In this document: positions 1 to 64,000 of the stretch, piece by piece
Layout of the letters: the number at the start of each line of letters is the position of its first letter
How positions within the stretch are numbered: the first letter of the stretch is position 1
Made by a program: the position numbers and the translations under genes
Virus record (IMG/VR): IMGVR_UViG_3300016667_000484
Location: 64,001-128,000 of that record
Reading direction: 5' to 3' (one strand)
Source: a virus
Taxonomy: Duplodnaviria > Heunggongvirae > Uroviricota > Caudoviricetes
DNA length: 64,000 nucleotides
Notes under the pieces: generated by a model
What the model was told of the DNA's origin: nothing
Databases searched by the model: none
What the model saw: only the letters and a program-made list of their open reading frames with translations

Positions 1-793
1 CAAGGTTCTCGAGCCCAGTCGCGTTTCCATCAGCACCAGCCATAGCGACGGCGTTGGACAGAAACAACGAGTCGATAGGACCCTCTACGACGTAGTATTT
101 CTTCGTGAAGTCAACCTGATCGAGACCGAACAACTTCGGCTTGTTCTCGTCGAGCATGATTGTGATGTAACGTATAGAGAGCTTGTCGAAAGCCCTTCCC
201 TGGAATCCGAACACGACGCCATCTCGATCGATCATCGGAAGGATGAGTCGAGGAAGATCACGCTCAGGTTGAGGAAGTTTGTCAGGAATAAGACTGTTGA
301 CCCAGGTGTTGAACTTAGGTGCGTAGTAAAGGCGATGATGAGCCTTCGAGGGGATCTTACGTTTGTTCACGTAGTTTCGAGCCGGATGATCAGCAGACAA
401 CTGGCCGAGACGTTTGATCTTGAGAAGTGGTGATCCCGTTCGTTTAAAGTTTGGTACAGGAGCTGTAAGAGTCTCGAGTGCCTTTGGTTTCTCCTGCGGA
501 GGTCGACCCGACAACTTCTCAAACTTCGAGTCGATCACATAGTCGTTGTATAGACCAGCATCTGTAAGCTTGATGAATCTCCAGAGAGGATGAGTCTGGC
601 CACAGTTGAAGCAATGGAACATGGTCGAGGTACCCTTCTCGACGAACCAACCTCGAGCAAGAGACTTTGACTTCTGGCTATCACCACAGATGGGACAGCG
701 GAAGTTTGCCTTGTATGGATTTGATTGTTTGACTTTGTACCTATCCAGGCGAGTGGATAGGATACCACAGTACTTTAGGTCTACGAGGTTCAA
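1..793 (-). CDS. gp61: DNA primase (T4 gp61-like), 5' part; runs off the window start
   Basis: Frame not in the ORF track: TTG start at 793 gives MNLVDLKYCGILSTRLDRYKVKQSNPYKANFRCPICGDSQK...HCFNCG (primase Zn finger) and TOPRIM-like VVEGPIDSLFL near position 1. Confidence 0.93.
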   Translation of the reverse strand, partial: MNLVDLKYCGILSTRLDRYKVKQSNPYKANFRCPICGDSQKSKSLARGWFVEKGTSTMFHCFNCGQTHPLWRFIKLTDAGLYNDYVIDSKFEKLSGRPPQEKPKALETLTAPVPNFKRTGSPLLKIKRLGQLSADHPARNYVNKRKIPSKAHHRLYYAPKFNTWVNSLIPDKLPQPERDLPRLILPMIDRDGVVFGFQGRAFDKLSIRYITIMLDENKPKLFGLDQVDFTKKYYVVEGPIDSLFLSNAVAMAGADGNATGLENL

Positions 794-865
794 CTACTAC
801 TACCTTAGTATTACTTCCGTTAAGACGATTATACTCAGGTTGGAGCGTTTGTACACCGAAAAGTG

Positions 866-1333
866 TCAGCCACCGAACAGAATTTTGTCCCATGGAATTT
901 CGGCCAAGATAAACCCCAAGACGCCGGCTGCGCCAAGGACGTACCACTTCCAGTTTTCAAGAGTCGTAATGCGACTGTCTAGTTTATGCTGAGTCTCAGC
1001 AATTTCCTTCAACGCCGCCAGCAACTCTTTGTGATACTTTTCACGTTCGAGGTGGTTTTCCTCTTTCATGTCTGTAATTCGTTTATGCAGAGTATCGACT
1101 TGCTTCTCAAAATCATTTTTTCTTTCTGACATGGCTAGCTTGATTCCATCAATCATCTGATCATGATTTTGAAGCTTATTCTCGTGGACAATAAGCATTT
1201 TCGAGATGCTATTTGACACTTCGGCCATTTTTTCGATAGCATCATCGATTTTCGCAGAAAAGCCTTGAATGGCGTTGATGTCACGCTTGATGATCTCTAC
1301 ATCTGTTTTAAGCGAGTTAAAATCTTCAGCCAT
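866..1333 (-). CDS. Coiled-coil protein with C-terminal transmembrane helix; candidate holin (XhlA-like topology)
   Basis: Long heptad-rich region then WKWYVLGAAGVLGFILA; last gene of endolysin-spanin cluster. Confidence 0.45.
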   Translation of the reverse strand: MAEDFNSLKTDVEIIKRDINAIQGFSAKIDDAIEKMAEVSNSISKMLIVHENKLQNHDQMIDGIKLAMSERKNDFEKQVDTLHKRITDMKEENHLEREKYHKELLAALKEIAETQHKLDSRITTLENWKWYVLGAAGVLGFILAEIPWDKILFGG

Positions 1334-1343
1334 TCAAGTAACC

Positions 1344-1757
1344 TCAGTTTGTTGTAGTGTTTATGCTATTTATCTCTGCATTCGCGGCATCAATTGCAGC
1401 GTCACTCTGCTTATAATAACCTTCATATGCAGCGATAATAGCTTGCTGTTGCTGGATATATGCTCTAATGTCAGATAGATTCAATGATATATTCTCATAG
1501 CCCTTATCAGTTAGCGCAAAAAGAACTATTGGCTGTCCCTTCTTTGCTAATTCATTGAACACTTCTTCATAGTTCTCAGGTGTTATGATAATCCATTGAA
1601 CATCACGCGTCTTGATCGGATCTGCGTATGGCAAAACGAGTTCCGGTTTATCCACTGGCTTAGCAGATACCTGAATCTCTTGCACCGGCTTTGAACACGC
1701 ACTAACGAGTAAGAGTGTCAAACAGCCAAGGGCACTCGCTATTGAACGATTTACCAT
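1344..1757 (-). CDS. o-spanin (Rz1-like outer-membrane lipoprotein)
   Basis: Signal peptide with lipobox LLVSA-C; overlaps the 3' end of the i-spanin gene. Confidence 0.75.
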   Translation of the reverse strand: MVNRSIASALGCLTLLLVSACSKPVQEIQVSAKPVDKPELVLPYADPIKTRDVQWIIITPENYEEVFNELAKKGQPIVLFALTDKGYENISLNLSDIRAYIQQQQAIIAAYEGYYKQSDAAIDAANAEINSINTTTN

Positions 1758-2163
1758 CTGTAGCATTCCTTTCAGCATCAGTCATCTCAGCTCCACTGAG
1801 CAGCTCAAAGCATCTCGCAGCTTTATCAGAAGCACCGTTGATCGCTCTCTGGACGAGAGCTGGCTTCTTTGACGCAAGATACGCAAGATCATGTTCACTC
1901 AAGCGATCTGACAATTCACGATTTTGTGCTCTTACCGCAGTGAACGCTTCATTAACACGAGTCAATTCGGCGTTCGCCGCAGCGAAGTTTTGTTGGAGAG
2001 TCGCGATCGTCTCTTCGTTTGTTTTGACCGCGAGCTCTAGCTTTGCGTTGTTCGCCACCAGCATGGCGATACGGGCTTGGCTATCTTTATAGTACCAATA
2101 GAATCCGCCGACCATAGTCAGCATGATCGCACCCATGATGAGGTAAGCCTTCAGCCCAAGCAT
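1702..2163 (-). CDS. i-spanin (Rz-like)
   Basis: N-terminal TM helix, long coiled coil, two C-terminal Cys; directly after endolysin. Confidence 0.75.
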   Translation of the reverse strand: MLGLKAYLIMGAIMLTMVGGFYWYYKDSQARIAMLVANNAKLELAVKTNEETIATLQQNFAAANAELTRVNEAFTAVRAQNRELSDRLSEHDLAYLASKKPALVQRAINGASDKAARCFELLSGAEMTDAERNATDGKSFNSECPWLFDTLTR

Positions 2164-2165
2164 GA

Positions 2166-3035
2166 TTAACCCAGAAGCTTTGCCAGAGTCTTTGGACCAG
2201 CGACACCGTCTGCGACTAGGCCATTCTTAGCTTGCCATGACTTCAGTGACGCTTCAGTTCCGATGCCAAAGATGCCGTCTGCTGCTAGACCAAGTGCGGC
2301 CTGAAGCTTCTTCACGGTTTCACCTTTGGATCCACGCTTAACTGTTTCAGCGACAGATTGAGTGACAGAATCCGTGATCTGATCGTTGACGCGGGATGGC
2401 ATAGCTTTGACCGCACCACCGAGAACCGCGAGGTTGTGTTCGTAGTGCTTTTTGCGATCGTCTAGACCAATAGTTCCACCATTGACCAACTTAGTCATCT
2501 TGACGATGTCATTTGCGTCGCAAGCGGCGTTCAGGTTACGAGAGTTCCAATACCAGCAAGCTGACTCGAGTGCGCCATCAAGAGTCTTGAGATACTCGAT
2601 CACTTCGTCAGGAGACTTGCCGATGGACTTACCAAAGTTGGTGTAGTTGTCACGACCGGTCAGTTGGATGATACCACGGCCACGGAACTTATAGCCATCA
2701 CCTGAAGCCGTGTCACCGTTACCCATACGAGACGCGTAGATCACGTTCGCGATCTTCTCTGGCTTCTTCTCGTACTCGGCTGCGTTACGTCCGGCCTTTG
2801 AGAAGTACTTGCTGAACAGTTTCTCGAGAGTCGCTGCCTTATAGTTCAGGTTCTCTTCGAGCACTGTGAAGTTCAGGGACTCATGACCGCACTGAGCACA
2901 AAAACCGGCGATACGGTTAGGTGTGTTGATTTCATACTTTGGGAAGATCTTGACCATGGCATCATACCATGCGTCAATGTTCTTGTTACCCTTCAGCATC
3001 TCTGCTACATGCGACTTTTCTAATACAAACGTCAT
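2166..3035 (-). CDS. Endolysin: GH19 chitinase/lysozyme-like domain plus C-terminal peptidoglycan-binding domain
   Basis: AQCGHES...EENLNY and GDGYKFRGRGIIQLTGRDNY motifs; C-terminal VKKLQAALG..ADGIFG..T; ATG at 3035 preceded by GAGGA. Confidence 0.9.
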   Translation of the reverse strand: MTFVLEKSHVAEMLKGNKNIDAWYDAMVKIFPKYEINTPNRIAGFCAQCGHESLNFTVLEENLNYKAATLEKLFSKYFSKAGRNAAEYEKKPEKIANVIYASRMGNGDTASGDGYKFRGRGIIQLTGRDNYTNFGKSIGKSPDEVIEYLKTLDGALESACWYWNSRNLNAACDANDIVKMTKLVNGGTIGLDDRKKHYEHNLAVLGGAVKAMPSRVNDQITDSVTQSVAETVKRGSKGETVKKLQAALGLAADGIFGIGTEASLKSWQAKNGLVADGVAGPKTLAKLLG

Positions 3036-3042
3036 CGGATCC

Positions 3043-3603
3043 TCACTTAAGTTTATCGAACGTGCCGAATCGTTTGAGGACCGACGAACCGTTCTGTTGA
3101 ATTTTCTTTTGTACTCTCTTTGGAACGCCTGGTTCGCCCTTAGGCCCAACCCCGATTCCCTGGATGTTTCCACTACCAGCACTGTTCGCGATAGGAGCAC
3201 CACCTTCGCCATCCTCGATCATCATCTCAAATTTTTTGTTGACATCGAGTGATTCGGTAGTATAATCCATATAATGGTTGAATTTAATCATTAGATCCTC
3301 TTCAGTGAGTGTATCCACATATGATTCAATCTCTTGATGTTCCTTGATCAACCATAGGGCTGCAGCATAGGAAGCAATCTTTGACTGTCCACCTGGTACT
3401 TTAGCGAGCAGTCTCTTTAGCTTCAAGATCATCAGGTCATAAGTACCAAACGCCTGTCTCTCTGCGACTGTGCTTAGGTCGCGACGCTTCTTGAGGATGT
3501 TGCCATCCTTGTCGATGATACCAAGCTTGTAGGCCGGCCAGTCTTCAAATGAAGTCGCCAGTCTTTTGATGAATGAATAGACTAAGAAGAGGTCGACTAT
3601 CAT
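3043..3603 (-). CDS. Conserved T4-like hypothetical protein
   Basis: FIKRLATSFEDWPAYKLGIIDKDG N-terminus recalled from T4-like phages; ATGA-type coupling with upstream gene. Confidence 0.6.
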   Translation of the reverse strand: MIVDLFLVYSFIKRLATSFEDWPAYKLGIIDKDGNILKKRRDLSTVAERQAFGTYDLMILKLKRLLAKVPGGQSKIASYAAALWLIKEHQEIESYVDTLTEEDLMIKFNHYMDYTTESLDVNKKFEMMIEDGEGGAPIANSAGSGNIQGIGVGPKGEPGVPKRVQKKIQQNGSSVLKRFGTFDKLK

Positions 3604-3974
3604 ATTTTTCTAAGCTCTTGTACTATGCGTGGATCTAACCCAACGTCTGATGTATAAAGGGTTCCGCCTTCATATTGAACAGTCTCAGGCAGGTAATTTA
3701 GAAATAAGACGAATGGCTTCAGCATCGTGTGGTATTCCTTAAGCTTAAAGAACAACATGTTTGTTGCTTCAGTGCCAAAACAGTTGTATAGTACAATCAC
3801 ATGATTCAGGATTAGTCTTACTTTTAGATCATCTGCTTCTTCATAACGCTTGAATAATCTCTTGAGATATTGGAACCGCTTGAGGTCTTCATAGAATTCT
3901 TCAGCACCAGATGACTTCTTAACATCGTAGCACTTCGCTGCATATAACATAAAGTTGGATTCGTTCAAAATCAT
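3600..3974 (-). CDS. Conserved T4-like hypothetical protein
   Basis: FYEDLKRFQYLKRLF...RLILNHVIVLYNCFG pattern recalled from T4-like cyanophages. Confidence 0.65.
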   Translation of the reverse strand: MILNESNFMLYAAKCYDVKKSSGAEEFYEDLKRFQYLKRLFKRYEEADDLKVRLILNHVIVLYNCFGTEATNMLFFKLKEYHTMLKPFVLFLNYLPETVQYEGGTLYTSDVGLDPRIVQELRKI

Positions 3975-3992
3975 TCGTCACTCTCTCAAGGG

Positions 3993-4018
3993 AAAGAGGG
4001 GAATTTCTTCCCCTCTTT
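3993..4018 (-). terminator. Stem-loop, probable terminator
   Basis: 11-bp stem AAAGAGGGGAA/TTCCCCTCTTT between genes. Confidence 0.5.
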
Positions 4019-4032
4019 GCATTACTACTGAA

Positions 4033-4392
4033 TTAGCTATCAGCGACTGTTGAGTCTTCAATAGCGGTATTGCCACTGACACCTGCGTCACCTGCGGCTG
4101 CAGCAGAGACCTTCATTGGGATCAGTGTCTCTACACGACGACGAGTGTTTCCATTCGCGTCGGTGTAGGTTGTGAACAGATTCCAACCTGCGGTCTTAAG
4201 ACCAGCTGCGCGGTTTGAAGTGACAGCGGCTTCAGTCGTGTCGACGAAGAATGCGTTGTTCAGGTCAACTTGGTCTGGAAGACCACCATAATCACGTGCA
4301 GTGTTTGCCGCTGGGGCGATCGAAGTATTTGCTCCATCGAGTAGATACTTTGGTGCCGATGCTCGAGCGTCAGTTTTTCCCCATAGTGCCAT
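4033..4392 (-). CDS. Hypothetical (likely virion) protein
   Basis: MALWGK N-terminus, Ala/Thr/Gly-rich, good RBS. Confidence 0.55.
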   Translation of the reverse strand: MALWGKTDARASAPKYLLDGANTSIAPAANTARDYGGLPDQVDLNNAFFVDTTEAAVTSNRAAGLKTAGWNLFTTYTDANGNTRRRVETLIPMKVSAAAAGDAGVSGNTAIEDSTVADS

Positions 4393-4424
4393 GTTAGTTC
4401 TCCTTATGAATGGGATATTAGTAT

Positions 4425-5609
4425 TTATTTGTTGTTGGTTTTCTCATCATGATGTGCTTTAGCAGCTTCCATCGAATCGAATTCCTTGAAGTACTTTCGA
4501 TCAGGAGTGTGCACTGCGTAGGTTGCCTTCTTTGGCCACTTGTTGTAGATCTTAGTGATGCGAAGATCTGAAGCTTCGTTGATCTCGACTTCTTCCTTAA
4601 CAGCAGCTTTCTTTGCTGCTGCTTTAGCTTCTGCTGCTTCACGCTTTTTACGATCGGCATCCGCAATCTTATTCAACTGCTTTTCCTTCTTCATAGCAGC
4701 TTTCCAATATGTGTCACGCCAATCCTCTTGAACAACTTCTTCGCCAAAGCGCTTCTTGCCGTGTACTTCTTGAGAAACCTTGTTCACAATATCACGACGG
4801 TTGTCAAGCTTCTCACGGTACTTAACAGACTCTGGACTATTTACGGCGCTCTTCTTAGGACGTCCAGTCTTAGTGTACTTTGAAGGATCACGTGGTCTCT
4901 CGTATTTACCACGACTGGTGAAACGATCAACGACGTCTTGACCACCCTTTTCAACATAGCGCTTCTTCAGTTCAGTTGAGATTTCGTCGATCTGTTCGAC
5001 TTCTTCACGAGCCATGACCTTAGCCTTTGCTTTGTCGGCAGGATAAGTACCAAGCTTCTTGTTCGCGACTGAGATGCCCTGATTGCGATTGCCTACACGA
5101 CGAGCAGCATCATCACGCTCTTTCTTGTCCATTGCCATACCGCCATAGGTTCTAATATTTTTCTCAGCAGTGGTGCGGTCCTTCATAGCAGCCTTTTTGT
5201 CTGCACGGGACTTGTCAATGTAGTTACGAAGAGTTGATGCCGAGACTTCATCGAGTTCGATCTCTTCTTTCACTTCAATCTTGTGTGGATACTTACCTGC
5301 GTGCTTAACTGCCCATGCCTTCGCAGCATCAACAGTTTTGTGCGTGCCGTGATGATAAGAGTGGTCCCAAACGTTGTTTCCTACATCTTGCGAAACACCA
5401 TACTCACCATTTTTGCGCTTAGACACGATGTAGTGATTTGGTTTTTCTTCGTTGAGTCGACGTGCTTGTTCTGCTTCTGCAAGGCGAACGAAGTTCTTAG
5501 CACGAACGTGGGCTGATTCGTTCAATCCTACTGCGCCGTTACGCTGACGACGATAGAAAGCGATCGCCTCGGCAAGTTGCTGATTTGTGTATTGTGAAAA
5601 GTCTGTCAT
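4425..5609 (-). CDS. Modular putative internal head protein
   Basis: Basic modules separated by EEIELDEVS, EEVEQIDEIS, EEVEINEAS spacers. Confidence 0.6.
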   Translation of the reverse strand: MTDFSQYTNQQLAEAIAFYRRQRNGAVGLNESAHVRAKNFVRLAEAEQARRLNEEKPNHYIVSKRKNGEYGVSQDVGNNVWDHSYHHGTHKTVDAAKAWAVKHAGKYPHKIEVKEEIELDEVSASTLRNYIDKSRADKKAAMKDRTTAEKNIRTYGGMAMDKKERDDAARRVGNRNQGISVANKKLGTYPADKAKAKVMAREEVEQIDEISTELKKRYVEKGGQDVVDRFTSRGKYERPRDPSKYTKTGRPKKSAVNSPESVKYREKLDNRRDIVNKVSQEVHGKKRFGEEVVQEDWRDTYWKAAMKKEKQLNKIADADRKKREAAEAKAAAKKAAVKEEVEINEASDLRITKIYNKWPKKATYAVHTPDRKYFKEFDSMEAAKAHHDEKTNNK

Positions 5610-5618
5610 GATTTCCTC

Positions 5619-6284
5619 TTATTCTTCTTCTGAGTTAAAATCTTCTTCGTCGGCCATCTCTGACTCCATGTAGTCAGCAGCGCCAGTGATATAGTCGGTT
5701 GCTAGAACGATGTCTGCTACGATGTGCCCTGGAAGTTCATCGTCATCATCGAGAAGAGTGTGTAGTCTCTTCGCGGCCGCGATCATCATTCTTAGCTGGG
5801 ACTTAGCCATACCACCTTCTTGGCCATATTCGCCGTCGTCTTTAGCTTCACCATACATCTGTTTATACTTTTTCGTATACTGAGACTCTCTGGTTTTTGC
5901 AGTGGCGTCACCTGGTGCTGGCTTATACGCAGAAGGATCATCCCAGCTCTTGTTAGCACCTTTCTTAAAGTGTGCTGCGCGAGCCTTGTCAGTGGAGTTG
6001 TTCCCTGTGCTGTACTTAGAAGATAGCTCGGATTCTCTCAGGTCTTTGTCAGCGGTGTGATAGGTTTTGCCCTTAGTGATATACGAGTTCACTCTCGCCA
6101 TCGCCCATTGTTGTGGAGTTGTGCCGGGACGATGACCGGTGCGCCACGCGGCCATACCTCGGTTATAAACCTTTCTCAGAGTGCCGACCGAAATACCAGA
6201 AGCTTCGGCCTTTTTGGCCAAGCCGGTTTCGGCTGCTTCACTTATGTCAGTCGCTTCAGCTATGATTTGCTTGAATGTTTTCAT
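5619..6284 (-). CDS. Putative internal head protein (DUF5824-like) with capsid-targeting-like N-terminus
   Basis: MKTFKQIIAEA start; LAKKAEASGIS...VYNRGMAAWRTGHRPG..QQWAMARVNS domain. Confidence 0.65.
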   Translation of the reverse strand: MKTFKQIIAEATDISEAAETGLAKKAEASGISVGTLRKVYNRGMAAWRTGHRPGTTPQQWAMARVNSYITKGKTYHTADKDLRESELSSKYSTGNNSTDKARAAHFKKGANKSWDDPSAYKPAPGDATAKTRESQYTKKYKQMYGEAKDDGEYGQEGGMAKSQLRMMIAAAKRLHTLLDDDDELPGHIVADIVLATDYITGAADYMESEMADEEDFNSEEE

Positions 6285-6293
6285 GGTTTCCTC

Positions 6294-9200
6294 TTAGTAC
6301 TTAACGACTGGATTCGGAGTGGAGAAGTTCTTCTTGCGCATGATGGTCTTTGCCACGATGTCGATCTCATCATTCTTCGAGTCGTACTTGACTACTACCG
6401 GCATGTTGAGGTCTGACTGTAGATCCTTGACAACCATCTCTGCACCTGGCTTGTCTTTGAGAGGATTGCCATGCTTAGCGTAGATCTTTTTGATCAAATC
6501 AGCGAGTTCCTTGAGCTTGATCTTAGGCGAGTTACGATCGTCATTCATGCGCTCACCGAAGTGCTTAGTGAACTCAAAGTCGATCTTGAACTTCTCGAAC
6601 ATGCGGTCGACAAACTTCTCGAAGTCCTTCATCTTTGATGCAGTGATCTCGGTGTCCTCTGCTTCCTCTTTGATCGTATGTTCAAATGCCAGTCCAACTC
6701 GAGTGTGCTTCTTCTCGTCGGCGTACTTTTTCAGGAACTTCTTAGTCAGATCAGGGACTGCATTGGTTTCATCTGGCACAGTCTTCTTGAAGTCATCAGC
6801 ATCGACGTCGCCATCAAGGTCGGTGTCGACATGCATCAAGGCGTCTTTACCAATGTGCTTGAATGGAACACCGATTCCGAGCTCATGCTTGAATGGCTTC
6901 TTGTCTTCGCTGACTTGAACAACACTCGTCTTATACTTGTTTGGGTGTCTCTCAAGTTCTTTAGCGAGTTGTGTTGCCTTTTCGTGAGACATCGGTGTAG
7001 CATGCTTGATGTGCTTCTTGATCAGGTGTGCTGATGGTGTAGTATGCACGTCAAGGTAATGATCTTGCTTGTAGAATGGACTTTTGCCCTTCACCACATA
7101 CTTCTTTTCTTCAAACATATCTTCGAACGCTTCGTTGATACCATCAGTGATCTTTGGCTTAGTGACTACACCCTTTTCGCCTGGAGTAGCAGCTTTATAG
7201 TTTGAGACCAACTTGTCAGTACCTTCGAATCCAGCACCATAGCTCTCGTGATAGGTGCGGAACTTCTTCATCTTCTGATCGCGAGAAGTCACCGCACGAA
7301 GATGACGCTCGATGTGAGCATCAATCTCTGCTTTCGTGTTGACGTCCTTTGGCGCAGGAGGAATCACTGGTGCAGGGATCTCAGCTTGGTGCATGCTCTT
7401 CGGAGTAGATCTTCCAAGTGCTGGACCGGGAATGACTACGGCTTCACCGAGGTGACCATGTGAAGCGATCCATGCTTTCGCAGCTGGGCTCTTTGGCGGG
7501 TTCTTCGCCCAGGTCGAGATCTTCTTGTAGGTGTTCAGAATGGCTGGTTCAACTTCTTGTCCGGCCGAGTTGTCGATGATGTACATGTTGTTGCCAAAGT
7601 ACTGCTGGAACTTGCCGATGTTGTGCTGCACTTCTGACCACATAGTCTCGACTTCGCTGTCTGGCAGAGAGCGAGTGCGCATTTTGTTACGAGTCTTAGC
7701 TGTATCGAGGCTGGTGTTAACAAAGATCATCGCTACGTCGTAGCCGATCTTCTTTAGCTTCTCAGCTTGCTTCTCGATCTTTCCAAAGTCTTTACCAGTT
7801 CCGTCGATCACGAGACCAAGGCGGCCATGAACTGCGTGGTCCATGAGCTTACCAGTCAAAGCTTTTGCTTGACCACGAATCTCTTGACCTTTTGGCGAGT
7901 AGATGTTCTCAGGTGTTGATGCCATTCCCGCTTTCGCTAGAGCACGTTCGAACGCGTCATCGGAGTTGATGACTTTCATACCAAGTGCGGTGAGTGCGGT
8001 TCTACCGACGATGAATGACTTGCCAGAACCTGGACCACCAGCAAGGAAAACTGCCTTGAAGATAGATGGATCGTGTACACCTTCGTTCAGTGCTACTTCA
8101 AACGCCTCGTTGATGTGATTCGTCACGAGAGCGTTGACGTTGTCGAATCCGGCTTGCTCTTCAGTCTTCGATTCACTCAGGTTGTACATACCTTCGATGA
8201 ACGCCTCGAACACTACTTCAAAGTCAAGGCCTGACTTCTGTGACTTCTCGATAAGAGCCATCGCGATCTTGATGTCCTCAGGCGACTCGTCAAATGCCTC
8301 TTGAATCACATTGAGGAGTTCAGTGTCAGTTTGTTCATGATGCATGATGTTGCGGAACGCACGGAAGCGACGATCAAGCTTCGCTTTGTTGTGCTTGTCG
8401 AACACCATGTGATAACGTGGCTTTGTGCCTTCTTCAAGGAAAGCTTCAAACGATTCATTGATGTGGCTATTAGGTTGACCTGGGACGTGATGACCGGTTC
8501 CACCTTGGCCACCTTTGCTCAAGAGAGCAACACGAGCGAACTCAGCTTTACGTACAGTAGGAAGGAGTCGTGCTGCGATCTTCGCGATCGATCTTTTTCT
8601 TTCCTCGACACGCTTGTCGATCATGATCTTTTCTGCTGGCGAGAGGGATGCGTACTCGAGACCCTTTTCACCTGCTACTTTTCTACGAATGATCTGAATA
8701 GCTTTCTTACGAGCACGACCCTCAAGGTGCTTTTGGTCAGCGATGCGAGTACGTAGGCGCTCGCGGGACATCTCCATCTTTTTCTCGAGACGACGAGCTG
8801 TGATAGCACGCTTCATTCTCTCAGCGACGCTAAGCACGTGTTCTTCTAGTTCTACTTCTTCTGCCAATTTCATACCACCTCTAACTAGGCTATACACTTC
8901 GTCTGCGTGCTTCTGTAGGTTCTTTGGAAGACCGGTTTTGAATTTTGCTGAGTCACCTTTCGATGCGGCTTCTCTCATCTTTGACGCTGACATACCTTCA
9001 ACGCCTTCGGCATCAGGATCTCTCTCACCAGCAGAAACGACTTCGATCGACTTGAAGTTGAACTCCTTGCCGTTATACTTCTTTAGTAGTGTATCGAATT
9101 CTTGTACACGATCAGCACCGGCGACAAACACCACGTTATCGAAGTGACCGGTCAGAGACTTCATCACGTCGATTAGGGTTTTTGCTGGTGCTTTTTGGAT

Positions 9201-9506
9201 GATAGAACCGAATGCTTCTTTTGCGAGCATGATCTTGTCGTCGTACGACAGAGGGTTCTTTTTTGCGTCTTGAGAGTGGCTAAGGTATACTTGAGCGACG
9301 CCATTCGCCTTCTTTGCCAGATCCTTAACCTTGTTGACTAGCTTCTCATGGCCAACTGTTGGAGGGTTCATTCTTCCAAAAGAAACTACTGCGGTTTTAG
9401 CGTTCGCTTCTTTCAGTTCAGGATTCAGAATGATGTTGCTATTTTGACCACCGACGTTCTTATCATCAGGCGTCTTCTTTGCTTTCTTTGGCTCTACTGC
9501 CATCAT
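6294..9506 (-). CDS. Multidomain protein: HIGH-type nucleotidyltransferase + helical modules + zeta-toxin-like P-loop kinase + C-terminal RelE/BECR-like domain
   Basis: FGRMNPPTVGHEKL; VFLAGGPGSGKS...VIDGTG; C-terminal FTKHFGERM; late promoter upstream. Confidence 0.75.
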   Translation of the reverse strand: MMAVEPKKAKKTPDDKNVGGQNSNIILNPELKEANAKTAVVSFGRMNPPTVGHEKLVNKVKDLAKKANGVAQVYLSHSQDAKKNPLSYDDKIMLAKEAFGSIIQKAPAKTLIDVMKSLTGHFDNVVFVAGADRVQEFDTLLKKYNGKEFNFKSIEVVSAGERDPDAEGVEGMSASKMREAASKGDSAKFKTGLPKNLQKHADEVYSLVRGGMKLAEEVELEEHVLSVAERMKRAITARRLEKKMEMSRERLRTRIADQKHLEGRARKKAIQIIRRKVAGEKGLEYASLSPAEKIMIDKRVEERKRSIAKIAARLLPTVRKAEFARVALLSKGGQGGTGHHVPGQPNSHINESFEAFLEEGTKPRYHMVFDKHNKAKLDRRFRAFRNIMHHEQTDTELLNVIQEAFDESPEDIKIAMALIEKSQKSGLDFEVVFEAFIEGMYNLSESKTEEQAGFDNVNALVTNHINEAFEVALNEGVHDPSIFKAVFLAGGPGSGKSFIVGRTALTALGMKVINSDDAFERALAKAGMASTPENIYSPKGQEIRGQAKALTGKLMDHAVHGRLGLVIDGTGKDFGKIEKQAEKLKKIGYDVAMIFVNTSLDTAKTRNKMRTRSLPDSEVETMWSEVQHNIGKFQQYFGNNMYIIDNSAGQEVEPAILNTYKKISTWAKNPPKSPAAKAWIASHGHLGEAVVIPGPALGRSTPKSMHQAEIPAPVIPPAPKDVNTKAEIDAHIERHLRAVTSRDQKMKKFRTYHESYGAGFEGTDKLVSNYKAATPGEKGVVTKPKITDGINEAFEDMFEEKKYVVKGKSPFYKQDHYLDVHTTPSAHLIKKHIKHATPMSHEKATQLAKELERHPNKYKTSVVQVSEDKKPFKHELGIGVPFKHIGKDALMHVDTDLDGDVDADDFKKTVPDETNAVPDLTKKFLKKYADEKKHTRVGLAFEHTIKEEAEDTEITASKMKDFEKFVDRMFEKFKIDFEFTKHFGERMNDDRNSPKIKLKELADLIKKIYAKHGNPLKDKPGAEMVVKDLQSDLNMPVVVKYDSKNDEIDIVAKTIMRKKNFSTPNPVVKY

Positions 9507-9559
9507 TTTCTCCTTACATCACAGGTTTACCTAGGCCTAACTGCGGTTGGTTTTGATTC

Positions 9560-9567
9560 TATTTATA
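9560..9567 (-). promoter_or_regulatory. T4-type late promoter TATAAATA
   Basis: Exact consensus upstream of the 1070-aa gene. Confidence 0.8.
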
Positions 9568-9574
9568 GTTTGGG

Positions 9575-10252
9575 CTATCTTAAGTTGTTTCTAAATGAAT
9601 CAATGAAGTGATAGTTGACTTCTGCAGACTCAGCCCAAAGCGTAGATTTTCTTAGCCATGCGATAGCTGGAGTTGGTTCCATCATCGCGAGAGGAGTTTT
9701 ACTTCCACGTTGTCCGCGAATGAAGTACGCGTTATCAACACATCCAAGGATACCTCTAGTCTCGATCTCTTGGACCAAAGTTCTAGCGGTATGACCGGTC
9801 ATGGCATACGCATGAGCTCCTTCATGACCATCGATGTCAAACACTCTGGTCGGAGGGCCGGCGGTGACGTGATCATACCGAGTGTGATCTCTCAGCTTAT
9901 AACCTAAAACAACTATTCTATTATCTGGCACATCAATGTCAATAGGATGAAGCATCAAAGCGTCGTGTTCGAGGACGACCGCACACTCGTCTCGGTCTCC
10001 GATGAGTTTCCAGATCGCAGCGTGCCCAGCTGAACAGCACGTTGGATTATCGATCATGTGATCGTATCGAGTCAAGTCGTTTGGATACTTGATCCCCGTG
10101 GCGTCCCAAGACGCTCTTGGATTCATTGCGTGGTATCCTTCAAAGAACTCGAATGGTAAACCAACATCGCGACATGACTGCGCAGCACCTTCGGCGTATC
10201 CACGAGAAAGAGGAGTGTCGATCCTTAAGATGTATGCTTTAGTAGGTTTCAT
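9575..10252 (-). CDS. Glycosyltransferase family 25-like protein
   Basis: CCSAGHAAIWK...VVLEHDA and GAHAYAM patterns typical of GT25. Confidence 0.65.
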   Translation of the reverse strand: MKPTKAYILRIDTPLSRGYAEGAAQSCRDVGLPFEFFEGYHAMNPRASWDATGIKYPNDLTRYDHMIDNPTCCSAGHAAIWKLIGDRDECAVVLEHDALMLHPIDIDVPDNRIVVLGYKLRDHTRYDHVTAGPPTRVFDIDGHEGAHAYAMTGHTARTLVQEIETRGILGCVDNAYFIRGQRGSKTPLAMMEPTPAIAWLRKSTLWAESAEVNYHFIDSFRNNLR

Positions 10253-10253
10253 G

Positions 10254-10895
10254 TCAGACTCCACGTGAGTAATCAGTGCCGCCACCTGTCGATCCCCACA
10301 GGTGCTTAGCGTATACTTTGTCTGTTCCAGAGTATTTGTAGTTAGGATCGTAGTGATCTGGGATGAAGTAATGAGAAGGCCAGATCGTGATCTTCGGCTT
10401 ATATTTTGGAATCACACGAGAGAGCCAAGCGTTACCGGTTGATTCCCACGGATGTGGGCTGAGCTGAAGAGGATAGAGCGTGTGCAACTCATCGATCAGT
10501 TGTTTGACAAACACGTTTCCCGGATTGCACGCAAGAATTGGTTGAACATATCCGCTTCGTGCGACTTCCTGCTCATAACAAGTGTAGCAATAGTCGGGAG
10601 GTGAAGTGAAGAGCTCTTCAGTGTTCTCGAGGCAAAGGAAGTCTGCTTCAGGGAAGAATCCGCCACGTTCATACAACAGCTCGTAGCGAATCAGATCTGA
10701 GACTCCACTGTATAGACCCTTAGCGAAGTAGTGCTCGATCAAGTGTTGGTTGTGAAATTTGCGGGACTCAAGATCTCTCTGGGTGAAGACTGAGTACTCC
10801 CAATCAGGGTGTTTCTCTTTCCATGTATTCATCCACTTAACAGGTGCTGGTCGTGGGCCGATCCAGATCTGCGTCATAATCTTATCAATGTTCAT
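10254..10895 (-). CDS. Glycosyltransferase family 32-like (DXD sugar-binding) protein
   Basis: IMTQIWIG...WKEKHPDWEY...SDLIRYELLYERGGFFPEAD. Confidence 0.75.
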   Translation of the reverse strand: MNIDKIMTQIWIGPRPAPVKWMNTWKEKHPDWEYSVFTQRDLESRKFHNQHLIEHYFAKGLYSGVSDLIRYELLYERGGFFPEADFLCLENTEELFTSPPDYCYTCYEQEVARSGYVQPILACNPGNVFVKQLIDELHTLYPLQLSPHPWESTGNAWLSRVIPKYKPKITIWPSHYFIPDHYDPNYKYSGTDKVYAKHLWGSTGGGTDYSRGV

Positions 10896-11446
10896 TTTAC
10901 AGTATACCACACGAAGTCATCAGTTTTGTTGTATTGGTTTTCAAAGTTCTTTTCAACGGCTCCTTTCACTGAATCGAAATGAATGTCATGCCCGATGATG
11001 AACCCGCCACGCTTAACTTTGGGCGACCAGTTCACGATGTCGTCGTCGACTCCTTTGAAAGAATGATCGGCGTCGATGAAAACGAAGTCTAACGAATTAT
11101 CAGGGATCAGCTTAGCCACTTCAGTTGTATATCCCTTGTGGAATACCGCTCGAGGTGCATGCTGAGCACAGAAGTCCATGATGTCACGGTAGTAGTGTTC
11201 ATGATTCCACGAGTGGCCGTTTTCACCCGGAAGCCATTTCTCTGGTCCAGTGTTTTCCGGCTGTGGTTCGTAGAGGTCTACGCCGATAAGTGTGAGGTTT
11301 GGGCAGTTGTTTATTAGATACTTGAAGGTGTGCCCTTCCCATGTTCCAAGCTCTGCGCCAGTCTTCCAACCATAAGTATTGCACCAATTCGCGATAGACT
11401 GCCATCTCCAGATGTTTCCACCATTATGTCCGCGGTCGTAAATCAT
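10892..11446 (-). CDS. Class I SAM-dependent methyltransferase (Methyltransf_24-like)
   Basis: GAELGTWEG, DFVFIDADHS, KRGGFIIGHD motifs. Confidence 0.8.
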   Translation of the reverse strand: MIYDRGHNGGNIWRWQSIANWCNTYGWKTGAELGTWEGHTFKYLINNCPNLTLIGVDLYEPQPENTGPEKWLPGENGHSWNHEHYYRDIMDFCAQHAPRAVFHKGYTTEVAKLIPDNSLDFVFIDADHSFKGVDDDIVNWSPKVKRGGFIIGHDIHFDSVKGAVEKNFENQYNKTDDFVWYTVK

Positions 11447-11460
11447 ATAGTTCTCCCAAT

Positions 11461-11486
11461 AAAAAAGGAGAGTCGAAACTCTCCTT
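11461..11486 (-). terminator. Rho-independent terminator
   Basis: 9-bp stem, TTCG loop, followed by T6 on the minus strand. Confidence 0.8.
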
Positions 11487-11511
11487 GACTCTATTCATAT
11501 TTATGAGAATC

Positions 11512-11652
11512 TCAGTGCCAACGGATTCCACGGGCATCAAGTTCTTTCATTCTGCGCTCAAGATCTACATGATCATACGATTCAGCGAGATAGTTATGAG
11601 CGTAGGTTCTTTCATCGAATCGACCAAAGAGTTTTCTGAAAAATTTGATCAT
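11512..11652 (-). CDS. Small protein, DUF3563-like (46 aa, not in ORF track)
   Basis: MIKFFRKLFGRFDERTYAHNYLAESYDHVDLERRMKELDARGIRWH; TGATG coupling to upstream gene. Confidence 0.5.
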   Translation of the reverse strand: MIKFFRKLFGRFDERTYAHNYLAESYDHVDLERRMKELDARGIRWH

Positions 11653-11888
11653 CACTTCGATTCCAAGATGTCGTAGATGCGGCCCTGTCTGACCATGTGT
11701 TCAATGAACTCGATCGACTCGAACTTGTATTCGCTCTTCAACTTTTGTGCGATCTCAGCGTACTGCTTGTCTTCACTCTGCATAAGCATGAGTGATACCA
11801 TCTTGTCGATCGACTTGTAGATTCCTGTTCCGATTGCTGTACTCAGCGGATTGAGTACTTTTGCAGTCTCGATAACTGCGCTGTTCAT
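11652..11888 (-). CDS. Hypothetical protein
   Basis: Short ORF, coupled to downstream ORF. Confidence 0.4.
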   Translation of the reverse strand: MNSAVIETAKVLNPLSTAIGTGIYKSIDKMVSLMLMQSEDKQYAEIAQKLKSEYKFESIEFIEHMVRQGRIYDILESK

Positions 11889-11983
11889 ATCTTTTCTCCG
11901 TAAATAGCCCAATTGCTATACGGTTATATTTATCACAAAAAGTCGACAAGTAGAATAGACATTATGTCATAGCCGGTAGTCAC

Positions 11984-13282
11984 TTATGTGACTTCTTCCC
12001 AATCCATAGACGCAAGAACGGTGTCAGAGTTAGCTCCACCTGCAATGGCTAGTGTGAAAGTAAATGGCGTTGACGTGAAGCCGTTTCTTTCGAGTTGGTA
12101 TCTGAATGGTGCACCATCGAGAGAGATGACCGGTGCGCTTTGGTTAGACACCGTTGTGTAACCCGTGATCAAAGATGTTGCGTCTGACATAGCTGTGCCG
12201 CTGATGTTGTATTCAACACATGAATCATCACCAGCCGAAACCCATGTTCCACCAGTTATAGTAGATCCGACAACAAGTTTGTATGCGTAACGGCCTACGT
12301 TAGAGGTACCTAGGACGCTGATGTTTTTCGGTAGAACTACCGCGTCAAGACGAGTAGATTTTAGACGAATCGACATCACAGGGTAGTATGTTCCACCAGT
12401 GGTTAGCGTATATGGAGTAGTGATAGGATGTGCTGCTGTACGTTGTTTTCCACGTAGCTCATAGCCACCCTCTGAAATTACTGTAGCACATATGATTCGA
12501 AGTGTACTTGAGCTAGCGGTGGCTGATGTATTTTCAATCTCTGCTCTGACTGGCAAACAAGCCGTAGTCATATACGTATTCGTCAAGGCGTTTGAGTGGT
12601 GGAAGCTATGGCAATGAATGAACTGCCCATCGATCACAAAGCCCATTCTAACTGAACCAACACCAAGCCACTCGATGTCAATGAAAAGGATCTGAGCCTT
12701 CGTCAAGTCAAGCGTTTTGAGAGAAGGTCCTGTACCGTCAAGCTTATCTACGTTCCAGTCGGCTTTTGCTACACGAGTATCAACTACAGAACCGGTCGTA
12801 TAAGAGCGTCTTACGAAGTAAATTTCAGTTCCATCTTGCTCGAGGAACATACCGTTTTGTTCGCCAAAGAACCCATAGCGTTGTCTAAGCCCAGCTTTAG
12901 GCGCTGCCATCACAAATGTTTCGAGTATCTGAAGAGACTTACCTGGTTGATACGCGAACACTCTCGATGATTCTCTCTTTATGAAAGATCCACTAGAGGT
13001 ATCGACTGTGCAAACGATGCTACTTGAATTTATGTCATGCGACATCGTGGCGCCCGTCGCGCTGTTCGCGGAGCTGATGCGGCCGTTGTCTTGATAACGG
13101 TGGAACGAATCAAATAGCGTAAATGGTTGAGACATCCTTTGGCGACCAAACGCGTCAAGTGCTACACCAGTTGGATTCGCTCCACTGACGTTGTTGCCAT
13201 ATTGATCTGCCAACATCACCGTCTCAAACAGTGTCTTATTGTCGCCAGAAAAACGATGAGTGTTTTTGTTAAACTGTGCCAT
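11984..13282 (-). CDS. Putative virion structural protein (beta-rich)
   Basis: DAFGRQRMSQPFTLFD motif recalled from T4-like cyanophage structural proteins; S/T/G-rich. Confidence 0.55.
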   Translation of the reverse strand: MAQFNKNTHRFSGDNKTLFETVMLADQYGNNVSGANPTGVALDAFGRQRMSQPFTLFDSFHRYQDNGRISSANSATGATMSHDINSSSIVCTVDTSSGSFIKRESSRVFAYQPGKSLQILETFVMAAPKAGLRQRYGFFGEQNGMFLEQDGTEIYFVRRSYTTGSVVDTRVAKADWNVDKLDGTGPSLKTLDLTKAQILFIDIEWLGVGSVRMGFVIDGQFIHCHSFHHSNALTNTYMTTACLPVRAEIENTSATASSSTLRIICATVISEGGYELRGKQRTAAHPITTPYTLTTGGTYYPVMSIRLKSTRLDAVVLPKNISVLGTSNVGRYAYKLVVGSTITGGTWVSAGDDSCVEYNISGTAMSDATSLITGYTTVSNQSAPVISLDGAPFRYQLERNGFTSTPFTFTLAIAGGANSDTVLASMDWEEVT

Positions 13283-13290
13283 GATCTATC

Positions 13291-13665
13291 TCACCATGCA
13301 CGGCAAGACCAGTAACGTGCCCTGTCTTTTGGCTTAGGAACTGAAGGGTCGTCACAGCCATGACGTGCACGGAATGACTTACGACGGGCTGGGTTGTTCT
13401 TCTTGATCGTCATGTTTGGATCACCAAACTCGACTTTCTTCGCCTTGCCATCACCGTCTGGATCAACGTAAACCTTTGACTTCTTGACGTCACCAGACAT
13501 TGGTTTATTCAAGGGAACTTCGCGACCTTTGTAAGTCGCTTCATCAAGATCTTCGTCTTCCTTGATGCCTTTTTCGTTACGCGATGCCCAGACTGCTTTA
13601 CGCTGAGCGTCACTCTTGTATTCTTCTGTTTGAAGGAACTGTAGAAAACTCTTCATCGTTGCCAT
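13291..13665 (-). CDS. Putative internal head protein (DUF6321-like)
   Basis: MKSFLQFLQTEE N-terminus; FGDPNM..RRKSFRARHGC..ARYWSCRAW. Confidence 0.6.
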   Translation of the reverse strand: MATMKSFLQFLQTEEYKSDAQRKAVWASRNEKGIKEDEDLDEATYKGREVPLNKPMSGDVKKSKVYVDPDGDGKAKKVEFGDPNMTIKKNNPARRKSFRARHGCDDPSVPKPKDRARYWSCRAW

Positions 13666-14882
13666 CCTTTCATTACGTCGGCAGAGAAGTTTGCGTGGCT
13701 GAATTGCAGACGATCAATTAACTTCACTGCGTTCTTGCCCATGTGATCGATCGCGACGAATCCTTCTTGCTCAGTGACTTTATAGCCGTCAGTAGTCTTA
13801 AGGAACGTTCCGATCTGTTTTGCTTTGTCGAGCTTACGCACAACCATATGCTTAGCGTCAACAATCAGGTCATACATGGTAAAGATGTTCACAATTTCTG
13901 ATTTAGGTGTATTTGAGAAGTACTTCATCACCTCAGCGCGTTTGGCTTCCCATGCCTCTTTGCTCTTTGGTGTTGCCTTCTTGTCAATTTCTTTCTGATA
14001 GTAGTCGTGTACGTATTTGATCAAATCGTCAACGAATCTACTCGTGTCTCCGATGCGTTCACCAACTTTTACCTTTGAGTTGATGAAGGCTTTTACTCGA
14101 ATGAGAAGCTCTTCGTTATCGGACATACCATCGAGAGAAGATCTCTTCAGGCCAGAGAAGATCTTCCCGGCCTTTGACAAGATCTCAGTGATCTCTTTCG
14201 TCTCAGCTGCGTTGAAGTTTGCCGAACCCGAGACGTCTTTGTACATCGCGTCTACTGACCAGACCGATTTCGTTTTCTTGAGGCGGCTTGCGATCTCCTC
14301 TCCAAAACTCGCTGACATTGACTCAAGAGAGTCTCCTCGGTATGTAGTGTGCCAGACCACGCCAATTCTTGAGGCAAGGATTTCACGAGCGAGTTGACTG
14401 TTCTTCGGTACCGCGTAAACAATCGTGTTAGGATGAAAAGTAATATACGGTTCTCCGTCAATATCCACTTCTCGTAGATCTTCTCTCGAATATAGGAAGT
14501 CACCTTGAACCACTCCTGTAATGCCCAGCTTAGACAGCTCTTCAAGAGCAACCTTAAGCTTTGCGTTCAAATCACCTGATGTGTCTGCATCAATATCAGC
14601 TGGTGTCTTATACACCTTGGGATCTTTGTTGAAGATCCCCTTCTTTGCGACGAAGAACTTCCCGTCACGAGGATCGATGCCAGCGAACACAGCCGGCGCG
14701 CCGTCCCATTTGATGGTTACGTTCGAAGATTTAGTTGCGTTTCCCGCAAGCATGTCACGAAGAGAGCGAAGGAAGTTGATAGACTGACGAGCACCTTCGA
14801 CACCAGCATTGAGGATGTTGTCCTCGATGTGCTCCATGTGAGTGTTCTTAGCTTCAGTGAGGAACGTATTGAATCTGATCAT
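13653..14882 (-). CDS. DUF6267-like protein with ligase-type nucleotidyltransferase motifs
   Basis: MIRFNTFLTEAKNTHMEHIED start; TIKWDG, QGDF, EGFV, VKL motifs. Confidence 0.6.
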   Translation of the reverse strand: MIRFNTFLTEAKNTHMEHIEDNILNAGVEGARQSINFLRSLRDMLAGNATKSSNVTIKWDGAPAVFAGIDPRDGKFFVAKKGIFNKDPKVYKTPADIDADTSGDLNAKLKVALEELSKLGITGVVQGDFLYSREDLREVDIDGEPYITFHPNTIVYAVPKNSQLAREILASRIGVVWHTTYRGDSLESMSASFGEEIASRLKKTKSVWSVDAMYKDVSGSANFNAAETKEITEILSKAGKIFSGLKRSSLDGMSDNEELLIRVKAFINSKVKVGERIGDTSRFVDDLIKYVHDYYQKEIDKKATPKSKEAWEAKRAEVMKYFSNTPKSEIVNIFTMYDLIVDAKHMVVRKLDKAKQIGTFLKTTDGYKVTEQEGFVAIDHMGKNAVKLIDRLQFSHANFSADVMKGWQR

Positions 14883-15664
14883 AGCTGAACCTTAGGTTTT
14901 ATCGTACCGCTAGTCATGTGGTAGATGAAGATTTCGTTCTGCTTCACCTTCTTAACCGCTTCGATGTCGCCTTGCTTAGATGTCTTGCTGTTGTTGATGA
15001 AGATCACTTCGTGGTTTTTGAAGTATCCATCGTAAGCGATCTTAGCAAACTTTTCTTCAATCGCGTTGAACTCTGCTGGTGCTTTCTCCTTCATCGTCTG
15101 TAGTACAGTCGGTGCGATCTCGGTCGAGGTACCGGCCAGGCCAAGTCTTAGACGAAGCTGGTTGAGTTCTTTCTTTGTCTCGTCGATGGGAACAGTGCCA
15201 CCAAGCTTGAAGTCATAGGCTTGACGATCGCGACTCACCGACACTGCCTTTACTTCGTATCCAGTTGATCCGACGATCACGTCTAGACCTGCCGAAGATC
15301 CACCACCGAGCTTACAGTTGTTGATGAGAAAGTACAGCGTGACTTCACCTGGGCCAATGCCCTTTAGATTATAGCTATGGAGCTTCTTGAACATCGACAT
15401 GTCTTCTCTCTTGAGCAAAGATATGAGTCTGTTCAACGTTGTCAAGTTGACGCCATCAGTGGTTTTTGAGATGTCAAACTTAGGGAAGAAATGCATATTG
15501 AAGAGATACTGAATCTCTTTCTTATGTGTTGTTGAAGTAAATTCAGTCGCCGGAATATTGAACGAAGAAATTTTCAACGCATTGTTAATGAACTCCATGT
15601 TCAAGTCTGCCACGGTGATCTCCGATCCTGATGTTTCTTCTACAAAGACTCTAAAGCGTTTCAT
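14879..15664 (-). CDS. Putative PD-(D/E)xK-fold nuclease with capsid-targeting-like N-terminus
   Basis: MKRFRVFVEE start at 15664; GPGE...LDVIVGSTGYEVKA. Confidence 0.45.
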   Translation of the reverse strand: MKRFRVFVEETSGSEITVADLNMEFINNALKISSFNIPATEFTSTTHKKEIQYLFNMHFFPKFDISKTTDGVNLTTLNRLISLLKREDMSMFKKLHSYNLKGIGPGEVTLYFLINNCKLGGGSSAGLDVIVGSTGYEVKAVSVSRDRQAYDFKLGGTVPIDETKKELNQLRLRLGLAGTSTEIAPTVLQTMKEKAPAEFNAIEEKFAKIAYDGYFKNHEVIFINNSKTSKQGDIEAVKKVKQNEIFIYHMTSGTIKPKVQL

Positions 15665-15686
15665 AGGATTCCTCTTAACTTTAGAG

Positions 15687-15694
15687 TATTTATA
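15687..15694 (-). promoter_or_regulatory. T4-type late promoter TATAAATA
   Basis: Exact consensus upstream of the 15664 start. Confidence 0.8.
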
Positions 15695-15722
15695 AAACAA
15701 AGGAGGAGCCTCAGCTCCTCCT
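15694..15722 (-). terminator. Rho-independent terminator
   Basis: 9-bp stem AGGAGGAGC/GCTCCTCCT followed by a T-rich tract on the minus strand. Confidence 0.7.
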
Positions 15723-15983
15723 CATCTGTGATACTTCAATGGCCTGTTCACCGCTTGTGATGGGTACTGCGTTGGACTTATGCATAGTCGCAATCCCCAT
15801 GATGTAGTCGCCGGTGTATACATTAGCGGCTTTCTTAGCACCATTTCCTGCGATGCCATTCGTCAGTTTAGCGTTCTCGGTTATGCCTTCTCTGAGGTTG
15901 ACGTGTTCTACGCCTTGTAGCTTAGTCCTCTTCGTGATACCTATCGAAGCGAGCCACGCCTCGTGCCGGGCCTGTGCTTCCAT
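15711..15983 (-). CDS. Hypothetical early protein
   Basis: C-terminal GIATMHKSNAVP pattern; start uncertain. Confidence 0.5.
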   Translation of the reverse strand: MEAQARHEAWLASIGITKRTKLQGVEHVNLREGITENAKLTNGIAGNGAKKAANVYTGDYIMGIATMHKSNAVPITSGEQAIEVSQMRRS

Positions 15984-16287
15984 CACCTTTTTGTTTGATT
16001 TCTTCTTCAAGATCAGTTAGCCCATAGTCTGGAAAGTAGCCGAGAGCGACACCTGCAAAGAACATCCTTCCGCCATCAGGAATGTAGTTCATGTAAAGAT
16101 AGAAGTCAAGTTCTTCTTCAGGTGTGAGGATCATGTTCTTCTTTGGATACGGCATGAATCCGTCGAAGTCCCAAAGAACCGCTTGCTTGAGTGATATGTC
16201 GTAGTCATACATCATGTCAAGCAAGCGCTTGTAGTAGATGTCGGTGGCATCACGACTTCGTTGATATGATGCTTTAGTGTACTTCAT
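15922..16287 (-). CDS. Hypothetical early protein
   Basis: MKYTK start overlapping upstream ORF; 3' end overlaps next gene. Confidence 0.4.
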   Translation of the reverse strand: MKYTKASYQRSRDATDIYYKRLLDMMYDYDISLKQAVLWDFDGFMPYPKKNMILTPEEELDFYLYMNYIPDGGRMFFAGVALGYFPDYGLTDLEEEIKQKGDGSTGPARGVARFDRYHEED

Positions 16288-16438
16288 CGTACACTTTCTC
16301 GACGAACGAGTATGGCGCACCAGACAAGCGCATAGCGGTTAGAAGCATGTTGTCGGTGTCATAAACAGCTCGTGCCGCTTCAAGGATACGTGCTTCGATG
16401 ATAGCCTCTTCAATCAGTTCACGAAGAGTTTGAGCCAT
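16274..16438 (-). CDS. Small hypothetical protein (54 aa, not in ORF track)
   Basis: MAQTLRELIEEAIIEARILEAARAVYDT...; RBS AAGGA. Confidence 0.45.
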   Translation of the reverse strand: MAQTLRELIEEAIIEARILEAARAVYDTDNMLLTAMRLSGAPYSFVEKVYDEVH

Positions 16439-16448
16439 GTTACATTCC

Positions 16449-16688
16449 TTATGCTGTTACTCGAGAGTCCAATTCGCGCTTAGTTTGTGACCATGCGTAC
16501 CGCAGAAAGTTACGGTTGTGTTCCAACGCGGTGACTGGGACCCAACTGCCTTTACGCATCGCTGAAGTCACGACCTCGCTACGTTCACCTGAAGCGATAC
16601 GAGCGGAAACGTCCTGCCCTTTTGCCTCGATGTCGGCCAGACGGGCTTTGAGAGCTTCAACGGTCAGGTGTTCAAGGAAGGTACGCAT
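16449..16688 (-). CDS. Hypothetical early protein
   Basis: MRTFLEHL start immediately after promoter/RBS cassette. Confidence 0.55.
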   Translation of the reverse strand: MRTFLEHLTVEALKARLADIEAKGQDVSARIASGERSEVVTSAMRKGSWVPVTALEHNRNFLRYAWSQTKRELDSRVTA

Positions 16689-16694
16689 GATGTG

Positions 16695-16749
16695 TTTCCT
16701 CTTTGCTTCTACTAGATCTATATAGGCTAGTGTGATCGGAATGTCAACC
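16695..16749 (-). promoter_or_regulatory. Sigma70-type early promoter plus leader cassette (copy 1)
   Basis: TTGACA-17-TATATA then CTAGTAGAAGCAAAGAGGAAA. Confidence 0.75.
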
Positions 16750-16986
16750 GCTTTCTTTGGCCATACGCTCACAATCTTTGAGAACAGCGACGATGCCTTG
16801 CTGAGCAAGTTCAGTGGGGATCACCCACTTCGTATGGTAGTCACGTTCGTCTGCACTCAAGACCCACGAGTCTTCGAAGAGGCCAGTGTTCTCGAGCGAC
16901 AAGCCGCGAGCGTTGATCGAGATGGCTTCATTCGTCGACGGATCGACCATCATCAGAGAACCGGCGATCATGATGCACTGGAGCAT
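16744..16986 (-). CDS. Hypothetical early protein
   Basis: ATG right after promoter/RBS cassette copy 2. Confidence 0.55.
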   Translation of the reverse strand: MLQCIMIAGSLMMVDPSTNEAISINARGLSLENTGLFEDSWVLSADERDYHTKWVIPTELAQQGIVAVLKDCERMAKESG

Positions 16987-16990
16987 GTTC

Positions 16991-17045
16991 TTTCCTCTTT
17001 GCTTCTACTAGTACAATATAAGCAAAAATTTTCGGAATGTCAACC
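16991..17045 (-). promoter_or_regulatory. Sigma70-type early promoter plus leader cassette (copy 2)
   Basis: TTGACA-17-TATATT then identical 21-nt CTAGTAGAAGCAAAGAGGAAA. Confidence 0.75.
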
Positions 17046-17063
17046 AGCTGAGCACACTTTTCG

Positions 17064-17071
17064 TATAAATA
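17064..17071 (+). promoter_or_regulatory. T4-type late promoter TATAAATA (plus strand)
   Basis: Exact consensus upstream of the plus-strand endonuclease. Confidence 0.75.
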
Positions 17072-17101
17072 ATCGTATGGGTAGGAAACTTGGAGTCGGT
17101 C

Positions 17102-17749
17102 ATGGTGCAGCATTCACCGTATACCTATTTAATAGGTTGGTCCAAACACGATCTTTGGTACTATGGTGTGCAGTATAACTCAAAAGCTCGACCCGAGAAT
17201 CTTTGGACTACTTATTTTACCTCTTCTAAGATAGTCAAACTTACGAGAGAAAAATGCGGAGAACCCGATGTAGTTGAAGTGCGAAAAACCTTTAGCAACA
17301 AAGACGCTGCGAGGCTATGGGAACACAAAGTCTTGCGTCGAATTGGAGCAAGAAAGTCTAAACGGTGGCTGAACCAAACTGACAATCTGCATCATTATCC
17401 TAGAATCCCAAAGTCACCTTGGAATAAGGGTAGAACCCTATCTGCTGAGCAAAAAGAAAAGATTCGCGACAGTCTTAAAGGCCGGACTCTATCAGGTGAA
17501 CACCGAGCAAAGATGTCTGCTGCACATCAAAGACGCGACAAGTCTATATCAGATGAAACTAGACTGAAGATGAGTAAAGCAAAGGCCGGAAAGAATACTG
17601 CGCCTGAGACAAAGGAAAAGATGCGTCTTGCAAAACTTGGTGTAAAGAAAGATCCGGTTAAATGCCCTTACTGTGACAAATCTGTAGCACCACATCTTTT
17701 TGATCGCTGGCACAACAAAAACTGCAAATATTTTACACCGATTACATAG
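17102..17749 (+). mobile_element. Free-standing GIY-YIG homing endonuclease with NUMOD3 repeats (opposite strand)
   Basis: YTYLI...WYYG, repeated KGRTLSAEQKEKI/KGRTLSGEHRAKMS NUMOD3-like motifs; RBS GGAG. Confidence 0.8.
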
Positions 17750-17766
17750 AATCATGATAAATAGCT

Positions 17767-17938
17767 GTATGGGTGCGTGATATCACGTCTAAACAACGTA
17801 GAGGCAAGTGTGATAGCTTACAAAATCACAGATGGAACAGTTGGGGTCGCATCAAGTATGCCGGTGGGGTTCCGCCCAACATTCACGTATCGTGCACGGT
17901 GAAATGCCGCTCAATTAAGTTTGGGCGGCATTTCCTTT
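17767..17938 (+). ncRNA. Candidate structured non-coding RNA
   Basis: Late-promoter-like GATAAATA upstream, nested stems with G-U pairs, terminal GC-rich hairpin. Confidence 0.45.
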
Positions 17939-17939
17939 T
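17901..17939. terminator. Hairpin terminator between convergent transcripts
   Basis: GAAATGCCGC/GCGGCATTTC stem followed by CTTTT. Confidence 0.7.
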
Positions 17940-18121
17940 GCATGATCGGGATACACCAGAGTGAAGAACGGCGGAGTGAATCCATCGAACCCCGATCCCA
18001 AGTTCAGTGAACGACACAGCTTCACTGCTTCATCCTTATCTTCTCTCGTAGTCACTACCAGCTCAGAACCTTTCTCGATGATCTCGAAGAGGTTCTTTTT
18101 TTCGTTCACTCGGTAACCCAT
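17915..18121 (-). CDS. Small conserved hypothetical protein downstream of gp41
   Basis: LNLGSGFDGFTPPFF motif; RBS GGAG. Confidence 0.55.
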   Translation of the reverse strand: MGYRVNEKKNLFEIIEKGSELVVTTREDKDEAVKLCRSLNLGSGFDGFTPPFFTLVYPDHAKGNAAQT

Positions 18122-18133
18122 GATGTAGTCTCC

Positions 18134-19567
18134 TTAGTTGAAGTTGCCAAAGTTCGGTTTCTTTTTCTTGAAGCTGCTAAGCTTCCGTGGTTCGAAGTCG
18201 TCGTCTTGCATCATGCCCGAGTTGTCAAAGATGGGATGATCTTCTTGCTCGATCTGTTTGGTTCCACCCGTCAAACCTTCTTGAGCAGACTCTTCAGCAT
18301 CAAACAGCTTCATCTTCGAACGATCGATTCCTATGATGAAACGCTTCGGGCTGTCGATGCTTCCCCAACGATTCTTCAGCTGCTTGACCATGAGTTGCCC
18401 GATCTTTTCGAGTTCTTCGGTCGAGATGAGAGCGAACATGAAGTCTGCAGTTGCTGGAAGGCCAAACGACTCTGAGGTGTCGGTGATCTCGACATCAGAG
18501 TTGCCATAACCCGAGCGAGTCGTCTGAGTAGCTGACATGACCGGAACGTTGAATTCCATCGCCAAGCCACGAAGTTCTTCTGCGATCGCTTTGATCAAGG
18601 TGTACGAGTTGATATTCGCACCATGTTTAAGCCGAGACGACATACAGATGTTGAGATAGTCGATGAAGATGATGTCGGGAATGAAGTTTTTCTTGAGCTT
18701 CAGTTCGTTCAGCAAGTGTCGGAAGTGATTTGCACCTGCCGAACCAGTCGGGTATTCCTTGACGATCAGTTTGCCTGAGGTTCTACTCTTCACACGATCG
18801 ATCTTCTTGCGATAAGACTCGAGTGGCATGAGACGCAGGTCATCGAGAGTAACATCGAGAAGGTTGGCGTCGATACGTTCTGCGATGCGTTCTTCGGCCA
18901 TCTCCATCGTGATGTACAGGACGTTCTTACCTGACATCAACGACGCCGCAGCACAGTGAGTCATAAACAGAGTCTTACCTACGCCCGTACCCGCAAGAGC
19001 AACTGACAGCGACTTCTTACTCAAGCCACCCTTCGTGATCTTGTTGAAGTAATCGAGGTCGAACTCAAGTTTTTCTTCGAGACGATGATAGAACTCAAAA
19101 CGTTCATCGGAGTTCTCAAGGAAGTCGTGACCAACGTTCGTGTCGAAGCTTACGCCAAGCGCATCACTCAAGAGCTGAGGGATCGCACCTTTGTCGAGTT
19201 CCTTGACCTTACCATCGAGAACGAGGATCGATTGACGAACTGCGTTGTAGATCGCTTTGTCCTGACAGAACTTTTCAGTCGTGTCGACAAGCCAAGCTTG
19301 GTCAGTCTTCTCATCATAAGTCAAGCCATCTAGCGCAGATGTGACTTGTTTGTAACGTTCTTCGTTCAGGCTGTTCGATTCATCAATCGCGATACGAAGT
19401 GCAGTCTTGGTCGGTAAACCGTTATATTGATCGATGTAGCTCTTGATCGCGTTGTAGAGGAACTTGTCATTCTGATCCTCGAAGTACTCGTCTTTTAGAA
19501 ACGGAAGGACTGTTCTTACATAGCTTTCATTGTGGATCATCCCCGCTAGGATTGTCTGTTCGATCAT
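18134..19567 (-). CDS. gp41: Replicative DNA helicase
   Basis: Walker A LAGTGVGKT, YITMEMAEERIAER, ISESFGLPATAD-like motif. Confidence 0.97.
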   Translation of the reverse strand: MIEQTILAGMIHNESYVRTVLPFLKDEYFEDQNDKFLYNAIKSYIDQYNGLPTKTALRIAIDESNSLNEERYKQVTSALDGLTYDEKTDQAWLVDTTEKFCQDKAIYNAVRQSILVLDGKVKELDKGAIPQLLSDALGVSFDTNVGHDFLENSDERFEFYHRLEEKLEFDLDYFNKITKGGLSKKSLSVALAGTGVGKTLFMTHCAAASLMSGKNVLYITMEMAEERIAERIDANLLDVTLDDLRLMPLESYRKKIDRVKSRTSGKLIVKEYPTGSAGANHFRHLLNELKLKKNFIPDIIFIDYLNICMSSRLKHGANINSYTLIKAIAEELRGLAMEFNVPVMSATQTTRSGYGNSDVEITDTSESFGLPATADFMFALISTEELEKIGQLMVKQLKNRWGSIDSPKRFIIGIDRSKMKLFDAEESAQEGLTGGTKQIEQEDHPIFDNSGMMQDDDFEPRKLSSFKKKKPNFGNFN

Positions 19568-19775
19568 ACGTACCTCTAATGATTTTTACTATGTCTTTCG
19601 AAGAGACGAGCGTGCATTTGGACGAGATTTCATCCATTCGTTTCTTCGGAATGTCGTAGTGATTTTTGTGGAACCAATGGCGACCAATGTTAAGGTCGGC
19701 CGCCATTGCATGGAGATTTTCAATCGAGTATGGAATACAGACTAGGTGTCGCTTTCCATCTGTGACGTACATCAA
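19527..19775 (-). CDS. DUF4031-like small protein
   Basis: HLV...LHAMAADLNIGRHWFHKNHYDI. Confidence 0.55.
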   Translation of the reverse strand: MMYVTDGKRHLVCIPYSIENLHAMAADLNIGRHWFHKNHYDIPKKRMDEISSKCTLVSSKDIVKIIRGTYDRTDNPSGDDPQ

Positions 19776-20851
19776 TCCTCCAGATCTTCGTCCTCGTCAA
19801 AGTCAACTTTCGTGGTCTCGTCACCGAGCAAGGACCGAGTAGCTACAGTGTACCGATCCTTAATATAATCCGCGAAGTTCGTTTTGTCAAACATCATTTT
19901 CCAGAAAGCACCGTTGTCGACGATTTCCTTAGCACGAAGAAGCTTCTCCGACAGGACTTCACCGGTCTCAGCGTTTACCGCTTCATACCAGCCAACCTTT
20001 GGCTTACGAAGGTAACCACCCTCTTCAGCTACTTCCATCAGGCCTGACCACTTTGCGATACCACCTTCGAAGGTAACTGTGATCGGAATAGAAGACTTCT
20101 CACGTACGTGACGAGACTTCTCGATGTTGATGACGAAGTGATAGCCCTTGATCTCGGTGCCTTCCTTCTCCTGACGACGACCAAGAATCCAGATGTTGTC
20201 AGCTGACAGGTAGATACCCGTACCACCCGAGACGATCGCCTTCGGATACAGACCTTGTTCCATGTAGATGTGGTTGACCACGATCATCGGAATGTCTTTC
20301 AAGTTCAGATGCGGAGTGACGATGCGGAAAACCGACTTGAGTTGCTTAGCACGAGACATGTCAGCGACAGACTTACCATCAGCTGCGTCGTCAACTTCTT
20401 TCTTCGAAGCGAGGTTACCGATCGAGTCGATGACGATGATGACGTGATCTTTCTTCTCGATCGCCTCGAGTTGCTGGACGATGTCGAACTTCAGCTCTTC
20501 AATGTTTGTGATAGGAGTGTGAATGACTCGGGACATGTCGATGTCAAACGCTTCGAAGTATGCCTGAGGTGTACCAAATTCCGAGTCATAGAAGAGGATG
20601 ATCGCATCATCGTACTTCTTCTGGTATGCAGCGGCCATTAGCAAAGCGAAGGCCGACTTAAAGTGTTTCGATGGACCTGCGAGCATGGTCAGGCCGGGAA
20701 GAAGCCCGCCGTCGATGCTACCCGAGAGTGCTACGTTGACCATCGGGACTTGAGTAGGAATTGATTCCTTCTTACCAAACACCTTTGAGTCCAGAAGAGG
20801 TGCGGTCATTTTTACTGTAGACGCTTTTAACAACTTATCCATTAGCGACAT
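19772..20851 (-). CDS. uvsX: RecA-like recombinase
   Basis: AGPSKHFKS, DSEFG, IDSIGNLASKKE motifs. Confidence 0.97.
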   Translation of the reverse strand: MSLMDKLLKASTVKMTAPLLDSKVFGKKESIPTQVPMVNVALSGSIDGGLLPGLTMLAGPSKHFKSAFALLMAAAYQKKYDDAIILFYDSEFGTPQAYFEAFDIDMSRVIHTPITNIEELKFDIVQQLEAIEKKDHVIIVIDSIGNLASKKEVDDAADGKSVADMSRAKQLKSVFRIVTPHLNLKDIPMIVVNHIYMEQGLYPKAIVSGGTGIYLSADNIWILGRRQEKEGTEIKGYHFVINIEKSRHVREKSSIPITVTFEGGIAKWSGLMEVAEEGGYLRKPKVGWYEAVNAETGEVLSEKLLRAKEIVDNGAFWKMMFDKTNFADYIKDRYTVATRSLLGDETTKVDFDEDEDLED

Positions 20852-20890
20852 ATGCGATTTTCTCCTATTGTGCGATTGTAGTTCGTTTCT

Positions 20891-23407
20891 TCAACCAAAG
20901 AAACTTTCGAGTGTATTTACGTGTTCGAGCTGCCAGTTGATTGCATCAGACACGAGCTTGAGTGGTTCTTTAAACGTCTTGTCAAACTGTGTGTCGTAGT
21001 CGATGTATCGATGCACGTCGAGTTCTTTTGGAAGGAACTGCGGGAACGCGATAACGTTCGTGCCTAGGGTGTTAGGCATCTTGAGATAACAGAACTTCAC
21101 CTTGTTGCCATTCTTGATCTCATCATCACGAAGCTTTAGCTTTTTGACGTGGTGATTGTAGACGATAGCACCACGAACATGGATCGGGACACCTTTCTTG
21201 AAGAGTGTCGATCGATCTTCCCACTTGTCGATCTCACTGACACCACGAGGAAAGCTTACTTCTTCAGGCTCAAGTCCTTTGAACACCTCATAGAAGTCAG
21301 ACACGAATTTTTGAAGGTCCTTCTCAGTTCCACTCAGCATGAGCTTATACGCTTCTTTGAACTTACCACGTACGATCGCAGGAGTGGAAGACTTAACTGC
21401 TTCGATGCCCATGATCTTCAGCTTGGGTTCTGCGTATTGAACACCTTCGGAGTTGTGAACGTTAAGGATGTATCGCTTCTTTGCGGTCCAGATTCCAGCG
21501 TCCGCGATTGCTTCTCGCTTCATCGCCATAGTGTTCTTGAAGGCGTTCTGCTGTTTGAAGAGAATCTCGTAAGCATCTTCGAGAACTTTCTCAAACTTTT
21601 GATCACATGCTTTGTCAAGGAAACCGACAGGGTCCGATGCTTTGACGTGCTTGACTAGAGGTGCCATGTTGACGTACAGTGAGTCGGTATCCATGTAGAG
21701 TACGTAGTCTACTGCAGCCGTATTCATGATCTTGTTCATAGCGATGTTCATGTACTTCTCAGCCCAACGAATCGAGAGCTGGCCAGAGAGTGTGATACCC
21801 TCTGCGATTCGAATGTCGAAGTACCGGAAGTATTTATTCCCGAGAGCGCCATAAAGTGAGTTCATCAAGATTTTAATTGCTTGCTGAGTGTTGTCAAGCT
21901 GGTTCATCTCGCGCTTGAGTTCATCAGCATGGGTCTCTTCATACTTCTGTTTGACACCAAGCATCTTCTTCTTAGTTGCCTTACGCTCGGCGTAGTAGTT
22001 CTCAATGATCTCGGGAAGGAAGCCTTGCTTGTCCTTTCGGAACATGACACCATTCGCCGCCACTGCAACATCCATCTTACGAATTTCTTCTGGAAGATCA
22101 ATGCCTTTCAGATAAAAGTCGACGTCACATGGCATGCCATAAGAGGCGTTGTCAACGATGGTCTCAGGTGACATGTTGTATTGAACAATCGTCATCGGAT
22201 ACAGAGAGTTCAAGTCGAAAGACACGACCCACTCATGCCGACCAACCTGCGGATCCTTGACGTAACCGCCCGGATACTCTGGACGATGCTTGTCCTCAGA
22301 AGGTGGGATCGCGATGTTCTTTTGGCTGAGATAACGATAGATGATCGAGTCCCAGATCGCAGTCGTACCGAGAGTGTCAGGATAGTTGACACCGCCCTTG
22401 TATGCGATGATCAGTGCCAGAGCCAACAGACCAGTTTGTGCTTCCAGCTTATCAACAAGGACAACGTCTCGAATGTTATAGTCGATGAACTTCTGGTGAT
22501 CCTGTTCGTACAGGTTATGAAGCGAACCGTACTCTTCGTATGAAAGTTTACGCTCACCGAGGATCACGTGAGAGATGTGGTCAAGTGAGTAAGACTCTTG
22601 AGGACCATACACATATCCAAACTTCTGGAACAAGTCCATGTAGTCAAGTTGATGAACACCGTAGATCTCGTAAGCGTCAAGCGACTTACCCTTCACACCG
22701 ATCTGACGATAGTTCACGATGTTCCAAGGCGAGAGCTTCTTCGCCCACTCCTCGCCGAGAAGCTTGGTGATACGGTTGACCAGATACGGGATGTCGAAGA
22801 GTCGAACGTTCCAACCGGTGATGACGTCAGGATAATGCTCTTCCCAATACGTCAGGAACTTCATTAACAGCTCGTTCTCATCGGTACACTTCACGTATCG
22901 AACGAGGCAACCTTCAGGAATACCCTTTGCTTTGCTTGCGTCGTAGTGCTTCAATCCCCAGACGTGGTAGACCGAGCTCTTGCTGTTCTTCATCGTGATC
23001 GATGTGACAGGGTAGCGTGCTTGTTCAGGGAACGGGAAACCATCATCGGACTTGACTTCGATGTCAATGTTGCCGATTGCGATGTGACTCAGGTTAACCT
23101 TGATGTCACCCGGAAAACGTTCGTTGATGAACTGTGCGACGTAGTTGTTGTTTCCAAAGACCTTGAAGTTATCGACGTCTTTGTAAGTCTCGAAGAACTC
23201 TTTTGCATCGTTGATCGAGTCGAACTTCATGGGCTCGACCTTCGTACCATCGAGTGAAGTCCATTGACCTGTCCAGTGACCTTCCTTGGCCTTTACATAG
23301 AAAGTTGGTGCAAACTTGACTCTTTCATGAATTCTCGTACCATTGTCAGTGTATCCACGATATAGAATGCTGCCGCCCATGCGGTGCACAGAAGTATAGA
23401 ACGTCAT
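20891..23407 (-). CDS. gp43: Family B DNA polymerase
   Basis: Exo DIEV; SFDLNSLYP, KILMNSLYGALGN, YMDTDS, KKRY; start MTFYTS at 23407. Confidence 0.98.
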   Translation of the reverse strand: MTFYTSVHRMGGSILYRGYTDNGTRIHERVKFAPTFYVKAKEGHWTGQWTSLDGTKVEPMKFDSINDAKEFFETYKDVDNFKVFGNNNYVAQFINERFPGDIKVNLSHIAIGNIDIEVKSDDGFPFPEQARYPVTSITMKNSKSSVYHVWGLKHYDASKAKGIPEGCLVRYVKCTDENELLMKFLTYWEEHYPDVITGWNVRLFDIPYLVNRITKLLGEEWAKKLSPWNIVNYRQIGVKGKSLDAYEIYGVHQLDYMDLFQKFGYVYGPQESYSLDHISHVILGERKLSYEEYGSLHNLYEQDHQKFIDYNIRDVVLVDKLEAQTGLLALALIIAYKGGVNYPDTLGTTAIWDSIIYRYLSQKNIAIPPSEDKHRPEYPGGYVKDPQVGRHEWVVSFDLNSLYPMTIVQYNMSPETIVDNASYGMPCDVDFYLKGIDLPEEIRKMDVAVAANGVMFRKDKQGFLPEIIENYYAERKATKKKMLGVKQKYEETHADELKREMNQLDNTQQAIKILMNSLYGALGNKYFRYFDIRIAEGITLSGQLSIRWAEKYMNIAMNKIMNTAAVDYVLYMDTDSLYVNMAPLVKHVKASDPVGFLDKACDQKFEKVLEDAYEILFKQQNAFKNTMAMKREAIADAGIWTAKKRYILNVHNSEGVQYAEPKLKIMGIEAVKSSTPAIVRGKFKEAYKLMLSGTEKDLQKFVSDFYEVFKGLEPEEVSFPRGVSEIDKWEDRSTLFKKGVPIHVRGAIVYNHHVKKLKLRDDEIKNGNKVKFCYLKMPNTLGTNVIAFPQFLPKELDVHRYIDYDTQFDKTFKEPLKLVSDAINWQLEHVNTLESFFG

Positions 23408-23465
23408 GAAAACTCCTTTGATAGAACAAGTCCAGTATACACCATCTAGCATGAGGTGTCAACTA

Positions 23466-23489
23466 CTTAGGGGTCCGAAGACCCCTAAG
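23466..23489 (-). terminator. Stem-loop with C(UUCG)G tetraloop
   Basis: 10-bp stem between hsp20 and the gp43 promoter. Confidence 0.6.
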
Positions 23490-23509
23490 CATTTACTTTT
23501 TACTCTGTG

Positions 23510-23956
23510 TTACTCGCTAAGGTAACCGTAAGAACCTTTGCTTGGCGCTGGTTCATTGATGTCAACCTTCTTCGCTTTCTTCTCTGGGACGATGTTGTCG
23601 AGGAAGATGCGAAGCATGCCGTTGATCAACTCTGCGTTCTTGATCTCAACCGTATCGGCGAGTGTGAACGCACGGGCAAATGGACGCTCAGCGATACCCT
23701 TGAACAGATAGTTCTTCTCGTCGCCCGAGTTCGCGATGTTGCCGTTGATCTTCAGGGTGTTGTCTTCGAGTGTGATCTCGATGTCTTGCTTACCGAATCC
23801 AGCTACGGCCATCTCGATTACGTAGGTGTTCTCACCGGTCTTCTTGATGTTATATGGCGGGTAAGTGATTGCCTTTGTAGCTTGAGCCTGAAGTTCTTTG
23901 AACTGATCGAAGAACTTGTCGAAGCCAATGGCGAATGGGTCGAATTGATTAGTCAT
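23510..23956 (-). CDS. hsp20: Small heat shock protein (IbpA/Hsp20 family)
   Basis: YPPYNI, EMAVAGF, YLFKGIAER, NGML motifs. Confidence 0.93.
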   Translation of the reverse strand: MTNQFDPFAIGFDKFFDQFKELQAQATKAITYPPYNIKKTGENTYVIEMAVAGFGKQDIEITLEDNTLKINGNIANSGDEKNYLFKGIAERPFARAFTLADTVEIKNAELINGMLRIFLDNIVPEKKAKKVDINEPAPSKGSYGYLSE

Positions 23957-24014
23957 GTATATGCCTCCTAATTTAGCAAGGATAAAGGTGGGACCCGTTA
24001 TGGCATCCCACCCT

Positions 24015-24022
24015 TATTTATA
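24015..24022 (-). promoter_or_regulatory. T4-type late promoter TATAAATA
   Basis: Exact consensus upstream of hsp20. Confidence 0.75.
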
Positions 24023-24045
24023 CACCAGATCCGTAGATCTGTCAA

Positions 24046-24441
24046 TCACTTTCTTTTGCCGATGGAGTACTTTGGAACCAATTCCCATTCGTTCTTCTCC
24101 TTATGTGGAAGTACTTTGATCTGTGAAAGAGGTGCTACTGGATCTTGTACAGACTCAGGCTTTACTGCTTTCACGAGTCCCCACTCTTCAAGGAGGTTCA
24201 CGATAGTATTTCGGCGGGCGGCGTCTTCATCAGACAAAGTGTTGGCTTTGCCATCGAGGATGAAGAGCTCTTTGAAGTGAACAATGTAATACTTCCCCTG
24301 CTTATGCAGGATGTGGCACGATTGGTACAACACCTTATCTTTCTTCGAAGCTACTCCAATGCGAGTTAGAGTCTCCTTCACTTTCAAGAAAGAATCTTGT
24401 GTTGGTAGCTCAACCTCCACGAGACTATCTACAATATTCAT
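24046..24441 (-). CDS. regA: Translational repressor RegA
   Basis: FLKVKETLTRIGVAS...LYQSCHILHKQGKYYIVHFKELF. Confidence 0.97.
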   Translation of the reverse strand: MNIVDSLVEVELPTQDSFLKVKETLTRIGVASKKDKVLYQSCHILHKQGKYYIVHFKELFILDGKANTLSDEDAARRNTIVNLLEEWGLVKAVKPESVQDPVAPLSQIKVLPHKEKNEWELVPKYSIGKRK

Positions 24442-24833
24442 TGCTTTCCACCTTTATGTCGTCGTTTACGCAACGATTCTAGTTGTTCTTCCGACAGTAA
24501 AGCTAGATATTCTTTGCCGATAGTCCTATTGCACAAGTACATCTCACAAACAAGATCTAGATCTTCATCCGCCGTCGCTTTAGCCCATTTACGGAATGGC
24601 CGTTTCTTGGACCTAACTGTATTTATAGCAATCTCATATTGAGCGCGCTTTGGCAGATAATGAAGACCATTGATCAGGTTCGCGATGAGGATCGTATCTT
24701 CGTGTTGAGACAACGCAAGGTTCGTCAGCCAAGGATTGTAACCATCCTCGGCCAACTTGTCATTCTCTGAACCCCTCATCATGTTGTCCTTCGTCTGAAG
24801 GATGCTGTTCACATATTCAAAGGGATTCGTCAT
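24438..24833 (-). CDS. gp62: Clamp loader small subunit
   Basis: NPFEYVNSI...YNPWLTNLALS; position between gp44 and regA. Confidence 0.85.
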   Translation of the reverse strand: MTNPFEYVNSILQTKDNMMRGSENDKLAEDGYNPWLTNLALSQHEDTILIANLINGLHYLPKRAQYEIAINTVRSKKRPFRKWAKATADEDLDLVCEMYLCNRTIGKEYLALLSEEQLESLRKRRHKGGKQ

Positions 24834-25011
24834 ACTCATCATCCTTTTCGTTGTCAATAGTGTCAGAACACTTGAGACACAAGTAAGCAGTGCCGATCGT
24901 TCCGCCGTTTTCTCCGTAACGATACTTCACCTGTGAAAACTTGTCGTCTTTGATTGTCTTTTCACATATCAAACACTTTGGCAGCTCTTTCTTCTTAAAC
25001 CATCCGAGCAT
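24817..25011 (-). CDS. Small Cys-motif protein
   Basis: CLIC and CLKC pairs. Confidence 0.4.
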   Translation of the reverse strand: MLGWFKKKELPKCLICEKTIKDDKFSQVKYRYGENGGTIGTAYLCLKCSDTIDNEKDDEYDESL

Positions 25012-25012
25012 A

Positions 25013-25963
25013 TCATTTCCAATCATTCAACTCGGCCATCAGTGTAACCAATGCGGCCATTCGGTTGATCTCAGGATTTGCTACGAACGCTTCTTTGTAT
25101 TCGTGCTCGGCCAAGATGATGATAGAGTCAGCGACGGAAGAAGTGCTGTTGAGCTTCAACGGTAGGATGTCGTAGAGAGCACGATAGAGTGTAGCCGAAT
25201 CGATGTCAGAGTGTTCGGCAACCCACTTACGTACGTCCGCGAACTTCTTGTTTTTCAAGAACATCACAAGTTCTTCGATAGTTTCACTTGACTTGTTGCG
25301 AAGAACGCCTGCGTCGATCGCACCAGTTGCAGCGTATCGCTGAAGTTCGTTGAGAACTCGACGCCAATCTGGGAAGTACGAGTTGATGAGTTCAGCGACT
25401 GCCTTCTGATCATACTTCACATGTTCTGTGTCAAGGATACCAAGGGTACGCTTGAAGAACTGAGCGGCGAGCTTCGGGCGATCTTCTGGTCGGATATTGA
25501 AGTTAACTACCGAACACCGAGAGTGAAGAGGCTCGATGATACGATTGACAAAGTTACAAGTCAGGATGAACCCGCAGTTCTTCGAGAACTCTTCCATGAA
25601 GTTACGAAGTGCAGGCTGAGTTGAGTTCGCGTTGAGATAGTCAGCCTCGTCGAGGATGACGTACTTACGTCCACCACTGAACGAAACAGTTGAAGCAAAG
25701 TTTTGGATGTCGACGCGAAGTGTGTCGATGTTGCCATTCATAGAACCGTTGATGACGATGTAGTCAGCACCGAGTTCGTCAAGCATCGCTCGAGCGATAG
25801 TGGTTTTACCCACACCTGCACGACCAGCGAGCAAAAGATTCGGAACATTCTTGTCATCCACGAACCTTTGGAAAGTGTCCTTCAAATCTTTTGGAAGGAT
25901 GGTATCAGCAACAGTACGAGGACGATACTTTTGACACCACAAATATTCATTCACGTCATTCAT
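25013..25963 (-). CDS. gp44: Clamp loader large subunit
   Basis: QKYRP, GRAGVGKTT, ILDEAD, SRC motifs. Confidence 0.96.
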   Translation of the reverse strand: MNDVNEYLWCQKYRPRTVADTILPKDLKDTFQRFVDDKNVPNLLLAGRAGVGKTTIARAMLDELGADYIVINGSMNGNIDTLRVDIQNFASTVSFSGGRKYVILDEADYLNANSTQPALRNFMEEFSKNCGFILTCNFVNRIIEPLHSRCSVVNFNIRPEDRPKLAAQFFKRTLGILDTEHVKYDQKAVAELINSYFPDWRRVLNELQRYAATGAIDAGVLRNKSSETIEELVMFLKNKKFADVRKWVAEHSDIDSATLYRALYDILPLKLNSTSSVADSIIILAEHEYKEAFVANPEINRMAALVTLMAELNDWK

Positions 25964-26567
25964 TATGTAGTACTCCATGTTTCTTGATGTAGTTCGGAGA
26001 GTGTCCGGTGTTTCTAGATGCTGCAGCCACAGATGGGTATTCTACACCATCATACGTTACACGTACACTGTTTTTTGGTGTTTTACCAAACATACCATTA
26101 GATGATCCAGATATGGTCTTACTTCTGACTTCCCTGTCCTCTTTAGACATATTAGACCAAAATTCTTTACGTTTAGACGATTGTTTGAGTTTAGTTTCTT
26201 CGGAGTGCGTTTTTCCGCGCATTCTGCCTCCCGGATACTCAGTGCGGTTTGCGTGATGTTTAGCAATTGCTTCTAGGAAATTTGGTGATGAAGATGTATC
26301 ACCACCATCTCCACCTTCAGTCATATTGTATTCTGGCTTAAGCGCTCTTATCCAAAACTTTTCACGTTCGTCTAAGTCATGGTTAACATGTTCCAAGACC
26401 TCTATGAGAAAATTTTCAAAACCATATTTTCTCATAGATCTGTACAGATACGTATTTCCACCAGAGTGATTATATCGATGTTTAGCGAATCGTTCTTCGA
26501 TCGATTTAGTGGTTTTGCCTACGTAAAATTTTCCGTTGACTTGGTTTACAATCTTATATATGATCAT
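25956..26567 (-). mobile_element. Free-standing GIY-YIG (Seg-like) homing endonuclease
   Basis: IIYKIVN...FYVGKT, YNMTEGGDGG, NUMOD3 RGKTHSEETK, NGMFGK. Confidence 0.88.
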
Positions 26568-26596
26568 GGCTATCTCCAATTATCGTCCTATGACAA

Positions 26597-26604
26597 TATT
26601 TATA
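26597..26604 (-). promoter_or_regulatory. T4-type late promoter TATAAATA
   Basis: Upstream of GIY-YIG gene. Confidence 0.75.
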
Positions 26605-26622
26605 AGATAGTAGATTTATGAT

Positions 26623-26654
26623 AAAAGAAGGGTACGGAGTTCATCCCGTACCCT
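26623..26654 (-). terminator. Rho-independent terminator
   Basis: 9-bp stem AGGGTACGG/CCGTACCCT followed by TCTTTT. Confidence 0.7.
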
Positions 26655-26669
26655 GTAGTAAGGGTTATC

Positions 26670-26873
26670 TTATTCCGAGTCGGCTTCGGTGTCAACCGAT
26701 TCTTCCGAGGAAACTTCGGCGGACTGGGCTTCTTGAGCGGCCTTGACGAACGAAGCACATTTGTCACGAAGTTGACCCACTTGACTCAGTTCATCTCCAC
26801 GGAACGCGCCACGAGCGCTGACGATGTCGATGATTTGAACCATTGCTGCGATGTCGTTGAGGGTAAGTTGCAT
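26670..26873 (-). CDS. Small conserved hypothetical protein
   Basis: IDIVSARGAFRGDELSQVGQLRDK motif recalled downstream of gp45 in T4-like phages. Confidence 0.6.
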   Translation of the reverse strand: MQLTLNDIAAMVQIIDIVSARGAFRGDELSQVGQLRDKCASFVKAAQEAQSAEVSSEESVDTEADSE

Positions 26874-26885
26874 AGTATGTTCTCC

Positions 26886-27536
26886 TTATTTTGCTTCAAG
26901 TGCGATGTAGTATTCAGCTTTGCTCGATTTGAAGTGAGCAAGACCACGAGTCGACAACGAGACGTCGTAATCGTTTTGCATCAGTCGAAGGTTCTCGACT
27001 TTGATGATCATCCGGAATTCTGGGATGCTGAGGCTTTCTGCGATGACGATTTCGTACGCGTCAGCAGTAGGGTTCTTCGAATCAACCGCTGACATTGAGA
27101 TGGACGATCCATCGCTTGTGAAAGCGATCTCCGCGAGCTTCAGGACGCCTGCAGCCTTGATTACAGAGTCAAGTTCTTTCCACTTGATGTTGACCGTTGC
27201 TTCAGGAGTCGGGAACTTGATGTCCTTGTCAGGCGGAGACACGACCATCGCTTCAGCTGCGTAAGTATACGAGACCTTACTCTTGCCGGACGAAATGATA
27301 AACTTGTCAGCTAGGAACTCGACGTCGGGATCATCGAAGAGAGACAGAGTGGCCAAGAAACGAGACAGGTCGTAAACCCGAGCTGTTCCCTGGAAGTTCT
27401 CAGCGACTGTAGCAGAAGCCATCACGGTTTTCTGGGGGTGCATCGTGCGGATGACCGACCCTGGTTTGAAAACCAGCCCAGAGTTGATGGTCGAAAAGTT
27501 CTTAAGAACACCGATAGTTTCGTTGCTAAATTTCAT
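26886..27536 (-). CDS. gp45: Sliding clamp
   Basis: MKFSNETIGVLKNFSTINSGL...IYDL-like YDLSRFL; position before gp44. Confidence 0.95.
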   Translation of the reverse strand: MKFSNETIGVLKNFSTINSGLVFKPGSVIRTMHPQKTVMASATVAENFQGTARVYDLSRFLATLSLFDDPDVEFLADKFIISSGKSKVSYTYAAEAMVVSPPDKDIKFPTPEATVNIKWKELDSVIKAAGVLKLAEIAFTSDGSSISMSAVDSKNPTADAYEIVIAESLSIPEFRMIIKVENLRLMQNDYDVSLSTRGLAHFKSSKAEYYIALEAK

Positions 27537-27539
27537 GAT

Positions 27540-28478
27540 TTATTTCACCTTCTTCATGGCAGCACGACGCTGCTGTCTGTTCAAAACGGGTTGGGTAGTC
27601 TTATTTATATCACCATCATTGGATTTTGTCAAATAGTTCTTTTGGTTAGACGCGGCACTGGCCGTAGGTGACGCCTGAATCGCTGCCATAGCAGATAGTG
27701 ATCCACCAAAAGTGTACGATCCGACGTGCTGTAGTTGCATCCACGGGCAAAGCCAAACACTGATCCCGATCTTGCGAGCATAGTGACTGAACATATAGTC
27801 TTCTGACAGATACCGCTTGGTCTCTGGATCAATGACGCAGTCAAAGAACGTAGTGATCTCTCGACTTCCGTCGAAGTGCTCGGTACGAACATGGTCAGGG
27901 ATGTAGCTGAGTTCCGGGTATGCCTTAGCATACTTCTCAAAGACTTCACGATGGATCATCATGAAGCCGGTGCCACCTTCACGAATCTTTACGGGTTCAT
28001 CGATCTTAAACGATGTGATGTTCTCATCGGGATTGAACACATAGTCGCCGATGAAGTGTTCGAGTTGGAACGGATTCTTGTCAGCAAATCCACGTTCCAC
28101 TGCGACCTTGATCTTTTCCCACGCGATCGTTTTCTTTGGATACGCACCGGTGATGATGCCGTACTCATCTGCTGAGTTCGAGAGGTGCAACAGAGTAAGA
28201 ACGTCTTTGTGGTTAAACCCAATGTCAGAGTCAATGAACATCAGGTGCGTACAGTCAGAGCGTAAGAACTCATCGACGCAATAGTTTCGTGCACGAGTGA
28301 TCAGAGATTCGTTGAAGAGATAGTAATACCTCAGTTGAATTCCATATGTGGCACATACCGCGGACAAGTCGTTTGTTGATCGTGTGAACATACCGGCGCA
28401 TTGTCCACCATACATCGGTGTAGCCACAAACAACTTCTTTTTTCGTAGATCATCTACTTTGATTTCTAATTTCATCAC
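27540..28478 (-). CDS. GT-A fold glycosyltransferase-like protein
   Basis: FVATPMYGG, NESLITRARN, MFIDSD (DXD), GTGFMMI, SEDYMF. Confidence 0.7.
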   Translation of the reverse strand: MMKLEIKVDDLRKKKLFVATPMYGGQCAGMFTRSTNDLSAVCATYGIQLRYYYLFNESLITRARNYCVDEFLRSDCTHLMFIDSDIGFNHKDVLTLLHLSNSADEYGIITGAYPKKTIAWEKIKVAVERGFADKNPFQLEHFIGDYVFNPDENITSFKIDEPVKIREGGTGFMMIHREVFEKYAKAYPELSYIPDHVRTEHFDGSREITTFFDCVIDPETKRYLSEDYMFSHYARKIGISVWLCPWMQLQHVGSYTFGGSLSAMAAIQASPTASAASNQKNYLTKSNDGDINKTTQPVLNRQQRRAAMKKVK

Positions 28479-28978
28479 TTACCTTTCACTGGTCTTGCGT
28501 TTTCGAGCTGGCCTTTGATGAACTTAGCGCATTGCTTTGACGTCCATGCCATTTCATCAACGGCTGGAAGGCGATCATCTTTACCGATTCCACGAATGAC
28601 TGAGGCGGTCAACATCATAGCAGAAGCCATGATCATGCAGACTTGGTGAAGGTCAGACCCATCTTCACCGTCGTCGTAATCGTGGCCACGTTCAAAGTCT
28701 TCGATGTGACGCTTTAAGCTGTCAATCATCTGCTGCCACGGGAGCCCTTTTTCCCAGTTACGATCGGAATATTTCTGAGCTCCGTATTCAAGTGAGGCTG
28801 CAGCAGCCGCAATAGCTTCAAGAGGAACATGTCGAGTATAGGGAATCCCGAGGCCCTCACGTACCGCACCTGTTTCTGTTGCTTTGTACGTTGGTGCATC
28901 CGGTGATGATTTTCCATTAGCTTTTTTGACATCAGGGTAACCTCCAATCGGTTCATATAGTTCGCGATCACTCATCAT
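28475..28978 (-). CDS. dATP/dGTP diphosphohydrolase-like (DUF5664) all-alpha NTP pyrophosphatase
   Basis: YGAQKYSDRNWEKG...DSLKRHI...SDLHQV pattern. Confidence 0.75.
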   Translation of the reverse strand: MMSDRELYEPIGGYPDVKKANGKSSPDAPTYKATETGAVREGLGIPYTRHVPLEAIAAAAASLEYGAQKYSDRNWEKGLPWQQMIDSLKRHIEDFERGHDYDDGEDGSDLHQVCMIMASAMMLTASVIRGIGKDDRLPAVDEMAWTSKQCAKFIKGQLENARPVKGK

Positions 28979-29625
28979 CGTTTAGGCTGCTCCATATCGT
29001 TCTCAAGCCGAGCGATAGTCTGCAGACGAAGGATGTCAGCAGCAATATCATAACGGCTGTCATGTTTCACAAAAGTCTTGTTCCAATACTCTTCATCGGC
29101 GAGAGGGCAGAAACCATTCTGCTTTGGGAAGTTCAGTTTGGCGTCGATCCACGTACGAGTGTCACGCACAGACCAGAACTTCAAGAGCTCTTCGATCTCG
29201 GCGCGTCGGCCAATGAGCTTAGCCCAACGCTGCAAGATGATCGGATCGAACGTATTCGATCTGGACCACCAGTAATTGATCTTCCCGACTTCCTTGAGAT
29301 AGTTGATGAAGTTTTCAATGAAGACTTCCACGCGAACGTCTGCTGCACTTGGCTTCAGGACCTTCTTTGCGTCTTCAGATTGAGATAGCCACCAATCAAG
29401 GTCACGCTGAGTATAGACCGCACCAAACTCACGTACTTGATGTGCCATCTCGAGTTTGTCTTTACGAGCAAGGCTCACGAGTTCTTCGAGAGTGTAGGGG
29501 TTGTCAGAGGTAAAGCGATCCCAATCGAACGCCAGATATGAGCAGTCAAGCATTGGGATCGCAAAGACGTCTTGACCTAGAGTCTCGAAGTCATAGATAA
29601 AATGTTGGTTCACTGTTTGCCCCAC
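28975..29625 (-). CDS. DEDD 3'-5' exonuclease (DexA-like)
   Basis: IYDFETLG, WSRSNTFD, RDTRT, HDSRYD. Confidence 0.8.
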   Translation of the reverse strand: MGQTVNQHFIYDFETLGQDVFAIPMLDCSYLAFDWDRFTSDNPYTLEELVSLARKDKLEMAHQVREFGAVYTQRDLDWWLSQSEDAKKVLKPSAADVRVEVFIENFINYLKEVGKINYWWSRSNTFDPIILQRWAKLIGRRAEIEELLKFWSVRDTRTWIDAKLNFPKQNGFCPLADEEYWNKTFVKHDSRYDIAADILRLQTIARLENDMEQPKR

Positions 29626-29795
29626 CTTCCGGCATCACGTTTTTTGGTTTTTGTTGCATAATCTTCATCGGAAACAGCGCATGGATCATTAAGAGCATTG
29701 TGTAGCGTCGATAGATCATCTTTCCAGCACTTGATGCAGTAACTGCCTTCTCTACCGTCTTGAGTAACAGTTCTCACGAGGGAATGTTGGTTCAA
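29610..29795 (-). CDS. Small hypothetical protein
   Basis: Coupled overlaps with both neighbours. Confidence 0.4.
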   Translation of the reverse strand: MNQHSLVRTVTQDGREGSYCIKCWKDDLSTLHNALNDPCAVSDEDYATKTKKRDAGRWGKQ

Positions 29796-30991
29796 AAGAA
29801 ATTCTCCAAGGTCTGTTCTTTAGCAGAGTACTCTGCCTTCTGAGTATGATTATACTGCAAAACGTAATCGGTGTCAACTACTTGTCGGTTGCCCTTCAAA
29901 TATTCTACGACTTCGGTCGCCATGTCGGTCGCGGTTTGTACCGGTACGTTCTGGCAGATGTGGTTGGCGTTGCCGGTTCCAGCGTTCACGAGTTCAAAGT
30001 CCTCGGGTAGACCCATGATCGTCATCGCTTCACGATAAGTGATGTAACGATCTTCGTGAGGGTGAGTCAACATGGTCGGGTAGTGACCGACGAACGCACC
30101 GATGTAGTCCTTAGGAATGATCGTGCCACGACGCATGATGTTCTCACCACGACCGAGCTTTTCATGACGATACTTGCACTTCTCGACTTCTTTCTCGTAA
30201 CCATGCTTAGCCATCCACTCACCAACTTGCATGTAGTTGTAACCCATGCGCTCGATGTACGAGAACACATCACTGTTACGAACTTTCTGAGGCTCGACGA
30301 TGTCAGAGAACTGGCGATGAGTGATGCCGCCATGAATCTCTTCAAGGATGAACTTGTAGTACAGGTCGTCCTTCGACGGAGTCTTCTTGTTGATCGGATC
30401 CATCTGAAAGTTTGACTTGATACCAAGCAGGACATCTTCGATCTTCGTGTATGGGCGATTGTAGTAGTGAAGAAGTGGAGTCTTGTCTCCCTTCCAGAAG
30501 AAGTAGAAAGAACGCTCACGAATCTGAGGACCGCCATGAAGCAGAGTCTTTGTACGATACACCGACATCGTGTAACCATTCTTCTTGCCGATCGCCTTCA
30601 GTTCATTACGAACGTTCTCACCGATCTTCCCTGCAAAGCCAGGAGCATTTTCTCCCCACAGGACTTGAGGCTTCAGGTCACCAAGCACATACTCAGTTGT
30701 GATACGCATCCACTTGTTGTTTTCGTTGTGATCGCCGAAGCCATGTGATAGCTGACTCAAGCCCGCGCACGGGCATACGGACGAGACCACATCAACATTC
30801 ATATGGGGTTTACCACCTTCATCAAGAACGTAGTAAGGAACATCACCGGCGTAGTGGTTGACGATGTGGGCGTCGTTTGCTGCGAAGGCTTTGTACGACA
30901 TCATGTACTCTGGTCTTCGACCAAAAGCACGTTCAGCGCCGATTGTTTCACCACCGATGAGAGGGACGATTGATGCGTGAGTAAAAGTCAT
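29792..30991 (-). CDS. DNA cytosine-C5 methyltransferase-like protein with degenerate motif I
   Basis: CPCAGLS (IV), ENAPG (VI), PQIRERSF (VIII), TYREAMTIMGLPEDF (IX); motif I reads IVPLIGG. Confidence 0.8.
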   Translation of the reverse strand: MTFTHASIVPLIGGETIGAERAFGRRPEYMMSYKAFAANDAHIVNHYAGDVPYYVLDEGGKPHMNVDVVSSVCPCAGLSQLSHGFGDHNENNKWMRITTEYVLGDLKPQVLWGENAPGFAGKIGENVRNELKAIGKKNGYTMSVYRTKTLLHGGPQIRERSFYFFWKGDKTPLLHYYNRPYTKIEDVLLGIKSNFQMDPINKKTPSKDDLYYKFILEEIHGGITHRQFSDIVEPQKVRNSDVFSYIERMGYNYMQVGEWMAKHGYEKEVEKCKYRHEKLGRGENIMRRGTIIPKDYIGAFVGHYPTMLTHPHEDRYITYREAMTIMGLPEDFELVNAGTGNANHICQNVPVQTATDMATEVVEYLKGNRQVVDTDYVLQYNHTQKAEYSAKEQTLENFF

Positions 30992-32232
30992 AGATTATCC
31001 TTCACCTGTTTCATAAGATCTTCAAATACATACTCAGAGTCTTGGTGAGCTTTGTAGAAAGCATATGCACCTTCGCGCCACTCATCACGGAGGATCGGAT
31101 CGTCAGCGAGTCTCTTAACTGTATTTATTGCTTCTTCCATGTCTGACTTCTCTTTCGAGAGCCAGATTGTGAAGTTATCTTTAGACTTAGACAGAGGATC
31201 ACCTGTGACGCGATGAACACAGATGTCGCCATACTCTTTACGGAACACTGGAACGGTGCCGACCGAAGCCACTTCACAATGAGTGTACTCGATCGACTTC
31301 TCGATGAACTTAGACTTCAGGATCGACAGCTGGTAACCAAAGCCAACCTTAGACATCCGATGAAGCAACTTGTCGTTGACGTATGGGCCGAAGACCGAAG
31401 CTTTGTGGCCATACCGACCACCGAGGTGAAAGCCTTCTGGTTCAGATTTGATCTCATTGTAGAAGTCGCTCAGCTCCTTAAACGCCAAGAAAGCCGGAGA
31501 CTTCTCGATGCCTTCAAACGTAGTCAGGTACTCATTCGGCATCAGGTATTCGTTGTGCCACTGGAACATGAGGTCGAAACCCTTCCACGAGGTGCAACGA
31601 CCGATCCACTTATGATGCCATGGATCTTGTTCAGTGATGTCTTTCCAGTAGAGCTTGCGGTTGAGTTCAAAGTCAAGGCCCGGCTGGAAGTTCAAGATCT
31701 TCTTTGAGTCTTCTTCATCGTCGCCAAAGAACGACATCAACGATGAGCCGGCGTTACGTTCCTTGACGTAGTCAGAGAAGTCATTCGTGCGGGCATGAGC
31801 AAAGATCAGAGTCGCAGCATCGATCGCTTCGTCGAGAGCAGCATTACGCTTGATCGAATAGATCGTATGGTCGTGTTGAATCAGGATCACCGGCTTCTTG
31901 AAAGACTTCAATGCTTTGATCCAGTTGTCGATAGCTTCATCGCCTGCGCCTTTGCCACGGCCGTTACCCAGCGCAGGCAGAGAGTTGATGAAGATGTAGT
32001 CAGACTGATTGCACTCTTCGATGAAGCGATTGATCTGAGCTTCATCTGCAAACTTGAACAGATCAACTTCGCCCAAGTCGTGTGCGTTCTTACGAGAGAA
32101 CGTCTTATCTTTTGCTGCGTACACTTTGGTCTGATAGCCATGAGCTTTCAACCACTTGACTTGCTCAACAGTGTACTTCGTGACACCACATCCTTCGATG
32201 CCACGGGCCATGATGATGGCTACCTTAGTCAT
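30988..32232 (-). CDS. agt: DNA alpha-glucosyltransferase homologue
   Basis: MARGIEGCGVTK, QHDH, WIGRCTSWKG, EGIEKSPAF, GFGYQLS, EYTHCE match recalled T4 a-gt sequence. Confidence 0.9.
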   Translation of the reverse strand: MTKVAIIMARGIEGCGVTKYTVEQVKWLKAHGYQTKVYAAKDKTFSRKNAHDLGEVDLFKFADEAQINRFIEECNQSDYIFINSLPALGNGRGKGAGDEAIDNWIKALKSFKKPVILIQHDHTIYSIKRNAALDEAIDAATLIFAHARTNDFSDYVKERNAGSSLMSFFGDDEEDSKKILNFQPGLDFELNRKLYWKDITEQDPWHHKWIGRCTSWKGFDLMFQWHNEYLMPNEYLTTFEGIEKSPAFLAFKELSDFYNEIKSEPEGFHLGGRYGHKASVFGPYVNDKLLHRMSKVGFGYQLSILKSKFIEKSIEYTHCEVASVGTVPVFRKEYGDICVHRVTGDPLSKSKDNFTIWLSKEKSDMEEAINTVKRLADDPILRDEWREGAYAFYKAHQDSEYVFEDLMKQVKDNL

Positions 32233-32596
32233 AGATATACCTCTTACATTTGTCTAGAATTCGGTTCAATTCAACCTTGTCATTCAGGACTCTGTTCCTT
32301 GGCGAAGGGTGCGGTAGCCTGAAATGCATTTTATTTATGCGGTCGAGAACGGCAGACGGGAATCCACCGAGCGCTATGACTTTATTATAACCCAAAACTG
32401 CAGATTGTACATAGCTAAAGTCGATGTCTTTCAACTTTACTTCTCCACGTACATCTGTGCAGTTCATGAATGAGTAGTATCGAACACCAAGAAGATCGGT
32501 CCATTGATTGAGCCGATCGATCGTGTGGTTCTTGTAGTGAAACGCTTTCGGGTTATTCCCCGGATTCTGCCCGAGGATCAAAATCGATGAAGTCAA
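32225..32596 (-). CDS. Minimal uracil-DNA-glycosylase-superfamily protein
   Basis: ILGQNPG (motif A-like) and LPHPSPRN (motif B-like); TTG start with GGAG RBS. Confidence 0.6.
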   Translation of the reverse strand: MTSSILILGQNPGNNPKAFHYKNHTIDRLNQWTDLLGVRYYSFMNCTDVRGEVKLKDIDFSYVQSAVLGYNKVIALGGFPSAVLDRINKMHFRLPHPSPRNRVLNDKVELNRILDKCKRYIYD

Positions 32597-33023
32597 AGTC
32601 CACTCCTGCTTCGTCAAAGAAGTTCATGCTCGTCATCCAAGAGTCGAGCCACTTCCCATCCACTTTCTGGTTCGGCATCACGACGCGCTTGATACCAACC
32701 TGAATGACGCCCTTGGCACACTCAGAACAGATCGGAAGACCGTACACATACAGTGTGGCACCATCAAGTGAGGTACCATTGTAAGTCGCGTTGTAGATCG
32801 CATTCATCTCAGCATGAACGACGAACTTGTACTTCGTCTCACGATCATGAAGACGAGTGAAGTCGTCTTTGAGACCACGTGGCAGGCCATTGAAACCTTG
32901 GGACAGGACTTGTCCCTTAGCTCCAACAGTGACCGCGCCGATCTTACTCGATGGGTCCTTTGACCATTGTGCTACCTCATACGCAAGCTTGAGGTAGCGT
33001 AGATCCCACTTAAGGTTGTGCAT
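32553..33023 (-). CDS. cd: dCMP deaminase
   Basis: SKDPS, GFNG, HAEMNAI, PICSECAK zinc motifs. Confidence 0.92.
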   Translation of the reverse strand: MHNLKWDLRYLKLAYEVAQWSKDPSSKIGAVTVGAKGQVLSQGFNGLPRGLKDDFTRLHDRETKYKFVVHAEMNAIYNATYNGTSLDGATLYVYGLPICSECAKGVIQVGIKRVVMPNQKVDGKWLDSWMTSMNFFDEAGVDFDFIDFDPRAESGE

Positions 33024-33678
33024 TCATCAGCTCCTCGATGAACTTGAAGTGACGTTCGTAGACGTGAAGGTTGGTCGCAGTCCAGATGATGTCACCACAT
33101 TCGACACCTAGGTCTGACGCAAGCTGCTTCTGGACATGCATTGCCCAATGGATGTCGTTGTCGTAGCCAAACACAGCGTCGTTCGAACGCATCAGATAGT
33201 GACTGATGAGTTTGCCATCGCGGATCAAGAAGGTATTCGCGTAGGTGCAGATGAAGTCCGACATCCCATCACGTTTGTAGTCTTCGTGCATCGACGGACG
33301 ATTGTAAATCATCACCGCACGACGGCTGTTTGGATTCGCTTTAAGTTCCTTGAGAACATTATCGTACTGGTTGAAGTTTTCCTCGTGCCAGATGAGATAG
33401 CCATAGTTCGAGTTGATCTCGCCAAAGTCTGAGCAGACTTGATTCCAGATCGCAGGAGTTCCACCCGGGATGTCGTCAACATACAAAGACTGAGACTTAT
33501 ACCACTCGAGTTCGCGTTCGATGTACTCGTAGTTTGGTTTGCGGATGATCCAGTCTTCGTCAGCGATGAACGACTCGCCGATCACCTCGATCGTCTTCAC
33601 TCCGGTCTTGTCGATAACGAAGTCTTGATCTTTGTACTTCTGAATGAGCTTGGCTCGAATGTCAGCGACTCTTTGCAT
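33010..33678 (-). CDS. gp42: dCMP hydroxymethylase (thymidylate-synthase fold)
   Basis: DKTGVKTIE, EINSNYG, SRRAVMIYNRPSM, DFICT, RSNDAVFGYDND (Asp at the cytosine-specificity position). Confidence 0.88.
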   Translation of the reverse strand: MQRVADIRAKLIQKYKDQDFVIDKTGVKTIEVIGESFIADEDWIIRKPNYEYIERELEWYKSQSLYVDDIPGGTPAIWNQVCSDFGEINSNYGYLIWHEENFNQYDNVLKELKANPNSRRAVMIYNRPSMHEDYKRDGMSDFICTYANTFLIRDGKLISHYLMRSNDAVFGYDNDIHWAMHVQKQLASDLGVECGDIIWTATNLHVYERHFKFIEELMNAQP

Positions 33679-34222
33679 TTTGTACTCCGTCTAGGAACTT
33701 AGTCACGGTGTCGTAGGTGTTCTTGAACCCGCCGTTTTCGTGAATGTTGATGTGAAGTTTGTTTGGAATGATAGAACGTTTGAATGCTTCTTCGAATGCA
33801 ATCCGCGTCTCGTCGAACTCGGAGGGAGTACCTTCGAGAGAATTCTCGTCGTTACGCTCCATGATGTTGTGAGTCCAGTCAGTGAGAAGTACGAGAGCGA
33901 TCTCATCATCTTTACGAATCAGCATGTTCTCGATCGCGTAGATGTCTTCTGGGTCTGCGTTTCGATACTTCTTGCCATACACGATCGCACCAAGGTGGAA
34001 CCTATCGTAGATAACGTTGAAGTCTTCAGCGTAGTTCAGGTAGTAGCTGGTGTCTAGAAGCGACTTGTAGTGCTGAACTTCCCACTCGTTGGGGTTCTCT
34101 ACCTTAGGCGGAGACGACGAGTGATGGACGAGAATACGTGGATCGGTGAAGTATCGCTTGCGGAGCTGTTCGACAAGCGTCGACTTACCGCAACGATCCA
34201 TGCCTTCGATGATCAAAATCAT
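33662..34222 (-). CDS. Deoxynucleotide monophosphate kinase (thymidylate-kinase fold)
   Basis: IIEGMDRCGKST P-loop and YDRFHL. Confidence 0.8.
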   Translation of the reverse strand: MILIIEGMDRCGKSTLVEQLRKRYFTDPRILVHHSSSPPKVENPNEWEVQHYKSLLDTSYYLNYAEDFNVIYDRFHLGAIVYGKKYRNADPEDIYAIENMLIRKDDEIALVLLTDWTHNIMERNDENSLEGTPSEFDETRIAFEEAFKRSIIPNKLHINIHENGGFKNTYDTVTKFLDGVQNAKSR

Positions 34223-34656
34223 GCAAACCTCTTGTGTTTAGAAATTGCCTTTGAGTGTTCAAGGAGTTCTTGAACACGGTTATCAGTTATTGTACACAAT
34301 GGAATGCATTCTGTCAATGGATACTTACGACAAATGCGCCCATCGCTTGGGTAAGCGAGAGACTTCTTGTCCTTGTGGTTGATGCTTAGGTAAAGCAAGA
34401 TGCCGTCTTCTTCTTTCTCTGGCACCTTGACGAAGAAGAGAAGATCCACTCCATCACACTTCGCCCACTGCTTCTTGTCGACCCAGAAAGACTGTGAAGA
34501 ATGGTTCAGGCGAGACGTCTTGACTTCGTACGTCATGCCATTGATGGTGCCATCTTTCTTATCGTCATACCAGTCATGGGTACGCACTGCGTCCTCGAAA
34601 AACTCGAGGACGATGCTCTCACCGATTTCACCTGCAGATCGTCTTACGTCTTTCAT
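34219..34656 (-). CDS. Putative PD-(D/E)xK endonuclease
   Basis: GEIGESIV...KDGTINGMTYEVKT. Confidence 0.55.
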   Translation of the reverse strand: MKDVRRSAGEIGESIVLEFFEDAVRTHDWYDDKKDGTINGMTYEVKTSRLNHSSQSFWVDKKQWAKCDGVDLLFFVKVPEKEEDGILLYLSINHKDKKSLAYPSDGRICRKYPLTECIPLCTITDNRVQELLEHSKAISKHKRFA

Positions 34657-34657
34657 G

Positions 34658-35254
34658 TCAGCACTCTGCAAAATACCACGCTGACCATTTTTTCGAAGCG
34701 GAGTTACACCGATAATACACTTGGCTATACACAAGACCTGAATAGTGCTCGATCACGTCATGATATGTTTCATATCGCACGCCATCAACGATGAACGATC
34801 TCTGTTTGTTTTTTCTGTGGTTATTTCCATCTAGTACAAGTTCGATATTATTCTCTCGATAGGCACTTCTCCACCGATAAGAATCGGATTTTTGCGCGGG
34901 TATCAATCTCCGATTTTCATCAGATGTAACATAATGCACCCTAGATCTGGACATCAACAATGCGGTCAATCGCTTGACTGAAAAATTCTTTCCATTGAGT
35001 AGGGCGTTAATGATCAGTTCTGCAGACTTTTGTCGTGGAAAAATGTGTTCCGATGTGTATTGGTTGTAATCTACCGCTTCTTGGCTGCAGTATCCAGTAT
35101 AGATTTCTGCAAGCTCCCAGATTTGATTACGAATGCCATTGACAAACCATCTCAAAGATTTTGAGTTATGTCGATGCGCGGGAAACCCTTCTAAAATGTA
35201 TACCGCGAATGATTCATAGTCGCGGCGTACTGTTTCACGGTGGATGTGTGTCAT
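34658..35254 (-). CDS. Putative His-Me-finger (HNH-like) nuclease with C-terminal DNA-binding module
   Basis: SEHIFP...VHYVTSDENRRL; C-terminal IVDGVRYET NUMOD1-like segment. Confidence 0.55.
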   Translation of the reverse strand: MTHIHRETVRRDYESFAVYILEGFPAHRHNSKSLRWFVNGIRNQIWELAEIYTGYCSQEAVDYNQYTSEHIFPRQKSAELIINALLNGKNFSVKRLTALLMSRSRVHYVTSDENRRLIPAQKSDSYRWRSAYRENNIELVLDGNNHRKNKQRSFIVDGVRYETYHDVIEHYSGLVYSQVYYRCNSASKKWSAWYFAEC

Positions 35255-35257
35255 GTG

Positions 35258-35491
35258 TTAGCGCCGTTCGTAGACGTAGACGTCGGCAGTTTTCGCGAGA
35301 GGCAGAGGAAGTGACTGATTGTAACGACGGTTGCCGAGACGAGGACCGCGGCCCTGAAGCTTCACGTACTTTTTCGAACCAGTGTATTTGTTCTCAAGAC
35401 GAACGAGCATCTTCACCAGGTTCAGAACTTCGTCGTCGGCTTTGCCGTTCACAAGGTCAACGGTCATAATGTAAGCGTTCGTGCGAGTCAT
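35258..35491 (-). CDS. Hypothetical early protein
   Basis: Downstream of early promoter; KLQGRGPR motif. Confidence 0.55.
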   Translation of the reverse strand: MTRTNAYIMTVDLVNGKADDEVLNLVKMLVRLENKYTGSKKYVKLQGRGPRLGNRRYNQSLPLPLAKTADVYVYERR

Positions 35492-35520
35492 GGTGTTCTC
35501 TTTCTGTTGGTTACCAGATA

Positions 35521-35556
35521 GATATAAGCTAAGAGGGGAAGAATGTCAACCCCTCT
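35521..35556 (-). promoter_or_regulatory. Early promoter with -35 inside a stem-loop (PeSL-like)
   Basis: TTGACA-17-TATATC; AGAGGGG/CCCCTCT inverted repeat around the -35. Confidence 0.7.
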
Positions 35557-35929
35557 CGAACTTATTTTTCAGCTTTTCGTACATTTCTTTTTCCCGTGAT
35601 TCAGTCGCAGCACGAGATTCCGCTTCCTTCTTCAGGCGGAATCTGTACTCAACCTCTGTCTCATAGCGTTTGCCATACAAAACATACGACGGTGAACATG
35701 AACAGTCATGTCTGCATCCACAGTCTCGCTTCTCGTGAAAAGTCATATCTCGGTAACGATCACGATTCTCTTTCATCATCCATGTCAGTTCATTGATTAG
35801 CGACTTCAAAGAACTGTGTGGGTGCAAACGATGTGAGGCGTATCCATAATCAATGTATTCCGAGCCACCGTACGGATACCGCATGATCTTAGGTTCTGCA
35901 CCGACTGGTACTTCAATCAACTTTTTCAT
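35546..35929 (-). CDS. Hypothetical protein
   Basis: ORF track; Cys cluster CGCRHDCSC. Confidence 0.5.
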   Translation of the reverse strand: MKKLIEVPVGAEPKIMRYPYGGSEYIDYGYASHRLHPHSSLKSLINELTWMMKENRDRYRDMTFHEKRDCGCRHDCSCSPSYVLYGKRYETEVEYRFRLKKEAESRAATESREKEMYEKLKNKFERG

Positions 35930-35972
35930 CAGTCTAAGATACCTTTGAGTGAGTTATCATGATCATTTCTTC

Positions 35973-36335
35973 TTAAGCGGCGAACCGCATCTTCGCCATT
36001 TGCTCGGTGCACTTGTAACGCTTACCGTCAGCAGCGTTGATGTACACGAAGGGCATCTTGTGAGCACGAGTGTTGTAGTCGACGAGCTCGTCACCAAACT
36101 TGTTCTTCAGCTTCAAACCGAGAGCAGCAACACGAGTCTCAAGGATCACATTCGAGAAACTCTTAGCACCGACAACTTTCGCTTTGACTTTGATCTCGAC
36201 TTCAGCTTCGCTGAACTTCATCGAACCGACTTCGAACTCAAGGTTCGAGTCGATGCCGTACTTGCTCAGGAGAGCACTCATCTCAGCACGAAGGGCAGTC
36301 AGGTTCTTACGGTCGAATTTCGCGAACTTCGTCAT
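35973..36335 (-). CDS. Hypothetical early protein
   Basis: Downstream of early promoter. Confidence 0.6.
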   Translation of the reverse strand: MTKFAKFDRKNLTALRAEMSALLSKYGIDSNLEFEVGSMKFSEAEVEIKVKAKVVGAKSFSNVILETRVAALGLKLKNKFGDELVDYNTRAHKMPFVYINAADGKRYKCTEQMAKMRFAA

Positions 36336-36371
36336 TTTGTCGTACCTTGCTTTGTTCTTCCTTACTAGTTA

Positions 36372-36409
36372 GATATAATCAACCCCACCAGTAATGTCAA
36401 CTGGTGGGG
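36372..36409 (-). promoter_or_regulatory. Early promoter with -35 inside a stem-loop (PeSL-like)
   Basis: TTGACA-17-TATATC; perfect 9-bp inverted repeat CCCCACCAG/CTGGTGGGG around the -35. Confidence 0.75.
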
Positions 36410-36439
36410 CGCACTTTTTTCACTTTTTCTGCACTTTTT

Positions 36440-36862
36440 TCAGAGAACTTCTGGAAGGTGCCCGTGGTTACCTTCATGCGAAGGCGGAACCCAGCCATTC
36501 GGCTTCATCAAGTCAGGCAGACCCCAAGGGTTAGGACGATCCCACTTGACACCGGGAGACTTGGCCATGTTTGCGGCATGAACACGATTCCATGCTTCAG
36601 TCGCATCGACACCCATGACGTCAAGTGTACCGATCGCGAAGACGCACAAGTCGATCAGACCATCGACCACTTCCTCTGCGTTGCTTTGAATAAGCGCGGC
36701 GTCAGATGTCTCCTTGAACTCTTCGTGAACCATGCTCAGACGAAAAGCCATATACTTGCGAAGTAGATCCTTATCACCTTCCGCAAGCTTCTTTGTCATC
36801 CATTCATTCACACCAAACTTAGCATGCATATCAGCGATGTCTTTGACCCAATTGTCGCTCAT
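36440..36862 (-). CDS. MazG-like/PRA-PH all-alpha NTP pyrophosphatase
   Basis: EEFKE...EVVDGLIDL...VHAANMAK...DLMKP. Confidence 0.8.
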   Translation of the reverse strand: MSDNWVKDIADMHAKFGVNEWMTKKLAEGDKDLLRKYMAFRLSMVHEEFKETSDAALIQSNAEEVVDGLIDLCVFAIGTLDVMGVDATEAWNRVHAANMAKSPGVKWDRPNPWGLPDLMKPNGWVPPSHEGNHGHLPEVL

Positions 36863-37278
36863 TTAGATTTCTCCATTTCAAAAATACGTTTGCGTAGACC
36901 AGAGCTACTGAAGCGATGGTCTCGCTTATTGAAGTATAGATCAATAGCACGGGCTTGGCACACGTCCTTGCCCGTGAAGTCTTTGTCTTTGTACTCTTCG
37001 CCGAGTATCCTTACATTTATATCATACATTCCAAGAATGTCAACAAGATCATTCTCCGTCACGTATGGCACAATCTCGTCGACGTACCGCACAGCAGACA
37101 ACTGCACGTATCGTTCAACCAAGGTCTGAACAGGCTTATTCTTCTCAGGACGATCAATGCTAGGATCCACCTGAAGACCACAGATCAAATAGTCGCATTG
37201 AGTCTTAGCCTCGCGAAGCATCGCGACGTGACCGGCGTGAAGAAGGTCGAATGTGGAACAGGTGAATCCTACGATCAT
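36859..37278 (-). CDS. TagD-like glycerol-3-phosphate/sugar cytidylyltransferase
   Basis: STFDLLHAGH, GLQVDP, YVDEIV, GEEY, RFSSS motifs. Confidence 0.85.
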   Translation of the reverse strand: MIVGFTCSTFDLLHAGHVAMLREAKTQCDYLICGLQVDPSIDRPEKNKPVQTLVERYVQLSAVRYVDEIVPYVTENDLVDILGMYDINVRILGEEYKDKDFTGKDVCQARAIDLYFNKRDHRFSSSGLRKRIFEMEKSK

Positions 37279-37421
37279 TTGAGCTCCGTGAGTTGCTGAA
37301 TCAAAAACTGTCGTTCGCTGTACAGAGACCGCATATACTTCTCAGCGGTCTTCTCTGCCTCTAAGACGACGATGCGATCTGTTAGTTGTTTTATCTGTTG
37401 CTGAATCTGTTCTCTTGTCAT
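37275..37421 (-). CDS. Small coiled-coil protein (48 aa, not in ORF track)
   Basis: MTREQIQQQIKQLTDRI...; ATGA coupling to downstream gene. Confidence 0.45.
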   Translation of the reverse strand: MTREQIQQQIKQLTDRIVVLEAEKTAEKYMRSLYSERQFLIQQLTELK

Positions 37422-37427
37422 GATACC

Positions 37428-39137
37428 TCACGCTGCGATTTGGCTAAAGTTTTTCTTCTTCTCAAACTTGATCACATGATCAAACTTGTCGTGTAGAGAG
37501 TCGCCTTTGTGACTGATGATGAAGACGTTCGAGTCAGCGGTGATCTCATTCACGATCTTCAGGAACTCGTCTGTCCCAGCTTGGTCCAGCGATCCATCGA
37601 GCACTTCGTCCATGATCAGCAAGTTTGTCGTCACAGAGTTGCGAAGTTTTGATACAGCTCGCCATGTGAACATCAAGGCTAGGTCGATACGAAGCTTCTC
37701 ACCTTCACTAAAGGAAGCATACGAAAACTCGTCACGGAACCGAGAGAGGATCTTCTCGTTGAAGTTCTCATCAAGTTGGAAGTCAACAAAGAACTCCATC
37801 GCCGCGAGGTACTTGTTGATCAGCTTGTTCATGATCGGAACGTATTGCTTGATGATACGAGTCTTAATCCCGCCATCTTTCAGCATTGAACCGACTACAG
37901 ACAGTGTCTCTTTGTCCTCGGACAACGTCTTGGCTTTGTCCATGAGGGCTTTGAGTTCTTCTTTGTATCCGGCGATCTTGCTGGTGTCGATTTCAGCGAC
38001 GTTCTTTTCTGCTTCGTCAAGCTCCTTTTTAAGCCCAGCAAGAGTAGACTTCGCTATTCGGATGTTCGCGGTGTGATCATTTCTTGCGAGGCTAAGGCGA
38101 TGTATGTTTGACTCTACGTCGGAAATTTCACCTAGCCGGTCGTTGACTTTTTCGATCTTTCCATCGATGACAAGTAAGGCGTTTTCGATCTCAGAAATTT
38201 TGCCAGACTTCTCGCTAATGGTTGATACCTTAAAGTCATGCTCAATTCCCTGCCGGCAAGTGGGGCAGTTGTCGTGTGCATGATAGAACTTCACGTCTTT
38301 TTGTAAGGTCGTCAGCTTAGATGAAAGATCGTTCTTCAGCGTCTTAAACTGAGTTAGCTTACTCGACAGATCAACTTTGTCAGCGATCGTGCCGATAAGT
38401 GTAGCGATCTGATCGTCAAGTTCTTCTGCACAGCTTTCTTCACCTTCAATGAACTCGATGCGTTCCCGCATCTTGTCTTTGATACGAGACACTTCGCTTT
38501 CTTTCAGACGACGAATCGACTCGTTATGTTCCTTCGCGGAGTCGATCTTCGTCTTGACAAGATCAACGTCGTACTTGATCTGCATCAGGTCGTTCTTGTT
38601 GTTGGCGATCTTTTCCTTCAGCAGGTTGTTCATGGTGCTGAAGATTTGAATGTCAAGCAAGTCTTCAATCACTTCACGGCGGTGTTGAGCCGGAAGTTGC
38701 ATGAATGGCACGAAGGTAGAACTACCGAGGACGACCACCTGACCAAAGGACTTGTAGTTCATCTTGAGGATGTTGTCCTCAAGATAAGCTTGGTAGTCTC
38801 GAGCAGATGCGTCTTGGTTGAGTAACTCACCGTTCTTCCAGATCTCAAAGATCGTAGGCTTCATACCACGTTTGATCGTGAAGTCAGCGCCATTCGAAGT
38901 GAAGTAAACCTCGACCATAAGATCACGCTGATTGATCGAGTTCATCAACTGCGGCTTGTTGATCTTACGAAACGCTTTCCCATACAAAGCGAATGAGATT
39001 GCGTCGAGGATAGTAGACTTACCTGCACCATTCTCGCCCACGATCAAAGTGCTCTTGTTACGATTCAGATCGATCGTAGTCCACGCATTACCCGTCGACA
39101 AGATGTTCTTATATTTCACTTTGGTGAAGGTTAGCAT
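37428..39137 (-). CDS. gp46: SbcC/Rad50-like recombination ATPase
   Basis: GENGAGKST, CPTC hook, FSEGEK, LIMDEVLD, ISHK. Confidence 0.97.
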   Translation of the reverse strand: MLTFTKVKYKNILSTGNAWTTIDLNRNKSTLIVGENGAGKSTILDAISFALYGKAFRKINKPQLMNSINQRDLMVEVYFTSNGADFTIKRGMKPTIFEIWKNGELLNQDASARDYQAYLEDNILKMNYKSFGQVVVLGSSTFVPFMQLPAQHRREVIEDLLDIQIFSTMNNLLKEKIANNKNDLMQIKYDVDLVKTKIDSAKEHNESIRRLKESEVSRIKDKMRERIEFIEGEESCAEELDDQIATLIGTIADKVDLSSKLTQFKTLKNDLSSKLTTLQKDVKFYHAHDNCPTCRQGIEHDFKVSTISEKSGKISEIENALLVIDGKIEKVNDRLGEISDVESNIHRLSLARNDHTANIRIAKSTLAGLKKELDEAEKNVAEIDTSKIAGYKEELKALMDKAKTLSEDKETLSVVGSMLKDGGIKTRIIKQYVPIMNKLINKYLAAMEFFVDFQLDENFNEKILSRFRDEFSYASFSEGEKLRIDLALMFTWRAVSKLRNSVTTNLLIMDEVLDGSLDQAGTDEFLKIVNEITADSNVFIISHKGDSLHDKFDHVIKFEKKKNFSQIAA

Positions 39138-39277
39138 TTAGTCTTTGCCTCATATATTCTTTTAGCTAAATCATCAACCGACACACGTTCGAAGAATCCC
39201 TTATCTTTTAAGAATTTAGCCTGTTCTATCCACTTCAATTGTTCGTCGAACTTCATGCTTTCCCAATCATTTTTCAT
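39131..39277 (-). CDS. Small protein upstream of gp46 (48 aa, not in ORF track)
   Basis: MKNDWESMKFDEQLKWIEQAKFLKDKG...; overlaps both neighbours. Confidence 0.45.
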   Translation of the reverse strand: MKNDWESMKFDEQLKWIEQAKFLKDKGFFERVSVDDLAKRIYEAKTKC

Positions 39278-39884
39278 ATTTTCTACCCTTAACAATATTA
39301 TCACGCCATGGAAGCATTTGAAGATTTTCTTTTTCAGCTAAAACTTCTGGTGGTATGCCATTTTCAAATCCAAATCTTGCTGGAATGATATGATCAAGAT
39401 GATATACATCTACTTGGCCGGCAACTCCTCGAACGTATCCGTTAGGATTAATGTCAGATTCGAATTCATCGTAAGTTTTTTCGGTCAAAGTTTTTAGTCT
39501 ATTTCGGTATTGCTTATACTCTTTAAGTTCTTCCTTTGAAAGAACCCGTTTTTCTATTCCGGCTAACATATTTGGTGTAGGATTAGACCATCTAGCTTTG
39601 GCCCTTTCTGAAAGCTTAATTCTTGTAGAATCCGCAATTTTTCGTTCGTGTATAGCATGAAAACATTGTATGCTACAGTGTTTTGAGTTGCTCACAAATG
39701 CTTTATTACAATTTGGACAAGTCTTTTCTCCAATGAAGATCTCTTTTGGTCTTCCGGGTTTTGCGACAACTCCGGCCCGTTTTCTAGCTCTACATATCGT
39801 AGCACTGCCTACGCCATATGTTTCCATTAATTCGTGTATAGGACGGTCAATAGTGTTGATCGCATCTTGCGTCGTGAACTTCAT
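39267..39884 (-). mobile_element. Free-standing HNH-like homing endonuclease
   Basis: CPNC..CSIQC Zn module, YHLDHIIP...ENLQMLPWRDNIVKG; AT-rich; own late promoter. Confidence 0.75.
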
Positions 39885-39904
39885 ATAACATCTCCTTTCA
39901 GAGA

Positions 39905-39912
39905 TATTTATA
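39905..39912 (-). promoter_or_regulatory. T4-type late promoter TATAAATA
   Basis: Upstream of HNH gene. Confidence 0.75.
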
Positions 39913-39948
39913 TGATTCAGGATTTGTAACGAACTTTTGTGAATGTGA

Positions 39949-40113
39949 TCATATCCGTCGCTTCCTATTCTTCTTTTTATTCAAATTCTTTGCCAACGCA
40001 TAATTTGCATGCGGTAAAGAGCTGAACCATTTGACGTGTCCATCGGAATATTGAACACCATACTCGGTCTCGCCAGACTCGAGCTTTCTTTCAACAACTT
40101 TAGACTTCATCAT
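39949..40113 (-). CDS. Small basic protein (54 aa, not in ORF track)
   Basis: MMKSKVVERKLESGETEYGVQY...; ATGA coupling to gp47. Confidence 0.45.
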   Translation of the reverse strand: MMKSKVVERKLESGETEYGVQYSDGHVKWFSSLPHANYALAKNLNKKKNRKRRI

Positions 40114-41171
40114 AGACTCACTGCTTCCTGATACAGGTCACGGAGAAACTCATTGATGCGGTCTTTGTTGGTTTTCACCTCAAGGCTGTCAACGTAAACA
40201 CGCAGAAGAGACAGGGTATCTTGAGCTTCATCGACGAGTTCGCCTTCATCGATGATGTCGAAGTTCAAGTGATCTTCAACGACCTTGATGTCAGCTGCTC
40301 CGGCTGACTGTATCTTGTCGATGAACAGGTCAAAGTTGTAAGGGTTGTTCTTTTTCTTAACTATAACCTTAACGTACGTAGATGTCAACATCGAAACGTC
40401 GAGTTCGTCAATATCTTCTACGGTTAGGTCGGTGTCGTCATACTCGAGCTTGTGGAAGATGGAGTAAGGATTCTGAATGAACTCCATCTCAAGAGTCTCG
40501 GTATCAAAGATGTGGAAACCACGTTTGCCGGCGTAGTCGGTCCACGTCATCTCATATGGAGCACCAAGGTAAGTGATGTTTTCGTGGGTTGATGGGTGAT
40601 GATAGTGACCAGAGTAGACCGCTAGGAACTTCTTGAAGTCAGCTCGGTCTAGGCCATGATCAGACAGTTGACCTTTCATCATCTCGAATCCCGCGAACTC
40701 GAAGTGGCCCATCAGGATTTTCGCCGAAGTCTCCTTGAAAGCTTCGAAAGAGTCCTCCGCGTTACTGGCGCAGATCCAAGGCGATAGCATAACATCGCAA
40801 GATCCAAGACGAATAGTAACCGGCTCATGAGTGTAAACATTGTAGTTGGTATACTCCTTCAGTAGCAAGTCCATCGTGTTGATGTCGTTAGTGTTCTTGA
40901 AATACGTTGTGTGGTTGCCAACTACAGAGTGAACTGTGATACCGCGTTCTTTGAGCGGATCAAAGTACATCTGCTTAGCGCGACGAAGAGTCACGAAGTT
41001 TACGTACTTTCTACGGTCGAAGGTGTCACCTAGATCAAGAACTGTGTCGATTCCGCGGGCGTCGAGAGTCGGGAAAAACACGTCGTGATAGAATTTCTCA
41101 TAGTAGTCGAGGAATAGTATGCTGTCACCTCGAACACCAAAGTGCATATCACAAATCACAGCAACTTTCAA
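40110..41171 (-). CDS. gp47: SbcD/Mre11-like recombination nuclease
   Basis: DMHFG, LGDTFD, GNH, GHFE, SGHYH metallophosphoesterase motifs. Confidence 0.97.
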   Translation of the reverse strand: MKVAVICDMHFGVRGDSILFLDYYEKFYHDVFFPTLDARGIDTVLDLGDTFDRRKYVNFVTLRRAKQMYFDPLKERGITVHSVVGNHTTYFKNTNDINTMDLLLKEYTNYNVYTHEPVTIRLGSCDVMLSPWICASNAEDSFEAFKETSAKILMGHFEFAGFEMMKGQLSDHGLDRADFKKFLAVYSGHYHHPSTHENITYLGAPYEMTWTDYAGKRGFHIFDTETLEMEFIQNPYSIFHKLEYDDTDLTVEDIDELDVSMLTSTYVKVIVKKKNNPYNFDLFIDKIQSAGAADIKVVEDHLNFDIIDEGELVDEAQDTLSLLRVYVDSLEVKTNKDRINEFLRDLYQEAVSL

Positions 41172-42040
41172 TTTGAGGCCTTTCTCGAGAATTTGATTTG
41201 CATGAATTTTTCGCCTTTAGATCTTTCCAAAACACCAATAGCTATTAGACGACCTATCATAGATTCATAGGATGGTTCGTCATATGGCAATATCTCATTT
41301 AGTCTGTGGCAGTATTGTCTGATTAATTCTTCAACATCTAAAGAATTCATTGGTCCATTCCTCTTAATTCTAAACGTTGGATCAAACCCATTTAAGTACA
41401 ATTTTTCATATAAGGATTTAGTAACCCCCGTAGCATCTTCTAAATCCTTATACCCCAAATAGGTGGCGCCATTATACTCGAGTCTTTTAGCAACGACTTC
41501 TTTAGCTCTTTGTGCACCTATTTTAGCTCGTCGCCTTTGTTCGGCTAAAATTCCTTCAGGGTCACGATTAAGCCTTTCATAAAAGCTACTTCTGAAAGTT
41601 TCACCTGTTTTCGCTTTACGTGATTCTGCACCTATCCAAGACTTTCTAACGGACTCTGATACCTGATCGCACCAATGATTGGTTGTTTTGCTGGGATGAT
41701 TTGCTGCGGCGAAAACGGCCCATTGTTTTCTAAAGTTTTCGTATGCTTTACCTGAAAGCACGGCCGTGTTACCATGTATCATTCTATGATAGGCCCACCA
41801 CATTTTTCTGTTATTATCACCGGTGGTCATTTTCGTCAGTAGTTTATGACACAAGTAATGTTCTCTCGCCGAAAGCGCAACTAGGTTTGTTAGATCATTA
41901 GATCCTCCTAAGCTTCTGGGTAATATATGGTGAATTTCGGTATAGCATCCGACCAGTGGATACGATTTTCGATTAGAGATAATCCTTTCGTACCAAGTGG
42001 TGTACTTGTTTTCTAAGAAGATAGTCATGTTTAACTCCAA
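41168..42040 (-). mobile_element. Free-standing HNH (Mob-like) homing endonuclease
   Basis: EIHHILPRSLGGSNDLTNLVALSAREHYLCH; AT-rich. Confidence 0.88.
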
Positions 42041-42063
42041 ACAACATTGGTGTATTACATGAC

Positions 42064-42071
42064 TATTTATA
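42064..42071 (-). promoter_or_regulatory. T4-type late promoter TATAAATA
   Basis: Upstream of HNH gene. Confidence 0.75.
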
Positions 42072-42102
42072 CGTTAACAGAATTCGGTGATGACTGCTAC
42101 CT

Positions 42103-42666
42103 TCATTCTTCATCCTCGTAAAAATTCTCGAGACCTTTTTTCTTCTTCGGAGTCTTCTTCTTTGTTGCCATAGTGGCTTCGTACTTCTCAACGAAGTCGT
42201 TCATGTAGTCGTTGTTCAAATCAACAAAGGCTGCGCTGCCTGCGTCAGAGTGATCACCACGTTCGACGATAGCATCAGTCAGAACGGAGTTCTCAAGCAC
42301 CTTGTGACGAATATAGGTCTGCTTCTTCTCTTTATGAATACGACGAATGAAAGCAAACCAAATGACTTGAGTGAAGTACGCGAACGGGTTGTTCGACTTC
42401 TCTGGATCAAAGTTGTTGACACACATGATGGCGTTCTCTAGACCATCTGCGATCATATCATCACGGTACGTGTAGTTGATGAAGTTAGGTTTATATGCCA
42501 GTCGATTCGCGATCTGGTAGAGACACTCGCCGATGTAGTTCGGGATACGTGGTGGCTCTTCTCCGCTGTCCTCGGCTTCACGTACAGCTTTCTTGTACTT
42601 GATCATCGCTTCGAGGAACTCAGCGTTGTTAACGTAGTTACGTTTCTTCTTGGGTGTAAGGGTCAT
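42103..42666 (-). CDS. gp55: Late-transcription sigma factor
   Basis: NYVNN, IGECLYQIA, NFINYTYRDDMIADG, NPFAYFTQ. Confidence 0.97.
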   Translation of the reverse strand: MTLTPKKKRNYVNNAEFLEAMIKYKKAVREAEDSGEEPPRIPNYIGECLYQIANRLAYKPNFINYTYRDDMIADGLENAIMCVNNFDPEKSNNPFAYFTQVIWFAFIRRIHKEKKQTYIRHKVLENSVLTDAIVERGDHSDAGSAAFVDLNNDYMNDFVEKYEATMATKKKTPKKKKGLENFYEDEE

Positions 42667-42692
42667 GCTCCCTCCTTTTTTGTTACTTGTTC

Positions 42693-42721
42693 AGTCTACC
42701 ACAACTGTGTTGAAATGTCAA
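42693..42721 (-). promoter_or_regulatory. Sigma70-type promoter for gp55
   Basis: TTGACA-17-TAGACT. Confidence 0.7.
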
Positions 42722-42805
42722 CAGTTTTCTTTTGAGTGCACTTTTTGGTTGACATCTACGTACAGCTGAGTATAATGCCATTATGGCTATCAAAATTCAG
42801 TAGTA

Positions 42806-43177
42806 TTAGTTCTTAGTAGCAGACTTGGATTCGACTAAGGCTGCAAAGATGTCTTCTAGCTCAGAGGTAAATTCCGAGTCTTCTTCCATCTGTTTGATCT
42901 GCTCCCGTTCTTGAATACGGTGCATGAACTCGTCATAGTACTCTACCGCTTTCTTCGAAGCTTTGCTTGCAAAGAGTATGGATGTATTACGTAGCATGAC
43001 TGAGTTTCCTTCAGAGAGGAGTAACCAACTCTTGGCGAATAGGCCAAGGTGAGGATCAACTACCACTACGATAGGAGCGTACAGCTCTGTGTATTCGTCG
43101 TCTTTTCGAACATACGTGAGGAGGTCTTCTCCATTTTGAAGCTTTACGTGCTGAAGCGTCTGGTCTTTCACTATCAT
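42806..43177 (-). CDS. Conserved hypothetical protein downstream of uvsW (Sm-like)
   Basis: VKLQNGEDL motif; conserved position. Confidence 0.6.
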   Translation of the reverse strand: MIVKDQTLQHVKLQNGEDLLTYVRKDDEYTELYAPIVVVVDPHLGLFAKSWLLLSEGNSVMLRNTSILFASKASKKAVEYYDEFMHRIQEREQIKQMEEDSEFTSELEDIFAALVESKSATKN

Positions 43178-44631
43178 CCCTTTACCTCTACGTTGTAGAT
43201 TTTGAACTCAAAGCCTTCTTCGCTGTAGATCTTGACACGTTCCATGAAGTGCTTAGTCGCGAAGTTTTGTGTGTTCTTCCATTGCAGGTCGTCGACGATG
43301 TCGTACAAGACTGCTGATGATTTGTCTTTGCCTTTACGAAGAACTCGACCGATAGACTGTAGGTTGCGGATTCGACCCTTTGAAGGAGAAGCAAAGATTA
43401 AGTTGTCCAACTCTGGTATATTTATGCCCGTCGAAAAGGTGCCGTATGAAGCACAGATGATGTTGCCCTTTGTCTTTCGTACGTCATGACGAATCAACTC
43501 GCGTTCATCGGTCTTCACACCACCATGAACGAAGTAGACGTTGTGTTCTTCTGACTTGTTCAACATATCAAACAAAGCTTGACCATGCTTGTCGACATAC
43601 TGGAAGAGGATCAGAGTGTTGCCTGGAAGATTCCACGCGAGGTTTCTTATGAATACGTTGCGTGAGTTGTTGCGTACGATCCAGTCGATCTCTTCTTGAT
43701 ACGACTTACCTTTGTTGGCTTTCTTGACTTCATCGGGGTACTTCAGGACGAGCGCCTTGATCTTGAAGCTAGCGAGAACGTTGTCGTCGATCAACTTCTT
43801 CGTCTTCGTCACAGTGAACACCGTTCCGAATAGGCCTTCAAGGACAAGCTTATGTGTCTGTGTTCCATCGAGCGTACCCGTGAGCCCGTAGCGATACTTC
43901 ACGTGTGGCATCTTCTCAAGGATCGAAGTGAGTGACTTCGCCTTGAAGTTGTGTGCTTCATCTCCAAAGACCACATCGAACTTCTCAAAGAAAGTCTTCG
44001 GCATCTTGTAGACTGACTGCCACGTGGTGATTGTGATCTCAGCTTCAACATCCTTTTCCATACCTCCACGAATCTTGTGGATGCTTAGCTTCTTCCCTTT
44101 GTTGTACTCGACAAAGTCTGAAGCCATCTGATCAACGAGTGATGTCGTAGGGACAACAACCAACACCTTGCGATCAAGCATGAGGTGATGTGCCATGATG
44201 AGGTAGATGATGAATGATTTGCCCGACGCAGTAGGCGAAAGGAACAGAGCACGGTTATGCCGAATCGCATGAACGATCGCGTCGTTCTGATAGTCACGAA
44301 CTTCAAAGGCGGCGTCGACTTGCTTTGCTAGGTCGTATCCATAATCGTCTGGAACTGCTTCGGTCTCTCCGAGTTCCTTTGAGACCCGGCAGTCATAACC
44401 ACGTTGATCACAGAACTTCTTGATGTATGGTATCAGTCCGGCGTAAATGTATCCAGTCATCACGTTCAAGAGACGAACTTTTCCGTCCCATACTTTGTTC
44501 CGAACAGCCGGCATAAACTTTGCGCCTGGAACTTCAAATGTGAAATACTCTGACATCTCCATCTTCAGCGATGGTTCTGCCGATACTCTTACAAAGACTT
44601 CATTTACTTTTTCGACTGATACAATATCCAT
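43174..44631 (-). CDS. uvsW: SF2 DNA helicase UvsW
   Basis: VRDYQ, SPTASGKS, GDEAH, GLTGT, STGINI, QSIGRVLR. Confidence 0.97.
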   Translation of the reverse strand: MDIVSVEKVNEVFVRVSAEPSLKMEMSEYFTFEVPGAKFMPAVRNKVWDGKVRLLNVMTGYIYAGLIPYIKKFCDQRGYDCRVSKELGETEAVPDDYGYDLAKQVDAAFEVRDYQNDAIVHAIRHNRALFLSPTASGKSFIIYLIMAHHLMLDRKVLVVVPTTSLVDQMASDFVEYNKGKKLSIHKIRGGMEKDVEAEITITTWQSVYKMPKTFFEKFDVVFGDEAHNFKAKSLTSILEKMPHVKYRYGLTGTLDGTQTHKLVLEGLFGTVFTVTKTKKLIDDNVLASFKIKALVLKYPDEVKKANKGKSYQEEIDWIVRNNSRNVFIRNLAWNLPGNTLILFQYVDKHGQALFDMLNKSEEHNVYFVHGGVKTDERELIRHDVRKTKGNIICASYGTFSTGINIPELDNLIFASPSKGRIRNLQSIGRVLRKGKDKSSAVLYDIVDDLQWKNTQNFATKHFMERVKIYSEEGFEFKIYNVEVKG

Positions 44632-45068
44632 TAAGCGCCTGTTCTGAACTTCTCCCAATCTACAATTGTTTTCAGGAGGAAGTTCCTATTACTAATGTGT
44701 TTGATGATTGATTCCAAATACGCGACGATTTCTTCTTGCAAACCGATTTTAAGCGAGAGTTTGATTACGTCGGGGTCAGCCTCAAGATACTGAGGCACAT
44801 CAGCACGAAGAAGTTTGAGTGGTTGCGGTTTCCAGCCATGTTGCTTGAGCTCTTCATCGTCAAGCTCTCCGCGATACCACTCAGTCTTGAGCTTACAGAG
44901 AATCTTGTACTCAGCCTTGAGCTTCTTCAGCTTCAAGCCCTCTTCAACGTACCAACGGAAGTATTTATTGTGCAGCTTAGGGATGTCTGCGGTAGACTTT
45001 GAGATGTTGACCTGATCGATCTCACCGTCTTTAGCCCATTCATTATAGAGAGTTTCAATATCCATCAT
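44631..45068 (-). CDS. uvsY: Recombination mediator UvsY
   Basis: IPKLHNKY, WYRG, YLEAD, SNRNFLLK..VDWEKF. Confidence 0.92.
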   Translation of the reverse strand: MMDIETLYNEWAKDGEIDQVNISKSTADIPKLHNKYFRWYVEEGLKLKKLKAEYKILCKLKTEWYRGELDDEELKQHGWKPQPLKLLRADVPQYLEADPDVIKLSLKIGLQEEIVAYLESIIKHISNRNFLLKTIVDWEKFRTGA

Positions 45069-45116
45069 ACAACTCCTTCACATATCAAAGTATAATACCA
45101 TACACTGAGAAGAATG

Positions 45117-45605
45117 TCAATGGAATCGATGGAGTTCGAACCCGTTGTGCTGGAACGTGATTTCACATGTTACGTATGTGATGCCTTGAGCAGTGACGTC
45201 CATGTTGATGTTGCTCATCGATATAGGAAACACCTTCTTAAAGCTGAACTCGATGTTTGGGTTTTGGCTACTATTGAGTAATATCAATGATGCATCTGAG
45301 TACAATCCATCGTCGCTATTCTGCAACGCTTTGTATTGATCAAATGAGTTGTTCTTCGTGAGTCCCCACATCCAATTCAAGATCTCTTCATAAGCGTACA
45401 TGTTCTCATCAACTCGAATGGTAACACTGAATGGATCTGTCTCGAGCTTATCGCCTGCTAAGTGAATAGACTTGAATGGTGTAGGTGAAGTAGTGCTTCC
45501 CATAGACATGCCAGGCAAATTAGCACCTTGAACAAAGAACTCCACGTTCGGAAGACGCTTGATCTTGAACGCGAACCCTAAGGGTGAAAGAAAATTCTGT
45601 TGCAT
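45117..45605 (-). CDS. gp3: Tail tube terminator/completion protein
   Basis: NFLSPLGF...VEFFVQGANLPG; position after gp23. Confidence 0.85.
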   Translation of the reverse strand: MQQNFLSPLGFAFKIKRLPNVEFFVQGANLPGMSMGSTTSPTPFKSIHLAGDKLETDPFSVTIRVDENMYAYEEILNWMWGLTKNNSFDQYKALQNSDDGLYSDASLILLNSSQNPNIEFSFKKVFPISMSNINMDVTAQGITYVTCEITFQHNGFELHRFH

Positions 45606-45636
45606 GCGCTTTTCCTATTGACATTAGTAGTACCAG

Positions 45637-45644
45637 TATTTATA
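45637..45644 (-). promoter_or_regulatory. T4-type late promoter TATAAATA
   Basis: Upstream of gp3. Confidence 0.75.
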
Positions 45645-45651
45645 GTGCTCA

Positions 45652-45681
45652 AAAAGAAAAGGGACTCCCGAAGGAGTCCCA
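45652..45681 (-). terminator. Rho-independent terminator after gp23
   Basis: GGGACTCC-TTCG-GGAGTCCC then TTTTCTTTT. Confidence 0.88.
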
Positions 45682-45715
45682 GTTTGTTTTGCGTTCGGTT
45701 AACCCGACTTCTCGA

Positions 45716-47008
45716 TTAGAGGATGTTGGTAACGCGGACCTTGCGGTAGTACTTGTTAGCGTTAGCGTTAAGAGCGCCAGCGCCAACCGACAGACCTTCA
45801 GCGAATGGGTTAGCAACCATGCCGTAACGGGTTTTGAAGCCGATCTTCGACTGGAAGCTGTTCTCACCCACAGCGCGGACCATCTGCAGAGGAACATATG
45901 GGCAGTAGAAGAGGCCAGCGTCGAAGGACGAAGCACCCTTGTAACCTACAACCAGGTAGTTCGAGGTAGCATATGGGTCGATGTACACACGGAAGCGACC
46001 GTTAAGCACACCAGCGAAGGTGTTGCCGGTGTCGTCAACGTTCAGTGCGTTGCTGTTGAGAGCTGGGGTGTAGTCAAGGACACCAGCCATTTGCAGAGCC
46101 GATGCAACATCGCTCGAGCAGATGACCATGTTACCCTTACCACGACGGGTGTCTTTTGCGATCTGGTTAGCTTCGCGTTCGATCTGGAACATCAGACCCT
46201 TGAACTTCTCAACTGACCAACGGCCGTTAGCATCGACGTCGAGGTCGAATGTACCAGCAGCTGCCGTACCAGTTTGAGCACCAACAACCGAAACACCATA
46301 AACCGTGCGAACAACTTCACGGTTGATTTCTGCAAGCAGTTCAGCCTGAAGCATGTTTGCGAGTTCCGACTCAGCGTCAAGACCGTGGATTGCCTTCAGG
46401 TCCTGTGCGAGTTCAGTGGTGTACTCAGCCTTCAGTGCGCGGCTCTTTGCAGTGACCGACACTTTTTCGATGCTGAATGACATCTGGTTGAAGTCACCAT
46501 CACCTGCGCCACCCATGCCGAGACGTTCAGCAGCCGAGGTTGCCATACCAGTACCCGTGCCCCACTGTGAAGTGTTAGCAAAGTCGGTTGGGAAAGGCGA
46601 ACCGGTGTGAGTGCCGGTACCGGAGAAGTCGGTGTCAGCTTCGTTGTAGAAAGCTTCTGCCGTTGCTGCGGTGGTGTTTGCGTAGTTCGAACGCATCGCG
46701 AAGATGAGGCCGGTAGGACCGGTCATTGGCTGAACACCTGCGATGTCGTAAGCAATGAGGTTAGGCATTGCACGGCGAACGAGGGTGATAAGCACTGGGT
46801 CGTAGTTCTGAGCTACACCGGTGTTGTTGACATGTGCTGCTTCCGACAGGAACGAAGCTGGCGAATAGGTTGAACCTTCCTTCAGCGCCGATTCTGTATT
46901 CTCAAGAAGCTGAGCTGTAACAGCCTTGCGGTGATTGTCCTTAATTCCTGGAAGCGAATTGTGCTCCAGAACAGGACCCCACTTCTTCATTAGTTCTTCA
47001 TTTTTCAT
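45716..47008 (-). CDS. gp23: Major capsid protein
   Basis: GVQPMTGPTGLIFAMR, KSRALKAEYT.ELAQDLKAIHGLDAE, FYCPYVPL, GFKTRYG. Confidence 0.99.
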   Translation of the reverse strand: MKNEELMKKWGPVLEHNSLPGIKDNHRKAVTAQLLENTESALKEGSTYSPASFLSEAAHVNNTGVAQNYDPVLITLVRRAMPNLIAYDIAGVQPMTGPTGLIFAMRSNYANTTAATAEAFYNEADTDFSGTGTHTGSPFPTDFANTSQWGTGTGMATSAAERLGMGGAGDGDFNQMSFSIEKVSVTAKSRALKAEYTTELAQDLKAIHGLDAESELANMLQAELLAEINREVVRTVYGVSVVGAQTGTAAAGTFDLDVDANGRWSVEKFKGLMFQIEREANQIAKDTRRGKGNMVICSSDVASALQMAGVLDYTPALNSNALNVDDTGNTFAGVLNGRFRVYIDPYATSNYLVVGYKGASSFDAGLFYCPYVPLQMVRAVGENSFQSKIGFKTRYGMVANPFAEGLSVGAGALNANANKYYRKVRVTNIL

Positions 47009-47042
47009 TTGTTAAAGTCTCCTTTGATGGATTATCTGGATC

Positions 47043-47050
47043 TATTTATA
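47043..47050 (-). promoter_or_regulatory. T4-type late promoter TATAAATA
   Basis: Upstream of gp23. Confidence 0.8.
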
Positions 47051-47054
47051 CAAA

Positions 47055-47966
47055 TTAGATTTTGCCAAATTTGTCAAGCGAAGCAACATACGCTGCAACT
47101 GCTGGATTAACCGCAGGAGCCTTTTCGTCTACTTCTTCTTCAAGAACTTCAGCGTGATCTTCACCGCGAGCAACTGACTCAGTGAAATAGCTTTCCTTGA
47201 TTGTCTCAAGCTTTGCGACGAAGTCTTCTACTGATTCGTAGGAAACACCTTCAGCAAGAGTTTGGAAACGTGCTACGTCAGTAGCGACCATGCCTTCTGA
47301 GAGAGCAGCAAATGCTACGTTCTTTTGAAGTTCTTCTTTTTCTGCACGCTCAGCGATGAGTGCTTCGAAAAGTTCGTTGTACTTAGCTTCAGTCTCAGCG
47401 ACTTGCTCTTCCATTGCTGCGATAGCGTCAGCTTCACCTTCCTCGATTTCGAGGTCGTGATCTTCAACAAGAGCCTTGAGGCCATTGAGGATCGACTCAG
47501 CAACTTGTACCTTGTAGCCAGTCTCGAGAGCGACTTCGTTCTCAGCCATCCAGTTCTCGATAACGTAGTCGAGGTATGAATCGAGCTTGTCAGTCAGTTC
47601 TTCGATAACAGCTTCGGTCTGCTCTTCAAGAGCAGCTTCGAATTCTTCTTCGAGTTCTGCACGAACTGCTTCGACACGCTCATGAATAGCTGCTTCGAAA
47701 ATAGTCGTGGTCTTCGACTTGAAGTCTTCCGAAAGGTCAGTGCCGTCGAACAGAGATGCAATCATCTCCTTCAGGCCAGTGTCGTTCGAACCCATAGGAG
47801 TCTTCACGTTCTTTTCGATGTCTTCTGGTTTGCCGGTAGCGTCGTCTTGAAACTTGTCTGCTAGACGTTTCTTGACTGGACCGCCAGCGCCGGTTACTGG
47901 ATCAGCTGCATACGACTTTTCGCCGGTTGCCCACTTCTCTTCCAGGTTGTTTAGATTTGCATCCAT
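47055..47966 (-). CDS. gp22: Prohead core scaffold protein
   Basis: LSEDFKSK..TIFEAA, DSYLDYV..WM.EN; acidic coiled coil. Confidence 0.92.
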   Translation of the reverse strand: MDANLNNLEEKWATGEKSYAADPVTGAGGPVKKRLADKFQDDATGKPEDIEKNVKTPMGSNDTGLKEMIASLFDGTDLSEDFKSKTTTIFEAAIHERVEAVRAELEEEFEAALEEQTEAVIEELTDKLDSYLDYVIENWMAENEVALETGYKVQVAESILNGLKALVEDHDLEIEEGEADAIAAMEEQVAETEAKYNELFEALIAERAEKEELQKNVAFAALSEGMVATDVARFQTLAEGVSYESVEDFVAKLETIKESYFTESVARGEDHAEVLEEEVDEKAPAVNPAVAAYVASLDKFGKI

Positions 47967-48006
47967 TTAATTTCTCCTTTGTGACGAGTCAAAATTTGAT
48001 CAATAG

Positions 48007-48014
48007 TATTTATA
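48007..48014 (-). promoter_or_regulatory. T4-type late promoter TATAAATA
   Basis: Upstream of gp22. Confidence 0.8.
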
Positions 48015-48035
48015 CGAATGAGATTTTCTAACAAA

Positions 48036-48698
48036 TTATAGGCTCTTGAGGAACTTTTCAAATACCGCAATTACGGCAGCTTCATCAATTTGACTATAAT
48101 TCTTCTTCACTTGTTCTTCAATACGGTCAAACGCGTTTGCCGCTCTCCAAGATGAAGAAGCCACGTCATAAACCCACTCAACACCTTCCATAATACCTTT
48201 CACAAAGGCATCTGGTGCAGAAGGATCGGCGACAATATCGCCAGCAGTTGCAAGCATGAAGTCATTCTGGACTTCCATGATACCCTGCTTATTGGGCTTT
48301 ACCGAACCCATACCACGAGACGAGATACCGAGTTGAGCGCCAGAGTCGATCAGTCCCTTGACGACATCACCCATCGGTGTCTTAGTGATCTTTGCTTTGC
48401 CGACGACGTTTGAGCCGTCTGCCTTTAGTTCCGTGAAAAGGTGGGAAACCCGATCAAGGTTGATAGTTGGTCCTTGAGGGTGACCAAGTTCTCCAAACGC
48501 ACGATTCTTCGTGACGTAATTGTCGTTGTAGCGATTCATCTCACGAATCAAGACGTTCGAAGGATAGATTCTGCCATTTCTGTTCTTAATATCACCTTGC
48601 ATGATGATACCTTCGATGAAATAGTTCTTCTCACCCTTTTCGCTTGATTCAGTCAGATAACGAACTTCTTCAACGATTTCTTTAATGAGTAGTGCCAT
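48036..48698 (-). CDS. gp21: Prohead protease
   Basis: NRNGRIYP, GELGHP, GISSRGMGS, DIVADPSAPDAFV. Confidence 0.97.
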   Translation of the reverse strand: MALLIKEIVEEVRYLTESSEKGEKNYFIEGIIMQGDIKNRNGRIYPSNVLIREMNRYNDNYVTKNRAFGELGHPQGPTINLDRVSHLFTELKADGSNVVGKAKITKTPMGDVVKGLIDSGAQLGISSRGMGSVKPNKQGIMEVQNDFMLATAGDIVADPSAPDAFVKGIMEGVEWVYDVASSSWRAANAFDRIEEQVKKNYSQIDEAAVIAVFEKFLKSL

Positions 48699-48714
48699 TT
48701 TAAGCTCCTTTGAG

Positions 48715-48957
48715 TTATTTATAAGCTATGGCAACACAATTAACAGCAACGCTCGCTGCAATCGTATCAGTGGGTTCTTTGATAAAGAACTGCTCATTAC
48801 CGGCAATCATAGTGTATGTGCCAATAGTTCCTGAGGTGTTTGCAAAGGTGAGTACCGACGCGTTTGGTGCATGCACTCTGACGAGTGCAGCGCCTCCGAC
48901 GGTGTTAGCCGTCGTGACGCTGATCTCTGTTCCTTTGACTTTGATGTAGTCAGCCAT
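48715..48957 (-). CDS. Small hypothetical head-region protein
   Basis: ORF track; beta-rich; TAATG coupling. Confidence 0.55.
   Translation of the reverse strand: MADYIKVKGTEISVTTANTVGGAALVRVHAPNASVLTFANTSGTIGTYTMIAGNEQFFIKEPTDTIAASVAVNCVAIAYK
48716..48723 (-). promoter_or_regulatory. T4-type late promoter TATAAATA
   Basis: Upstream of gp21. Confidence 0.75.
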
Positions 48958-50879
48958 TAGATGTTCTCCGCGAAGCTAAGGATCTCTTGGAATCCTTTCT
49001 TACCAGACATCATACGCTCTTCCATCTTTGCCTTATTTGCACCGTTGAGTTGAGTGAATAGGCTGTTCAACGAATCCACTGACTCGCGAGTAAGAGTCAC
49101 TGAAGAACCATCATGAAGTTTCATCGCGCCGACTTTGAAAGCTTCGTCGATTTGCTCGGCTTCTTCTTTTGCAAGACGGTCTGCAGCACGCTGAATGCCT
49201 TTAGAGCGATTATCAGCATTGCGACCAGATTGCTTATACCATTCCTTATCACCGATATTAGCGGCAGTCATTCTATCTCTCATCGCATTTGGAAGAGTGT
49301 TACGATGCGCAACACCGGCTGCTTTCTTTACATAAGAACCGAGAGTCTTCCTTGAGAGCTCATCAAGTTGATCAGCATCTTCTTCCAACTTATTTAAGTG
49401 TGAATGATGAACATCCCAAACGGAACCATGAGTTCCATCTGCTCTGACTCTTGCGATGCCCTTTTTCGAACCCTTAGCCATATGGACAGTTCCAGTCATG
49501 CGCTTGCCTGAATCTGGGTCTTCCCAGTGAACCCTATCACCTGTTTGAATTGATTCATCAAGCCCTTCGACTTCTTCTTTCACTGCGTCTTCTGGATTCT
49601 TCTTGACTGGATTTGGCTTATTCGACTTCTTGTAAATCGTGTAGCTCGAGTTTTCCTGATCGATCGAAGCGTCTTCTTTTTGCAGAGCACGGCCAATCGC
49701 CTTACGACGATTCTTCAGATACTTGTCGGACTTATCAACGTCGCCATCATTGTCGATGTCGTCGTCTTCTTTACCGACGGGATCCATTGCTTCTTTCTTG
49801 ATGCTCTTTGCGATCTCATGACCCTTGATGATGGTCGACTTCTTCAGAGGAGGACGATCACCAGTTGCTTTCATAGCAGCGGCCATGCCAACTGCATATG
49901 GGTTTACAGCTTTTTCGTCAAGGTCAAATTCTTCAGTCAATGAAGGCTTAACCACATGATAGTTTGGTTCACTACGCATGCGACGTTTGTGCTCATCTTG
50001 GATCTCTTTTCTTGTATAAGATCCATGAGGGAAGTTATTAAGTGCATGGTACTTGAGTTTAGAGCTCGACATCTTATCGATGCCTTCTTCAAGCTCGACT
50101 TCTTCGCTCATCTTATTCGCAGCGAGTGTCATACCTTTGCCACGTTTGATGAAACGCTTGTAAGAATCTGTAGTCTTCTGAACGCTAGCAGGAGTGAAAC
50201 TCTTAGCAGACATACCCTTCTCGACTTCAGCCTTTGCTTTCTTACGATCGGCACCGGCTTTTGCATGATAGCTGCGCAGTTTGTCGTCTGAGAGTTCGTC
50301 AATTTGCTCGACTTCTTCGCTCATCTTATTCGCAGCGAGTGTCATACCTTTGCCACGTTTGATGAAACGCTGACTAGCATCAATAGTTTTCTGAACACTA
50401 GAAGAAGTGAAACTCTTAGCACCTCTGCCATTCTTAACATCATCACTCGAAAGACTTAAGTCTGAAAGACCTTTCTTAAGTTCAACCCTTGCTTTCTTAC
50501 GATCAGCACCAGCCTTTGTGTAATAGTCACGTAGTTTGTCGCCTGACAACTCATCGATCTGCTCGACTTCTTCTACTTTGATTTCACCTGCACGGCGCAT
50601 CACAGTCTTAGCCCGGCTCTGGCCAGTCTTTGGGTCGATCGCTTGGACAATGACTGGTTCTTTGTCAGCACGCTTGGTATGGACTTCAGCTGCTTCGTAC
50701 ACCGCAACGTCATCTTCCTGATCAGCCTTGCGCTTTGCCTTAGGCTTATCTGAAGTGAACTGCGACTCAGTGTCATACGGAGTCTTGATCTTCATGATGA
50801 CGTGTTTGTCTTTGAAGTTCTTCTCGTCACCCGAGCGAGGCTCGTAGACGGTCTCGAATAGTTTTGAAAATTTGATCAT
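48957..50879 (-). CDS. gp68: Expanded prohead core protein (gp68 position) with repeated modules
   Basis: Synteny gp20-x-x-gp21; multiple EEVEQIDELS spacers; C-terminal helical domain. Confidence 0.55.
   Translation of the reverse strand: MIKFSKLFETVYEPRSGDEKNFKDKHVIMKIKTPYDTESQFTSDKPKAKRKADQEDDVAVYEAAEVHTKRADKEPVIVQAIDPKTGQSRAKTVMRRAGEIKVEEVEQIDELSGDKLRDYYTKAGADRKKARVELKKGLSDLSLSSDDVKNGRGAKSFTSSSVQKTIDASQRFIKRGKGMTLAANKMSEEVEQIDELSDDKLRSYHAKAGADRKKAKAEVEKGMSAKSFTPASVQKTTDSYKRFIKRGKGMTLAANKMSEEVELEEGIDKMSSSKLKYHALNNFPHGSYTRKEIQDEHKRRMRSEPNYHVVKPSLTEEFDLDEKAVNPYAVGMAAAMKATGDRPPLKKSTIIKGHEIAKSIKKEAMDPVGKEDDDIDNDGDVDKSDKYLKNRRKAIGRALQKEDASIDQENSSYTIYKKSNKPNPVKKNPEDAVKEEVEGLDESIQTGDRVHWEDPDSGKRMTGTVHMAKGSKKGIARVRADGTHGSVWDVHHSHLNKLEEDADQLDELSRKTLGSYVKKAAGVAHRNTLPNAMRDRMTAANIGDKEWYKQSGRNADNRSKGIQRAADRLAKEEAEQIDEAFKVGAMKLHDGSSVTLTRESVDSLNSLFTQLNGANKAKMEERMMSGKKGFQEILSFAENI
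50093..50371. repeat. Exact 66-nt direct repeat (50093-50158 and 50306-50371) within duplicated protein module
   Basis: gctcgacttcttcgctcatcttattcgcagcgagtgtcatacctttgccacgtttgatgaaacgct occurs twice. Confidence 0.9.
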
Positions 50880-50891
50880 TTGATCACCTTA

Positions 50892-51479
50892 TTACTTTTC
50901 GGTTGCAGGAACTTTAACATTGCCTACAATTTTTCTGATGCCAATATCCATACCCTTGTTGCGCTTAGATAGTGTTTTTGGATCGTTGGCTGGAGCTCCC
51001 ATAGCAGCTCCTTTGAACACCTGACCGGAAGCATCATCTTTAGATTGCTGAGCTTTTTTGAGATAAGACACAACTGTTGGCTTTGAAATTTCATCGATTT
51101 GGTCTAGGTCTTCACACATTTCATCTTCTTCGAGGTCGACTTCTTCGCTAATTTTTTTCAACTGAGAATGTGGTACTTTAGTAGTAGTTCCGTGACTATT
51201 ATCAATACGTACTTGAGCGTGCTTGATTCCTTTTCTTTTCATACCAGAAGCCATGGTAACAACACCAGTAACGTTCTTTCCTACGTCGGGATCATGCCAA
51301 GAAACTTTATCACCGTCTTTAATTTCTTCTTCGAGGTCGACTTCTTCTTCATAAACAGCAGGCGAGAAACGCGACTGAATTGCTGCAGCCATCTTTTCTT
51401 GCATCACAGCATGAAGAGTTGATTCGAACGACGCAGCGTCCTTATTGTATGCTGCACTGATTAGGTCTCTAACTGACAT
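50892..51479 (-). CDS. gp67: Expanded prohead core protein (gp67 position)
   Basis: Directly after gp20; helical N-terminus then EEEVDLEE-flanked module. Confidence 0.55.
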   Translation of the reverse strand: MSVRDLISAAYNKDAASFESTLHAVMQEKMAAAIQSRFSPAVYEEEVDLEEEIKDGDKVSWHDPDVGKNVTGVVTMASGMKRKGIKHAQVRIDNSHGTTTKVPHSQLKKISEEVDLEEDEMCEDLDQIDEISKPTVVSYLKKAQQSKDDASGQVFKGAAMGAPANDPKTLSKRNKGMDIGIRKIVGNVKVPATEK

Positions 51480-51490
51480 TGGAGTACTCC

Positions 51491-53086
51491 TTATTGTTGA
51501 GTTGGATTTGGTTTAGGCTGAGGTGGATTCGAATCAATCTGCGAAGGTGGCTCTGCTGGTGGTTCTGCCTGTGGCTCTTCCTTTGCTTCATCCTCAATCT
51601 GTTTCTTCATCTCGTCGATTTCATCTTCGGTCATATGTAGAACGTTCTTACGTACCCAATCTTTTGAGTAGTAGTCGCCAACATAGTTGACAACGTTACT
51701 GAGAACATCCATGCGATCACGAAGAATCTCTGCTTGCTTAAGCTCTTCAAAGTGGTTATCGAGTTGGAAGTTATAACGAAGCTTCTCACGAATCTCTGGC
51801 CATTCTTCTGGCTTGATGATGCCCTTCAGAACGAGTTGCTTCTCAAGTGCTTTGTCAAACAGGTTCGAGAATCGTGCACGAAGACGGCGAATAAACTTGT
51901 TGAACTTCACTTCATCACGAGAGATTTCCGAAGAGCGACCAAGGGAGAATCCGGTCTCTGGCTCAAGGCGAGAGATAGGAACGTTCAATGACTTGTACAA
52001 CTTCTTTTGGAAGTAGACGACGTCATCCATCTCACCAAGGTTCTGACCACCTGGAAGAGTGGTGATCTCTGTACCACGGTTACCTTCACGGCGTGGAAGC
52101 CAGAAGTCATCGGTGATCGTCATGAACTTACGGTCATCACGCATCTCACCAGTCGAAGCATCATAAACGAGTTTGTTCTTGTGGTTGACCATCATCTCAC
52201 GAAGATACTGCTCAGCCTTCACCTTTGGTAGGTTACCCACGTCGATGTAGAAGATACGACGTTCAGGAGCACGAGCGAGACGATAGATAACAAGAGAGTC
52301 CTCCATCATACGCAGCTGGTTCAAAGGCTTATACGCCTTATGCAAGTGCGATAGGATGATGGTATTCTTTTCGTTCAGCACACCAGAGTTGCAGTTGATG
52401 ATCGAGTCTTTCGCGACCTTTAGACCTTGAATCGACTCAAGCGAACCGATGATGTTCGCGCTGTTGACATCATAACCACGCTCTGTATACACATAGTATT
52501 CATTCTTAACTTTCTTGATCGGGAACTGGTTCGCTGGAATCCCTGCGCCCGAGTTCACATTACGATCACGCTCGAACTCACGAACTTTACGGATCTTGCG
52601 TGGATCAACGTAACGGAGCTCTTGAATACCTTTCTTTGGCGACGTCTCGTCAATCATCACGTGATAGTAGAGACGGCCATCAACATACCAACGAGTGAAG
52701 ATCTCGTAGCCTTGGTTATTGAAGTCAAGGAGCTTGAGAATTGTATCAAACTCCTCGCGAATCTTTTTCTTGATCGAGTCGGGATACTCTAAGTCGTCGG
52801 TCACACACTCGATGGCTTGCTTTTCATCAGTGATGTTGATCGCTTCATTGACGATGTCGTCAACAGCAGCTTGAACTTCTGGCTGTTGAAGCATGGCGCG
52901 GTAGCGATTGACGAGGTCCGCCTCTGTCTTAGCAGTTCCATCAAGGTCAACATACGTGGATTGAGTGCTACCCGCAGCGATCGAGATAGCACCTTCATCA
53001 TTGACAGGTTCAGCGAAGGAGCGAACATTGAGTTGCTCCTTCGACGTGTCTTTTCTCTTGATTTCAAACCCAAATAGTTGAGCCAT
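51491..53086 (-). CDS. gp20: Portal protein
   Basis: WYVDGR, NQLRMMEDSLVIYRLARAPERRIFYIDVGNLP, DFWLPRREG. Confidence 0.99.
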   Translation of the reverse strand: MAQLFGFEIKRKDTSKEQLNVRSFAEPVNDEGAISIAAGSTQSTYVDLDGTAKTEADLVNRYRAMLQQPEVQAAVDDIVNEAINITDEKQAIECVTDDLEYPDSIKKKIREEFDTILKLLDFNNQGYEIFTRWYVDGRLYYHVMIDETSPKKGIQELRYVDPRKIRKVREFERDRNVNSGAGIPANQFPIKKVKNEYYVYTERGYDVNSANIIGSLESIQGLKVAKDSIINCNSGVLNEKNTIILSHLHKAYKPLNQLRMMEDSLVIYRLARAPERRIFYIDVGNLPKVKAEQYLREMMVNHKNKLVYDASTGEMRDDRKFMTITDDFWLPRREGNRGTEITTLPGGQNLGEMDDVVYFQKKLYKSLNVPISRLEPETGFSLGRSSEISRDEVKFNKFIRRLRARFSNLFDKALEKQLVLKGIIKPEEWPEIREKLRYNFQLDNHFEELKQAEILRDRMDVLSNVVNYVGDYYSKDWVRKNVLHMTEDEIDEMKKQIEDEAKEEPQAEPPAEPPSQIDSNPPQPKPNPTQQ

Positions 53087-53119
53087 TCATAATCTCCTTA
53101 CTAGAGTCCCTGCCACTAA

Positions 53120-53677
53120 TTAAGCGTTAGTGCCAGCATCTCCAGTGACACCACCAGAGATGTCCCACCAGTCATATTGGAAGGTCACAGTGAACTCTTC
53201 AATGGCGTCCGTTGTTCCCCAGTCCATTTGAACTTCGCTGACGTTCACTGGGAACAGGCCGTTGAAGTTATACACACGAAGCGGAACACCGGTCTTAGAG
53301 AACTGAGTGATCTGAGCTTGCGCTTTATATTGAAGTGGTGAAGCAGAACCAAACGTAGTGATGTTACCCTGGTGAGTGTTAATTGACGACATCCAGGTTT
53401 CCATCGCGTTACGAACAGCAAAGTCCTCATCATTGATGACTGTCACAGTCCACGTGTCGAATGTTCTATCACCAGCGAGTTTGATCTTGCGACCGAAGTA
53501 TGGGACTTCGATGAAACCGAGTGTCGATGGTGGAAGAGTTGCCGCTTTTGCCATGAACCTGAATTTATCGTCAGAAATGTTATTGCTCGTTGGGTTAGTG
53601 ATTTGTACTTGGAAGAGCGATGGCTTCGCTCCTCCGAGTGCTAGTTGTGATCTAAGGTCATTGATATTGAAAGCCAT
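53120..53677 (-). CDS. gp19: Tail tube protein
   Basis: GGAKPSLF, PYFGRKIKLAGDRTF, IEEFTVTFQYDWW. Confidence 0.97.
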   Translation of the reverse strand: MAFNINDLRSQLALGGAKPSLFQVQITNPTSNNISDDKFRFMAKAATLPPSTLGFIEVPYFGRKIKLAGDRTFDTWTVTVINDEDFAVRNAMETWMSSINTHQGNITTFGSASPLQYKAQAQITQFSKTGVPLRVYNFNGLFPVNVSEVQMDWGTTDAIEEFTVTFQYDWWDISGGVTGDAGTNA

Positions 53678-53698
53678 GTCTTATCTCCTTCTTTCGAA

Positions 53699-53706
53699 TA
53701 TTTATA
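53699..53706 (-). promoter_or_regulatory. T4-type late promoter TATAAATA
   Basis: Upstream of gp19. Confidence 0.8.
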
Positions 53707-53708
53707 CC

Positions 53709-55298
53709 TTAGCGCTTACCAATGATTTCTTCAAACTGAACGCCGGTGCGAACTGCAACGAAGTTGAGTTGAATGAAGTTGATCGAACGTGCAGGCTTGA
53801 TGTAGATGTCACCACGGAATTCATTGCGATCAATGACTTCTGAGGTGTTGTTGGTGTCGTCACACACGACCTTGAAGTCGTAGATGCCACGGCGGCCTTG
53901 TACATCACGAAGAAAAGGTTCTACAAGGTTTCTGAACTGAGCACGAGTGAATTCATCGTTGAACTCGAACAGAGTCGACTTCGATGCTCTCGTGATTGCC
54001 TTTTCAAGCACGATGAAGAGACGGCGTACGTTGATACGATCGAAGGCAGAAGGCTTCTTAAGACCGGTCTTATCACCGAACAGAACAGTTCCCTGACCTG
54101 GCTGAGTGATGACTGGGTTAACCGAAGCTTTATACAGTTCGTCACGATCTGCCTTTGCAGGATTGTACGCGAGCTTGATGATGTTCTTGATGCCACCGCG
54201 GTTGTAGCCAGCAGGCGAGAACCAAGGATCACGAACGTCGTCGGTGCGAGCGCACAAACCGGCGATGTCACCATTCAGTGGAGTGTAAGTGTAGGTGTCA
54301 TTATAACGGTCGTAACGATACTTGTAACCAGAGTCGATGACTACATACGAAGAACTTGTCACGTCGTTTGCGAAGGTCTTGATGTTAGTAAGTGCAGCAC
54401 CTGCAGCAACGTTAACAACATCACTCGATTCAGGTGAAACGAATACCACACAATCCATACGTGCTTCTGCCAGTTGAATGAGGAGGTTAGCAAGTTGTGC
54501 ACCATTTGACGTACCCTTTGCCTTTCCCTGGATGATCAACGAGATGTCGATGTCTTCTGGGTTAGCGAACAGTTCGTATGCGTCTTGAATGTCTCCAAAC
54601 GCAATTGACGATTCGGAATCACCATTTGCGCCACCTGTCAGTGCGTCTGTACCAGCCTGGTTGAACGTAGCGGTAGGAGTTCCAGCGATTTTGATGTAGT
54701 TTGAACGAGTGTTGATTACATCGACGTAGTAGTTGTTGGTGCCATCAGCGGTCTTAGCGCCAGAGTTGATTGAAACGTTTTCAAACAGTTCGATAACAGT
54801 AGGAGTCGTAGAACCAGTGAATTCACCAGTGGTGTCGACAACTGCGATGTGAACACAGTTAGCATCTGGAGTACCATAAGCAGCACTCGTCAAAAGAGTG
54901 TTTGCACCAGTGAGGTCTGCTTTCTTTGTCGTCAGAATCGTCAAAGAATTCCCCAGGCTGCCTTTATACTTGGCGTTGATCGTAGCGAGATACGCGTTTG
55001 ATGCTACGTTTGCCGATGCAGCTGCGGTAGCCGATGCGTTGTCAGCACGAACAACATAAAGTGAGTTCGCATATGCCAAGAAGTCAGCGGCGCTGAAGAA
55101 AGTTTCGATGTTAAGTCCAGCAACAGGTTTACCAAATCTTCTCACCAATTCAGTCTCTGACGAAACCAGAACTGGCTCAAGTGTTGGGCCCCATGCGAAA
55201 ACACCAGCGATAGCGCCGGTTGTTGACGAGACTGCTGGCACAACCGTGGATAGGTCAATCTCAGTGACGTTAATTCCTGGGCTTGTTTGATATGCCAT
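53709..55298 (-). CDS. gp18: Tail sheath protein
   Basis: SPGINVTEID, PWFSPAG, FDRINVRRLF, YIKPARSINFI. Confidence 0.98.
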   Translation of the reverse strand: MAYQTSPGINVTEIDLSTVVPAVSSTTGAIAGVFAWGPTLEPVLVSSETELVRRFGKPVAGLNIETFFSAADFLAYANSLYVVRADNASATAAASANVASNAYLATINAKYKGSLGNSLTILTTKKADLTGANTLLTSAAYGTPDANCVHIAVVDTTGEFTGSTTPTVIELFENVSINSGAKTADGTNNYYVDVINTRSNYIKIAGTPTATFNQAGTDALTGGANGDSESSIAFGDIQDAYELFANPEDIDISLIIQGKAKGTSNGAQLANLLIQLAEARMDCVVFVSPESSDVVNVAAGAALTNIKTFANDVTSSSYVVIDSGYKYRYDRYNDTYTYTPLNGDIAGLCARTDDVRDPWFSPAGYNRGGIKNIIKLAYNPAKADRDELYKASVNPVITQPGQGTVLFGDKTGLKKPSAFDRINVRRLFIVLEKAITRASKSTLFEFNDEFTRAQFRNLVEPFLRDVQGRRGIYDFKVVCDDTNNTSEVIDRNEFRGDIYIKPARSINFIQLNFVAVRTGVQFEEIIGKR

Positions 55299-55346
55299 GT
55301 TTTAATCTCCTTTTGTGAGCATTATTCCATAAATAGAGCTTCCCAC

Positions 55347-55354
55347 TATTTATA
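55347..55354 (-). promoter_or_regulatory. T4-type late promoter TATAAATA
   Basis: Upstream of gp18. Confidence 0.8.
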
Positions 55355-55364
55355 AGAAAGGCAA

Positions 55365-56534
55365 TTACCAGTCATCAAGCCACGTATCTCGCTTTGGAAT
55401 GTACACTGGCTCGATTTGCGGTTCAATATCATCCCACGTTAATCCGAACGGCATCAGATCGTCCATGATCTCTTCATCAGTCTTTTCACGAAGTCTCATC
55501 ATCGTATTTATGTCAGTGATGTCTTTGAAGAACGGTTGTGTGGTCAACCACGCAAAAAGAACGAGTCCCATCACCAAGTCATCATGACAACCAGATTCAG
55601 CTTCATATGACGCGCCTTTTCTCGAGAACGTCGACAATTCATTGATCGTATGGAAGTCATAGATCTGAAGTTGCTTCTGTTCACAGAGAAGTTTCAACAC
55701 CGAACACCCAATCGACTTGACCTGCTTAGTCGTACGAATACCTTTGTCGACATTCGAACCAAAGCCACCAGAGATTCTCTTCCCTGATCGTCCGGCTGAT
55801 TCAGTGTAAAGCAGAGTCTCGACTTCAAAGTCAAAGTGAAGTGTATCTGAAACTTGTCCACCGATGTCGTTGATCTCGATTAGAACATATGCGTCGTTGT
55901 AGGACTTCGTTGTTCTGAAGATGATGTCGGCGTAGTCAACAGGTGTCACGAAGTTGTTGCGATATGTCGCCACTTGCTGGTATGGCATCTTCGTCACGTC
56001 GATGATGTGGAACGCTGAGTAGTCAAGACCTTTACCACGAGAGACGTCTGCGATACATACGTATGTTCGACCCTTCTCTGGGCGTGAGTAGACTGACAAG
56101 CCCTGTGACTCGTGAAGTGGAGTCTTATAAGCAGTCTGCATGAACTTGAGTGTAGCACCATCGATCAGTGTACCAGATGAACCTAGGAACTGACAATTAT
56201 GACTTACTACGTCGTTTGTGTAATATTCGTGTCCGGCGCCAACTTCAAGCAAATCGTAGTAATACTCTTCATTCTGGCTGTCATTCGTGAAAACCGCGTT
56301 AACACGTTCTAAACCATCTTTGGTAAAAATTTGATCGTCAGTTTTTAATTGTCTTGCACTCATAAACCCTAATGGCGTCTTGATTAAGTGTTCAGGCGTA
56401 CACTCAACGGTCTTTCCAGAGTTGGTAAAAACGTGAGTGCTTTCTTTTCGTTTAGTTCTAGAAATACCTTCAAAATCTTGCCAACCATTAGGTGTTAAGA
56501 CTTGAATGTTCGATAGATTTTGTACTTTTTCCAT
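55365..56534 (-). CDS. gp17: Terminase large subunit C-terminal half fused to split-intein C fragment
   Basis: 113-aa intein part ending VVSHN, then CQFLGSSGTLID...DVSRGKGLDYS...HDDLVM nuclease domain. Confidence 0.93.
   Translation of the reverse strand: MEKVQNLSNIQVLTPNGWQDFEGISRTKRKESTHVFTNSGKTVECTPEHLIKTPLGFMSARQLKTDDQIFTKDGLERVNAVFTNDSQNEEYYYDLLEVGAGHEYYTNDVVSHNCQFLGSSGTLIDGATLKFMQTAYKTPLHESQGLSVYSRPEKGRTYVCIADVSRGKGLDYSAFHIIDVTKMPYQQVATYRNNFVTPVDYADIIFRTTKSYNDAYVLIEINDIGGQVSDTLHFDFEVETLLYTESAGRSGKRISGGFGSNVDKGIRTTKQVKSIGCSVLKLLCEQKQLQIYDFHTINELSTFSRKGASYEAESGCHDDLVMGLVLFAWLTTQPFFKDITDINTMMRLREKTDEEIMDDLMPFGLTWDDIEPQIEPVYIPKRDTWLDDW
56196..56534 (-). mobile_element. Split intein, C-terminal fragment (IntC, 113 aa)
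   Basis: Block B CTPEH, block F YYDLLEV, block G SHN followed by Cys+1. Confidence 0.92.
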
Positions 56535-57195
56535 TTAGGATTCCTCTTATTGCGTTAGAAGTAACACCAAAGACTATAGCGTAATATTCGGCATAAAGCT
56601 TTTCTAACGTTAATGATTTCCCATTAGGTGTTGTCAACTGCTTGATGGCGACAGATCCAACATGTTCTTTATCAGATGATTTAACGAACTGCTTAACAAA
56701 TTCATCTTCAAACTCTATGGAGTTATTCTTGTATGATTCAATAATAGCAATGACTTCATCTTTAGAAACCTTTCTGCTACCATGAAATTTACCGACCCTA
56801 CCTGCAGACATTTTATCTTTAGTTTCTTTGCTCAGTGTTCTACCATTCTGACGGTAGGAACCGGTCTTAGACCAATGATTCTCGCGCATTTTAAACTTAG
56901 TTTCTTCAGAAAATTTTAGTCCGAGGGTGTTGAATTTTTCACAATCTTTTAGTTTTCCGCCATTTGGCGTCATATTCAAACCATTATTATACGTATCATA
57001 CTTGGTTATAAAGTATTCTTCTAATTTTCTGGCTTCACTATAATCATCACATGTTGATAAGATAATGTGTTCTTTGACACCACTTTCAAATCTTTTAGAC
57101 CTACGGTGATCAGACAGACGCTTATTCATATTCAATGTAATCCCAACGTATTTCATATCATCAGTTCTAATTATAAGATAGACGTAAATAGTCAT
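56488..57195 (-). mobile_element. GIY-YIG homing endonuclease between the two gp17 halves
   Basis: IYVYLI...KYVGIT..RLSDH, NGLNMTPNGG, NUMOD3 motifs; AT-rich. Confidence 0.88.
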
Positions 57196-57214
57196 GTTAA
57201 TTCTCCTTCATGAC

Positions 57215-57222
57215 TATTTATA
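57215..57222 (-). promoter_or_regulatory. T4-type late promoter TATAAATA
   Basis: Upstream of the GIY-YIG gene and gp17 C-half. Confidence 0.8.
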
Positions 57223-57226
57223 ATTC

Positions 57227-58138
57227 CTAGGAATTAGCAAGTAAAGTGTATAGATCTTGAACACTGATTTTTCTTATTTCACCGGTGCTTTTATCCCGAA
57301 TTGTAACCAAAGTAGATCCATGCACGCATTCATATTCTTGGGCAAACTTCTCTTGGTCAAAGTTGAGTGCCTCGAGTGTCTCCTGCTTCCAAGCTTCACC
57401 GCGGCCGGGTACAAGATCCCACGTGACTTCGACGTATTGGTAACCATTCGACCCTTGCTTCGCGCCTTCACAGATCTTGAAGAAGTGGTTCAGGCCGTTA
57501 GGAGTAGAAGTCATCAGCAGTTTAGTTTCTTCACCGGATGAGATGGTTGGGTAAACCGAAGCGAAGAACTCGTCATAACCTTCCACGAACGCACATTCGT
57601 CGATGTACAGGAACGCGATCGACTTACCACGAATGGAGCTCGATGTGGTCGTACCTGCGTAGACCTTACAACCATTCTCAAGTTCGATCGAGTTCTTGTT
57701 CCACTCAAGGATACCATGCTGCATCCACTTTGGCAAGTTTTCATACGCGAGTTTGACTCGCTCGAGAACTTCCTTTGAACCCTCGCCTTTGTTTGAGAGG
57801 ATACCCACGTTCTTGAATTCATTGAAGATGATATAGTGGAGGATGATAGCGACTGCTGTGGTAGTCTTACCCGCCTGACGTGCGGTAAGCACAGCGACAC
57901 GACGATTGTTGAAGATCTTCGTGGCGATTTCTTTCTGATAGTCATACATCTGAAGCGGAATGAGACCGCGGTCAACGTGTACGATTTTGATGTACTTCTC
58001 AGCGAAATAGATGGGATCCATCATACACAGCGCCATCTCTTGAAGCTGCTCAGGTGTCCACTGCTGTTGCTGACCGATACGCTTGAGGAGGTTGTTACCT
58101 AGGTAACCCTTCTCTGGCTTAGGAGTTTGATTGTCCAT
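57227..58138 (-). CDS. gp17: Terminase large subunit N-terminal (ATPase) half fused to split-intein N fragment
   Basis: YQKE, ARQAGKTT, YIDECAF, TSTPNG motifs. Confidence 0.95.
   Translation of the reverse strand: MDNQTPKPEKGYLGNNLLKRIGQQQQWTPEQLQEMALCMMDPIYFAEKYIKIVHVDRGLIPLQMYDYQKEIATKIFNNRRVAVLTARQAGKTTTAVAIILHYIIFNEFKNVGILSNKGEGSKEVLERVKLAYENLPKWMQHGILEWNKNSIELENGCKVYAGTTTSSSIRGKSIAFLYIDECAFVEGYDEFFASVYPTISSGEETKLLMTSTPNGLNHFFKICEGAKQGSNGYQYVEVTWDLVPGRGEAWKQETLEALNFDQEKFAQEYECVHGSTLVTIRDKSTGEIRKISVQDLYTLLANS
57230..57328 (-). mobile_element. Split intein, N-terminal fragment (IntN, 33 aa)
   Basis: CVHGSTLVTIRDKSTGEIRKISVQDLYTLLANS-stop after extein QEYE. Confidence 0.9.
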
Positions 58139-58631
58139 TTTTCCTCATGTCTGCTAGAACTTTCAGCAGATCATGGGTGGTCCCGACGAATAGGTTGTTA
58201 TTTGTCACGTTACCACCAGATCCAGTCTGAGGTTCATCATTAAGCTTTTCCTCTTCAACTTTCTTCTTTGAGAGTTGAACGAGTTCTTTATTGGCGTCGA
58301 CGAGAGTCTTCATAGTCGTGGCCAACACTTCGAATGCTCGAGGATGCTGCGAGGATGTCGCGACACCAAGTAGTTCTTCAAGAGCTTGTGTACCCTTTTC
58401 AATCACGTCATACATGTTCTTTCGAGCGTAGTCATAGTCATTATCAGCTTCTTCTGTTCGTGACATCGGAGGCTGAGGTTCCTTTGGTATATGCGCAGTC
58501 AACTTCTTTGATAGGTGTGACGCGTCAGCTGACAACGGTTTAGCGACTGGCTTATCTTCTACGATTTCAGCTTCTTCAATCTCAGCACCAAGTGGAGGTA
58601 ACCCAAGATACTTACTCAATTTCTCTGTCAT
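58119..58631 (-). CDS. gp16: Terminase small subunit
   Basis: DYDYARKN, HPRAFEV, NNNLFVGTT.DL. Confidence 0.92.
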   Translation of the reverse strand: MTEKLSKYLGLPPLGAEIEEAEIVEDKPVAKPLSADASHLSKKLTAHIPKEPQPPMSRTEEADNDYDYARKNMYDVIEKGTQALEELLGVATSSQHPRAFEVLATTMKTLVDANKELVQLSKKKVEEEKLNDEPQTGSGGNVTNNNLFVGTTHDLLKVLADMRKNGQSNS

Positions 58632-59422
58632 GCTGGTAGAATCCTCACGATGTGAGCCCAATCATCTTCAATGTTGATGTTGGCATATGGTATAGTTTGT
58701 GTAATGTCAGTCGTTGGTTGACCGTTGGCAGTCAATCCAGGCTGGACGTTGATTTGCTCAACCGGATTAGATGCATCCATCGAACTAAAGAAGTTGACGT
58801 CAGCGAACTTGATGATCTTCTTCTCAGTCGTTGGACCGTAGTAGTAACCCTTGATCGTAAAAGTCAACGTCCACGTGATGGCACGAAGTTCTTCATACGA
58901 TCCCTCGTAGGAATCTTCTTTTGACACAGAATTCAACACGATCGGGATGTCAGTCAATTCATCTGAGCCATCGACCAACTTAGCACTCACAGTAAACGCT
59001 GGTCTAAAATATGGCAGAATCTGCTCAACGATCTTGAGTCCGTCTTCCGAATACTTCACCATGATGTTGAGTTCGAACGCCAGGTCATATGGAACCGGAG
59101 AGTATTGCACGCCAGCAGTACTTGGAGTTGTGCCGTTCGTCTTGTTGCCAAACATTCCCGTGAGTTTTCTCTCGCCATCATACTCGATGTTGATCATCTC
59201 GAATGACATACGTGGAAGAGTGATGGCAGGAGCGGTGAATGTTGGGTCTTGCTCGATTCTCGCGAGATATTTCTCCATTGGACCATAGTTCAATGGAACT
59301 TTCATGATCTGTTGCTGAACACCGGCGTTGTCTTTGCGATAGATTGATATGTCATTGAACAACGTACCAAACATCGCTACGTATCGACGAGTCGTTTGAT
59401 TATAGAATGTGTGACCGAACAT
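58628..59422 (-). CDS. gp15: Tail sheath stabiliser/terminator
   Basis: FGTLFNDI, KVPLNYGP, LPRMSFE, QILPYF. Confidence 0.95.
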   Translation of the reverse strand: MFGHTFYNQTTRRYVAMFGTLFNDISIYRKDNAGVQQQIMKVPLNYGPMEKYLARIEQDPTFTAPAITLPRMSFEMINIEYDGERKLTGMFGNKTNGTTPSTAGVQYSPVPYDLAFELNIMVKYSEDGLKIVEQILPYFRPAFTVSAKLVDGSDELTDIPIVLNSVSKEDSYEGSYEELRAITWTLTFTIKGYYYGPTTEKKIIKFADVNFFSSMDASNPVEQINVQPGLTANGQPTTDITQTIPYANINIEDDWAHIVRILPA

Positions 59423-60084
59423 TAGTAGTTACTCTCGCCAAATGGATTCGATTCGCTGAAGTCGAGTATGTTGTCAGCTTCAGTTTCAATCGTCAGGTTG
59501 TCAGCAATCGGATCGATGGACTCGATTCCAGCGATTGTGTTGTTCGCAGTCGTCTTGTACTTAAGTAGCCACGTGTCAATCTCTTCAACGCCCGTATTGA
59601 ACACCTCGTTCGAGTATTCAAACAGCTCAACGCGGAAGTCATAAACCTGAAGTGAACCCATCTGATAGAAGATAGACTCGTGTTCGACGTGCTTGATTTG
59701 AAAGATCTTTCGGTTCAGAGGGAAGTAGATCAAGTCGCCTTCAAGTGGACGAACCTCTTCATTGTACAAACCGACGTCTTCCATGAACTTTCTCATCGAC
59801 ATCGTGAGAGTCATCGAGTCACGAATCTGTAGACCGAACTTCGAGAGGAAGTCACCATCACCTTGGAACCCTTCAACGTTCTTCACGTACATCTCAACGA
59901 GGAACGCCTGATCGTAAGTCGGCAAGTCATCTTCATTGAGCAGGTCATCGAGCGCGCCATAATTACGCTTCATGTACCACACATCGATGCCGAAGATACG
60001 AATACTCTCAATGATCAGATCTTCAATGAGTCGCTGTTCACCTGAGTTCGTAAAGTTGTTGAAGTAGAAATTTTGCGCCATCAA
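59422..60084 (-). CDS. gp14: Neck protein
   Basis: EQRLIEDLIIESI, GDFLSKFG, EGDLIYFP, FEYSNE. Confidence 0.95.
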   Translation of the reverse strand: MMAQNFYFNNFTNSGEQRLIEDLIIESIRIFGIDVWYMKRNYGALDDLLNEDDLPTYDQAFLVEMYVKNVEGFQGDGDFLSKFGLQIRDSMTLTMSMRKFMEDVGLYNEEVRPLEGDLIYFPLNRKIFQIKHVEHESIFYQMGSLQVYDFRVELFEYSNEVFNTGVEEIDTWLLKYKTTANNTIAGIESIDPIADNLTIETEADNILDFSESNPFGESNY

Positions 60085-60698
60085 ACATAACTCACATTAG
60101 GGTTATTCTTTTTGATCATACCGTACAGTTGCGTTCTGCTATATGGACCATTTTCAACTGCTGATTTAACCGATTCATATTTTACACCATTGACTACGAT
60201 TTGCTTTCGCATCTTAGTCAAATACTCTTCAGAATTATGTGCCTCTTTGATGGCTTTACTGTGTTCCAAAGTCTTCGATTTACCGCTTAGTTGTGATCGA
60301 ATCAATTTCTTAGTTGATTCATTGTGTGGTCCATTTATTCTACCTGTCAACGATGATTTGATTTTGTCAATAGTTTCCCGTGTATGTACTTTACCATAAA
60401 ACGGATTTAGTTTTCCAGTTCTAAGTCGGTTCAGTTCACTAATGACGTTACTCAATTCTTCTGGCGTTTTAGCCATACGTTTCGCAATCATATGACATGC
60501 AGCATAATCACCCTGATTAAAATGTAAATCATAATGTTCTTTAATTGTAACCAACTTCAAATTTGAAATGTCGTTATTACCATGATTACCGTCTACATGA
60601 TGGATTTCATATGATCTACCAAACTCATCTTTGGGAATCTTACCATTTGCAGATTCCCAAATTTTTCTATATGTCCTATTGCTCATTTGCTCATCCAA
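60081..60698 (-). mobile_element. Free-standing HNH homing endonuclease with NUMOD3
   Basis: YEIHHVDGNHGNNDISNL..EH..H; NPFYGKVHTRET; AT-rich. Confidence 0.88.
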
Positions 60699-61431
60699 TC
60701 AGGTCATGGACCGGGAGTGAATAACTCGACAGCATCTCATCTTCAAGTCTTCTAATCTCTGCGACAGCATCATCGAGTATTCGTTCACCGTTAAATTGTA
60801 CACCACCTGGAAGTTGCATGCCAATAAATTTCGTGAGGTTTCTTCCCCAGGCTTCTTGGATCTTCGCTGTCGCGTAGTTCTGAAGCCAACGATCTTTCCA
60901 CACGTCGGCGTAGACTTCTGGATCAACAGTCTGATAGCACTCATAGATCACCCAGTTGCCAACATCAAGTTTATCCCAGTCCGCGTCGATGTAAAGGCGA
61001 TTCACATGACGATTGTAGCGAAGAGGCTGACGACCAACTAGCAACTCTTCCATGAATCCCAAGTATTGGAAAGACATGTAATAGTTGACCATGTTGTAGT
61101 TGACAAACTCATGCAGGTTGTTTAAGATGAACTGGTAACGAGCGCTGAAGATACTCGAACCAATGAGACCAGTGTCGACTGGAAATAGGTTCACTACACC
61201 AATGACGTTCTCTGGAACTGGCAAGTAACGGTTATTTTTGTCAGTCTGTGTGATCTGATACTTCGTATATGACTTTTGTGCACCATCAAAGTGATAGTCC
61301 CAGTAGTATGACAACGCCTCATCGACACGATCATCGAGCTGGTCTTGATCTACGTTGATCTCGATCACTGGCTTGCCTAGCTTACGTAGGCACCATTCTT
61401 TGAATTCTGCGCGTGTAGTAGGTTGTGCCAT
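60691..61431 (-). CDS. gp13: Neck protein
   Basis: CLRKLGKPVIEINVD, QEAWGRNLTKF.GMQLPGGV. Confidence 0.96.
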   Translation of the reverse strand: MAQPTTRAEFKEWCLRKLGKPVIEINVDQDQLDDRVDEALSYYWDYHFDGAQKSYTKYQITQTDKNNRYLPVPENVIGVVNLFPVDTGLIGSSIFSARYQFILNNLHEFVNYNMVNYYMSFQYLGFMEELLVGRQPLRYNRHVNRLYIDADWDKLDVGNWVIYECYQTVDPEVYADVWKDRWLQNYATAKIQEAWGRNLTKFIGMQLPGGVQFNGERILDDAVAEIRRLEDEMLSSYSLPVHDLIG

Positions 61432-61449
61432 GTGAATCTCCTTTGAGGA

Positions 61450-61457
61450 TATTTATA
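61450..61457 (-). promoter_or_regulatory. T4-type late promoter TATAAATA
   Basis: Upstream of gp13. Confidence 0.8.
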
Positions 61458-61914
61458 ACGTAGGCCAAACTACATCAAAGGGGAACCCAGATTGTTGGGT
61501 TATGTCGCGAAGTGCTTGACGATACACTACAACGTTGTTTGGTACTGCCACTCCAGTTTCAAGTGATTTGATCACATACCAATCGGTTTCTGCTAATAGA
61601 GCGTCTCTTTGGGTTCGAACGTTGGTACTATTATCTTGAATGATTTGTTGTTTTTCTTCGTCAGAGAGTTCTAAAACATTCCAATCTTGCACCCATATAT
61701 TATCGATTAAAATCGGGTCTTGTTGCACAACTCTTTGAACATGTGGATCATGACTCGGCATCGGTTTAACATTGACCGGATAGACGTTAAATTCCGCACA
61801 CGTTTCGTCTGTCATTGGTAATGGGAATGATACATTAGGATTATCGTATCTAAGTTGATCTTGACTGTACGGATATTGATAACCGGTGTTAGTTACTAAA
61901 ATGTACATTTTCAA
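61453..61914 (-). CDS. Tail fibre assembly chaperone-like protein
   Basis: C-terminal VRTQRDALLAETDW...YRQALRDIT.QSGFPFDVVWP. Confidence 0.75.
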   Translation of the reverse strand: MKMYILVTNTGYQYPYSQDQLRYDNPNVSFPLPMTDETCAEFNVYPVNVKPMPSHDPHVQRVVQQDPILIDNIWVQDWNVLELSDEEKQQIIQDNSTNVRTQRDALLAETDWYVIKSLETGVAVPNNVVVYRQALRDITQQSGFPFDVVWPTL

Positions 61915-62179
61915 CTCCCAGCTGGTCTTGAATTACATCCCGAATAATCATAGCTTTACGCTGTTCAATTAATGAAGATTGAAGTAAACCTTCAAGTTGT
62001 GCTTTAAATTCCATCATGGCTTCATCAATAGGTGATTCACCGATATGTTCTTTGTTGATTTTTTCAATAGCAAGAGTGTAGTTATCAATATTAATTTGAT
62101 ATTCTAGGATTTCTTGGTGTCGTTGGTTCAGAGCCTGAGTTAAAATTTCTTGTTTATTCATAATATGTTCCTTATCCAA
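61889..62179 (-). CDS. Hypothetical helical protein
   Basis: ORF track; coupled to neighbours. Confidence 0.5.
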   Translation of the reverse strand: MDKEHIMNKQEILTQALNQRHQEILEYQINIDNYTLAIEKINKEHIGESPIDEAMMEFKAQLEGLLQSSLIEQRKAMIIRDVIQDQLGVENVHFSN

Positions 62180-63200
62180 ATGTTACGCCATACGCAGTTG
62201 TTGCGCTAGCGGATAGAGCAGTTCCTGGGTTTGCGTATTTAGTACCGAATCCAGAAGACGACCATCGATATACGCTGATGAATGGTGTAGTCACATGTGC
62301 TACAGCTATAGCCGTATTATCTGCCGAAAACGCTACGCTGTATCCGACGCCTGCAGGTAAAGTTCCTGGGTTAGTATACTTAGTGCCGAATCCGGTAGAC
62401 GTCCACGGATATGCAGTAATGTAAGGAGTACCAGTGTGTGCAACAGCAATTTGGTTGCCGTCTGCAGAAAAAGATATTCCGCGGCCAGTACTAGCAGGAA
62501 GAGTTCCTGGGTTAGTGTACTTAGTACCGAAACCCGGTGACCATGGATACACCGATATAAACGGAGTGCTAGCATGAACAACCGCGATGTTACTTCCATC
62601 GGGAGAGAAGTTCACGCCAAACGCGTTTCCTGTAGGTAAAGTTCCTGGGTTTGCGTACTTAGTACCGAAACCCGGTGACCATGGATACACCGATATATAT
62701 GGTGTACCAGTGTGACCAACGGCTAACTGATTACCATTAGGAGAAAACGCTATAGCGTTTCCAGCGCCGCCTGGAAGAGTTCCCGGGTTTGCGTATTTAG
62801 TGCCGAATCCCGATGAAGACCATGGATACGCTGCTACGAACGGTGTACCGGCGTGTGATATAGCTATAGATGTAGCTGATGGCGTGAACGAAACACCGTT
62901 ACCCTGACCAGTAGGAAGAGTTGCTGGGTTTGCGTATTTAGTGCCAAATCCCGACGAAGACCATGGATAAACAGTAACAAATGGTGATACCGCGTGGGAT
63001 ACCGCTAAGTATGCATTACTCTTTGAAAACTCTGGATTATATGCAGTGCCAGTCGGTGTAGTAGCAGGATCTGAAAATTTAGTGCCAAATCCTGACGTAG
63101 CAGTCCATCTGTAAACAGAAATATAGGGTGTTCCGTCGTGAGTAATGGCGATATATTCTGTCTTCATCACCCCTGATGAAAATAATTTGTTATATAACAT
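62172..63200 (-). CDS. Seven-bladed beta-propeller repeat protein (candidate receptor-binding protein)
   Basis: Seven ~46-aa repeats containing YPW..GFGTKY.NP.TLP; ATG at 63200 coupled (TAATG) to upstream fibre gene. Confidence 0.75.
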   Translation of the reverse strand: MLYNKLFSSGVMKTEYIAITHDGTPYISVYRWTATSGFGTKFSDPATTPTGTAYNPEFSKSNAYLAVSHAVSPFVTVYPWSSSGFGTKYANPATLPTGQGNGVSFTPSATSIAISHAGTPFVAAYPWSSSGFGTKYANPGTLPGGAGNAIAFSPNGNQLAVGHTGTPYISVYPWSPGFGTKYANPGTLPTGNAFGVNFSPDGSNIAVVHASTPFISVYPWSPGFGTKYTNPGTLPASTGRGISFSADGNQIAVAHTGTPYITAYPWTSTGFGTKYTNPGTLPAGVGYSVAFSADNTAIAVAHVTTPFISVYRWSSSGFGTKYANPGTALSASATTAYGVTFG

Positions 63201-64000
63201 TATGCAGAATATCCAACCAAAGATCCGTAAATGGTAGTACCCACTTTCCACAGAGTAATTACAGTCCAACCTGTGGTACCAAGTGTTGGAGCAATACCAC
63301 CGCCCGATGAGTTACCTATCCATGTAACGCCCATAGTAGTCCACGTAATAGTATAAGCCGTACCATTATTTATCATAAGAGTCATTGAAGATCCTGCAGG
63401 CCAGTTAGTTGGGGATACAGGCGTACGAGACGCGCCTAAAGTCCATTGTTGAATCGTACCATTTGCTGGTGACAAGTCAACAGATGCACCGTCGGTCACT
63501 GTAAATATGTCTTCAATAATAGCACCAATGACTTCGATGCCGTTTGGTTTAACCTTCAGCACTTCAACCTGAGTTCCAGCTTTCATCACTGCAAGAGAGA
63601 GTATGCCGTTTTCTGCTGCAGCTGTTGGATCAGAGATGTAACTTTGAATGTAAGAGTAACCAGCTTCACCTGCGTTAGAGTTGTTTCCGCGGAAGCTTAT
63701 CGCACCGATTGCATCGGAAGCCGCAGGCGATGCAGAATCTCTATGGAGAAGTAACGTCGGACCAAACACCGCACCATCATTTGTGTGCGTGACTCGAAGT
63801 GTATCAGGCAAGCTACCAATGTTAGGTGAAGACAAATGGAATGGTGACGCCGGTGTAGTAGTACCGACACCAACTCTGGAGTTAACACTGTCGACGAACA
63901 GTGTTGTAGAGCTGAAGGCAGCGTTAGATGTGGCAGTAAAGATGTCTGAGAATGTTTTTGCACCAGCGATTGTCTGCGTTTCCGCAGTGAGAACACCAGC
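63200..64000 (-). CDS. Tail fibre/structural protein, C-terminal part; runs off the window end
   Basis: Frame open to 64000 (AGVLTAETQTIAGAKTF...SRVGVGTTTP); QTIAGAKTF and VGVGTTTP fibre motifs. Confidence 0.75.
   Translation of the reverse strand, partial: AGVLTAETQTIAGAKTFSDIFTATSNAAFSSTTLFVDSVNSRVGVGTTTPASPFHLSSPNIGSLPDTLRVTHTNDGAVFGPTLLLHRDSASPAASDAIGAISFRGNNSNAGEAGYSYIQSYISDPTAAAENGILSLAVMKAGTQVEVLKVKPNGIEVIGAIIEDIFTVTDGASVDLSPANGTIQQWTLGASRTPVSPTNWPAGSSMTLMINNGTAYTITWTTMGVTWIGNSSGGGIAPTLGTTGWTVITLWKVGTTIYGSLVGYSA

Follow-up and report, generated by a model that had tools for sequence, protein, structure and literature searches.

A 170-nt stretch of a T4-like myovirus genome, flanked by a homing endonuclease gene and a 68-aa open reading frame (ORF), is very likely a real RNA gene. 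It has its own promoter at the 5' end of a multi-helix structure, its own terminator, and downstream genes that are convergent with it, and more than 50 distinct homologues on freshwater and marine phage contigs retain the same fold. We think it probable, taking the statement as a whole, that the gene stands alone and encodes a stable, structured non-coding RNA of ~130–165 nt which acts in trans by binding a partner. The DNA analysed (the window) is a 64,000-nt stretch of a 195-kb virus record, and the genes around the RNA are encoded on its minus strand: DNA polymerase, UvsX, a DUF4031 ORF, a gp41-type helicase and the 68-aa ORF. The 215-aa homing endonuclease is the sole convincing plus-strand gene of the region. 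The coordinates of all features are collected in Table 1.

Table 1. Features of the RNA gene and its surroundings, in window coordinates.
Feature	Position	Strand	Remarks
Canonical T4-type late promoter box TATAAATA	17064..17071	+	Originally served the RNA gene; the endonuclease mRNA is now made from it
Upstream copy of the first bases of the RNA, ATCGTATGGGT	17072..17082	+	Forms the left border of the insertion and the endonuclease mRNA leader; same sequence at 17764-17774 and in endonuclease-free alleles
Probable Seg-like homing endonuclease gene	17102..17749	+	215 aa from ATG; GIY-YIG-type motifs YTY...YYG; NUMOD3
Variant late promoter box GATAAATA	17756..17763	+	Carried by the cassette, 8 nt ahead of P1
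Inferred primary transcript, 167 nt	17769..17935	+	A17769 lies 6 nt after the box; 3' end is 6 nt past the terminator's G+C stem
Folded core, four-way junction P1-P4	17772..17891	+	RNAalifold unaided; covariance model R1, 147 bits, E = 4e-36
P1 closing stem	17772-17779/17884-17891, plus A17780-U17883	+	8 bp; G-U at 17773-17890 and 17775-17888
P2 hairpin	17785-88/17796-99	+	
Junction strand P2-P3, AGAGGCAAG	17800..17808	+	Purine-rich; invariant also in members from the pattern not requiring AGAGGCAAG
P3 hairpin	17809-14/17825-30	+	
Junction strand P3-P4 with GGAA	17831..17839	+	GGAA invariant in 41/41 rows of alignment A6; required by no search pattern
P4 arm	17840-45/17875-80	+	Leads to P4a and P4b through a three-way junction
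P4a	17849-52/17858-61	+	
P4b	17862-64/17872-74	+	7-nt loop UGGGGUU (17865-71) invariant
Intrinsic terminator	17901..17939	+	14-pair hairpin (17901-17934, terminator scan) and U-rich tail
Convergent 68-aa ORF	17915..18121	-	Ends within the RNA terminator; common, non-obligate neighbour
gp41-type replicative helicase	18134..19567	-	Constant convergent neighbour of the RNA; tblastn to T4-like phages, <=59% identity

The plus strand of the element folds with an energy of -60.6 kcal/mol (z = -3.47), a value that none of 200 shuffled sequences equalled, and the minus strand folds more weakly (-49.5 kcal/mol). RNAalifold, applied to a MAFFT alignment alone, returned the same helices as folding of the single sequence. 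A sequence-only reading of the window had already drawn the helices and hairpins, the promoter variant and the terminator, and all of these were found at the positions it had given. It had also taken the G-U pairs to favour the plus strand, and the family bears this out: the two G-U pairs of P1 are present in all 33 rows of alignment A4 and change to G-C in the marine members. On the opposite strand these pairs would be C-A mismatches, which fixes the plus strand as the one that folds.

Covariation was assessed in three nested sets of homologues. The smallest (A2, 13 sequences), which was not aligned to the covariance model, has 96.5% of its cells paired and double changes at 13 pairs, compared with 4.3 +/- 1.4 in shuffled alignments and 1–5 when the structure was slid along the sequence. 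The two larger sets were aligned to the model, a procedure that leans towards the fold, and gave the same outcome: A4 (39 sequences) has 98.2% of cells paired and 103 double-change cells against 26 +/- 4 in shuffles, while A6 (41 diverse sequences) has 93.4% of cells paired and both-side changes at 22 of its 31 pairs, compared with 13.5 +/- 1.6 pairs in shuffles and 3–8 in slid controls. Double-change cells in A6 number 193 (54 +/- 9 in shuffles), and every pair of P2, P4, P4a and P4b covaries. Covariation in collected homologues, to which the sequence-only reading had pointed as a check, thus favours the structure, with double changes above shuffled controls in all three sets and above slid controls in A2 and A6. 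At the level of the aligned sequences, all helices are shown to be maintained through compensating changes. A conserved DNA element with no functional RNA, whether a site of homing or recombination or a terminator working in both directions, would account for the targeting of this site by the endonuclease and for the hairpin at 17901-17934 between convergent units, but it is highly improbable, as it leaves unexplained why six helices are kept by compensating changes, why the G-U pairs are strand-specific and why promoter and terminator are conserved.

The same alignments settle the register of the closing stem. Two alternative registers had been taken in the earlier reading to suggest a switch. 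The second (17773-17782/17888-17897) can be drawn in the window; its sequence is absent from the clades of L022, L030 and L031 and from all marine members, and the compensating changes seen in L020 (C-G to U-A) and L028 (G-C to A-U) fit the first register only, so the two-register switch has been abandoned. A crossing pair, GGAAC/GUUCC, was considered and rejected: it shows no double changes, 7–12 of the 41 rows break its outer pairs, and it cannot form together with P4b, which does covary. Mutual information among the unpaired columns detected clade effects only. As a separate observation, the L020/L026 core differs from its relatives almost solely by C-to-T and G-to-A transitions, several of which convert G-C pairs to G-U or A-U in P1, P4 and the terminator.

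The nucleotides that do not change are the 5' GGGUGCGUG, (A)AGAGGCAAGUGU, GGAA, the loop UGGGGUU and CACG. The family was collected with two search patterns, and some of these motifs were required by one of them, each being invariant in the set found with the other pattern as well. The invariant nucleotides line the junction and one small loop, and the distal loops L2 and L3 are free in both sequence and length. Such a combination of invariant junction and free distal loops typifies RNAs with a compact fold (aptamers, ribozymes, RNP scaffolds) rather than linear seeds, and for this reason we favour a partner-binding RNA. A search of the phage's own genome for antisense targets of AGAGGCAAGUGU gave seven near-matches, one of which is the RNA itself, against three for the reversed control, and none stands out.

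The family was assembled in several ways. A 21-nt core word retrieved eight IMG/VR loci, six of which have no endonuclease gene, and further freshwater and marine contigs were found through the neighbouring 68-aa protein and looser DNA patterns. Alignment A3 holds 33 distinct full cores, and a pattern covering the 5' half yielded at least 29 further cores, some of them repeating earlier ones. The covariance model R1, for which A3 and the proposed structure were the input, recovers every candidate (E between 1e-10 and 1e-36), identifies a single copy in the window's own genome, and gave no match in eight chance pattern loci (L032–L039). A blastn search with the window region and a marine member found no match among 50,697 phage records, and R1 found nothing beside gp41 of Stenotrophomonas phage DLP_6, Melnitz or Syn9; the RNA family was not seen in the cultured phages searched. 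A scan of bacterial and archaeal genomes produced one chance match in a coding region, without an R1 match. Its members, present as one copy per genome, are confined to a clade of uncultured T4-like phages. The gp41 gene adjoins the RNA in every locus with sufficient sequence, and the RNA is convergent with gp41 and UvsX in 20 + 24 loci, which are all those examined.

Transcription of the element would begin at a promoter of the T4 late type. TATAAATA occurs 17 times in the window, where 0.9 copies are expected by chance (a 19-fold enrichment), and 16 of the 17 lie on the gene strand, the copy at 17064 being the only one on the plus strand. In all 31 endonuclease-free alleles TATAAATA stands 6 or 8 nt ahead of the GGUG of P1, and GATAAATA or AATAAATA precedes P1 in all six endonuclease-bearing alleles. 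The position of a gp55-type late promoter predicts a start 0–2 nt ahead of P1; T4 late transcripts start ~6 nt after the late promoter box. Here, 'late' refers to the promoter type alone. We also observed that TATAAATA precedes some non-structural genes of the window (e.g. at 24015 and 27602), and in this phage 'late' may cover a middle class. At the other end, an A-rich linker connects the folded core to the terminator, which is found at this place in every family member, has a stem with compensating changes among relatives, and contributes its 3' half as the last codons of the convergent 68-aa ORF.

This arrangement bears on a possible role in cis, in which the core would sense a ligand or protein and set the extent of late read-through antisense into the small ORF, gp41 and uvsX. 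The conserved junction is aptamer-like, an intrinsic terminator follows it directly, and in every locus the transcript runs towards the helicase operon. However, there is no conserved antiterminator, terminator stems and linkers change freely against a fixed core, the terminator has no overlap with the 3' strand of P1, and register 2, the only candidate alternative pairing, is missing from most clades. We therefore regard riboswitch-like control in cis as unlikely. Assignment to a riboswitch class was likewise rejected, there being no same-strand gene downstream, a terminator and linker that vary independently of the core, and a second register that is unconserved.

Four RNA-labelled public runs were compared with positions 16900-18400, and three separate studies supplied contigs of the element, which as assembled contigs give neither strand nor level. 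The hot-spring metatranscriptome (X17) contains a 196-nt contig of depth 143 covering 17772-17935 without substitution, next to a helicase contig of depth 13. This contig also joins 17935 back to 17769, and its second copy differs at two letters. In a freshwater metatranscriptome (X19), a contig from an endonuclease-free relative ends at 17902 and continues into adapter sequence, and wastewater contigs (X18) cover 17775-17908. The joint in X17 fits template switching or ligation of two full-length molecules and hints at the ends of the transcript; as an observation in itself, it could have arisen by reverse-transcriptase template switching, ligation, library chemistry, or from concatemeric or circular RNA. 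The contigs hint at a discrete, abundant transcript spanning 17769-17935 in metatranscriptomes, with possible trimming near 17902-17908. A ribozyme, whether self-cleaving or of another kind, with the conserved junction as its catalytic core might be read into the head-to-tail joint and into the pairing of an invariant junction with variable peripheral loops. It is nevertheless very unlikely, since no known ribozyme family was matched even at E = 10, contigs cross the entire core uncut, and the ends that are joined are the promoter-predicted start and the terminator rather than an internal site. The suggestion made from the sequence that this is an independent late RNA outside Rfam is well supported by its promoter and terminator, by covariation and G-U pairs of the plus strand, and by the metatranscriptome contigs.

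The homing endonuclease next to the RNA is a separate matter. The protein matches PHROG 314 'homing endonuclease' (E = 2e-16) and, as its sole Pfam domain, NUMOD3 (E = 1.4e-8), and its GIY-YIG-type motifs align weakly with T4 SegB (E = 0.12); searches of PDB and NCBIfam with it gave no match. In endonuclease-free relatives the sequence ahead of TATAAATA matches window positions 17010-17082, that is, the region upstream of the endonuclease gene, from which we conclude that the window carries an insertion of ~692 bp, located at the 5' edge of the RNA gene. On its left it is preceded by TATAAATA and 11 nt from the start of the RNA gene; at its right end the cassette carries an altered second copy of these, GATAAATA plus GCTGTATGGGT. 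DNA contigs of a public run skip the cassette, joining 17074 to 17767 and 17082 to 17795. Among 37 distinct alleles with upstream sequence, six contain an endonuclease gene, always at the same site and 62–84% identical to that of the window, and 31 contain none. This is presence/absence polymorphism at one precise site among close relatives, as found for mobile insertions. On this comparison of alleles, the endonuclease gene is a later invader of the RNA gene and not the partner of the RNA. The Seg-like enzyme would home to the RNA gene at its conserved 5' edge, and the cassette would bring a duplicate promoter and the first ~11 nt with it, so that both genes could stay expressed. It would be a case of a homing endonuclease that lands in a non-coding RNA gene yet duplicates the promoter, so the host gene survives. 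In one relative (L042) the endonuclease, 62% identical to that of the window, is preceded by two plus-strand ORFs of 150 and 132 aa (-1682 to -112 relative to the RNA), and the cassette there is larger because of them.

The relatives also bear on the earlier proposal that the RNA is an endonuclease-associated guide or partner RNA of the HEARO/omega kind, and on the possibility that translation of an overlapping 63-aa ORF explains the conservation. The endonuclease gene does adjoin the RNA in the window, as the nuclease genes of IscB and TnpB systems adjoin their structured RNAs, and 63 codons are open there. However, most genomes keep the RNA without any nuclease (the 31 alleles above and the DNA contig joining 17074 to 17767), the enzyme is probably a protein-guided Seg-like homing endonuclease, with NUMOD3 DNA-binding motifs, and the Rfam HEARO model has no match in the window. 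The reading frame is broken by early stops in relatives, after only eight codons in L003, and the family keeps no ORF over the element. Both readings fail on this evidence, and we find either of them scarcely credible.

Phage tRNAs replace host RNAs attacked by defence nucleases, and the RNA could by analogy be an anti-defence decoy or replacement that mimics such a host RNA, its locus being spread or amplified by the endonuclease. T4 offers a parallel, with the GIY-YIG gene segB lying among tRNA and stable-RNA genes, and SegB is reported to amplify anti-defence tRNA loci (2026; PMC13096335). Against this, ARAGORN found no tRNA in the window, the RNA has no tRNA-like T-loop and matches no Rfam family of cellular RNAs, a late-type promoter is ill-suited to early defence, and most alleles have no endonuclease, which leaves a decoy improbable. 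A tRNA or tRNA-like RNA was also rejected as such, on the ARAGORN result and on the departure of the 7-nt loop UGGGGUU from the T-loop consensus.

Comparison with catalogued RNAs identified no relative. The Rfam search suggested in the sequence-only reading, which had recognised no family, agreed with it: there is no gathering-score match in the whole window and nothing over the element even at E <= 10. The loci of four relatives gave only sub-threshold noise against Rfam 15 (CsrC at 18 bits versus a threshold of 61, and miRNA models on the terminator). Resemblances to the loop E region of 5S rRNA, RNase P, SRP and the GUC of the hairpin ribozyme were rejected, as they fall on positions that vary within the family and are without Rfam support. 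The RNAs C and D of T4 (rnaC and rnaD, 'species 1 and 2') are stable, structured RNAs of 119–139 nt whose function is unexplained, and they are processed together with tRNAs, without a late promoter of their own. Like the RNA described here, they are small structured RNAs of a T4-type phage with a GIY-YIG Seg gene, segB, inside their cluster, but they lie within a tRNA cluster at another genomic position, rnaC ends in a tRNA-like T-arm, and R1 run with filters off found no match to either. The phi29 pRNA is a multi-helix phage RNA of ~120–170 nt that folds into a particle and works in complex with proteins; no RNA is needed for packaging of the T4 type. The RNA described here has no homology to pRNA, and pRNA needs covarying inter-molecular loop pairs, whereas the distal loops here vary freely. 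We found no paper describing the RNA in a literature search. Fremin et al., 2023 (PMC10690425) reported 8,495 candidate phage structured-RNA motifs from IMG/VR 3.0, orphans without function, which share with this RNA both their intergenic IMG/VR source and evidence from covariation but average 67 nt, compared with the ~120-nt core here. The RNA belongs to a family uncatalogued in Rfam 15 and may be among those unnamed motifs.

What the RNA does can be addressed with less assurance than its existence. The partner-binding mechanism is put forward tentatively: the RNA, folded into a particle, would work in trans and bind a specific partner, for which the best candidate is a protein involved in nucleic-acid metabolism of the phage or its host, a small ligand being less likely. 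A further step, and a doubtful one, is that this RNA founds a new functional class of late-made, trans-acting RNAs with an invariant G-rich junction core that binds a specific target; the target might come from the replication or recombination proteins of the adjacent UvsX-gp41 module, or might be a small molecule that signals in host immunity, for which the RNA would be a 'sponge'. T4-type phages, which rank among the most abundant viruses of lakes and oceans, have been studied more closely than any other model of gene control in phages, and to our knowledge their textbook gene set includes no conserved structured RNA gene beyond tRNAs and RNAs C and D. The RNA is widespread in uncultured freshwater and marine phages, at a fixed position beside the replication module. 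If the reading as a new functional class is true, T4-like aquatic phages would have an RNA-based layer of control that is absent from what is known of T4. With a promoter, a terminator, six covarying helices and few invariant nucleotides, the RNA is a clean target for biochemistry (probing, pull-downs, structure determination).

The surroundings of the gene show some further features. A near-consensus sigma-70-type promoter lies on the minus strand at 17043-17015 (TTGACA, 17 nt, TATATT; 11 of 12 matches), divergent from the late promoter of the RNA, and its TTGACA is also kept in relatives. It probably starts an early unit with the small minus-strand genes to the left, and since it does so just upstream, the RNA gene occupies a slot of its own between two leftward units. 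Homologues of the 68-aa ORF are present in ~14 of 24 further loci and missing in ~10. The protein has no match in Pfam, PHROG or PDB folds, and its structure model (pLDDT 72) contains three strands and a helix with a disordered tail. It was considered as the partner of the RNA and rejected, having no recognisable RNA-binding fold and a gene that is missing from those ~10 loci. Across the family (alignment A5, 62–72 aa) the tail motif LNLGxGFxGxTPxFF is invariant, and the gene directly follows gp41 in many relatives, not all; our guess is that the tail resembles a peptide by which the protein docks to a replisome protein. In L007 (2688-3116) an antisense frame of 142 codons is open over the RNA, as a run-through ahead of the true 72-aa gene; in the window this frame is closed. 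In the marine relative L137 (~5179-7108) the gp41 helicase match falls into two pieces ~630 nt apart, which suggests an insertion in the helicase gene (an intein, an intron or an endonuclease gene).

Follow-up and report, generated by a model that had tools for sequence, protein, structure and literature searches.

The window analysed here is a 64,000-nt stretch from the 195-kb genome (734 ORFs; CheckV 100% complete) of a water-derived, T4-like phage. A megablast search with the region found no match among 50,697 phage records, and the phage is without any close cultured relative. At 29792-30991 (−; coordinates are those of the window and − denotes the minus strand) lies a methylase-like gene of the ‘PLIGG / CPCAGLS’ family, recognised from its ORF (399 aa), a PF00145 match and VIA superposition of an AF2 model. 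Its start overlaps the stop codon of the upstream gene (ctATGAct), a homologue of DNA alpha-glucosyltransferase (a-gt; 30988-32232, −; PF11440, 8.1e-71; phrog_2888, 5.6e-91). Further upstream are genes for a dCMP deaminase (32553-33023, −; PF00383, 8.9e-20; phrog_174, 9.5e-45), a dCMP hydroxymethylase homologous to gp42 (33010-33678, −; 55-57% identity to T-even gp42), a dNMP (thymidylate-kinase-fold) kinase (33662-34222, −; PF02223, 7.7e-07, N-terminal P-loop only; phrog_761, 2.1e-11), likely an hm-dCMP kinase by its likeness to T4 gp1, and a MazG/PRA-PH-type nucleotide pyrophosphohydrolase that is a candidate dCTPase (36440-36862, −; PF01503; phrog_671, 1.3e-21).

The gp42 homologue has Asp at the base-specificity position (FGYDND, aligned with FGFRND of gp42 and GVPFN of TS), and a second TS, of the Asn type, is encoded elsewhere in the genome. 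No match to the TET/JBP dioxygenases (PF12851) was found in the complete genome, and none to CmoA (TIGR00740) in the complete 195 kb. Asp in the gp42 homologue, the separate Asn-type TS, a-gt, the kinase-like gene and the lack of TET together mark a genuine T4-type pathway, in agreement with the hmC setting assumed in the original prediction for this locus. A TET-type route to hmC is ruled out by the missing PF12851 match, and a CmoX route by the missing CmoA and by the motif VCPC, which is not SPPC.

Fold, catalytic residues and cofactor pocket

The methylase-like protein passes the PF00145 gathering score (63.3 against 22; E 3.4e-17), matching profile positions 60-322 of 324 only, and misses NCBIfam TIGR00675 (dcm), scoring 21.5 bits against a cut-off of 100.65. 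The AF2 model (pLDDT 95.5, pTM 0.93) was superposed by VIA on M.HaeIII (1dct; Z 26.3, rmsd 3.0 Å, 276 residues) and on M.HhaI (1fjx; Z 25.7, rmsd 3.2 Å, 296 residues, model 1-368 on 10-325), and the predicted structure is a full two-domain C5-MTase fold, with a Rossmann-like catalytic domain and a target-recognition domain.

The translation contains the catalytic PC, EN and QxRxR motifs, which had been described as intact and are so. Conservation was scored in an alignment of 96 diverse relatives. Motif IV has P74-C75 (30767-30772, −; 95/96 and 96/96) within VCPCAGLS, in which A76, G77, L78 and S79 beside Cys75 (87-94 of 96) stand in place of the canonical QxFS. Motif VI has E114-N115-A116 (30644-30652, −; 96/96, 95/96 and 93/96) within GENAP, the canonical form being ENV, and motif VIII has Q156-I-R158-E-R160 (30512-30526, −; Q156 94/96, both Arg 96/96) within PQIRER; motifs IX and X read RYITYRE and CQNVPV. 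C75, E114, R158 and R160 are invariant throughout the alignment, at identities down to ~30%, and every residue required for base flipping and attack on C6 (Cys75, Glu114, Arg158, Arg160) is retained.

The N-terminal region is different. Its 40-60 residues gave no sequence alignment to canonical methylases, even with a 96-sequence profile, and Pfam and PDB profile alignments start only near motif III-IV. Residues were mapped by VIA superposition on M.HhaI (N-terminal offset 9) and by hhalign against E. coli Dcm, and the two agreed. Residues 7-18 read SIVPLIGGETIG in the translation, and residues 8-14 (30950-30970, −; translation and alignment), IVPLIGG, occupy the place of the canonical motif I, FxGxGG. 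V9 corresponds to F18 of M.HhaI, P10 to A19, L11 to G20 and G13-G14 to G22-G23; across the family F18 is replaced by V or I and G20 by L (95/96). The earlier description of motif I as broken is wrong, because the motif, although not the canonical FxGxGG, is near-invariant across relatives (P10 96/96, L11 95/96, G13 96/96, G14 95/96). IVPLIGG is a selected alternative motif, not the result of decay.

A similar exchange is likely at the motif II position, where canonical enzymes have E-W and where strand 2 of the AF2 model ends at S32, followed by Y33; the family has Ser (85/96) and Tyr, Phe or Trp (95/96) here, and an acid in no case. An alternative counterpart of the Dcm motif II Glu, E28, was paired by hhalign at low confidence, in a mapping by offset and profile, and was rejected for that low confidence and for its position ahead of strand 2 in the model. 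The conserved set at SAM-contact positions comprises P10-L11, S32-Y33, F36, N39, N92, W94 and Q347, and the residues that hold SAM in all characterised C5-methylases appear to have been replaced by this different, equally conserved set. Traits of the SAM pocket that are kept include G13-G14, the aromatic residue after strand 2, D57 (75/96; motif III Asp position) and N348 of motif X, and given these surviving features the protein may bind SAM in a shifted mode. In RNA m5C methylases, which do bind SAM, the first glycine is replaced by Ala. No folate-binding signature was identified in the methylase-like protein.

Family distribution, gene context and C-terminal tail

The family comprises at least 741 clusters at 50% identity. 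(I/V)(I/V)PL(I/V)GG is nearly invariant, and the same motif is present in all family representatives listed (n=150). Members were seen here in viral or virus-like contigs only; cultured carriers include S-TIM5 and Pseudoalteromonas phage XG4, with Bacillus phage G as an outlier. One member, P0195, sits on a phage-like contig. Among long fusion members an informative extra domain was found in one case only, a CXXC zinc finger. A literature search by family motifs returned irrelevant matches only, and the family is absent from the descriptions in the MetaGPA (PMC8670742), TET (PMC8256090) and CmoX (PMC12783734) papers. Given its size, the lack of studies on it and its occurrence in cytosine-modifying phages, the family, whose members are almost all from uncultured sources, probably carries out DNA chemistry not yet described. 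Relatives carry the source annotation ‘site-specific DNA-cytosine methylases’, and the simple label ‘DNA cytosine methylase’ allows mis-annotation to spread.

Gene context was compared across 235 loci from 22 lineages, gathered by similarity to the methylase-like enzyme itself; these loci are phylogenetically non-independent, and counts of lineages, not of loci, are the fair measure. Of the 235 loci, 130 have a TS homologue no more than 10 kb away, with Asp in 129, one unreadable and Asn in none. The Asp type was found in 16 of the 22 lineages, the remaining six, which gave no TS homologue, being represented only by fragments ≤26% complete and hence uninformative, and also in S-TIM5, Pseudoalteromonas phage XG4 and Bacillus phage G. 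Co-occurrence of the motif I change with gp42 and a-gt had been proposed as a check, and across phages the variant motif does accompany genes of the gp42 type and for DNA glycosyltransferases. All complete carrier genomes retain a nucleotide-level hydroxymethylase, and the methylase-like enzyme would therefore not be a stand-alone hmC writer.

In 160 of 225 loci there is an overlap between the upstream gene and the start of the methylase-like gene. Upstream genes encode glycosyltransferases (a-gt, a 419-aa GT-like protein, GT1/GT4-like, TAGT, GT25) or other enzymes (UDP-galactopyranose mutase, UDP-glucose dehydrogenase, cytidylyltransferase, epimerase, 5-hmdU-DNA-kinase-like), and the overlap partners span at least five unrelated glycosyltransferase families, some of cell-envelope type. 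In five lineages the 5-hmdU-DNA-kinase-like gene (PF18723) is part of a cassette just upstream of the methylase-like gene, and in the syntenic relatives L121 and L113 a kinase cassette takes the place of a-gt at the same position. The ATGA coupling to a-gt that had been noted is present, but it is not specific to a-gt, as relatives overlap other glycosyltransferases, sugar-nucleotide enzymes or the kinase-like gene. Coupling of this kind usually ties translation of the methylase-like gene to the 3′ end of a hypervariable cassette, whose enzymes derivatise the 5-hydroxymethyl group on DNA. Marking the fixed end of this DNA-sugar/kinase cassette, the family offers a practical beacon in metagenomes for DNA modifications that are new. 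The cassette often includes a UDG-fold gene, which is nevertheless missing from many relatives. A GT-A-like gene in the window (PHROG 1574; 27540-28478) was weighed as a possible dedicated partner but discarded, since it occurs in phages that are not among the phage records matched by the methylase-like protein. Homologues (48-63% identity) are found in Stenotrophomonas phage DLP_6 and in phages of Sinorhizobium and Rhizobium, and the gene seems to belong to the lineage as a neighbour of gp45.

The methylase-like protein ends in TLENFF (29795-29812, −), a candidate gp45 clamp-binding peptide by likeness to the polymerase tail. The window encodes both the gp45 sliding clamp (26886-27536, −; PF09116, 3.4e-14; phrog_223, 1.4e-66) and the family B DNA polymerase gp43 (20891-23452, −; tblastn; PF00136/PF03104), which ends in NTLESFFG. 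An ending of this kind (TLENFF, or TLESFFG in the polymerase) is found in only two real genes among the 734 ORFs, and a similar ending in a third, baseplate protein (PF12322) was taken as coincidence. In other phage groups the tails of methylase-like proteins co-vary with those of the polymerases. AF2 pLDDT is low (68) across the last residues of the protein. A predicted complex of the gp45 trimer with residues 340-399 scored 0.59 (best of three controls, 0.01), a weak result in which runs shared ≥29% of contacts and partner pLDDT was ≥32. Of 80 solved complexes 58 pass the mark that it reached, as do 2 of 110 mismatched pairs, those passing at ≤0.60 being 7 of the 80 solved complexes and both of the mismatches; a complex of clamp and polymerase tail peptide is already solved, and the pass may reflect memorisation. 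TLENFF looks like a copy of the polymerase clamp-binding tail, which is a new observation, and such copying points to phage DNA that has just been replicated as the site of action. We are aware of no DNA-modifying phage enzyme reported to carry a tail that binds gp45.

Possible activities in the hmC pathway

The explanation favoured here is that the gene encodes a replication-coupled DNA cytosine-C5 enzyme of the phage hmC system and not an ordinary methylase. This is put forward tentatively and may well prove wrong, its overall weight being a compromise between those given to two component claims. It is rather probable that the pocket has given up canonical SAM-dependent methylation and that the enzyme acts within the hmC pathway on phage DNA; that its specific chemistry is SAM-independent writing of hydroxymethyl groups on leftover cytosine is possible but doubtful.

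In the mechanism proposed for such writing, the enzyme would ride the gp45 clamp along newly made phage DNA, where cytosines missed by pre-replicative replacement would be flipped and the Cys75-C6 adduct formed. SAM being shut out of the refilled pocket, a one-carbon unit from formaldehyde or 5,10-methylene-tetrahydrofolate would be added as hydroxymethyl, and this reversible step would be pulled forward by the co-translated glycosyltransferase (the kinase in other lineages), which would cap the new hydroxyl. However, with efficient exclusion of dCTP little unmodified C would be left to be mopped up, and T-even phages do without such an enzyme; cells also contain little free formaldehyde, and without coupling the equilibrium lies towards loss of the hydroxymethyl group. 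The suggestion that this is the first natural SAM-independent DNA cytosine-5 hydroxymethyltransferase, clamp-tethered and with its product trapped by a partner, acting as a post-replicative proofreader of DNA modification, is speculative.

An ordinary SAM-dependent C5-methyltransferase whose motif I is peculiar to its clade, and which, while tethered to the clamp, methylates cytosines left unmodified in the phage DNA and so places 5mC beside hmC as extra anti-restriction protection, would explain the full fold, the presence of motifs IV, VI, VIII, IX and part of X, the Pfam score above gathering, and the retention of the glycine pair, D57 and N348. It would also suit the annotation of relatives as site-specific DNA-cytosine methylases and the single fusion to a CXXC zinc finger, a domain reading unmodified CpG. 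What makes it somewhat unlikely is the family-wide replacement of the three most conserved SAM contacts (motif I Phe, first Gly and probably the motif II acid), the N-terminal 40-60 residues that cannot be aligned to canonical methylases by sequence, the wide margin by which the dcm cut-off is missed, and a strict association with Asp-type TS and a hydroxymethyl-derivatising cassette, unexpected of a generic anti-restriction methylase. The enzyme might instead act on hmC, or on phosphorylated hmC where a kinase is present, with Cys75 attacking C6, the hydroxyl or phosphate leaving and the exocyclic methylene taking a nucleophile, or with formaldehyde released in a site-specific erasure. The phage cytosines should already carry a substituent at C5, in vitro C5-methylases deprived of SAM can couple nucleophiles to hmC and strip its hydroxymethyl group (PMC7176277 describes a related use), and the PF18723 kinase-like neighbour in five lineages has a thymidine counterpart that creates a leaving group for substitution. 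Yet the enzyme stays constant while the cassette swaps glycosyltransferases and kinases, both of which require the hydroxyl to be free and would be in competition with the enzyme; plain hmC is the acceptor implied by the a-gt homologue (PF11440, 8e-71), no candidate nucleophile-donor gene conserved alongside was found in the compared loci, and a phage would gain no obvious benefit from erasing its own protective mark. Action on hmC is thus judged improbable.

Least probable is a protein that does not modify phage DNA, serving either as a reader or chaperone that flips the base and offers hmC to recruited glycosyltransferases, or as a weapon against host cytosine DNA through covalent trapping or deamination. 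Some of the unrelated glycosyltransferases encoded directly upstream, of at least five families and partly of cell-envelope type, might lack base flipping of their own, the UDG-fold gene is frequent in the cassette, and SAM-starved C5-methylases deaminate cytosine. However, Cys75, Glu114, Arg158 and Arg160 are invariant across hundreds of clusters, which speaks for catalysis, and a flipped base would be buried in the protein's own pocket, where a second enzyme could not get at it; the clamp tail suggests a place at phage replication forks and not on host DNA, and many relatives lack the UDG-fold gene.

Were the pocket of the favoured cytosine-C5 enzyme truly SAM-free, nature would already have evolved the ‘atypical’ C5-methylase chemistry that has so far been only a laboratory trick. 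An enzyme that writes, erases or derivatises hmC in one step and by sequence would change the view of phage DNA hypermodification, adding a post-replicative, clamp-coupled layer atop nucleotide-pool replacement, and could be used directly to map epigenomes and label DNA.

Comparison with known systems

The protein shares with M.HhaI, M.HaeIII and E. coli Dcm the fold, Pro-Cys, the motif VI Glu, the motif VIII Arg-x-Arg, motif IX and the motif X Asn. Unlike canonical C5-methylases, it has a PLIGG-type motif in place of FxGxGG, Ser plus an aromatic residue probably in place of the motif II acid, CPCAGLS in place of PCQxFS and W94 in place of Leu, together with a candidate clamp tail and, wherever the context is informative, a cytosine-specific TS homologue. 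C5-MTases without SAM can, in vitro, add formaldehyde to C, remove it from hmC and couple nucleophiles to hmC, by covalent activation of C6 without methyl transfer. These are side activities of SAM enzymes deprived of their cofactor, whereas a natural enzyme with a remodelled pocket is proposed here. Such SAM-free hydroxymethylation, on which the original prediction drew, is real: PMC7176277, citing Liutkeviciute 2009, has M.HhaI hydroxymethylating the GCGC sites of lambda DNA.

CmoX of Synechococcus phage S-B43, a DNA cytosine C5-carboxymethyltransferase (PMC12783734; PDB 8yf3; VIA Z 24.2), is likewise a phage C5-methylase fold repurposed for another C5 substituent that is elaborated later, but it uses carboxy-SAM, has SPPC and Arg350 and needs phage CmoA, whereas the motif here is VCPC and CmoA was not found in the genome. 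In phage modules of C5-MT, TET and glycosyltransferase the methylase is SAM-dependent and TET makes the hydroxyl (Burke et al. 2021, PMC8256090). These modules resemble the present locus in the clustering of a methylase-fold gene with DNA glycosyltransferases (TAGT in some relatives) and in glycosylated hmC as end product, and differ from it in that TET is missing here and hm-dCMP is made before replication by the gp42 homologue.

The T4 hmC pathway (gp42, gp1, gp56, alpha-/beta-glucosyltransferase) is matched here by the gp42 and a-gt homologues, the dNMP-kinase-like gene, the dCMP deaminase and a separate td. T-even phages, unlike this phage, run that pathway without a methylase-fold gene, and tblastn of the methylase-like protein against T-even records gave no match. 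The short hydrophobic C-terminal peptide recalls DNMT1-PCNA and the T4/RB69 gp43 tail with gp45, although clamp binding is here only predicted, and weakly. Thymidine-hypermodification pathways with 5-hmdU DNA kinases (PF18723; Lee et al., PMC8989533) are echoed by the HMUDK-like kinase in five relative lineages; they act on hydroxymethyluracil with other substitution enzymes, whereas cytosine is the expected base here and a-gt is the gene present in the window.

Motifs and cofactor pocket of the methylase-like protein

Translation of the minus-strand methylase-like gene (29792-30991; 399 residues) contains every motif listed in the original prediction: residues 7-18 (motif I) read SIVPLIGGETIG, and these are accompanied by VCPCAGLS (catalytic motif, P74-C75), GENAP (E114) and PQIRER (R158 and R160). 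RYITYRE (motif IX) and CQNVPV (motif X) are present as well. To judge from these motifs, the machinery to flip a cytosine-type base and attack C6 is intact, and residues for recognition of N3/N4 and O2 are retained, so that the target base should be cytosine or a 5-substituted cytosine. The Pfam match (PF00145, C-5 cytosine DNA methylase; E 3.4e-17) covers only profile positions 60-322 of 324, starting just before motif IV, and the first 40-60 residues could not be aligned by sequence to any canonical methylase (Pfam; 96-sequence profile against all PDB chains). The score with the NCBIfam dcm model is 21.5 bits, against a cut-off of 100.65.

Relatives are numerous: 1918 were identified by word-indexed search, and exhaustive HMMER search of 50%-identity representatives gave 741 clusters at E <= 1e-3 (240 of them <= 1e-30). 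Among the 150 representatives listed, essentially all full-length proteins have the (I/V)(I/V)PL(I/V)GG start and (C/P)PCAGLS. P10, G13, C75, E114, R158 and R160 are invariant in a 96-sequence family alignment extending down to about 30% identity, and L11 and G14 are each found in 95/96. Motif I had been described as broken, but this conservation indicates a conserved alternative and no break. Other conserved positions are 32 (S in 85/96), 33 (Y/F/W in 95/96), F36 (94), N39 (90), N92 (95), W94 (87), Q347 (95) and N348 (92). In one 598-aa family member from an ENA metagenome (P0205), fusion to a CXXC zinc finger (PF02008, 6.6e-07) adds a domain known to read unmodified CpG.

Superposition of a high-confidence AlphaFold2 model built on the 96-sequence alignment (pLDDT 95.5, pTM 0.93) gave Z 26.3 with M.HaeIII (276 residues at 3.0 Å rmsd) and Z 25.7 with M.HhaI ternary complexes (296 residues at 3.2 Å rmsd), model residues 1-368 lying over HhaI 10-325. 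The best viral structural match is gp301 of Bacillus phage G (TM 0.76; L255:155-1435, also L260), a sequence outlier with CPCSGLS and FIFGG, the latter an intermediate motif I. Two separate mappings, one by the N-terminal structural offset of 9 and one by hhalign against E. coli Dcm, agree that V9 corresponds to M.HhaI Phe18, P10 to Ala19, L11 to Gly20 and G13-G14 to Gly22-Gly23. After strand 2, where all C5-methylases have a ribose-binding Glu and then an aromatic residue, the methylase-like protein appears to have Ser-Tyr; a low-confidence hhalign pairing would instead set E28, which precedes the strand, against the Dcm Glu. In the HaeIII alignment W94 takes the place of Leu in the canonical R-G-x-L-F segment, a residue that contacts the cofactor in M.HhaI. 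Some features of the SAM pocket are kept (the Gly pair, Asn348, the aromatic residue that follows strand 2 and, in 75/96, the motif III residue Asp57), so that SAM binding is strongly inferred, rather than demonstrated, to be lost. The replacement set at the SAM contacts is conserved and includes several polar residues, suggesting that a ligand site has been kept rather than lost.

Cytosine modification genes and the upstream cassette

The window belongs to a 195,338-bp virus record rated complete by CheckV. One thymidylate synthase (TS) homologue (33010-33678) is of gp42 type: it shares 55-57% identity with the dCMP hydroxymethylase gp42 of T-even phages, and its base-specificity residue is Asp (FGYDND, opposite FGFRND of gp42 in the alignment). 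A second, full-length TS elsewhere in the genome is Asn-type (336 bits). The next gene upstream of the methylase-like gene clearly encodes a homologue of DNA alpha-glucosyltransferase (a-gt, 30988-32232; PF11440 8e-71, phrog_2888 5.6e-91), and the neighbourhood also encodes a dCMP deaminase, a thymidylate-kinase-fold kinase, two MazG-type pyrophosphohydrolases, the gp45 sliding clamp and the polymerase. Searches of the genome for TET/JBP, ThyX and CmoA found none of these. This gene content is that of a T4-type route to glucosylated hydroxymethylcytosine (hmC), and the substrate of a canonical C5-methylase should therefore be rare or absent in phage DNA.

The MazG-type proteins differ: that at 28475-28978 (minus strand) is dATP/dGTP diphosphohydrolase-like (PF18909) and present only in the closest relatives, and that at 36440-36862 (minus strand) matches PRA-PH/phrog_671. 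No dUTPase-family gene was found in the genome; one of the two may be the dCTPase. Between the dCMP deaminase gene and a-gt, 32225-32617 (minus strand) encodes a 130-aa protein with a weak, below cut-off match to the uracil-DNA-glycosylase superfamily (E 0.003), and homologues recur at the same position in many relatives, though not all. An orf of 61 aa that starts at TTG and contains a CxxC pair (29610-29795, minus strand) lies in the approximately 170 nt separating the methylase-like gene from the exonuclease gene; these abut without a spacer in a 96%-identical relative (L013), and the orf may be a small insertion or spurious.

Gene order in this lineage is gp42, dCMP deaminase, a variable 1-4 kb, methylase-like gene, exonuclease, GT-A-like gene and gp45. 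The proposed coupling to a-gt holds in that the a-gt stop and methylase-like start codons do overlap (ATGA), but it is not specific to a-gt, as the methylase-like start is overlapped by an upstream gene in 160/225 loci and many different genes occupy that position. These encode a 419-aa GT-like protein (72 loci), a-gt (37), UDP-galactopyranose mutase (19), a 365-aa protein of unknown function (16), a cytidylyltransferase (12), an epimerase (8), a GT1/GT4-like protein (7), UDP-glucose dehydrogenase, a TET-associated glycosyltransferase (PF20691) or a 5-hmdU-DNA-kinase-like protein (PF18723) (3 each), or GT25 (2). The methylase-like gene thus stays fixed and anchors the 3′ end of a cassette that is hypervariable, and the enzyme stays constant while the chemistry on the hydroxymethyl group would vary.

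An exact swap at the upstream position is seen between two syntenic relatives, with a-gt in L121 (8140-9989) and, in L113 (6219-9989), four genes encoding myo-inositol-1-phosphate synthase, a 240-aa protein, a 138-aa protein and the PF18723 kinase-like protein. The set of four is a candidate pathway for a hypermodification of hydroxymethylcytosine, phospho- or inositol-linked, that is as yet undescribed. L104, L105 and L010 are further loci of this kind, the 138-aa protein matches no known family, and L113 also has an Asp-type TS gene. In place of a-gt, L003:7134-10008 has an epimerase, a 363-aa unknown protein and UDP-galactopyranose mutase immediately before the methylase-like gene, as do 19 further loci (e.g. 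L076:4038-5039), which suggests galactofuranose on phage DNA. The GT-A-like gene (27540-28478, minus strand; DSD motif, PHROG 1574, no Pfam match), conserved beside gp45, was rejected as a dedicated partner, with homologues in Stenotrophomonas (DLP_6), Sinorhizobium (phiM-type) and Rhizobium phages whose records are absent among the matches to the methylase-like protein. Synechococcus ACG-2014f phages are among the records with a weaker PHROG 1574 match, and one homologue is annotated ‘dpG-synthase-like’.

Association with Asp-type thymidylate synthase homologues

Loci carrying a family member (n = 235, from IMG/VR, other metagenome contigs, three cultured phages and the window's own locus) were clustered on their methylase-like proteins (single linkage, 55%), which gave 22 lineages; loci are non-independent samples, making the lineage count the fair statistic. 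A TS homologue lies within 10 kb of the family member in 130/235 loci, with Asp at the specificity position in 129, one unreadable and no Asn. Whole-record searches brought in three further lineages with an Asp-type gene. Among these are two complete jumbo genomes, of 360 and 389 kb, and both have one Asn-type and one Asp-type gene. The association is one-sided even by lineage: the variant motif I, for which co-occurrence with gp42 and a-gt had been raised as a check, is found with gp42-type genes and glycosyltransferases, and 16/22 lineages have an Asp-type gene, the other six being known only from fragments <=26% complete.

In cyanophage S-TIM5, the sole TS-family gene (gp076, L001:4775-5611), ~2.4 kb from the family member, is annotated as thymidylate synthase, yet is Asp-type (GVPLD) where true thymidylate synthases have Asn. 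The product is probably a dCMP methylase or hydroxymethylase, which would imply modified cytosine in this cultured phage. In Pseudoalteromonas phage XG4, a gp42-like gene lies 5 kb upstream of the family member. Bacillus phage G (497 kb) has an Asp-type homologue (GTPYD) 13 kb from gp301, hinting at unrecognised cytosine modification.

Candidate clamp-binding tail, proposed mechanism and known systems

The methylase-like protein ends in QTLENFF and the family-B polymerase of the same phage in NTLESFFG. Only four of 734 orfs (>=60 aa, all six frames, whole genome) end in such a motif: these two, a 90-aa plus-strand orf and a baseplate protein. The tails track each other in contigs carrying both genes, NT(I/L)E(D/S)FF being paired with (N/D)(T/L)LE(A/E/S)F(F/L/I) in two lineages and, in a different phage group, polymerase YTTSLF with KV(N/K)S(T/I)(F/I); a loosely defined tail of this kind is present in 160/245 family members of 370-450 aa. 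A predicted complex of the gp45 trimer with residues 340-399 scored 0.59 (best of three controls 0.01), although memory of a similar solved complex may contribute. The score mark used is reached by 58/80 solved complexes and 2/110 mismatched pairs, and scores <=0.60 include just seven of the 80 solved complexes and both passing mismatches. Prediction runs shared at least 29% of contacts, with partner pLDDT of at least 32. The model thus lends weak support to gp45 binding, and the sequence evidence for a clamp tail is the stronger. Such a putative tail would bring the enzyme to replication forks, or to the phage DNA behind them, which argues against a host-DNA target; a host-directed role, or that of a non-modifying reader, is very improbable.

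We consider it moderately probable that the enzyme is not a canonical SAM methylase and forms part of an hmC system acting on phage DNA. More tentatively, it may itself write hydroxymethyl groups: SAM would be excluded from the pocket and the activated C5 carbanion would capture a one-carbon unit as hydroxymethyl. C5-methylases without SAM hydroxymethylate cytosine with formaldehyde in vitro, according to a passage in PMC7176277 citing Liutkeviciute 2009. The formaldehyde reaction is reversible and unfavourable at cellular formaldehyde levels, which may be why the gene is paired with that of a hydroxyl-capping enzyme; a translationally coupled glycosyltransferase or kinase would make the step irreversible. 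An activated donor such as methylene-THF would be an alternative one-carbon source. Writing of hydroxymethyl would explain a constant enzyme with a varying tailoring cassette, and loss of SAM binding would be selected because methylation is a dead end for glycosylation.

Hardly less likely than the hydroxymethyl-writing mechanism, though likewise below even odds, is a normal SAM methylase that has a deviant loop and methylates leftover C: the persisting pocket features would suit it, to be set beside the conserved replacements at the SAM contacts and the strict association with Asp-type TS genes. Action on hmC itself (substitution or erasure), one of the readings in the original prediction, is improbable.

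The nearest known families are the canonical C5-methylases and the recently described phage carboxymethyltransferase CmoX. Canonical C5-methylases share the fold and catalytic motifs of the methylase-like protein, but their motif I (FxGxGG) is not matched, the acid of motif II appears to be replaced, and the curated profiles diverge, with a Pfam match but a score below the NCBIfam dcm cut-off. CmoX is likewise a repurposed methylase, but it retains an adenosyl cofactor, has an SPPC motif and works with CmoA (PMC12783734); SPPC and CmoA are absent here, and an adenosyl cofactor is probably not used. In other phages, MT-TET-GT modules arrive at the same product along another path (PMC8256090). 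No description of the family or its motif was found in the searchable literature, and a SAM-independent reaction, if confirmed, would be categorically new chemistry.
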